Assembly (NCBI GenBank): GCA_043809315.1
Contig: JAZDDX010000042.1
Location: 1-30,904 of the forward strand
From: Pseudomonadota bacterium
GTDB lineage: Bacteria > Bdellovibrionota_G > JALEGL01 > DATDPG01
Length of the DNA: 30,904 nucleotides
Direction of reading: 5' to 3'
The position numbers were made by a program, and so were the translations under genes. A model generated the notes under the pieces. It was given only the letters and a program-made list of their open reading frames with translations, was not told the DNA's origin and made no database searches. Each line of letters starts with the position of its first letter. Position 1 is the first letter of the stretch. Below are positions 1 to 30,904 of this stretch, one piece after another.

Positions 1-31
1 CGCGTGGCCCACGTGCTCCGGGGGGGGGGAA

Positions 32-1303
32 GTGAGCGGCGAACCGGGCGCGGTCATCACGTGCGATCTCGAGGGTCGAATCGAGGGGTTCGATCCGAGG
101 GCGTCGGCGCTCTTCGGATACGAGGCGGAAGAGGTCGTGAAGAGAAAACGGATCCCGATCCTTATGCCCGGGCATATCGCCGTGGGGCATCTGGGGGGGT
201 GGCTCAAGAGGGCGGGGGAGACGGGGGAGTTCCGCACGGAAACGGTTTGCCTGAGGAAAAACGGTTCTCCGTTCACCGCTGATCTCAAGATCACGCCGAA
301 TTATTGCGACGGCCGGCATATCGGATTCACGAGTGTCGCGGTCGCCCGACCGGAAGTTCCGGTCGAACAGGCGATGCCGGAGAAAGGGTTGAAGGACTGG
401 GTCCTTCGATGGGTCGTGATCTTGAGGCTTCCGTTCATGACTGCCTCGCTCGTCGGTGTCGTGATCGGCGCGGCGTGGGGGGGCTTCAGCCGGCCGGAGG
501 TTTCGATCTCCCCCTGGTGGTTCGTCCTGGTTCTTGTCGGGGGCGGGGCTTCACACTTGGCGGCCAATGTTTTCAACGATTACTTCGACCGGAAGGGGGG
601 GGTGGATGAAGTCAACACGGAATATTTCTCCCCATTCTCCGGTGGAAGCCGTGCGGTCGATCTCGGATTTGTCAGCGAGCGTGGGACGTTCATCGTGGCT
701 TCGGTTTCGCTCTTGGTTGCCGCGGCGGTTGGCCTGTTCCTGATCGTTTCGGGAAGAACGGCGATTCTTTATTTCGGGCTCTTCGGGGCTCTCTCCGGAT
801 ATTTCTATTCGGCACCTCCGCTTCGCCTCGCGGGGCGGAAGGGGTTGGGGGAGTTCGTGATTGGGCTCGATTTTGGCGTTCTTCTCGCCGCCGGGACGGT
901 CTATGCACTTACCGGCACGCTTTCGTTGAGAGATTTTCTGATCGGAGTTCCGATCGGGCTCTTAACGACAGCGATTCTCTATGTGAACCAGTTTGCCGAC
1001 ATGCGGTCCGACGCGGCGACGGGAAAGCACCACCTGGTGGTGGTGCTCGGAAAGCAGCGTGCATGTTACGGGTATCTCTTTCTCCTTCTGGCCGCTTTCG
1101 CGTTTCAGGTCGGGATGGTGGCGACGGGGCTGCTTCCGGTGCGCGCACTGTGGCCGCTCCTGACGATTCCTTTGGCGTTCACGAGTATCCGAACGGTCTT
1201 CCGGCATTATGACGATCGGTCCCTCGTCGGGGCCTGTCGGGGGACGATTCTTCTCCAACTCTTATTCGGGCTCCTTTCGGCCGCCGGCCTGTTCTGGTCG
1301 TAA
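32..1303 (+). CDS. menA: PAS-domain / MenA-like (UbiA family) prenyltransferase fusion, probable 1,4-dihydroxy-2-naphthoate polyprenyltransferase
   Basis: The first ~105 aa look like a PAS domain (VITCDLEGRIEGF..ASALFGYEAEEV; CLRKNGSPFTADLKITP). A multi-TM domain follows with MenA-type motifs RLPFMTAS, ANVFNDYFDRKGGVD, FSGGSR, YSAPPLRL...GLGE and NQFADMRSDAATGK. The frame is open to the window start, so the GTG start is uncertain. Confidence 0.75.
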   Translation: MSGEPGAVITCDLEGRIEGFDPRASALFGYEAEEVVKRKRIPILMPGHIAVGHLGGWLKRAGETGEFRTETVCLRKNGSPFTADLKITPNYCDGRHIGFTSVAVARPEVPVEQAMPEKGLKDWVLRWVVILRLPFMTASLVGVVIGAAWGGFSRPEVSISPWWFVLVLVGGGASHLAANVFNDYFDRKGGVDEVNTEYFSPFSGGSRAVDLGFVSERGTFIVASVSLLVAAAVGLFLIVSGRTAILYFGLFGALSGYFYSAPPLRLAGRKGLGEFVIGLDFGVLLAAGTVYALTGTLSLRDFLIGVPIGLLTTAILYVNQFADMRSDAATGKHHLVVVLGKQRACYGYLFLLLAAFAFQVGMVATGLLPVRALWPLLTIPLAFTSIRTVFRHYDDRSLVGACRGTILLQLLFGLLSAAGLFWS

Positions 1304-1312
1304 GAGTCTGTT

Positions 1313-3106
1313 TCAGCGCACCGGCGCGCACACACGCTTAATCCACGAGCGCTCCGCTCCTTTGAGAAGAGGGGAGAGCGTCTTAAGGACCCTTGCGTGG
1401 TAGGCGTTGAGCCAGGCTTTTTCATCGGACGTCAGCAGCCGGCGGTCGAGCAGCTTCGTGTCGATCGGGCAAAGGGTCAGCGTCTCGAACCGGTGCCAAG
1501 TCGTTTCCTTCGTACTGAACGACGGATCCTTCACGACCAGAACCAGGTTCTCGGTCCGGATCCCGAACTTTCCGGTCTCGTAATATCCCGGTTCGTTCGA
1601 GAGGATGTTCCCTTCCTCCAGCGGCACGCCGACACAACGGTTCGGGTTGATCGATTGCGGCCCTTCGTGAACGCTCAAATACGAACCGATCCCGTGGCCG
1701 GTCCCGTGGTTGTAGTCCAGCCCCCCCTCCCACATGGCGGCCCGGGCCAGTGTGTCCAGACGCAATCCCCGTACCCCTTGCGGGAAGCGGGCCTGCGCCA
1801 AACGGATGTGGCCCTTCAGGACGCGCGTAAAGGCTTCCGTCTGCTTGGGAGTTGGGCGTCCTCCCAACAAAACCGTCCGCGTGATGTCGGTTGTCCCGTC
1901 GAGGTACTGCCCCCCCGAATCGATCAGATAGATCCCTTTCGGGCGAAGAGGGGAATTCGTTTTCGGTTCCGACTCGTAATGGACGATCGCTCCGTGGGGG
2001 CCGTAGGCAGAGATCGTGTGGAAGCTCAAACCCCGGAAGTTTTTTCCCGGGCTCCGGAACTTCTCGAGTTCCGCCTCCGCTGACAGCTCTGTGACCTTCC
2101 CTTTCTTGACCGCCCCCTCGAGCCATCTAAGGAAACGGACCATCGCCACGCCGTCCCGCTCGAGGGCCCGGCGGATCCCGCGGATCTCCGTCGAATTCTT
2201 TTTCGCCTTCATCAGCGCCACAGGAGTCCGGTCGGAGATGATCTCGCATCCCCGAAGCCGGTCGATCACCCAACGACTCGTGACGGCAGCGTCGACCCAG
2301 ACTTTGGCGTGTCGATGACCGAGATCCACCAATGTCTTTTCAGCCGCTTCGTACGGGTGAACATCGGCCACCCGCTTGAGTTCACCTGCGACCGGACGGG
2401 AAAGTTTTTCCGTCCGCAGGAACAGGTCCGCGTGTGAGGAGGTGATGATCGCGTAGGCAATGACAACCGGGTTGAAATCGACGTCGTTGCTCCGGATGTT
2501 GAATATCCAGGCGACCGCGTCCAGGGTGGTCAAGACCAGCGCCCGCGCTCCGTGTTTCGACATCTCGTGGCGTACACGTCGGAGTTTTGAGGCAACAGAT
2601 TCGCCGGCGAATTGTTCGGATAAAATCGAGACCGGCTCGAGCGGAAACCCCGGACGGTCGGGCCAGATCGCGTCGATGAGGTTGTCTTTCACGGCAACCA
2701 ACTCGATCCCGGAAGCGGTCAGCGCCTTTTCGAGTGAATTCCAGGCGGAGAGCGGCAGAACCTGAGGGTCGACCCCGAGTCGCTCCCCCCGTTTGAGCGT
2801 TTTTACCGCGTGCTCTTCGAGTGTCGGTACCCCCGCGACGCCCATCTTGAAGAGATTGATCCCGCTCCCTTTGAGAACTGCCGCAGCCGCAAGAAAATAA
2901 CGACCGTCGGTCCAGAGACCGGCCCGGTTCTTGAATACCAGAACATCGCCGGCCGAGCCGTTGAATCCGCTCAGGTACGCTCTCCGCCGCCAGAGGGCGG
3001 GGACATATTCGCTCTGATGCGGGTCGGTGCTCGGGACCAAGTAGGCATCCAGATGATACCGTTTCATCCACTTCCGCAGCGCGGCCAGCTTCTCTCGGGT
3101 CGTCAT
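1313..3106 (-). CDS. Xaa-Pro aminopeptidase (aminopeptidase P, M24B)
   Basis: Motifs DPHQSEY, SGFNGSAG, LWTDGRY, DSGGQYLDGTTDITRT, HGTGHGIGSYLSVHEGP, NEPGYY and GIRTEN. Start moved to ATG 3106 (MTTREK), which follows an AGGGAGG Shine-Dalgarno. Confidence 0.93.
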   Translation of the reverse strand: MTTREKLAALRKWMKRYHLDAYLVPSTDPHQSEYVPALWRRRAYLSGFNGSAGDVLVFKNRAGLWTDGRYFLAAAAVLKGSGINLFKMGVAGVPTLEEHAVKTLKRGERLGVDPQVLPLSAWNSLEKALTASGIELVAVKDNLIDAIWPDRPGFPLEPVSILSEQFAGESVASKLRRVRHEMSKHGARALVLTTLDAVAWIFNIRSNDVDFNPVVIAYAIITSSHADLFLRTEKLSRPVAGELKRVADVHPYEAAEKTLVDLGHRHAKVWVDAAVTSRWVIDRLRGCEIISDRTPVALMKAKKNSTEIRGIRRALERDGVAMVRFLRWLEGAVKKGKVTELSAEAELEKFRSPGKNFRGLSFHTISAYGPHGAIVHYESEPKTNSPLRPKGIYLIDSGGQYLDGTTDITRTVLLGGRPTPKQTEAFTRVLKGHIRLAQARFPQGVRGLRLDTLARAAMWEGGLDYNHGTGHGIGSYLSVHEGPQSINPNRCVGVPLEEGNILSNEPGYYETGKFGIRTENLVLVVKDPSFSTKETTWHRFETLTLCPIDTKLLDRRLLTSDEKAWLNAYHARVLKTLSPLLKGAERSWIKRVCAPVR

Positions 3107-3229
3107 GTCGTTCCTCCCTTGAAACTCCCTTTTACGGTCTCCTTCCGCGGTTGTCAGCCGAATCGTTGTCGTTCCGCTGGACAACTCGGAACGGTTCGGC
3201 TACCCGGGAAAAGAAAGAGGAGGATCATC

Positions 3230-4246
3230 ATGGATGCGATCGAAGCAGGCGCCAGGCAGGCGGTTCTCAACTGTGCCAGTGTCAAATCCGGGGAAAACGT
3301 CGTCATCGTCACCGATCGCGCGACACGCCACCTGGCGGACGCGCTCCTTCGGCAGGCGGAAGGGGTGGGAGCGAAAGTCACTCTGTTCGTGATGGAGGAG
3401 TACGGCCCTCGGCCCACCGACGGAGTGAACCCCATCAAGTTCCCTGCGCAGATCGGGGAAGCCCTCGCGAAAGCACAGGTGAGCTTCTACATCGCCGCCG
3501 GAAAATCGGGGGAGCTGGCGAGTTTCCGGAAGCCGATGCTCCTCGTCGTCGAGAAGAACCACGTCCGTCACGGTCACATGCCTGGGTTCACGGAAGAGAT
3601 GATGAGCCAAGGGATGGCGTCGGACTACAGGGTGATCCAGGAGATTTCAAAGAAAGTCTATGACATCGTTTCGAAGGCGGCGGAAATCCGCGTCACCACG
3701 AAGAACGGGACCGACGTGACGGCGAAGTTCAGTCCGAAACGAAAATGGATCGTCGCCGATGGGCGGGTCACAAAAGAGAAGTGGACGAACCTTCCGGACG
3801 GGGAGGTTTTCACCTCCCCCGTTACGGCCGACGGCCCCGTCGTGATCGACGGCTGCCTGGGAGATTTCTTTACCGAAAAATACGGCGACCTCGGGAAGAC
3901 ACCGCTTCGGTATGAGTTGAAGGACGGTCGCGCCGTCGCGGGAAGCGTCTCATGTGCGAACGACGCCCTCAAGAAGGAGTTCGAGAAGTACACGTTCCAC
4001 ACCGATGAGAACTCGATGCGGGTCGGCGAGTTCGCGATCGGTACGAACATTGGGCTCAAGAAGCTGATCGGGAATCTTCTCCAAGATGAGAAGTTTCCCG
4101 GAGTTCATATCGCCCTCGGGGATCCGTATCCGGATCAGACCGGTGCCGATTATTCCAGCAAGGCCCACAACGACGGAGTCATGAGGAACCCGACGATCAC
4201 CGTCGACGGCCGTGTCATCATGAAGGAAGGGCAGTTCACTCTATGA
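3230..4246 (+). CDS. M29-family (AmpS/PepS-like) metallo-aminopeptidase
   Basis: Motifs NLPDGEVFTSP, GEFAIGTN, LLQDEKFPGVHIALG and HNDGV. Start moved to ATG 3230 (MDAIE), which follows GAGGAGG. The longer ORF-track start overlaps the divergent gene. Confidence 0.85.
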   Translation: MDAIEAGARQAVLNCASVKSGENVVIVTDRATRHLADALLRQAEGVGAKVTLFVMEEYGPRPTDGVNPIKFPAQIGEALAKAQVSFYIAAGKSGELASFRKPMLLVVEKNHVRHGHMPGFTEEMMSQGMASDYRVIQEISKKVYDIVSKAAEIRVTTKNGTDVTAKFSPKRKWIVADGRVTKEKWTNLPDGEVFTSPVTADGPVVIDGCLGDFFTEKYGDLGKTPLRYELKDGRAVAGSVSCANDALKKEFEKYTFHTDENSMRVGEFAIGTNIGLKKLIGNLLQDEKFPGVHIALGDPYPDQTGADYSSKAHNDGVMRNPTITVDGRVIMKEGQFTL

Positions 4247-6273
4247 AGGAAGCCGATGAATGTCCCCGAACGCTGCCTGAAAACGCGTTCCGTCCCCTGA
4301 ACCCGGGGGAAACCTACGTCCCGATGGTCCGGGACGAAGAAACGGTCCGGGAGGTGAGCCTCCGCACCATCGTCACCGGCTTGGTGATGACGGTGATCTT
4401 CTCCGCGGCGGCCGGGTTCATCGCCCTCAAGACGGGGCAGGGGTTCGAGACCGCGATCCCGATCGTCATCATCTCGGTCGGCCTTTCGGCGCTCTTTCCG
4501 CGAAAGAGCACGCTTCTCGAGAACGTCAACATCATGGCAATCGGAGCGACCGCCTCCGGCGCGGTCGGTGGGACGATCTTCACCCTGCCTGCCCTCTGGA
4601 TTCTCGGCGTCGAGCAGTACACGAGCTTTCTCCAGATCTTCCTGATCTCACTCTTGGGAACCTGGCTCGGGATCCTCTTTTTGATTCCGTTCCGGCGATA
4701 TTTCGTCTCCGACATGCACGGGAAGCTCCCGTTTCCGGAAGGGACGGCGATCATCCGGACGCTCGTCGCCGGCGAGACCGGCGGGGCGCAAGCGCGGACG
4801 CTCGCCTACTGGGGGATCTTCGGGTTCATCTTCGACGGTTTGCTCTACATCCTGAAGGTGTGGCGGGAGGTGGTGACGACCTCTCTCGTCGGTTTTCTGG
4901 AGCCGGTCACGAAGAACACGAAATTGATCTTCAGCATGACCGCTTCGGGCGCGATGGCGGGGCTCGGGATGATCATCGGTCTCGAGTACGCGACGATCAT
5001 CCTGGGCGGGGCGATCCTCTCCTGGTGGATCTTTGTTCCCCTCTTTCCGTTGGTTGCCGATCTTCTTCGGTACCCGCTCGCTCTGGGCGGAATTACACTT
5101 CCGGCGGTCGATGTAATTCGCGACATGGACGCGCACGCCATCTTTCGCGGTTACATCCGGCACATCGGGATCGGCGGGATCTTCGCCGCCGGGTTGATCA
5201 GCATCTTCAAGCTCCGGAAGGTGATTTATGACGCCCTGACGAAGGGGATGCGGGGGCTCTTAAGCGCCAAACGCGGCGGAGAAACAAGTCGCCGGACCGA
5301 TCTCGACCTCGACATGGGAAAGGTGCTCCTGATGTTCGTCGGAGTCGCGGCGCTCGTCTTTCTCTATTATCGCTTCAGCGTCCTGCTCGATCAGCCGGGA
5401 GCGACCCGTCTGAGCATCGCCTCTCTGTTGATCGTTCTTGTCATGTCGTTCCTGTTCTCAGCGGTTTCGGCCTGGGCGATCGCGATGATCAGCGTGACGC
5501 CGGTGAGCGGGATGACCGCCACCTCCCTCATCATCACCGGTCTTGTTCTCGTAAAAATGGGGTTGACGGGAGAAGCGGGGATGTTGGCCGCCATCCTGAT
5601 CGGTGGCGTGATCTGCACCTCTCTGTCGATGTCGGGGACGCTCGTGACGGAGTTCAAGATCGCGCACTGGACCGGAGCGACGCCGAAAAAGGTTCAGGTT
5701 TGGAGTTTGATCGGTGCGGTTCTTGCGGCGCTGACCACGGGATGCGTGATCCTCCTCCTCGCCAAGACGCACGGGTACGCCGCGGACGCGACCCATCCGA
5801 ACCCGATGCCGGCGCCGCAGGCGAACGCCATGGCTGCCGTCGTGCGGAGCTTTTTCAGCGCGGGAAGCGCGCCGTGGTTTTTCTACGGCCTTGGGGCGCT
5901 GATTTCATTGATCGTCGCATTCACGGGGGTGAGCGCGCTTGCCTTCGCTCTCGGAATGTACCTTCCGCTGGAACTCAACACGCCGATCTTCCTCGGCGCC
6001 CTTGTGGTCTGGTTCCTCAAGAAATCGAGCCGGAGCGAAAAAGAGATGCACGCACGGGAAGAGAAGGGGAATCTCGTGGCGAGCGGCCTGATCGCCGGGG
6101 GAGGGCTGGCTGGGATCGCTTCGGCCTTCGTGATCATTGTTGTCGGGGAAGAGCGCGCCTCCTCGCTTCTTCCGGGGCTTCCGAACGAGGGACCGTTCGG
6201 GAATGTACTGGGCTTGGTGCTCTTCGCGGCGTTGCTTGCGTACATCTATCGAGCCTGCAAGAAGACCGATTAA
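4243..6273 (+). CDS. OPT-family oligopeptide transporter
   Basis: 676-aa polytopic membrane protein with LKTGQGFETAIP, LENVN, IFTLPAL, LPFPEGTA, PVSGMT, GATPKKVQ, PAPQANAM, ALGMYLP and ASGLIAG. ATGA overlap with the upstream peptidase stop. Confidence 0.92.
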   Translation: MKEADECPRTLPENAFRPLNPGETYVPMVRDEETVREVSLRTIVTGLVMTVIFSAAAGFIALKTGQGFETAIPIVIISVGLSALFPRKSTLLENVNIMAIGATASGAVGGTIFTLPALWILGVEQYTSFLQIFLISLLGTWLGILFLIPFRRYFVSDMHGKLPFPEGTAIIRTLVAGETGGAQARTLAYWGIFGFIFDGLLYILKVWREVVTTSLVGFLEPVTKNTKLIFSMTASGAMAGLGMIIGLEYATIILGGAILSWWIFVPLFPLVADLLRYPLALGGITLPAVDVIRDMDAHAIFRGYIRHIGIGGIFAAGLISIFKLRKVIYDALTKGMRGLLSAKRGGETSRRTDLDLDMGKVLLMFVGVAALVFLYYRFSVLLDQPGATRLSIASLLIVLVMSFLFSAVSAWAIAMISVTPVSGMTATSLIITGLVLVKMGLTGEAGMLAAILIGGVICTSLSMSGTLVTEFKIAHWTGATPKKVQVWSLIGAVLAALTTGCVILLLAKTHGYAADATHPNPMPAPQANAMAAVVRSFFSAGSAPWFFYGLGALISLIVAFTGVSALAFALGMYLPLELNTPIFLGALVVWFLKKSSRSEKEMHAREEKGNLVASGLIAGGGLAGIASAFVIIVVGEERASSLLPGLPNEGPFGNVLGLVLFAALLAYIYRACKKTD

Positions 6274-6845
6274 AGATAGAACAGCGCGGCCAACTGGATC
6301 CCGTAGCTCAGGACGTTTTCGCCGTTGACCCGGGCATAATTCGCTTCGATCTCGGGGGCGAGGGCGAAGAACTTAACGAGACGGAATTCGTATCCGGTCG
6401 CGGCCAGCATCGAGAAACCGACTTTCGACTCCATCGAGACGCCGACCCCGCCCATGTTGGTGTCCAGTCGGGATACCGCCATCCCGAGGCCGGAACGGCC
6501 GTAAAAGCCCTCCATGAAGAAGTACTGGGCGGATAAACAGAAACTGCTGACGGAAAGATAGTCCGTACCCCCCCAGCTTGTGACGGCGGCGAAACTCTCT
6601 CCCATCAGGAGCAGCTTGTCGTTGATCCCTCCGCCGATCCGCAGGCTTCCGATGCCGGCCCCCTTCGACATCGAATCGGTGGACGACAGGAAACTGATCC
6701 CCCCTCCGCCGAGGCCGAGGCCCAGGAAGAACCCCCGTCGAGAGGCGTTGGTTTGGGCGTTGGTCGGCTGAACCGTCACTTCTTGGGCATTTGCGGGGGT
6801 GATCAAGAGGAAAGAGAGCAGGAGAACGATCGGGAGGCTCTTCAT
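6270..6845 (-). CDS. Small outer-membrane beta-barrel protein
   Basis: Sec signal peptide (..ITPANA). About 8 amphipathic Gly/aromatic strands (GFFLGLGLGGG, FYGRSGLG, GYEFRL, LAPEIEANY) and an aromatic C-terminal strand (ALFYL). Confidence 0.7.
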   Translation of the reverse strand: MKSLPIVLLLSFLLITPANAQEVTVQPTNAQTNASRRGFFLGLGLGGGGISFLSSTDSMSKGAGIGSLRIGGGINDKLLLMGESFAAVTSWGGTDYLSVSSFCLSAQYFFMEGFYGRSGLGMAVSRLDTNMGGVGVSMESKVGFSMLAATGYEFRLVKFFALAPEIEANYARVNGENVLSYGIQLAALFYL

Positions 6846-6913
6846 AAAAGGAAGGATACCATCTTGAATCGGAATCGCGAATGAGTATTGTCCCGATCCA
6901 CGGAGGATTCAAC

Positions 6914-7963
6914 ATGCTGCCGACCCAAGCGTACGCGACGACTGGACCCAAGGCCCCCCTGGGACCGTTCGAATTCGAAAGGCGCGAACCAGGCCCGAAC
7001 GATCTCCTAATCGAGATCCACTATTGCGGGATCTGCCATTCCGACATCCATCAGGCGCGGGACGAGTGGGGGGGGTCGATTTTCCCGATGGTTCCCGGAC
7101 ACGAGATCGCCGGGGTAGTGACGCGGGTCGGTTCGAAGGTGAGCCGTTTCAAAGTCGGCGACAAGGTCGGCGTCGGGTGCATGGTCGATTCGTGCCGGGA
7201 TTGCCCGGATTGCCGTGAAGGGCTCGAGCAGTTCTGCCAGCACAGCCCATCCTTCACCTACAACAGCCGCGAGCGCGACGGGAAAACACCGACGTTCGGC
7301 GGGTATTCGACCCAGATCACGGTCGACGAGAACTTCGTTCTCCGGATTCCGGAGTCGCTCTCTCTGGATGTGGCCGCCCCGTTGCTCTGTGCCGGGATCA
7401 CGACCTATTCGCCTCTCCGGCATTGGAACGCGGGGTCGGGGAAACGGGTTGCCGTGGTGGGTTTAGGCGGGCTCGGTCACATGGGGGTCAAACTCGGAAG
7501 AGCGATGGGGGCCGAGATCACGGTCTTGAGTCAGTCGCTCAAGAAGAAGGAGGACGGGATGCGGCTCGGCGCGAGCGAGTACTACGCGACCTCCGATCCG
7601 CAGACGTTCAAGAAACTGACCGGATCGTTCGACCTGATCCTCAACACGGTCTCGGTCGACATCGATTGGAACCAGTACTTGAACCTGCTCCGTCGGGACG
7701 GATCGATGGTGCTCTTAGGAGTTCCGCCGAAGGCCCCGTCGGTTCACGCGTTCAGCCTGATCGGCCGCCGCCGGAATTTGACCGGTTCGTTGATCGGCGG
7801 GATTCGCGAGACGCAGGAGATGCTCGATTTCTGCGGAGAGCACGGAATCGGTTCCGAGATCGAGACGATCCCGGTTTCCAAGGTGAACGAGGCGTACGAG
7901 CGGATGATCCGGGGGGATGTCCGATACCGCTTCGTCATCGACTGTGCGTCGCTGAAGAAGTGA
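6914..7963 (+). CDS. Zn-dependent NAD(P)H alcohol dehydrogenase / aldehyde reductase (cinnamyl-ADH, YahK/AdhA-like)
   Basis: Motifs CGICHSD, PGHE, structural Zn site CRDCPDC...[24 protein letters not shown] and [12 protein letters not shown] 6914 follows GGAGG. Confidence 0.93.
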
Positions 7964-7968
7964 CGAAG

Positions 7969-7984
7969 CGGCCGAGTTCGGCCG
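7969..7984. terminator. GC-rich hairpin between convergent genes, possible bidirectional terminator
   Basis: CGGCCG-AGTT-CGGCCG inverted repeat in the 21-bp gap between the ADH and ferredoxin stop codons. No long U tract. Confidence 0.35.
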
Positions 7985-8170
7985 TTACTCTTTCTTGATC
8001 GCTTCGACCGGGCAGACCGAGACGCAGTGGGAGCCGTCCGGCTGATCCGTGCATTCGTTACAGGTCGCGGGATTGATCACGTAAACGTCCCCTTCCGTGA
8101 TCGATTCGGTCGGACATTCCGGGACGCAAGCCCCGCAAGCGCTGCAATCTTCGGTTATCTTTAGTGCCAT
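7985..8170 (-). CDS. 2[4Fe-4S] ferredoxin (YfhL/Alvin type)
   Basis: CSACGACVPECP and CNEC-x8-CVSVCP motifs. AGGAGG SD upstream. Confidence 0.9.
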   Translation of the reverse strand: MALKITEDCSACGACVPECPTESITEGDVYVINPATCNECTDQPDGSHCVSVCPVEAIKKE

Positions 8171-8329
8171 CGAAAAAGCCTCCTACCTCGAGTGATCCTT
8201 AGCAATTATGGCAGAATCCGCCAGCAACGAATGATCTCGATCAATGTTTCCTGGACTTAGGCCCAGTTCCGAGTTCCTTGCCGAGCGGTAGGAACTGTAA
8301 TATCAGATGGAAATTACTCCGGTTTTGAA

Positions 8330-9547
8330 GTGATGCAGATGCCGACGCCACAACAGCCGAACGCAGACCTCTTCGAAAAGTGTAGCCGCTTCACAAAGGC
8401 GGACGAGATCAAACTGCTCGGGATGTACCCGTATTTTCGCGTCATTGAGAGCGGACAGGACACCGCGGTCACCGTGGATGGCCGGAAGATGCTGATGCTC
8501 GGCTCAAACGCCTATCTGGAGCTGACCACCCATCCCAAAGTCAAAGAGAAGGCGATGGAGGCGGTTCGGAAATACGGGACCGGTTGCGCAGGATCGCGAT
8601 TTTTGAACGGAACGCTTCCGATCCATCTGGAGCTGGAACGGCGGCTCGCGGAGTTGGTCGGAAAAGAGGCGGCGCTCGTCTATCCGACCGGCTTCCAGAC
8701 CAACACCGGCGTCATCGCCTGTCTCGTTCAACGGGGGGAGTACATCGTTTCCGATAAGTTCAACCACGCCTCGATCGTCGACGGTGCGACGCAGTCGGCG
8801 GGGACGATGGTGCGGTTCGAGCACAACAACATCGAGGATCTGGAGCGCCGGCTGGCCGAGATTCCGTCGGATGCGAACAAACTGGTCGTGACCGACGGCG
8901 TTTTCTCGATGGAAGGGGATATCTGCCGCCTTCCCGAACTCGTGCGGGTTTCCAAGAAGTACGGGGCCCGGGTGATGGTCGACGACGCCCACGGGATCGG
9001 CGTGATGGGCCCCGGGGGTGCAGGGACCGCCGCCCATTTCGGGCTGACCGATTCGGTCGACCTGATCATGGGGACATTCTCGAAATCACTTGCCGCAATC
9101 GGAGGATTCATCGCCGCCAGCGAGCGGGTGATCAACTACCTGATGCATCACTCCCGCCCGTTTATCTTCTCCGCTTCGGCGTCTCCCGCGAGCGTAGCCG
9201 CGGTTTTGGCCGCCCTCGACATCATGAGGGACGAGCCGGAACGGCTTGAGAGGCTCTGGGAGAACGCCCGTTTCATGAAACAGGGGCTCGTCTCCCTCGG
9301 ATTCGACACCGGCACTTCGGAAACCCCGATCATTCCGGTCGTTGTCGGGGAGATGGAAGTCTGCTTTCAGGTCTGGCGCTGGTTGCACGACCAGGGGATC
9401 TTCGTGAACCCGGTTCCTCCCCCCGCGGTCCCCCCGAACCGGTCGCTGATCCGGATCTCGGTTACTGCCGGACACACTCGCGATCAGCTCTCCATGGCTC
9501 TGGACAAGTTCGCACAGGCGGGGCGCAAGTTCGGCGTCATTCAGTAA
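8330..9547 (+). CDS. spt: Serine palmitoyltransferase (PLP-dependent alpha-oxoamine synthase family)
   Basis: N-terminal GMYPYFR, GSNAYL, GTGCAGSRFLNGT, NHASIVDG, DGVFSMEGD, DDAHG and PLP-lysine motif GTFSKSLA. Lies directly upstream of a ceramide-synthase-like GNAT gene. Start could be 8330, 8333 or 8339. Confidence 0.82.
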   Translation: MMQMPTPQQPNADLFEKCSRFTKADEIKLLGMYPYFRVIESGQDTAVTVDGRKMLMLGSNAYLELTTHPKVKEKAMEAVRKYGTGCAGSRFLNGTLPIHLELERRLAELVGKEAALVYPTGFQTNTGVIACLVQRGEYIVSDKFNHASIVDGATQSAGTMVRFEHNNIEDLERRLAEIPSDANKLVVTDGVFSMEGDICRLPELVRVSKKYGARVMVDDAHGIGVMGPGGAGTAAHFGLTDSVDLIMGTFSKSLAAIGGFIAASERVINYLMHHSRPFIFSASASPASVAAVLAALDIMRDEPERLERLWENARFMKQGLVSLGFDTGTSETPIIPVVVGEMEVCFQVWRWLHDQGIFVNPVPPPAVPPNRSLIRISVTAGHTRDQLSMALDKFAQAGRKFGVIQ

Positions 9548-9552
9548 ACTCC

Positions 9553-10683
9553 GTGGCCGACGGCGTCACCATCCAGCCTGTTTCGAGATCGGCGGAGGTC
9601 GAGGAGTTCATCCGGTTTCCGTTCGCACTTTATCGGGACTATCCCCACTGGGTTCCGCCGCTTTTTAGCGAGCGTCGGGCGTTTCTCGATCCGAAGAAAA
9701 ATCCGGTCTTCGAGTACGCGCGGATCCAGCTGTTCCTTGCTCGGCGGAACGGGAAGACGGTCGGGACGATCGCGGCGATCCGGAACGATCGGTACGGCGA
9801 GTTCCATCCCGAAGATCGTGATGTCGGCTTTTTTGGTCTCTACGAAGCGGAGAACGATCCGGCGGTTTCGCGAGCGTTGTTCGATGCCGCGGCAAACTGG
9901 CTCCGTGGCGAGGGGCGGGCGAGGATGCGCGGCCCGACCAACTTCACGACGAACGACGTCGTGGGGGCTCTGATCGAAGGGTACGACGACGACCCGGTCG
10001 TGATGATGCCGTACAACCCCGCGTACTACGCGACCCAGTTCGAAGCGTGTGGATTCCGGAAGGCGAAAGATCTCTATGCGTTGGAAGTGATGTCGGACGG
10101 GTCCTTTCGCCAGCTCGATGCCGCTGTGGCGAAGCTGAAGGAGCGGGGGACCTGTGTCCTACGCCCGATTGATCTCCGGAAATGGAACGAAGAATTAGAG
10201 TTCGTGCGGCGCTGCTACAACGAATCGTGGGCGAAGAACTGGGGGTTCGTCCCTTGGACCGATCGCGAACTTGTGGCGATCGCCAAGGAACTCAAGCCTC
10301 TGGTCGATCCGTGCTTCGCGTATGTCGGCGAGGTCGACGGAGAACCGGTCGGGATCTCGATCGCCATACCGGATGCCAACGAGGCTTTGAAGCTCGCGAA
10401 GGGGAAGCTCTTTCCGACCGGTCTCCTACGGATCCTCTGGAAGATCAAGGTTCAAAGATGCGATCGCGTCCGCGTGATGGCGCTCGGAATCCTCCCCAAG
10501 TACCGGCGTCTGGGGCTGCACGCTCTTTTCATCCATCGAACCATCGAGAACGGGAGACGGCTCGGGTACAGAGGAGCGGAAGTGGGTTGGATCCTGGAGG
10601 ACAACGAGGCGATGTTGCGAGCGCTCCGGGACGTGAACGCCCGGCGGACGAAAGTGTTCCGCGTCTACGAGCGGGGAATCTGA
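9553..10683 (+). CDS. cerS: Bacterial ceramide synthase-like GNAT N-acyltransferase (bCerS)
   Basis: Signature pattern FIRFP..LY..YPHWVPPL..E...L.PKKNPVFE, GFFGLYE, RGPTNF..N...GALIEG, MMPYNPAYY, KAKDL, W..NWGFVP and GWILEDN..M. Starts 5 bp after spt. Confidence 0.8.
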   Translation: MADGVTIQPVSRSAEVEEFIRFPFALYRDYPHWVPPLFSERRAFLDPKKNPVFEYARIQLFLARRNGKTVGTIAAIRNDRYGEFHPEDRDVGFFGLYEAENDPAVSRALFDAAANWLRGEGRARMRGPTNFTTNDVVGALIEGYDDDPVVMMPYNPAYYATQFEACGFRKAKDLYALEVMSDGSFRQLDAAVAKLKERGTCVLRPIDLRKWNEELEFVRRCYNESWAKNWGFVPWTDRELVAIAKELKPLVDPCFAYVGEVDGEPVGISIAIPDANEALKLAKGKLFPTGLLRILWKIKVQRCDRVRVMALGILPKYRRLGLHALFIHRTIENGRRLGYRGAEVGWILEDNEAMLRALRDVNARRTKVFRVYERGI

Positions 10684-10686
10684 GCG

Positions 10687-11667
10687 GTGAAGACGCTCGT
10701 CACGGGAGGGCACGGCTTCATCGGCTCCCATCTGTGCGAGCGCTTGATCACGTCCGGGTCGAGCGTCCGGATTCTGGCGCGACCGGAAAGCCCTCTCCAA
10801 AACCTCACCGGAATCGACGTCGAAGTCGTTCGCGGCGATCTCAATCAACCGGAGACCCTCCAAGCAGCGGTTGCGGGCTGCACGAGGATTTATCATCTGG
10901 CCGGTGCGCTCAAAGGGCTTCACCGCGACGATCTCTTCCGCGTGAATGCCGAGGGGACGCGCAATCTCGCGGAAGCCGCGGCTCGGTATGCGCCTTCGCT
11001 CGAACGGTTCGTCTACGTCTCGAGCCTTGCAGCCGCCGGCCCGAGTCCGGGGGGATCGGTTCCAGTCACGGAGGAGGCATCACCCAGACCGGTCAGCTGG
11101 TATGGCGAGAGCAAGCTGGCCGGCGAGGAGGTGGTTCGCTCTTTCAAGAATCTTCCGTGGACGATCGTCCGTCCGCCGGTTGTTTTCGGTCCGAGGGAAA
11201 AGGATCTCTACACGTACTTTCGGATCGCCCGGCGCGGATGGCTTCCGGTGTTGGGCCGGCGCGAGCGTCACTACTCGTTGATCTTTGGTCCGGATCTCGC
11301 CGACGGGATCGTTCGCGCGGCGGAAACGCCGAAGGCGCAAGGCCAGATCTACTTCATTTCGGGACCCGAGGCAGTCGGTTGGGGGGAACTCGGGATGAGA
11401 ATCGCCGAGGCACTCGGCGTGCGGGGGCGGGTTCTCCGAATTCCCGATTTTGCCGGTCGACTGGCCGGGGTTGTTGCAGATGTCGTTGCCCGCGGGAAGG
11501 GGAGGGCGGAGATTTTCGGGGGGCAGAAGGTGATCGAAATGCTCGCCCCCGCCTGGGTCTGCAGTCCGGAAAAAGCGGAACGGGATCTCGGGTGGAAGAG
11601 CGCCACCCCCCTTTCCGAAGCACTCTGCCGGACCGTCGCTTGGTATCGAGCGCATGGCTGGCTCTGA
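10687..11667 (+). CDS. Extended SDR / NAD-dependent epimerase-dehydratase family; probable 3-keto-ceramide reductase (CerR-like)
   Basis: Rossmann motif TGGHGFIG, YVSSLAA, catalytic YGESK (YxxxK) and RPPVVFGP. Starts 3 bp after cerS. The reductase role is inferred from context. Confidence 0.7.
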   Translation: MKTLVTGGHGFIGSHLCERLITSGSSVRILARPESPLQNLTGIDVEVVRGDLNQPETLQAAVAGCTRIYHLAGALKGLHRDDLFRVNAEGTRNLAEAAARYAPSLERFVYVSSLAAAGPSPGGSVPVTEEASPRPVSWYGESKLAGEEVVRSFKNLPWTIVRPPVVFGPREKDLYTYFRIARRGWLPVLGRRERHYSLIFGPDLADGIVRAAETPKAQGQIYFISGPEAVGWGELGMRIAEALGVRGRVLRIPDFAGRLAGVVADVVARGKGRAEIFGGQKVIEMLAPAWVCSPEKAERDLGWKSATPLSEALCRTVAWYRAHGWL

Positions 11668-12517
11668 ACCGCTTGGGCTCTGGCGCGAGCCGGACCGACT
11701 TGTAGTCGCGTACGCGATCGGCACATCGGTGCCACTTTCGTTGGGCGCAATTGCGGGGGCCCAGGGTTGCGCGCTTCAGGTTCTACTGAATGTCTTGGTG
11801 GTCGGAGGCGTTGCTTGTTTGTGTTGGGCTTCGCAACGGACGACGAACAAAGCTCTAAGATTTCTCCGCTTGATGCATGCGCCGCTGCTGTTTCTATTCT
11901 TTTATCGCCAGACGGCGACGATCTGGCCGGTTCTCTATCAGGGATCGTTCGACGCTCCGATCGCGGCGATCGATCAGGCGATCTTCGGCTTTCAGCCTTC
12001 TCTCTCGCTGGCTCCGGCTGTTCCCTCGGCGGTGGCGGGGGAGATCTTCTCGTTCGCCTACTTCGCTTACTACTGTTTCACCCCAGTCCTTTTGCTTACG
12101 GTTCTCTTCACTCGGGGATACGAGCAGGCGGAACGAATTATTGTTCTGACCGCTCGCTGTTTCTTCGCCTGCTATGCGATCTTCTGGATCTTCCCGGTAG
12201 TCGGGCCGTTCTATTGGTTTTCTCCGGGAACGGGGCCCGCGCTGGCCCCGGGTCTTTTCTTCAACCAGATCCTCTATTTCTTCACCGGGAACGTCGAGGT
12301 CCCGACGGGGGCGTTCCCGTCTTCCCACCTTGCCGTGGCCGTGGTTCAGACTTTCTGCGCCCGGCAGTTCGCCCCGCGCCTCTTTCCGGCGATGCTCACG
12401 ATCACGCTTCTGATGGTTCCAGCGGTTCTCTATCTCCGGGCGCACTATGCCGTTGACGTGGTCGCCGGCGTGCTGGTCGGTCTTTTGTTTCTTGTCAGTA
12501 CGATTCACCGTCGATGA
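11654..12517 (+). CDS. PAP2-superfamily integral membrane phosphotransferase, AUR1/inositol-phosphorylceramide-synthase-like
   Basis: Multi-TM protein with FPVVGPFY, GAFPSSH and YLRAHYAVDVVAG, resembling AUR1 conserved motifs. Start overlaps the upstream SDR gene by 14 nt. Confidence 0.72.
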   Translation: MAGSEPLGLWREPDRLVVAYAIGTSVPLSLGAIAGAQGCALQVLLNVLVVGGVACLCWASQRTTNKALRFLRLMHAPLLFLFFYRQTATIWPVLYQGSFDAPIAAIDQAIFGFQPSLSLAPAVPSAVAGEIFSFAYFAYYCFTPVLLLTVLFTRGYEQAERIIVLTARCFFACYAIFWIFPVVGPFYWFSPGTGPALAPGLFFNQILYFFTGNVEVPTGAFPSSHLAVAVVQTFCARQFAPRLFPAMLTITLLMVPAVLYLRAHYAVDVVAGVLVGLLFLVSTIHRR

Positions 12518-13520
12518 GGTCGGCGAGACGCGTCTTGGTCGAGAACTTCACGTGTACCCAGGTCTGGTACGCGATGACGGCCGGTATCGTGATCAATGCC
12601 ACAGCGAGCATGATCTTCAGGGTCAGCGGACTCGACGACGTGTTGAACGCGGTCCGGCTTGCTACGGGATCGAGGCTCGACGGAAGAAGGTTCGGGTAGA
12701 TCCCCGCGACGCCGAAGAGGGTCGTGCTCAGGATCGTCACGGCCGATGCCGCGAACGACGGCCAGAGCGACTCCCGGTCGGCTTTCATCCGGATTTGAAT
12801 CAAACCGACCACGGCCGCCAGCGGGATCACGAACAGCCACGGATGGCGGAAATAGTTCTCGTAGAGAGGGGTCGCAAAATAGGTGGCGATCAGGAAATAA
12901 ATCGCCACTCCGAGAAGGATCGGCCAGAGCACCCGCATCGCCTTTCGCGCGCGCCGGTGGATCGACCCTTCCGACATGATTCCGAGCATAAGCGAACCGT
13001 GAACGAGAAAGAGAAGAACGAACAGCACCCCTCCGACCAAACCGTAGGGGTTCAAGAGCGTGAGGAGATTTCCGTGCAGCATTCCGTCCCGATCGAGGGG
13101 CAGCCCCGCGAAGATGTTCGCGAAGGCGACGCCAAACAGCAACGCGGGAATGAAACTCCCGATCGTCAGACAGGTGTCCCAGAGTTTGATCCACGAGGGG
13201 TGGTCCACTTTGCCCCGGAACTCGAACGAGATGCCGCGAAAGATCAGCGCGAAGAGGATCAGCATGAGGGGCGTGTAGAGCGAGCTGAACATCGTCGCAT
13301 ACGTCCCCGGAAATGCCGCGAACGTGACGCCGCCGGCGGTGATGAGCCAGACCTCGTTCCCGTCCCAGAACGGCCCCATCGCGTTGATCATCACTCGGCG
13401 CTCGTCGTGATCCTTTCCCAGGAACGGGAGGAGCATCCCGATTCCGAGGTCGTATCCGTCGAGAGCGAAGTAGATCGCCCAGAGAAGACCCCAAAGAACG
13501 AACCAGATGGTTTCCAGCAT
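12495..13520 (-). CDS. cydB: Cytochrome bd quinol oxidase subunit II
   Basis: Motifs LDGYDLGIG, GPFWDGNEVWLITAGG..FAAFP and RGISFEFR. Confidence 0.95.
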   Translation of the reverse strand: MLETIWFVLWGLLWAIYFALDGYDLGIGMLLPFLGKDHDERRVMINAMGPFWDGNEVWLITAGGVTFAAFPGTYATMFSSLYTPLMLILFALIFRGISFEFRGKVDHPSWIKLWDTCLTIGSFIPALLFGVAFANIFAGLPLDRDGMLHGNLLTLLNPYGLVGGVLFVLLFLVHGSLMLGIMSEGSIHRRARKAMRVLWPILLGVAIYFLIATYFATPLYENYFRHPWLFVIPLAAVVGLIQIRMKADRESLWPSFAASAVTILSTTLFGVAGIYPNLLPSSLDPVASRTAFNTSSSPLTLKIMLAVALITIPAVIAYQTWVHVKFSTKTRLADLIDGESY

Positions 13521-13533
13521 GACGTGATCCCCC

Positions 13534-14853
13534 TTATTCCGAAGCCGGCCCCTTGCGGGCGTATTTGGCCAGGAGATAGAAATCGATGATTCCCAAGAGC
13601 GCGTAGACGACGACGAACGCCCCGAGCGAAACGGCCACCTGCGAGGCCGAGATGTTGGTCGATACCGCGTCTTTCGTCTTCATCAGCCCGTACACGATCC
13701 AGGGTTGCCGGCCCACTTCCGTCAGGACCCATCCGAGTTCGATCGCGAGGTACGGAAGGGGGATGGCAAAAACCATGATCCGAAGGAATCGACGGTTTCC
13801 GTCGAGGTCGGCGAGGATCCGGTTCCGCCGAAGGAAGCCGTAGAGGGTCAGGACCAGGAAGAGCGTTCCGAGTCCGACCATCATCCGGAAGCTCAAGAAC
13901 GATACGAGAACCGGGGGACGGTCTTCCTTCGGCCAGGTTTTGAGCCCCTTCACCTCGGAGGAAGGATCGTAGTTCGCGAGAATGCTCAGCATTCCCGGAA
14001 TCGGGAACGCCTCGATCGCGTTCCGTTCGTTCTTCGTGTCGGGCCAGCGGAGAAGATAGAGAGGAACCGATTTCCCGGTCTCCCATTGGCTCTCGGCAGC
14101 AGCCAGTTTCGCCGGTTGCAACTTCGCGAGGTTTTCCGCGCTCATGTGTCCCTGAAAGGCCACGAAGAAGCTTGCCAGGAACGAAAAGAGGATTCCGAGC
14201 CGGAAGGAGCGACTGAAGAACTCGACGTGTTGTTTGCGGAGAAGGTGCCAGGCGGAGATCCCGACCATGAAAAATCCGGCCAACGTGTATGCGCCGCCGA
14301 TCGTGTGGAAGAATTCCAGAAAAGCCCATCGCTGCGTGATGACGTCAAGGAAGTTCACGAGTTCGGCGCGCCCGTTCCGGATCTCGTAGCCGACCGGGTG
14401 TTGCATCCAGGCGTTGGCGGCGAGGATCCAGAAGGCTGAAAGATTCGACGCGATCGCCACAATCCAGATCGCGGCACAGTGGAGCTTGGGAGAGATTTTC
14501 TTCCAGCCGAAAATCCAGACTCCGAGGAAGGTCGACTCCAGGAAGAACGCAACGGTCGCTTCGACCGCCAGGAGCGAGCCGAAAATGTCGCCGACATAGG
14601 CTGAATAGCGGGCCCAGTTCGTTCCGAACTGGAATTCCAGCGTGATCCCGGTCACAACCCCGAGGGCGAAATTGATCAGGAAGAGCTTTCCCCAGAACTT
14701 CGCCATTCGGAGATAGATTTCGTCGTGGGTCTTGACCCAGTAAGTCTCGGCGATCGCGACGAGAACGGAAAGACCGAGGGTCAGCGGAACAAAGAGAAAG
14801 TGAAACAGAGTTGTTGCGGCGAATTGGGCGCGCGATAACTCGAGGATCCCCAT
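13534..14853 (-). CDS. cydA: Cytochrome bd quinol oxidase subunit I (short Q-loop type)
   Basis: Motifs FHFLFVPLTLG, FALGVVTGITLEFQFGTNW, FFLESTF, ANAWMQHP, QPAKLAAAE, FRMMVG and EVGRQPW. 439 aa. Confidence 0.96.
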   Translation of the reverse strand: MGILELSRAQFAATTLFHFLFVPLTLGLSVLVAIAETYWVKTHDEIYLRMAKFWGKLFLINFALGVVTGITLEFQFGTNWARYSAYVGDIFGSLLAVEATVAFFLESTFLGVWIFGWKKISPKLHCAAIWIVAIASNLSAFWILAANAWMQHPVGYEIRNGRAELVNFLDVITQRWAFLEFFHTIGGAYTLAGFFMVGISAWHLLRKQHVEFFSRSFRLGILFSFLASFFVAFQGHMSAENLAKLQPAKLAAAESQWETGKSVPLYLLRWPDTKNERNAIEAFPIPGMLSILANYDPSSEVKGLKTWPKEDRPPVLVSFLSFRMMVGLGTLFLVLTLYGFLRRNRILADLDGNRRFLRIMVFAIPLPYLAIELGWVLTEVGRQPWIVYGLMKTKDAVSTNISASQVAVSLGAFVVVYALLGIIDFYLLAKYARKGPASE

Positions 14854-14862
14854 GGCGAGCGG

Positions 14863-14890
14863 ATCATAAGCGACGTTTCGGGAAAGGCAA
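14863..14890 (-). promoter_or_regulatory. Putative sigma70 promoter of cydAB
   Basis: Minus strand reads TTGCCT-N16-TATGAT, ending 9 nt before the cydA ATG. No SD in between. Confidence 0.45.
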
Positions 14891-14899
14891 AAAGCGAGA

Positions 14900-15469
14900 T
14901 TACGGGGCGCGCCGCATCCGGAGCTTCGCGCTCGTTCCGTTCCCGGCCAGTTTGAAACCGGCTTTTTGGAACATCGGGAGGGTCCCGGTCCATGCGAAAG
15001 CCGCCGGGATGGAGCCGCCGGACTTGTACGGCTTGATCGGATACCCTTCGACGATCTTTGCGCCGTGTCGTTTCAGGCACCTCAGCGCGAACCGGAGCAG
15101 CTCGGAACCGACTCCCTGGTTGCGGAAGCCGTTCCGGATGAAGAAACAGGGGATCGACCAGACCCGATCGGCGTCGTCACAGGCGAGGCTCGGCGCCCGG
15201 TCGAGGCGCGCATAGTCACGACGCCGGTCGAAGGAAACCCAGCCGACCGGTTCCTCCTCGGCGTAGGCGATCGCCCCGTGAGCTTTGTTCGAGAGCACCA
15301 ATTTTTTAAAGCTTCGTTGATTGATCTCTCCTTTGACGTCGGCCCACTTCTCCCCCTTCGGGAGACGCCACGACATGCACGAGCATCCTCCGCAGGCCCC
15401 CCGAGGCCCGAAGAGCTTCTCGAGATCGTTCCAGAGAGAAGGGGAGAGTTCCTTGAGGAGGAGTTTCAC
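14900..15469 (-). CDS. GNAT-family N-acetyltransferase
   Basis: N-terminal CGGCSCMSWR, EEPVGWVSF, WSIPCFFI, acetyl-CoA motif RNQGVGSELL, VEGYP and F.KAGF. Confidence 0.85.
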   Translation of the reverse strand: MKLLLKELSPSLWNDLEKLFGPRGACGGCSCMSWRLPKGEKWADVKGEINQRSFKKLVLSNKAHGAIAYAEEEPVGWVSFDRRRDYARLDRAPSLACDDADRVWSIPCFFIRNGFRNQGVGSELLRFALRCLKRHGAKIVEGYPIKPYKSGGSIPAAFAWTGTLPMFQKAGFKLAGNGTSAKLRMRRAP

Positions 15470-15472
15470 CGA

Positions 15473-15889
15473 TCAACCGCGAAGTTGGCCGCGTGTCGGA
15501 GGCTTGGTCCCTTTCTTGTCATCGGTCGTGGCTCCGACCGCCTCGACTTTCTGAGACATGTTCTGGGAAACATAATCGCGCAGAACGCGTGCGGCGCCGG
15601 GGGCCACATCGCAAAACGCCACGCCGCATCCGATCGCCCCTTTGGTCGACGTGTAGTTGGACCAGGTGACCTTCCCCTGGACCATGCACGGTTTCTCTTG
15701 TCCCCGAATCGCTAGGCTCAAGAAGAGGATAACCTCTTGTCCGTCGATGAGCTTTTCTCTCGTTTCGAGAAAAGCCCCTCCTTCACTCAAGTTCAGGACA
15801 CGTCCCTCGAACATCAAGCGTCGAACTTGCTTTGCCGTCGTTTTAAGGTTCGTTTTGATCCTGGGACGTCTCTGCATTTGCATCATCAT
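15473..15889 (-). CDS. Single-domain PilZ (c-di-GMP-binding) protein
   Basis: QRRPR (RxxxR-like) and NLSEGG (D/NxSxGG) motifs, plus GKVTW and GCGVAF. Confidence 0.82.
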   Translation of the reverse strand: MMMQMQRRPRIKTNLKTTAKQVRRLMFEGRVLNLSEGGAFLETREKLIDGQEVILFLSLAIRGQEKPCMVQGKVTWSNYTSTKGAIGCGVAFCDVAPGAARVLRDYVSQNMSQKVEAVGATTDDKKGTKPPTRGQLRG

Positions 15890-16010
15890 TCGGAGTTCCG
15901 AGCCGTAGTCAGTCCTACACCGGAGTCAGGGAGGTTGTCTATGCGGGAAAACGGCTGACCGATTGCCGAATGTTCTCGCTTCGGGAAACCCGCTTCGATA
16001 GGAAAGACAG

Positions 16011-16502
16011 GTGATCTCGCGGTGTGGAGTCGGTCGACGTTTCGCCGGTTTGCTGGTGGCCGCACTCCTCCTTGTGGCCCCCACTTTGGTGCGAGCTTCC
16101 GAGCCCGGGCCCATGACGACGTGGAAGGTTTCGTGGGGAATTGCCATGGGTGCCATCACCGCGGGGGAACTTGTCCCGCTCGTTTTTATCGACAATCCGA
16201 AAGACCGCGTGGACTACTATTTCGGAGCCAGTGCGTCCGCCATCGGGCTGGTCGGCTTCATCCTCCAACCGAGCACCTTGCCCGACACGAAAAGCGGCGA
16301 TCTCTTCTCCCATACCGTAAACCTTCTATTCAACCTCGCCGCCGGCCTTCCGTTGGGTCTCTACTATCACCGCTGGACCTCTGCCTGGGTCTCGATCCTT
16401 GGAGGAACGGCGATCGGGGAAGGGGTGATCTTGAGCCGCCCGGGGGTCTCCCCGATGGTCACGCCCGGGGGGGGCGGACTGGCTGTCTCTTGGTCTTGGT
16501 GA
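16011..16502 (+). CDS. Hypothetical exported/membrane protein
   Basis: Signal-peptide-like N-terminus (..APTLVRA), several hydrophobic segments and C-terminal VSPMVTPGGGGLAVSWSW. Fills the gap before arsM on the same strand. Confidence 0.55.
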   Translation: MISRCGVGRRFAGLLVAALLLVAPTLVRASEPGPMTTWKVSWGIAMGAITAGELVPLVFIDNPKDRVDYYFGASASAIGLVGFILQPSTLPDTKSGDLFSHTVNLLFNLAAGLPLGLYYHRWTSAWVSILGGTAIGEGVILSRPGVSPMVTPGGGGLAVSWSW

Positions 16503-16535
16503 TAAGAGCGATTTCTTGAGGAGAAGGAGCAGAAG

Positions 16536-17336
16536 ATGACGATCGATCGGGACCAGGTGCGGAAGAATGTCCGCGAGGATTACACGAAGGCACTCAAGAA
16601 GCCGGGATGCGGCTGTTGCGGCGGGGAGGTGATCCCGAAAGGAGTGGCGGCGAAGAGTTCTGGGTACTCGTCGACCGAACTTACGTCCCTTCCGACGGAT
16701 GCGGTTGAGAACTCGTTCGGATGCGGAAATCCCCTAGCGATGACGGAAGTTCGGCCGGGAGAGATCGTTTTGGACCTCGGATCGGGGGCCGGGATCGATC
16801 TCCTCCTGGCATCCCAGAAGGTGGGTCCTACGGGGCGCGTGATCGGGGTCGACATGACCGACGCGATGATCGAGCGGGCGCGCAAGAACGTCGCGGAAGC
16901 CGGAGCGACGAACGTCGAGGTCCGGAAGGGGATCATCGAGAATCTTCCTGTCGAGTCCGGAACCGTCGATTGGGTGATCTCGAACTGCGTAATCAACCTC
17001 TCCCCGGAAAAGGGGAGGGTCTTCGCGGAGATCGCCCGGGTCTTGAAGCCGGGGGGGGCGATGCTCGTCTCCGACATCGTGGCGGAAGAGATGCCCCGCG
17101 AGCTTCTCGAGGAGCGCCAGGTCTACTCCGCCTGTCTCGCCGGCGCGATCAGCGAGCATGATTATATCGCCGGGCTTAAGAACGCCGGGCTGACGGAGGT
17201 GAAGGTCCGGGATCGGCTGGTCTACGGCTCTTCGCAGCTACGCGAACTTCTCGAGTCGGAACTCGCTCCCGAGCTGACGGAACAGCTCGCCGGAAAAGTG
17301 GCGAGCGTCCGGGTTTTCGCTCGGAAACCCGGATAG
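16536..17336 (+). CDS. arsM: Arsenite S-adenosylmethionine methyltransferase
   Basis: Motifs CGCC, SFGCGNP, LDLGSGAGID, IGVDMT..M, ISNCVINLSP.K and SACLAGA. AAGGAG SD upstream. Confidence 0.88.
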   Translation: MTIDRDQVRKNVREDYTKALKKPGCGCCGGEVIPKGVAAKSSGYSSTELTSLPTDAVENSFGCGNPLAMTEVRPGEIVLDLGSGAGIDLLLASQKVGPTGRVIGVDMTDAMIERARKNVAEAGATNVEVRKGIIENLPVESGTVDWVISNCVINLSPEKGRVFAEIARVLKPGGAMLVSDIVAEEMPRELLEERQVYSACLAGAISEHDYIAGLKNAGLTEVKVRDRLVYGSSQLRELLESELAPELTEQLAGKVASVRVFARKPG

Positions 17337-17410
17337 ATCTCCCGATCGAAACGGAAGATGCCAAAAGGCCCGGGAGCGGGTATTTCTACCGGGTCGAAAA
17401 GGAGCTCCCG

Positions 17411-19228
17411 ATGGCACGAAGATCGTTCTTACTCCCCCTTCTTATTTCATTTCTCTCGTTCCCCGTGTGGGCTGTCGGAACAAGTCCGACTCCTGCAAGG
17501 GTGTCCGACGCCCAAGCGTTCGTAAAGTCGGCGGAGACGAGGTTGCTCGATCTCTGGACAAAATCGCAGCGCGCGGCTTGGGTGAAGTCGAACTTCATCA
17601 CCGACGATACCGAAGCGATCGAGGCGGAGGCGAACCGCCAGGTTCTGGCCGCGACGGTCGAATTGGCGTTGGCGGCCCGCCGATACGAGAAGATAAACCT
17701 TCCGGCCGATCTGAAGAGGAAGCTGTATCTCTTGCGGAACGGATCCTCGCTCGTCGCACCCCGAGACCCGGCGAAGCAGAAGGAGCTTGCGGAAATCGCG
17801 TCCTGGCTCGAAGGGACGTATGGAAAAGGTCGTTACTGTCCGCCGGGGAAGACGGGGGAAGACTGTCTCGACCTGACGAAGATCGAGGATGAATTCGGCA
17901 AAGTGCGGGATCCGGCACGCCTTACGGAGTTGTGGAACGGGTGGCACGCCGTCGGGACGCCGATGAAGGCGAAATACGCCCGTTTTGTCCAGCTGGCGAA
18001 TGAAGGGGCGCGGGAGCTCGGGTTCCGCGACTCCGGCGCGATGTGGCGGTCGAACTACGATATGACCCCGGCCGCGTTTTCCACCGAACTGGACCGTCTC
18101 TGGGATCAAGTGCGGCCGCTCTATGCCTCTCTCCATTGTTACGTTCGCGGGAAGCTGGCCGAGAAATACGGGAAAGAGATCGTCCGGGATGGGGCGCCGA
18201 TACCGACTCATCTCCTCGGGAATATGTGGGCCCAGGAATGGAGCAATATCTACGATCTCGTCCGGCCGGCGAAGGGAAACGTGGGGTATGACCTCACGAA
18301 GATCCTGAAGAGCCGGAAGCTCGGTGCCCAGGAGATGGTCCGGTACGGCGAGGGGTTCTTCACCTCCCTCGGGTTCGATCCGTTGCCTGCGACCTTCTGG
18401 GATCGGTCCCTGTTCCGGAAGCCGCGCGATCGCGAGGTCGTCTGCCACGCCAGCGCCTGGGACATCGATTCGAAAGACGATCTCCGGATCAAGATGTGCA
18501 TCGAGCCGGCCGACGGCGATTTCCGGACGGTTCACCACGAGCTGGGGCACAATTTCTACCAGCGGGCGTACAAGAACCTTTCCCCGTTGTTCGAGGACGG
18601 AGCGAACGACGGATTCCACGAGGGGATCGGCGATACGATCGCCCTCTCGATCACACCGGAGTATCTGGTGAAAGTCGGCCTTTTGAAGAAGGTGCCGCCG
18701 GCCGATGCCGACATCGGGGTTCTGCTCAAGACGGCGCTCGACAAGGTGGCGTTTCTCCCGTTCGGCCTCGTGATCGACAACTGGCGATGGAAGGTCTTCG
18801 CCGGGGAAGTCCGACCCGCCGAATACAACCGCGCGTGGTGGGAGTTGAAGCGGAAATATCAAGGGGTCGCGCCGCCGAAGGGACGGAGCGACGCCGATTT
18901 CGATCCGGGGGCGAAGTTCCATATCGCCGCGAATGTTCCGTACATGCGCTATTTCCTCGCCCACGTGATGCAGTTCCAGTTTCATCGCGCACTCTGCAAG
19001 GCGGTGGGGGGGACGGGGCCGCTGCACCGCTGTTCGATTTATGGGAACAAGGATGCGGGGAAGAAGTTGATCAAGATGCTCGAGATGGGGAGAAGCCATC
19101 CCTGGCCGGAAGCTCTCCAGGAATTGACCGGAGAGCGGGCGATGGATGCCACGGCGATCCTCGACTACTTCCAGCCGCTCCGGGAATGGCTGGACGAGCA
19201 GAACCGCGGGCAGAAATGCGGTTGGTGA
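17411..19228 (+). CDS. Secreted M2-family metallopeptidase (angiotensin-converting-enzyme-like peptidyl-dipeptidase A)
   Basis: Signal peptide, HLLGNMWAQEW, VCHASAWD, zinc motif HHELGH, GANDGFHEGIGD, FDPGAKFHI and PYMRYF. Confidence 0.95.
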   Translation: MARRSFLLPLLISFLSFPVWAVGTSPTPARVSDAQAFVKSAETRLLDLWTKSQRAAWVKSNFITDDTEAIEAEANRQVLAATVELALAARRYEKINLPADLKRKLYLLRNGSSLVAPRDPAKQKELAEIASWLEGTYGKGRYCPPGKTGEDCLDLTKIEDEFGKVRDPARLTELWNGWHAVGTPMKAKYARFVQLANEGARELGFRDSGAMWRSNYDMTPAAFSTELDRLWDQVRPLYASLHCYVRGKLAEKYGKEIVRDGAPIPTHLLGNMWAQEWSNIYDLVRPAKGNVGYDLTKILKSRKLGAQEMVRYGEGFFTSLGFDPLPATFWDRSLFRKPRDREVVCHASAWDIDSKDDLRIKMCIEPADGDFRTVHHELGHNFYQRAYKNLSPLFEDGANDGFHEGIGDTIALSITPEYLVKVGLLKKVPPADADIGVLLKTALDKVAFLPFGLVIDNWRWKVFAGEVRPAEYNRAWWELKRKYQGVAPPKGRSDADFDPGAKFHIAANVPYMRYFLAHVMQFQFHRALCKAVGGTGPLHRCSIYGNKDAGKKLIKMLEMGRSHPWPEALQELTGERAMDATAILDYFQPLREWLDEQNRGQKCGW

Positions 19229-19237
19229 GCCGCTCGG

Positions 19238-19570
19238 TTACCGGCTGACGGTTTCCGCGAGGGCGAGGTACTCGTACCCGGCGACATCGGTCCCGGACTC
19301 GCCCCAGACCTCCTTCTGTTTCAAGGAGTCGGTGACGATCTGATGGGCCTCTTCGCGCGGGTCTCCCGTCGGTTGGTTCGCGATCCGGGAATAGAGGAAA
19401 ACGATCATCACGGAAGCGGCGGCCAAGGCGGCAACCGCACGCCGGAAGGTGAACCAACGGGGAACGGACCATCGGTCCCGTTCGATCCTGCGGGCGATCC
19501 GCTCCGCCTCATCCGGCGGCGGGGAGGGGGCTTGCGGCTCGAACGTTTTCAGGAACTGATCCAAAGTCAT
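19238..19570 (-). CDS. Putative single-pass anti-sigma factor
   Basis: 110 aa with one central TM helix (AVAALAAASVMIVFLY). Start overlaps the ECF sigma stop codon by 4 nt. Confidence 0.6.
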   Translation of the reverse strand: MTLDQFLKTFEPQAPSPPPDEAERIARRIERDRWSVPRWFTFRRAVAALAAASVMIVFLYSRIANQPTGDPREEAHQIVTDSLKQKEVWGESGTDVAGYEYLALAETVSR

Positions 19571-20070
19571 ACGTTCACCCCCTGTGATTCCAGGAATTGC
19601 GCCATCGCGAGCCGCGCGTAGTGCAACCGCGATTTCACGGTTCCGGCTTTGGAAGCGGTCGCCTCCGAGATCTCCTCGACGGAAAGTCCTTCGTACAGAT
19701 GGAGGACCAGCGCCGTCCGGTGTTCCTCCGAGAGCTGGAGAAGTCCGCGCCGGACCAAATCCCGGTTGACGGCGCCGTCGTCTCCTCCCGTCCCGCGTTG
19801 CGAATCGGGGTCGACCGCCGCTAGGGACGGTCGCCGACCTTTCCTCCGAAAATGATCGGCCGCGAGATGCGTTACGATCGCATAGACCCAGGTCCGGAAA
19901 GCCGACCGCCGATCGAAACCGGGACTCCCTTTCCAGATCCGGAGGAAGGCTTCCTGAACGAGGTCGTCCAGATCGGACGGACCGCAGAGCTTGAACAGGA
20001 CCCCCCGGACCAAACCTCGATATCGTTCGTAGAGGAGGGGGAAGTCGGATCCGGCTTCCTCAGTCGGCAT
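19567..20070 (-). CDS. ECF (sigma-70 group 4) RNA polymerase sigma factor
   Basis: Region 2 (DDLVQEAFLRIW, FRTWVYAI) and region 4 (EGLSVEEISE...GTVKSRLHYAR). Start moved to ATG 20070 (MPTEE), overlapping the end of the Spy-like gene. Confidence 0.9.
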   Translation of the reverse strand: MPTEEAGSDFPLLYERYRGLVRGVLFKLCGPSDLDDLVQEAFLRIWKGSPGFDRRSAFRTWVYAIVTHLAADHFRRKGRRPSLAAVDPDSQRGTGGDDGAVNRDLVRRGLLQLSEEHRTALVLHLYEGLSVEEISEATASKAGTVKSRLHYARLAMAQFLESQGVNV

Positions 20071-20581
20071 TGTTTGGCTGCCGACCTCTCCCGGGGCGGT
20101 CGAGACCGCTCCTTCCACGGCGACCCATCCCCGGTCCGCCGAAACGGCCCTGTCCCGGTCCGGGATGCATCTCGCCGAACTGTTTGCGTTGTTCGGGGGT
20201 GAGAACATCCCGTACCGTCAGGATCTCGTCGAAATGAATTCTGGTACACGCTTCCTTGAGTTTTTGTTCCTCTTCGAATTTTTTCTTGAGCTGGTCGGTG
20301 GTCGCGCTCGATTGCATCGCCTCCCGGAGATCTTCCCGTGCGTTCATCGCTTTCAAGCAAGCGGCTTGACTCGCCTCGCGGCGCTCTTTGTGGATCGCGC
20401 GGATCTTGGTCACCTGCTCGTCGGTCAGCTTGAGCTGCTGCTTCATCTCGTCCACCGGCGGTCCGGCACCCATCCCTCCCATCCCCATCCCCGGCCCTTG
20501 GCCGAACGAGCGGGACGGAAGGATGGAAAGGAAGGCTATGGAAAGGAGAAGGGGAAAAGGAACATTTTTCATTTGAGACAT
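20060..20581 (-). CDS. Spy/CpxP-family periplasmic chaperone
   Basis: Signal peptide, Gly/Met-rich flanks and two LTxxQ motifs (LKLTDEQ, VLTPEQR) around a helical core. GGAGG SD upstream. Confidence 0.82.
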   Translation of the reverse strand: MSQMKNVPFPLLLSIAFLSILPSRSFGQGPGMGMGGMGAGPPVDEMKQQLKLTDEQVTKIRAIHKERREASQAACLKAMNAREDLREAMQSSATTDQLKKKFEEEQKLKEACTRIHFDEILTVRDVLTPEQRKQFGEMHPGPGQGRFGGPGMGRRGRSGLDRPGRGRQPNNAD

Positions 20582-20621
20582 CTCTACACCTCCAAAAAAG
20601 AACTGTTGAGCATTTGCAGAG

Positions 20622-20650
20622 TTAGTCGCTCGGGATCTCCGATCGGTTCA
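20622..20650 (-). promoter_or_regulatory. Putative ECF-sigma autoregulatory promoter
   Basis: Minus strand reads TGAACC-N16-CGACTAA, 40 nt upstream of the spy-sigma-antisigma operon. This fits the general ECF -35 AAC architecture. Confidence 0.5.
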
Positions 20651-20712
20651 ATCGGCTGAACCCCCTTTAAGGGTTGGGTTTTTCGTCCGTCTGTGGGTAA
20701 AGTCCGTCCCCC

Positions 20713-23232
20713 ATGAGGTACGGTTGGTTCGTCGGAATCGTTCTCTCCCTGTCGACCGCGGGAGCCGCTCCCTGGACGGAAGCAAACGCCCCCTGGAACG
20801 TGAACCTGAATCCGGACGGGAGCGATCCGTCGAAGTATTACGGAGGGTGGCCGGGGCATCCTTATTACCCCTCTTCAGACGATTGGCGCCGGGAAGCGGT
20901 CTATCAGGTGATGACCGACCGCTTCCGGGACGGCGATCCGACCAACAACGACGGGAAGTACGGAGGGTACGACGTCACGAACTTCCAAAAACGGCAGGGG
21001 GGGGATTTCCGCGGTCTGGCGGAGAAGCTCGATTACATCAAATCGCTCGGCTTCACGGCGATCTGGATCACGCAGATCTTCCAGAATCTGGAGAACGAGT
21101 ACCACGGATACGGGCCCCTCGATTTCACGCTGATCGACGACCGTTTCGGAACCTTGGCCGACTTTCGCGCCCTGGTCGCTGCGGCGCATGCTCGCGGGAT
21201 GTACGTCTTCGTGGACGTGGTCGTGAACCACATGAGCTATCTTTATTACGCCGAGGGGTACGAGAAAAGCCGGGCTCCGTCCCGGATTCACGAGGGGGAG
21301 TATCGTCTCCTGCCCCGGAACCCGAAGGAGACGTACGCCGACTTCAATGTCGACAACACGTTTCAACCGGAAGGGCACTATCCGGATGTCTATGGGCGGG
21401 ACGGATTCGTCCGTCACGATGTCGGAAAGGGGAGCTATTGGGGAAGCGACTTTCATCACAACGGGGATCTGACCGATTACCGGGATCCCTGGAACAACGA
21501 ATTGGGTGCCATCTACGGCCGGTTCAACGACCTCCGGAACGACCACCCGCGAGTTCAGGCGAAGATCATCGCGATGACGAAGGCGTTGATCAGCTCCACC
21601 GACATCGACGGTCTGCGGGTCGATACGCCGATGCAAGTCGGATTGGGGTTCTTCAAAGCGTGGATTCCGGCGCTGAAGGAACATGCGGCCCGGCTCGGGA
21701 AGAAGGACTTCCTGATCTTCGGCGAGACCTACTGTGTGCGGTCGTGGACGGCCACGATGGTCGGTCGCGGGAAGACCCCGGCACACTATCGTAACGACAA
21801 GGAATTCATCGACGACATCCATGCCATGGACGGCGGGATCAACTACGTCTTTTACAAGGGGTTCATGGTTCCGGCTCTTTTCGACGGGAGACCGGGGGCA
21901 CTTTCATTCGGGTCAAGGGTCTTGGGGGACGACTTCTTGAGCTACGATCTCTGGGATCCGGTGCACAAGGAGACGCGGTACCGGATGCTCAACTTTTTCG
22001 GCAGCCACGACCAGCGGAGGCTTTCGACGATGGAGGACGGTCTCGCCAAAGCGATGCTCGCCTCCGGAATCGTCGCCTTCTGGCCGGGGATCCCGCTCTT
22101 CTTCCAAGGGGACGAGCAGGGGTTTTCCTCCTACGGGAACGGGTTGGACGGACATGCGCGCGAATCCCTCATGGCGTCCGTCGCCTGGGAGAATCAGCCG
22201 GCCGCGGTCAAGCCGAATCCGGCCGGTCCCGATAACTTCAACATGACCTCGCCTGCGTACCGGAAGATCCAGAGGTACATGAACGTTCGCCGACAGTATC
22301 CTGCGCTCTGGACCTCCGATCGGATCGTGCAACGCGCTCTCCAAGAGGGGGGTGGTCCGGGGTATCTTCTTTTTACGCGACGGAGTCCGGATGACCGGGA
22401 GACGCCCGTCCTCGTGGCGTTCAACACCTCGTCCAAGGTCGTGAAGGTGGTTGGGGCGGTTTCAACCGACTTTTCGAAAGAGGCCGTTTTGATCAATGTG
22501 CTGAAGCCGAAGGAACGATTCACGCTGGATCACGAAGGAAGGATTAACGGGCTGTCGATCGATCCGTACGAGATGAAACTCTTGGTTCCGGAGAATGCGC
22601 AAAAAGAACTCGCCCCGGTGGTTGAAGAGATGGTCCCCTACCACGAAGCGGTGGTGTCGGCCGGGTCGGCAAAGATCACCATTCGGTTCAGCTCGGAAAT
22701 GGACGAGGAATCGGTCCGTGGAGCGTTTCGCTACGACGGCAAGAAGCCGCCGGTGGCTGCGATTCATTACGATCGCGGGACTCGAACCGTTCAGTATCAC
22801 GCTCCGGTCACACCCGGAATCCATCATGTCACGATCCTGGAGAGTGCGATGTCCCGTTCCGGAAAGAACCTCCTCGGAACGTTCGAATCCCGATTCCGCA
22901 ACGGCGCCAAACAGAATGTCCTTGTGAACCGCACCGCCCGTTATGACACCACGTTGATCGAACGGGGAAAACGTCCCCTCCGGGATCCGCGCGTGCGCCT
23001 TTTTCATAAAGCGGTGGGGGCCGAGTATTTCCGGGTTTCGTGGAACAACGGAGGGAGCTGGACCCCTTGGAAGCCGTATCAAGCGGTGAGCGAGTGGAAG
23101 CTCCCCGAATTCAACGGCTGGAAGGAGTTGACCGTGCAATATTGGGCCGATGGGAGCGGCGCTTATCAGGTCCGTGCGGGGATCGATCTCTTCATCCCGG
23201 ACGGTGTGGAAGCGGACGAACCGATCCCCTGA
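20713..23232 (+). CDS. Secreted GH13 (alpha-amylase family) protein resembling the extracellular domain of fungal alpha-1,3-glucan synthase (GH13_22-like)
   Basis: Signal peptide. GH13 regions YQVMTDRFRDGD, GGDFRGL..KLDYIKSLG, DVVVNH, GLRVD (nucleophile), FGE (acid/base), SHD and PGIPLFFQGDEQ. C-terminal Ig-like region. Confidence 0.82.
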   Translation: MRYGWFVGIVLSLSTAGAAPWTEANAPWNVNLNPDGSDPSKYYGGWPGHPYYPSSDDWRREAVYQVMTDRFRDGDPTNNDGKYGGYDVTNFQKRQGGDFRGLAEKLDYIKSLGFTAIWITQIFQNLENEYHGYGPLDFTLIDDRFGTLADFRALVAAAHARGMYVFVDVVVNHMSYLYYAEGYEKSRAPSRIHEGEYRLLPRNPKETYADFNVDNTFQPEGHYPDVYGRDGFVRHDVGKGSYWGSDFHHNGDLTDYRDPWNNELGAIYGRFNDLRNDHPRVQAKIIAMTKALISSTDIDGLRVDTPMQVGLGFFKAWIPALKEHAARLGKKDFLIFGETYCVRSWTATMVGRGKTPAHYRNDKEFIDDIHAMDGGINYVFYKGFMVPALFDGRPGALSFGSRVLGDDFLSYDLWDPVHKETRYRMLNFFGSHDQRRLSTMEDGLAKAMLASGIVAFWPGIPLFFQGDEQGFSSYGNGLDGHARESLMASVAWENQPAAVKPNPAGPDNFNMTSPAYRKIQRYMNVRRQYPALWTSDRIVQRALQEGGGPGYLLFTRRSPDDRETPVLVAFNTSSKVVKVVGAVSTDFSKEAVLINVLKPKERFTLDHEGRINGLSIDPYEMKLLVPENAQKELAPVVEEMVPYHEAVVSAGSAKITIRFSSEMDEESVRGAFRYDGKKPPVAAIHYDRGTRTVQYHAPVTPGIHHVTILESAMSRSGKNLLGTFESRFRNGAKQNVLVNRTARYDTTLIERGKRPLRDPRVRLFHKAVGAEYFRVSWNNGGSWTPWKPYQAVSEWKLPEFNGWKELTVQYWADGSGAYQVRAGIDLFIPDGVEADEPIP

Positions 23233-23294
23233 TCGGCAATTCCGCGTTGACAAAGGGAACGCCAACGAGCAGCATTTGAAGCCTTCGCACATCT

Positions 23295-24242
23295 ATGCGG
23301 GTCATCGACCACCTAACCAAGTCCGGAACGGGTCCGGTATTCAGCTTTGAGATCATCCCCCCCTCTCGTGGGAGCGATGCGGGGGAGATCCTCCGGATCG
23401 TAGAGGAGTTGGTTCCCTTACAACCGGCGTTCATCGACGTCACCAGCCATCCGGCTGAGGCGACGTACGAAGAAGACACTGCGGGGGCGCTCCACCGGAA
23501 GGTTCGGCGTAAACGCCCGGGAACGCTCGGAATCTGCGGCGTCATCCAGAACCGGTTCTCGATCGATACGGTCGCTCACATTCTCTGCCGGGGATTCACG
23601 AAGGAGGAGACCGAAGACGCGCTGATCGAACTCCATTACCTCGGGATCCACAACGTCATGGCGCTTCGCGGGGACGAGCCGAACTACAAAAAGGAGGTCG
23701 CCAAGGACCGGTCGGTCAACGTCCATTCGGTCGACCTGGTTCGTCAGATCCGGGGCTTAGGGAAGGGGGAGTATCTCGACGAGATCCTAAACCCTCAGCC
23801 GCTCGATTTTTGTATTGGTGTGGCCGGGTATCCGGAGAAACATTTCGAGTCTCCGAACCTCAAAACCGACATCGGCCATCTCAAGGAGAAAGCGGAAAAC
23901 GGAGCCGGGTATGTCGTCACGCAGATGTTCTTCGACAACCGGATTTTCCATTCCTACGTCCGAGCGGTCCGGGAAGCGGGGATTTTGCTGCCGATCGTCC
24001 CGGCGCTCAAGATTCTGCACAACTCGAAGCAGCTCTCCGCGGTGCCGAAGAAATTTCATGTCGACCTCCCGGAGGCGCTGTCGGATGAAATGGCGAAGCA
24101 TCCCGATCGTGCGGATGAGATCGGGGAGGAGTGGACCGTCGCCCAGTGCCGGGACCTCCTGAAGAACGGATGGCGGCACCTCCATTTCTTCATCCTCGAC
24201 GATGCTACCTCTGTCATTCGGGTGGTCCGGAAGCTACAATAA
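23295..24242 (+). CDS. metF: 5,10-methylenetetrahydrofolate reductase
   Basis: Motifs [43 protein letters not shown] and LHFF. Directly upstream of metH. Confidence 0.92.
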
Positions 24243-24254
24243 CTTCCGAACATC

Positions 24255-27200
24255 ATGATGATCGCCGAACTCCTACAAAGGAGGGTTCTCGTTCTCGACG
24301 GCGCGATGGGAACGATGATCCAGAGCCGCGGCCTGAAAGGGAACAACGATCACTTCTCTCTCACCCATCCGGACGTGATCGAACAGATCCACGTCTCCTA
24401 TCTCGAGGCGGGGGCCGATCTCATCGAGACGAACACATTCAACGCGAACCGGATTTCGCAGGCCGATTACGGTCTTTCGCATCTCGCGCAAGAAATGAAC
24501 CGATCGTCTGCACGCTTGGCCCGTCGCGCGGCCGATCGGTACTCGACGGACCGGAAACCGCGCTTCGTGGCCGGATCAGTCGGACCGACGAACAAGACGG
24601 CGTCGATTTCTCCGAACGTGGATGATCCCTCGTATCGCTCCGTCACCTTCGACGAACTGGTCGTTGCATACGAGGAGCAGATCCGAGGGTTGATCGAGGG
24701 GGGTGCGGACCTCCTCCTGATCGAGACGATCTTCGACACGCTGAACGCGAAGGCGGCCCTTTTCGGCGCGGAAGAAGCGTTCGAGCGGACGAAACGGCGC
24801 CTTCCGCTCATGATCTCCGCCACGCTCTCCGATCAGAGCTACCGGACGCTCTCAGGTCAGACGCTTCGGGCGTTCCTGGTTTCGATTGCGCACGCCGACC
24901 TTCTTTCGGTGGGACTCAACTGTTCCTTCGGGGCGAGAGAGATGCTTCCGGCCCTCCGGGAACTCTCTGCCGCGTCCGATCTCTACGTCACGGCATACCC
25001 GAACGCGGGGCTCCCGAACCGGTTTGGGGCATACGACGAGAGCCCCGATTCAATGGCCGAATGCGCGAAGGAGTTTCTGGACCAAAAGCTCGTGAACGTG
25101 ATCGGCGGCTGCTGCGGAACGACTCCCGATCACATCCGGAAATTGGCACGTCTGGCTTCCACGGCGGAGCCGAGAGTCCCCCCGATCCTCGAGCGGCAAA
25201 CCCAGCTTTCGGGCCTGGAGCCCCTCACCGTCACGAGAGAGATCAACTTCGTGAACATCGGTGAGCGGACGAACGTGATGGGCTCACGGAAGTTCGCTTC
25301 CTTGATCCGGGAGGAGAAATACGACGAGGCGCTTTCTGTGGCGCGTGAACAGGTCGACGGCGGGGCGCAGATGATCGACGTCTGCATGGACGAGTCGATG
25401 ATCGACGCCGAAAGCGCGATGCGCACCTTCCTGAACTGCGTCGCCTCCGACCCGTCCGTCTCCCGGGTGCCGATCGTGATCGACTCGTCGAAATGGCCGG
25501 TGATCGAAGCGGGACTCAAGTGTGTGCAAGGGAAAGGGGTCGTCAACTCGATCAGTCTCAAAGAAGGGGAGGAGACGTTCAAACTCCGTGCTCGGATGAT
25601 CCGGAGGTTCGGGGCCGCCGCGATCGTCATGGCGTTCGACGAGCGGGGGCAGGCCGATACGTTTGAACGCAAAATCGAGGTCTGCGGTCGCGCTTATCGG
25701 ATCCTGACGGAGGAGGCCGGGTTTCCGGCGGAGGACGTGATCCTCGATCCGAATGTTCTGGCGATCGGAACCGGGATCGAAGCGCACAACGGGTTCGCGG
25801 TCGACTACATCCGGGCGGTCCGCTGGATCAAGGAGCATCTCCCCGGGGCCAAGGTGAGCGGCGGAGTGAGCAACCTCTCGTTCGCGTTCCGCGGGAACGA
25901 GGTCATCCGTCGGGCGATCCACACGGTTTTTTTAAAACACGCGATCGAGGCGGGGATGGACATGGGGATCGTCAACCCCTCGCAGCTCGATATCTACGAC
26001 GACATCTCGAAGGAGTTGCGCGAAGCCGCGGAAGATCTCGTTCTCAACCGGCGTCCCGATGCGACCGACCGAATGACGGCGCTCGCCACCGAAACGGACG
26101 GGAAACCGAAGGCGGAGCGCGCGACGGCCCAGTGGCGGGGAGCATCCGTAGAGGAACGGCTGCGGCATGCGCTGATCGAGGGGATCGACTCCCATATTGA
26201 GGAAGATGTGGAAGAGGCGAGGAAGGCCCGTTCCAAAGCGCTTCAGGTGATCGAAGGTCCGCTCATGGCCGGGATGAACGCGGTCGGGGAGCTCTTCGCC
26301 GCGGGAAAGATGTTTCTCCCTCAGGTAATCAAGAGCGCCCGTGTGATGAAGAAGGCGGTCGCCGCGCTCACGCCGCACCTCGAGAGAGAAAAGACGGCGG
26401 GGAGTTCGTTCGCCGGTAGGGTCCTCCTGGCGACGGTCAAGGGGGATGTTCACGACATCGGGAAGAATATCGTGGCGGTCGTCTTGGGGTGCAACAACTA
26501 CGAAGTGATCGATCTCGGAGTCATGGTCCCCGCCGAAAGAATCCTGAAAGAAGCGGAAGAAAGGAAGGTCGATCTGATCGGGTTGAGCGGCCTCATTACT
26601 CCTTCGCTCGAGGAGATGGCGGCGGTGGCGACGGAGATGGAGCGGAGGGGTCTCAAGGTGCCGCTTCTGATCGGTGGCGCCACGACGTCGGAGGCGCACA
26701 CGGCGGTCAAGATCGCGCCGAACTTCAGCCAGCCGGTCATCCACGTCAAAGATGCCTCCAAGAGCGTATCTGTAACGGCGAACCTCCTGTCACCGGAGCG
26801 GCGAGAATCGTTTCTGCGAGAGACGAACGAGAGATACGAGCAGATCCGAAAGAGTCACGCGTCAGGTTTGTCGGCTTACGAGTATGTCCCGCTCGAAGTC
26901 GCCCGCAAGAACCGTTGGTCGACTGACTGGTCAAGCGCGAAGATCGTTTCTCCTCGGCGCCCCGGAATCACCGAGTTCAAGAACCATCCGCTCGAACAAC
27001 TCGTTTCGCACATCGACTGGACCTTCTTCTTCCACTCCTGGAGGCTCAACGGGAAGTACCCGACGATTCTGGATGATCCGGTGAAGGGGGAGGAGGCACG
27101 GAAGCTTCTTGCCGATGCACGTGCGATGATCGACAGGATTGTTACCGAAAAAGGGGTGACGGCGAACGGTGTGGTCGGGATCTTTCCGGCGAACTCCGTG

Positions 27201-27776
27201 GGAGACGACATCGAGGTTTACGCGAACGATCGGGCGGATTCGGTTCTGGAACGGTTCTATTTCTACCGCGATCAACGGAAGAAGGGACCGGGGGAGGCGA
27301 ATCTCTGCGTTGCCGATTTTGTGGCCCCGAAGGAATCGGGTCGAACCGATTTCATCGGTGGGTTTACGGCGACGGCCGGGATCGGGATCGAACGGTGGAT
27401 TCAGCAGTTCGAGGAAAAGCAGGACGATTACGGCGTGATCATGAGCAAGATCCTGGCCGATCGTTTCGCCGAGGCGTTTGCGGAGTGGTTGCACGCGAAG
27501 GTTCGGGACGAGCTCTGGGGGTTCGGATCTGAAGGGTGGGAGGGGTTGCGCCCGGCGTATGGCTACCCGTCGATGCCGGATCATACCGAGAAGCGACAAC
27601 TCTTCGATCTGATCGAAGCGGAGCGGCGGACGTCGATGTCGCTCACGGAGACCTACGCGATGTTCCCCGCGGCGTCGGTTTGCGGTTTGTATCTCGCCCG
27701 GCCCGAAGCGAAGTACTTCGATCTAGAGAAAATCCAACGCGATCAGGTCGACGATTACGCCCGGCGAACCGCCTAA
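24255..27776 (+). CDS. metH: Cobalamin-dependent methionine synthase
   Basis: Motifs [22 protein letters not shown] (Zn), [22 protein letters not shown]12 motif GDVHDIGKN, and reactivation-domain RPAYGYP and PAASVCG. Confidence 0.97.
27666..27767 (+). repeat. Direct repeat copy 1: last codons of metH
   Basis: 102 nt matching 29225-29326 with 9 mismatches. 27672-27724 is identical to 29231-29283 (53 nt). Confidence 0.95.
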
Positions 27777-27858
27777 CGCAAAGCAGTAATTGTGCAGGTT
27801 TTCGCCTGTCCTTTGGAGTTTAATAGGTCTAACTAGTTTTAATCATTAGATTTAGGTC

Positions 27859-27874
27859 AGGCACGGTGATTGCG
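27859..27874 (+). promoter_or_regulatory. Putative sigma54 (-24/-12) promoter of lipoprotein 1
   Basis: AGGCACGGTGATTGCG gives GG-N10-GC, a close match to TGGCACG-N4-TTGC. An AT-rich tract precedes it, and 13 nt separate the GC from the ATG. Confidence 0.7.
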
Positions 27875-27886
27875 TAATCAATCGGC

Positions 27887-29218
27887 ATGAAACGATTTCT
27901 CACCGCTTTGACGATGATCTCTCTCGTTCTCCTTTCGGCCTGCGGGCGCGACGAGAAGGGGGCCAGGATCGGCCCGGGGAATAACATCATCGATCCGACG
28001 GCGACCCCGACTCCGACGGGTACCCCCGGCCCCGTGGCCCGCCTGGAAACAGCCCAGATCGTGGATTTCGGCGAGGGGTTCGTCGGCCAGGTCTCCGAGC
28101 GGACCCTCACGATCCAGAACGCGGGCGCCGCGGCAGCCACGGAACTGAATTCCAGTTCGCCGGCCACGCCCTTCGCCTTCAAAGGCGGGGTCTTCCCCGG
28201 CACCGGCGGAACCTGCCCCAAGAACGGGAAGTTGGATCCCGGCACCCAGTGCACATTAGTCGTTTCCCTGGCTCCCAACGCGGAGGGAAGCTTCTCGGCC
28301 GACCTCAGCATTTCGTACAACGACGGAGAAGAGGACCAGGTCATGACGGCCCAACTCAAAGCTTCAGGATCCTTCTGTGACCCCGGCGCCAGTCCTTTCG
28401 GGTACGGTTCGGGTACAGCCGAAAACGATCCCTTTCTGATCTGCTCGCCTGCACATCTGCGGAACCTGGCCCAAGCCTCGAACATGAACGCGTACTTGAA
28501 GCTGACGAAAGACCTGGACCTCGCGGGCGAAACGATCAACCCCATCGGGAACGAAGTCATTCCCTTCGGCGGCATCTTCGACGGAAACAAGAAGATCCTT
28601 TCGAACCTCACGATCTCCAAGTCGGGTCAGAGCAACGTCGGCCTCTTCGGCGTCGTGGCCAACAGCTTCCTCTATGCGGAGATCAAGGACTTGGGCCTTA
28701 CGAACATCAACGTCTCCGGGTACGACAATGTGGGCGGGTTGGTCGGAAGGATGAAGAGCGGAGCCATCCACCGTTCATTCACCACGGGACGAGTCACGTC
28801 GGCTCACGATCGGGCGGGCGGGCTGGTAGGCTGGGCCGGAGAGACGGGCAACGCCGTCATCCAGGATTCTTACGCCCAAGCCGTTGTTTCCGCCGCGAAC
28901 ATCGCCGCGGGCGGGGTCGTGGGCGAGTCCGCCGGCGGCTGCGCCATCAACCGAACGTACGCCGCGGGCCAGGTGGGGGCCCTCAACGGCAACGTGGGCG
29001 GCCTCGTGGGGAAAGCATCCTACTGGTCAGATTGTTACTCCTCATTTTGGGATGAGAAACTCGGCAACGTGTACAGCAACGCCTGTGGGGGAGGACAGGG
29101 GATCCCTACATACAAGTTCGTAATGCAGAGTACGTTCTCCGGTTGGGATTTCGACCAAACGTCGACGCCCATCTGGAAGCTGACCGATACTTACCCGGCC
29201 ATGAAATGGGAGCCTTAG
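27887..29218 (+). CDS. Lipoprotein with Pro/Thr linker, Ig-like (choice-of-anchor D / ASH-like) domain and GLUG-motif domain
   Basis: Lipobox LSAC (Cys19) and PTATPTPT linker. Ig-like VDFG...TLTIQNAG...FKGGVFPGTGGTC...C.LVV. Then GSGT..DPFLI and repeated NVGLFG/NVGGLVG/AGGLVG motifs. Confidence 0.82.
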   Translation: MKRFLTALTMISLVLLSACGRDEKGARIGPGNNIIDPTATPTPTGTPGPVARLETAQIVDFGEGFVGQVSERTLTIQNAGAAAATELNSSSPATPFAFKGGVFPGTGGTCPKNGKLDPGTQCTLVVSLAPNAEGSFSADLSISYNDGEEDQVMTAQLKASGSFCDPGASPFGYGSGTAENDPFLICSPAHLRNLAQASNMNAYLKLTKDLDLAGETINPIGNEVIPFGGIFDGNKKILSNLTISKSGQSNVGLFGVVANSFLYAEIKDLGLTNINVSGYDNVGGLVGRMKSGAIHRSFTTGRVTSAHDRAGGLVGWAGETGNAVIQDSYAQAVVSAANIAAGGVVGESAGGCAINRTYAAGQVGALNGNVGGLVGKASYWSDCYSSFWDEKLGNVYSNACGGGQGIPTYKFVMQSTFSGWDFDQTSTPIWKLTDTYPAMKWEP

Positions 29219-29224
29219 GCCGCT

Positions 29225-29326
29225 CCGGCAGCGTCGGTTTGCGGTTTGTATCTCGCCCGGCCCGAAGCGAAGTACTTCGATCTCGAGAAGATCCAGCGGG
29301 ATCAGGCCGACGACTACGCCCGGCGG
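29225..29326 (+). pseudogene. metH: Orphan duplicate of the metH 3' end (direct repeat copy 2)
   Basis: Translates as [34 protein letters not shown](K), versus ...QVDDYARR(TA*) in metH. It has no start codon of its own and begins 6 nt after the lipoprotein 1 stop. Confidence 0.9.
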
Positions 29327-29445
29327 AAAAAGCTCTCGTAATCCGGTATCTCGGACCAGTCTAACGCAGAGCAGCACTTGAGCAGAGTTTCGCCTATTTT
29401 GGGAATGGTGTCAGTGTAAGTATTTGTTTTTATGTGGTTATGATT

Positions 29446-29461
29446 AGGCATGCCGTTTGCT
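29446..29461 (+). promoter_or_regulatory. Putative sigma54 (-24/-12) promoter of lipoprotein 2
   Basis: AGGCATGCCGTTTGCT gives GG-N10-GC. AT-rich tract upstream and the same 13-nt spacing to the ATG as in copy 1. Confidence 0.7.
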
Positions 29462-29473
29462 TAACCAGGAGAC

Positions 29474-30904
29474 ATGAAACGAATTCTGGTGTGTCTGGCG
29501 GCGGTTTCCCTCCTTGCTCTTTCAGCATGCGGGCGTGACGACAAGGGGGCAAAGATAGGCCCGGGGAATAACCTTTCTGGTGCCACGGCTACACCCACGG
29601 CAACTGAGACTGCGACTGCAACGCCGACGCCATCGGGCGTTCTCATTAGTCCCAACGCGCTGACCCAGATACCGTTCACCGGAAGAATTCAAGTTTCGAT
29701 CTCCGGTCCGTCCGGGTTTCAGGTTCGGTACGAGGAGAGAGGGTTCAACCAATTCACGCCCGATCCGACCTGCGCGACGGGAACGGTTTATTCGGGCCCC
29801 TTCCTGGTGGGCGGTCCGAGCGAAACCGTTCATGTCAAAGCGGTTGCTTGCGATGGGGGTCGGGTTTCCTCCGTTGCGACCGGGACGTACACGTTCGGCG
29901 CGCCCAGTTCCGTTCTCCTGAGCCCCAGTTCGGCCAATCAGAATTCCTTTACACAGAAAGTTACCGTGTCGATCTCCGGCCCCGCCGGCATGCAGATCCG
30001 GTATGAAGAGAAAGGATACAACGAAGTCACGCCCGATCCGACCTGCGCGACGGGGACGGTCTATTCGGGGCCGTTCCTGGTGGGCGGCCCGAGTGAAACG
30101 GTTCACGTGAAGGCGATCGCATGCGAAAACGACCGCGCATCCCCGATCACAACCGGTACGTACACCTTCGGTTCGCCGGGTTCCCCGACACTCAATCCGC
30201 CGAACGGGAATCGAAACCCCTACACGGGAAAGATATCGGTTTCGATGTCGGCGACCGCCGGTTTCCAGATCCGATACGAGGATATCGGGTACAACGAGAT
30301 CCCGCCCGATCCGACCTGCGCGACGGGGACGGTCTATTCGGGTCCGTTCTTGGTCGGCGGTCCGAGCGAAACCGTCCGCGTCAAAGCGATTGCTTGTGTG
30401 AGCGACCGGGCCTCTCCCGTTGCGACCGGGACGTACACGTTCGGCGCGCCCAGTCCCGTTCTCCTGAGCCCCAGTTCAGCCAATCAGAATCCCTTTACAC
30501 AGAAAGTGACCGTTTCGATGTCGGCAACGTCTGGTTTCCAGATCCGGTACGAGGAGAGAGGGTACAACGAAGTCACACCCGACCCGACCTGCTCGACGGG
30601 GACGGTCTATTCGGGCCCCTTCCTGGTCGGCGGTCCGAACGAAACCGTCCATGTCAAGGCGATCGCGTGCGAAAGTGGCCGGGCGTCCCCGGTCACGACC
30701 GGCACCTATATCTTCGGGTTACCGGGTTCGCCGACCCTCAACCCGCTGAACGAGAATCGGAATCCTTACACGGGTAAGATATCGGTTTCGATGTCGGCGA
30801 CCGCCGGTTTCCAGATCCGATACGAGGATATCGGGTACAACGAGATCCCGCCCGATCCGACCTGCGCGACGGGGACGGTCTATTCGGGTCCGTTCTTGGT
30901 CGGC
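29474..30904 (+). CDS. Lipoprotein with tandem 91-aa Fn3-associated / chitobiase-C-terminal-like repeats (partial, runs off the window; not in the ORF track)
   Basis: Translated by hand: MKRILVCLAAVSLLALSAC-GRDDKGAKIGPGNN, an Ala/Thr/Pro linker, then repeats of ..SP......FT.K..VS.S...G.QIRYE..GYNE..PDPTCATGTVYSGPFLVGGPSETV.VKAIAC...RASPV.TGTYTFG. No stop codon before the window end. Confidence 0.88.
   Translation, partial: MKRILVCLAAVSLLALSACGRDDKGAKIGPGNNLSGATATPTATETATATPTPSGVLISPNALTQIPFTGRIQVSISGPSGFQVRYEERGFNQFTPDPTCATGTVYSGPFLVGGPSETVHVKAVACDGGRVSSVATGTYTFGAPSSVLLSPSSANQNSFTQKVTVSISGPAGMQIRYEEKGYNEVTPDPTCATGTVYSGPFLVGGPSETVHVKAIACENDRASPITTGTYTFGSPGSPTLNPPNGNRNPYTGKISVSMSATAGFQIRYEDIGYNEIPPDPTCATGTVYSGPFLVGGPSETVRVKAIACVSDRASPVATGTYTFGAPSPVLLSPSSANQNPFTQKVTVSMSATSGFQIRYEERGYNEVTPDPTCSTGTVYSGPFLVGGPNETVHVKAIACESGRASPVTTGTYIFGLPGSPTLNPLNENRNPYTGKISVSMSATAGFQIRYEDIGYNEIPPDPTCATGTVYSGPFLVG
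29639..30904 (+). repeat. Intragenic tandem repeat, 273-bp unit, at least 4.6 copies
   Basis: Units start at 29639, 29912, 30185, 30458 and 30731. The DPTC-coding anchor recurs at 29761, 30034, 30307, 30580 and 30853, exactly 273 bp apart. Confidence 0.95.

Follow-up and report, generated by a model that had tools for sequence, protein, structure and literature searches.

A second metH 3' end and a second lipoprotein unit downstream of metH in an uncultured subsurface bacterium

In the stretch of DNA analysed here (the window, 30,904 nt), the methionine synthase gene metH is followed by two lipoprotein genes, each preceded by a copy of the metH 3' end. This anatomy, a duplicated metH tail with its cassette, is confirmed. 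Both tails evolved as coding metH, the heads of the two units are homologous, the insert contains no recombinase gene, and the tails have exchanged sequence. We argue that the units are two alleles of one locus (metH end, conserved block, sigma-54 promoter and lipoprotein) placed in tandem by host recombination, a reading that we hold at a probability of roughly 60%. The addition of genes between long direct repeats without a mobile-element enzyme is known but poorly explained, and the metH case, in which two versions of one surface-protein locus stand side by side, has no nuclease among its cargo. An uncultured subsurface bacterium may thus add variants of a surface protein, each with its own sigma-54 promoter. 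The value of the case is limited, as it comprises one genome, two units and no empty site.

Two lipoprotein units behind metH

The sequence-only reading described a unit of metH tail, block, spacer, promoter and leader that occurs twice, 1559 bp apart, and the repeat, block, promoter and leader were all found again (Table 1). A repeat search paired 27666-27766 with 29225-29325 at 92% identity and a spacing of 1559, and comparison of the 34 codons of both tails gave 93 identical nucleotides out of 102. The insert is one such 1559-nt period with a single lipoprotein gene. As claimed, the second tail begins 6 nt past the first lipoprotein's stop, which ends at 29218; it lies in the frame of that TAG. 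Readthrough into the tail is unsupported, because TAG ends 543 of the 2194 called genes and a frame match has a one-in-three chance.

Table 1. Features of the metH region in the window
Feature	Coordinates	Strand	Basis or description
metF	23295-24242	+	precedes metH; MTHFR domain
metH, cobalamin-dependent methionine synthase	24255..27776	+	1173 aa; all five MetH Pfam domains; C-terminus ...DYARRTA*
Tail copy 1, functional last 34 codons of metH	27666..27767	+	repeat and codon comparison
Identical 53-nt core, both tail copies	27672..27724 / 29231-29283	+	
Conserved block 1	27773..27807	+	overlaps metH stop; 29/35 nt same as block 2
AT-rich spacer 1	27808..27858	+	inspection of sequence
Sigma-54-type -24/-12 promoter 1 (predicted)	27859..27874	+	GG-N10-GC at 27860-27873
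Lipoprotein 1	27887..29218	+	443 aa; lipobox, PT linker, Ig-like domain, GLUG region
Tail copy 2 (orphan)	29225..29341	+	34 metH codons, then KKLS*; repeat and codon comparison
Conserved block 2	29361..29395	+	29 nt farther from its tail than block 1; sequence comparison
Sigma-54-type -24/-12 promoter 2 (predicted)	29446..29461	+	GG-N10-GC at 29447-29460; after AT-rich spacer 2
Lipoprotein 2	29474..30904 (runs off window)	+	same leader; TA/PT linker; 91-aa repeats

Both leaders have a lipobox with Cys19, a common 18-codon core (87% nucleotide identity) and a PT/TA linker. The passengers behind them are unrelated, as had been noticed: lipoprotein 1 carries the GLUG region and an Ig-like domain that matches PF22544/PF15780, and the repeats of lipoprotein 2 (91 aa, a 273-nt period) are most like CHB_HEX_C_1/Fn3-associated domains. 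Lipoprotein 2 continues for about 400 nt on the reverse strand of contig C20, where it ends; it would have about 596 aa if the 44-nt overlap between C20 and the contig of the window (C42) is a direct join, its repeat number being uncertain. The added gene likely provides one more extracellular binding protein, controlled by sigma-54 in the same way. The genome has rpoN and 13 full-length activator domains, consistent with the predicted sigma-54 promoters, and promoter 2 is one of 23 strict-consensus sites genome-wide. From its position, the conserved block is probably an activator-binding site of this putative promoter; it has no other match in the genome at up to 11 mismatches in 36 nt. AT-rich spacer 1 may offer an IHF-type bending site, and the genome has five HU/IHF-family genes.

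Other interpretations of the block were tried and rejected. Its first seven bases had prompted the idea of an integron cassette with attC; block and spacer form no strong hairpin on either strand (z-scores -0.8 to +2.0), and none of 13 matches to the integron integrase family TIGR02249 exceeded the cut-off (best 80 bits against 265) in a genome that is 96% complete. A structured RNA was rejected after a search of 23000-30904 that returned no Rfam match at E<=1. In one frame the block resembles by eye the C-terminal helix that MetH is missing, and the idea that it is a remnant of this helix was rejected by inspection because unit 1 has a stop in that frame and most differences change the amino acid.

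The term 'array' holds for two units and no further. The metH tail occurs only twice across the 44 contigs of the genome, the whole unit head (the pair aligns at E 3e-43) has no third copy there, and the continuation on C20 contains no further units. The search for other leader alleles returned only the lipoprotein itself among 15 candidates of 243-776 aa, a degenerate leader pattern had no exact match in a genome contig collection, and the one leader-only match among 15 genomes of the order was the source genome. The four proteins looked up are all singleton clusters.

We consider it very improbable that the arrangement is an assembly artefact in which two strains, or a chromosome and a small circle, were joined through the 53-nt core. 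The assembly is fragmented, and no contig of the sequencing runs X1 or X2 spans the 29218/29225 junction. Against an artefact, overlaps of exactly 141 nt between many contig ends suggest that the assembly word exceeded the core in length; the join of lipoprotein 1 stop and tail is unique sequence that a misjoin in the core could not create; contamination is 0.65%; and X1 independently has the end of unit 1 and pieces of unit 2.

Two tails that evolved as metH ends

The metH tails differ at eight synonymous sites and one nonsynonymous site, while the neutral synonymous share would be 0.24-0.30 (P=8e-5 to 4e-4). Because of this 8:1 excess, we conclude that both tails evolved as working metH ends and are two alleles, not a gene end and its decayed duplicate. 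Synonymous divergence is similar in the tail (0.26-0.32) and in the leader core (0.32-0.38), as expected of alleles from two lineages. Within the tails, a run of 17 codons is identical between diverged flanks (P=0.0046 by simulation); this run is the 53-nt core of the earlier reading, located again, and it is probably a crossover or conversion tract.

That the tails exchange sequence came from another strain. In X1, record 7 aligns without gaps over 416 nt (27438-27853) with eight differences from the reference, seven of which coincide exactly with tail-2 alleles (27725-27767); the stop and block of unit 1 come next. A functional metH thus carries all seven downstream tail-2 alleles, and we conclude from this mosaic, which is one contig at a depth of 4.2 from one study, that the tails exchanged sequence in the population; the same mosaic would also come from conversion between old copies. 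Four other X1 contigs within metH differ at 11 of 1381 nt, and lipoprotein 1 is without cover in X1. No excision joint is listed among the X1 contigs, which cover 18 of 30 bins. Diverged tails, an identical core and the X1 mosaic support the claim that the metH 3' end served as a recombination anchor, with the correction, detailed below, that such anchoring is not confined to metH.

It is unlikely that the second unit arose by tandem duplication of metH tail, promoter and lipoprotein within the genome, with the passenger exchanged at the PT linker and the tails patched later by gene conversion or imported DNA. The genome does have tandem lipoprotein paralogue groups with common N-termini (on C15, C16, C24, C28 and C29), X1 shows that tails can be homogenised, and the seven bases right after the lipoprotein 2 stop match metH where the tail copy starts, like duplication microhomology, a match that was spotted after the fact, with the real junction differing from the predicted one. 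An untranslated copy, on the other hand, should collect mostly amino-acid-changing differences, the opposite of the ratio seen. Nor can duplication explain a similar site on C20, since the inserted and resident genes there have only their first codons in common.

For the two-allele reading, we propose that DNA from a related lineage bore its own metH 3' end, promoter and lipoprotein, and that host homologous recombination in the metH tail added this cassette ahead of the resident unit. As the resident unit would not have been removed, metH is whole and both lipoproteins have a promoter. The crossover may have fallen inside the 53-nt core, and the donor DNA may have entered by natural transformation, either as a 1559-bp circle integrated by a single crossover or as a linear molecule with one end anchored and the other joined through microhomology. 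In principle the state should be reversible, since recombination of one tail with the other would remove unit 1 while metH stayed intact. RecA, ComEC and DprA are encoded in the genome; ComEC and DprA are common genes (in 10 and 11 of 14 control genomes) and no proof of competence.

Unit 1 is probably the incomer, with KKLS* and lipoprotein 2 resident, and tail copy 2 is then probably the displaced resident metH end. This orphan copy carries the commoner codon at seven of eight synonymous sites. The codons and GC3 of lipoprotein 1 run against a foreign unit 1: in the leader core it has the commoner codon at 5/5 synonymous sites, and GC3 is 0.78 for lipoprotein 1, 0.77 for metH and 0.71 for lipoprotein 2. 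The GC3 profile along metH has no long donor tract visible.

The same scar at other genes

The earlier reading treated the system as specific to metH, and this did not survive, as the same scar occurs at unrelated genes of the same genome. A carbamate-kinase-like gene on C20 has a duplicated tail of 33 codons with seven synonymous and two nonsynonymous differences (P=0.0008-0.002) and no long identical core; its orphan copy begins at the stop of the inserted gene. A decayed case is found at a DUF2062 gene on C17, and similar fragments occur for the 5S rRNA end. All three orphan tails begin within 0-20 nt of a preceding stop codon, compared with 1.05% of random positions. The orphan copy on C20 has the commoner codon at 7/7 synonymous sites, which together with the metH count fits orphan copies being resident.

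No integrase, resolvase or transposase family was found among the scanned open reading frames of the window, as originally stated. The genome has ten tyrosine-recombinase matches (PF00589) and one serine-recombinase match (PF00239), none of them on C42 or C20, so a linked integrase for an attL/attR element is absent from both contigs. We regard as improbable the alternative that the scar is the relic of a site-specific integrative element with a replacement metH 3' end, whose integrase and remaining genes have been lost by deletion or work in trans. Speaking for such a relic are the recombinases elsewhere in the genome, where tRNA-end duplicates also occur; the functional tails of metH and C20, whose codon is the rarer one at 14 of 15 synonymous sites, as element-borne ends might show; and, in the relative G003, a large serine recombinase gene with a 5S fragment about 2 kb away. 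Deletion of the element body up to the stop codon would also account for the position of the junction. Against it, the block, promoter and leader of the cargo are homologous to those of the resident locus, and the cargo therefore derives from the same position on a relative's chromosome; only 6 nt, and no element sequence, separate lipoprotein 1 stop and tail; and the three unrelated protein genes with the scar would each require their own lost integrase. A degenerate pattern of the metH core had no match among viral contigs, and a phage collection gave three weak matches at 71% identity, of which one was a chromosomal metH and two were fragments without annotation.

The host-recombination model that we prefer leaves unexplained why all three orphan tails adjoin a stop. 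A bolder version, which we consider doubtful, would make metH an active site of exchange that works without a recombinase. Circles of some 1.5 kb (metH tail, sigma-54 promoter and lipoprotein), closed at the lipoprotein stop, would be excised, return through a RecA single crossover and pass from one related lineage to another when DNA is taken up, so that surface proteins would be both stacked and swapped; the carbamate-kinase and 5S ends would use the same route. The data covered, which include neither a genome of the same genus nor a close metagenomic relative, yielded no empty site, no third allele and no circle junction; the nearest metagenomic MetH C-termini have 51-60% identity, and coverage in X1 is patchy. 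Among distant relatives, none of 88 other loci with a tail match, 56 of them having at least 2 kb downstream, has a tail duplication. The suggested comparison of the region downstream of metH gave different neighbours and no tail repeat in G003, G004, G008 and G013.

Comparison with known insertions

Some integrative elements, among them e14 in E. coli icd and islands in guaA, replace a protein gene's 3' end. They restore the target gene with an incoming, synonymously different 3' end, displace the old end, and carry or depend on a site-specific integrase, whereas no integrase is linked at metH. On insertion with long target duplication, one other paper is reportedly by Lim et al. 2012, and Nobusato et al. 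2000 is said to be a further source.

The metH scar fits insertion with long target duplication (Furuta, Abe and Kobayashi 2010, PMC2853133; also PMC3457768), in the broad sense only, because the cargo has no restriction-modification genes and the mechanism is recognised for such systems 'and other DNAs' (PMC3457768). Published cases have repeats of 24-423 bp with 86-100% identity and no mobile genes; the repeats often span a start or stop so that the target gene survives, and the species are mostly competent (PMC2853133). Likewise, the 102-nt direct repeat at metH exceeds the 30 bp required, is not a dispersed multicopy element, and bounds an insert below 20 kb without integrase, transposase or phage gene. 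One C. jejuni insertion has a downstream repeat identical to the empty site (208/208) and an upstream repeat that departs from it (195/208; PMC2853133), which is the polarity that we suggest for metH. By contrast, the metH cargo is a surface lipoprotein and not the restriction-modification system of the narrow 2010 screen, it is an allele of the resident downstream gene, and the repeats differ almost only at synonymous sites. The mechanism favoured in PMC2853133, breaks by the cargo's own nuclease, therefore cannot apply at metH, and the silent differences speak for an allele brought by the donor and for ordinary recombination by the host. Among the papers listed in the literature searched, no insertion at metH came up.

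In type VI secretion effector-immunity modules of Vibrio cholerae, sequential displacement by homology-facilitated illegitimate recombination is proposed (PMC5361080; the process is also described in PMC2884548). These modules, like orphan Rhs/CDI modules, share with metH a conserved upstream anchor at which a relative's allelic module enters and pushes the resident downstream without an integrase. In those cases the previous effector disappears, leaving an immunity gene as an orphan (PMC5361080), whereas at metH an unrelated housekeeping gene serves as the anchor, and a complete gene with its promoter survives in the displaced unit. The proposed likeness to orphan Rhs/CDI-type modules fails as to content, with two whole lipoproteins and no toxin or immunity domain.

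The lpl genes of Staphylococcus aureus are also tandem lipoproteins shuffled by homologous recombination, with a conserved unit made of a gene's 3' end, the intergenic region and the next gene's 5' end (PMC2568036). In lpl the recombination site lies within every paralogue of a long array (PMC2568036), whereas at metH there are two units and the 3' part belongs to metH itself.

Two metH tails, two lipoprotein genes

A pair of units lies at the end of metH. In each, a metH tail leads into a block of 35 nt and a spacer rich in AT, after which come a GG-N10-GC motif and a leader whose lipobox cysteine is at position 19. Every part of the two-unit anatomy described in the sequence-only reading is present. 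The two tails share an identical core of 53 nt. Tail 1, the functional 3' end of metH, terminates in RRTA with its stop inside block 1; tail 2, an orphan copy downstream of lipoprotein 1, terminates in RRKKLS and has 29 extra bases before block 2 compared with unit 1. The repeats of lipoprotein 2 resemble CHB_HEX_C_1/Fn3-associated domains, with a Pfam match below cut-off (E 5e-4), an Atlas feature score of 0.92 and structural TM values of 0.6-0.7.

Coordinates of the metH locus (window positions) and of repeats on other contigs of the same genome
Feature	Position	Strand	Description
metH	24255-27776		downstream of metF, then both lipoprotein genes
Lipoprotein 1	27887-29218		Ig-like region and GLUG region
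Lipoprotein 2	from 29474		91-aa repeats
Tail 1	27666-27767		34 sense codons preceding the final two of metH
Tail 2	29225-29326		spacing 1559 nt; 6 nt past lipoprotein 1 stop
Carbamate-kinase-like gene	C20:96860-98638 (L102)	minus	last ~105 nt repeated 831 nt downstream
DUF2062 gene	C17:53217-55564 (L123)	minus	decayed 54-nt end copy, 81%, internal stop
154-aa gene	C29:101303-101506		last 36 nt repeated exactly 133 nt past stop
5S/23S repeats	C1:48928-59459 (L103)	minus	lipoprotein and secreted-protein genes in between

What had been described as an array is a pair, as no third tail, block or leader was found anywhere in the assembly (2.42 Mb, 44 contigs, completeness 96%, contamination 0.65%). 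The window makes up the whole of contig C42; its end overlaps the reverse strand of contig C20 by 44 nt, and the stop of lipoprotein 2 lies ~400 nt into C20, with a convergent gene for a TPR membrane protein beyond it. A second tail, sought downstream of metH in other genomes as the earlier reading had proposed, was matched at 0 of the 88 other metH loci; the genomes compared included no relative of the same genus.

Other features of the window include a bacterial gene for a peptidase of the M2 (angiotensin-converting-enzyme) family at 17411-19228 (PF01401, E 9e-223). The TAG stop of lipoprotein 1 is in frame with the orphan tail (29216-29341), and readthrough would add ~40 residues; this match of frame is probably due to chance. 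MetH is 50% identical to the MetH of two genomes from another family (G008 and G013), but its identity to the full-length MetH proteins of the family it belongs to is 36-39%, which suggests that metH itself may have been acquired. Both possible ends of MetH lack the final helix found in most of 80 metagenomic relatives.

Divergence of the tails and a model of capture

The two tails differ in nine of 34 codons, eight synonymously and one nonsynonymously, where 24-30% synonymous changes would be expected from neutral decay (P = 8e-5 to 4e-4). This bias argues that the orphan was a working metH end during most of its divergence; beside it, a duplication in place that was patched later is an unlikely origin of the second tail. 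Judged from their sequences, the tails are alleles. The leader core shows a comparable level of synonymous divergence, with five synonymous and two nonsynonymous differences over 18 codons. The identical run of 17 codons in the tails (P=0.0046 if differences were evenly spread) fits a crossover or conversion tract.

We consider the additive capture of a relative's metH end, promoter and lipoprotein to be the simplest account, with a probability of about 60%. DNA from a related lineage, bringing a metH end, promoter and lipoprotein of its own, would pair with the resident metH tail and would join without loss of the resident sequence, either through one crossover with a circular donor or through anchoring at one side. 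The genome encodes RecA, ComEC and DprA. Metagenomic MetH C-termini are at most 60% identical to that of this genome, the proteins looked up from the locus are singleton clusters, and searches with the lipoprotein leader gave no further match among the candidates compared. At seven of eight synonymous sites the commoner codon is that of the orphan, whose KKLS end is also nearer to the RKGMS-like ending that most relatives have, suggesting that the orphan is probably the resident metH end. However, in the leader it is lipoprotein 1 that carries the commoner codon (5/5 sites), and its GC3 is host-like (0.78, compared with 0.71 in lipoprotein 2); both findings are contrary to this polarity.

In run X1, with contigs from another strain, 16% of the words sampled are present. 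Across 1381 nt of metH, four of its contigs show 11 differences from the window. The fifth (416 nt, depth 4.2) spans 27438-27853 without gaps and has eight differences. Seven of them, downstream of the core, are exactly the alleles of tail 2, and the eighth is silent and new; the two upstream codons, stop and block of unit 1 are retained. Since this junction is missing from our genome, the contig is not a misjoin of sequence like that of our genome. We regard misassembly of the locus as very improbable. The mosaic indicates, from one contig in one study, that the tails have exchanged sequence through conversion or a different crossover; it does not tell the older form from the younger. A further short contig on tail 2 has a single variant, at 29329; X1 had no coverage of lipoprotein 1.

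The metH locus is real, beyond chance and partly what the sequence-only reading held it to be, but it is a two-unit example of an already known kind of insertion. Insertions with long target duplication (PMC2853133) have no mobile genes and have repeats of 24-423 bp that often span start or stop sites, and they come mostly from competent species. By sequence, the metH locus fits this description; its cargo is a lipoprotein instead of a restriction-modification system, and no empty site was found in the sequences compared. Displacement of T6SS modules (PMC5361080) and the lpl cluster (PMC2568036) work like the metH case but involve different families. No insertion at metH was found among the literature matches listed. 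What metH adds to this kind is a silent divergence of the repeats, a cargo that is allelic, and a strain with mosaic tails.

Promoter and conserved block

The core of a sigma-54 promoter is GG-N10-GC. The strict consensus occurs at 23 genome sites, including the unit 2 promoter; that of unit 1 departs from it by the final base. By eye, many of the 23 sites precede secreted or PT-linker proteins. The genome encodes rpoN, 13 full activator domains and five HU/IHF genes. The block contains no hairpin and matches no Rfam family, and no integron integrase was found in the genome. The block's location ~95 nt upstream of the likely start, in the zone of activator binding, suggests that it probably has a regulatory role.

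Similar scars at other genes

Copies of the last 150 nt of 1852 genes longer than 400 nt, called with our own gene caller, were sought up to 12 kb downstream, outside called same-strand genes. Such an end copy follows five genes, and in three a gene lies between the copies: metH, the carbamate-kinase-like gene and the DUF2062 gene. The carbamate-kinase-like copy (101 nt, 91%; seven synonymous and two nonsynonymous differences) begins where an inserted gene, for a 245-aa secreted protein with no Pfam match, has its stop, and both copies include the following gene's start codon. The DUF2062 copy lies 20 nt past the stop of a 566-aa K+/H+ antiporter-like gene (Na/H-exchanger and TrkA-N). All three copies begin 0-20 nt past a stop codon, compared with 1.05% of random positions, which selection for whole genes may partly explain. 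The same scan run on middle segments found orphan matches for 5 genes, and on 5' segments for 11; most of these were PT repeats or paralogue leaders, and on reading none had the metH-type anatomy.

Two matches were set aside: on C15 the match is the C-terminal end of an ORF that had not been called, and on C29 the 36-nt copy has no gene between. At C15:943-2163 (L106, minus strand), the last ~38 codons are shared by two consecutive genes, as is the overlap with the start codon that follows (81% over 111-115 nt); the insertion process may be the same here, with an in-frame fusion of the tail. Near this pair are three GLUG lipoprotein genes after a tRNA-like 3' fragment.

Ends of 5S rRNA are also repeated. 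On C1, a piece of 5S stands at the end of the contig and is followed by ~100 nt of 23S 3' end with a full 5S and by two 5S 3' fragments; one junction is a patchwork of downstream-gene pieces (176 nt, 97%; 39 nt, 95%), as template switching would leave. In a related genome, G001 (L117:7337-7668), the last 83 nt of 5S are repeated at 97.6% identity, 249 nt apart, and in another, G003 (L118), a 5S fragment with the same start point is ~2 kb away from the gene for a large serine recombinase. Because of this neighbour the 5S case is ambiguous, and in this family 5S rRNA may serve as a target for integrases. For metH, a decayed integrative element is a doubtful explanation.

On C43 (4164-16467, L104), an intergenic motif of 37-51 nt occurs five times and a related motif twice, with no Rfam match. 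The left ends of C43 and C16 overlap near the only serine recombinase match, so these motifs may be attachment-site scars. On C23 (4606-7505, L105), a 113-nt repeat pair lies at 5157-5269, the 3' end of a 218-aa gene, and at 5888-6000, intergenic, with differences mostly at adenines by eye. With an Avd-like gene (PF22296, below cut-off) and, on the opposite strand, a reverse transcriptase match that is the only one in the genome, this locus is an apparent diversity-generating retroelement.
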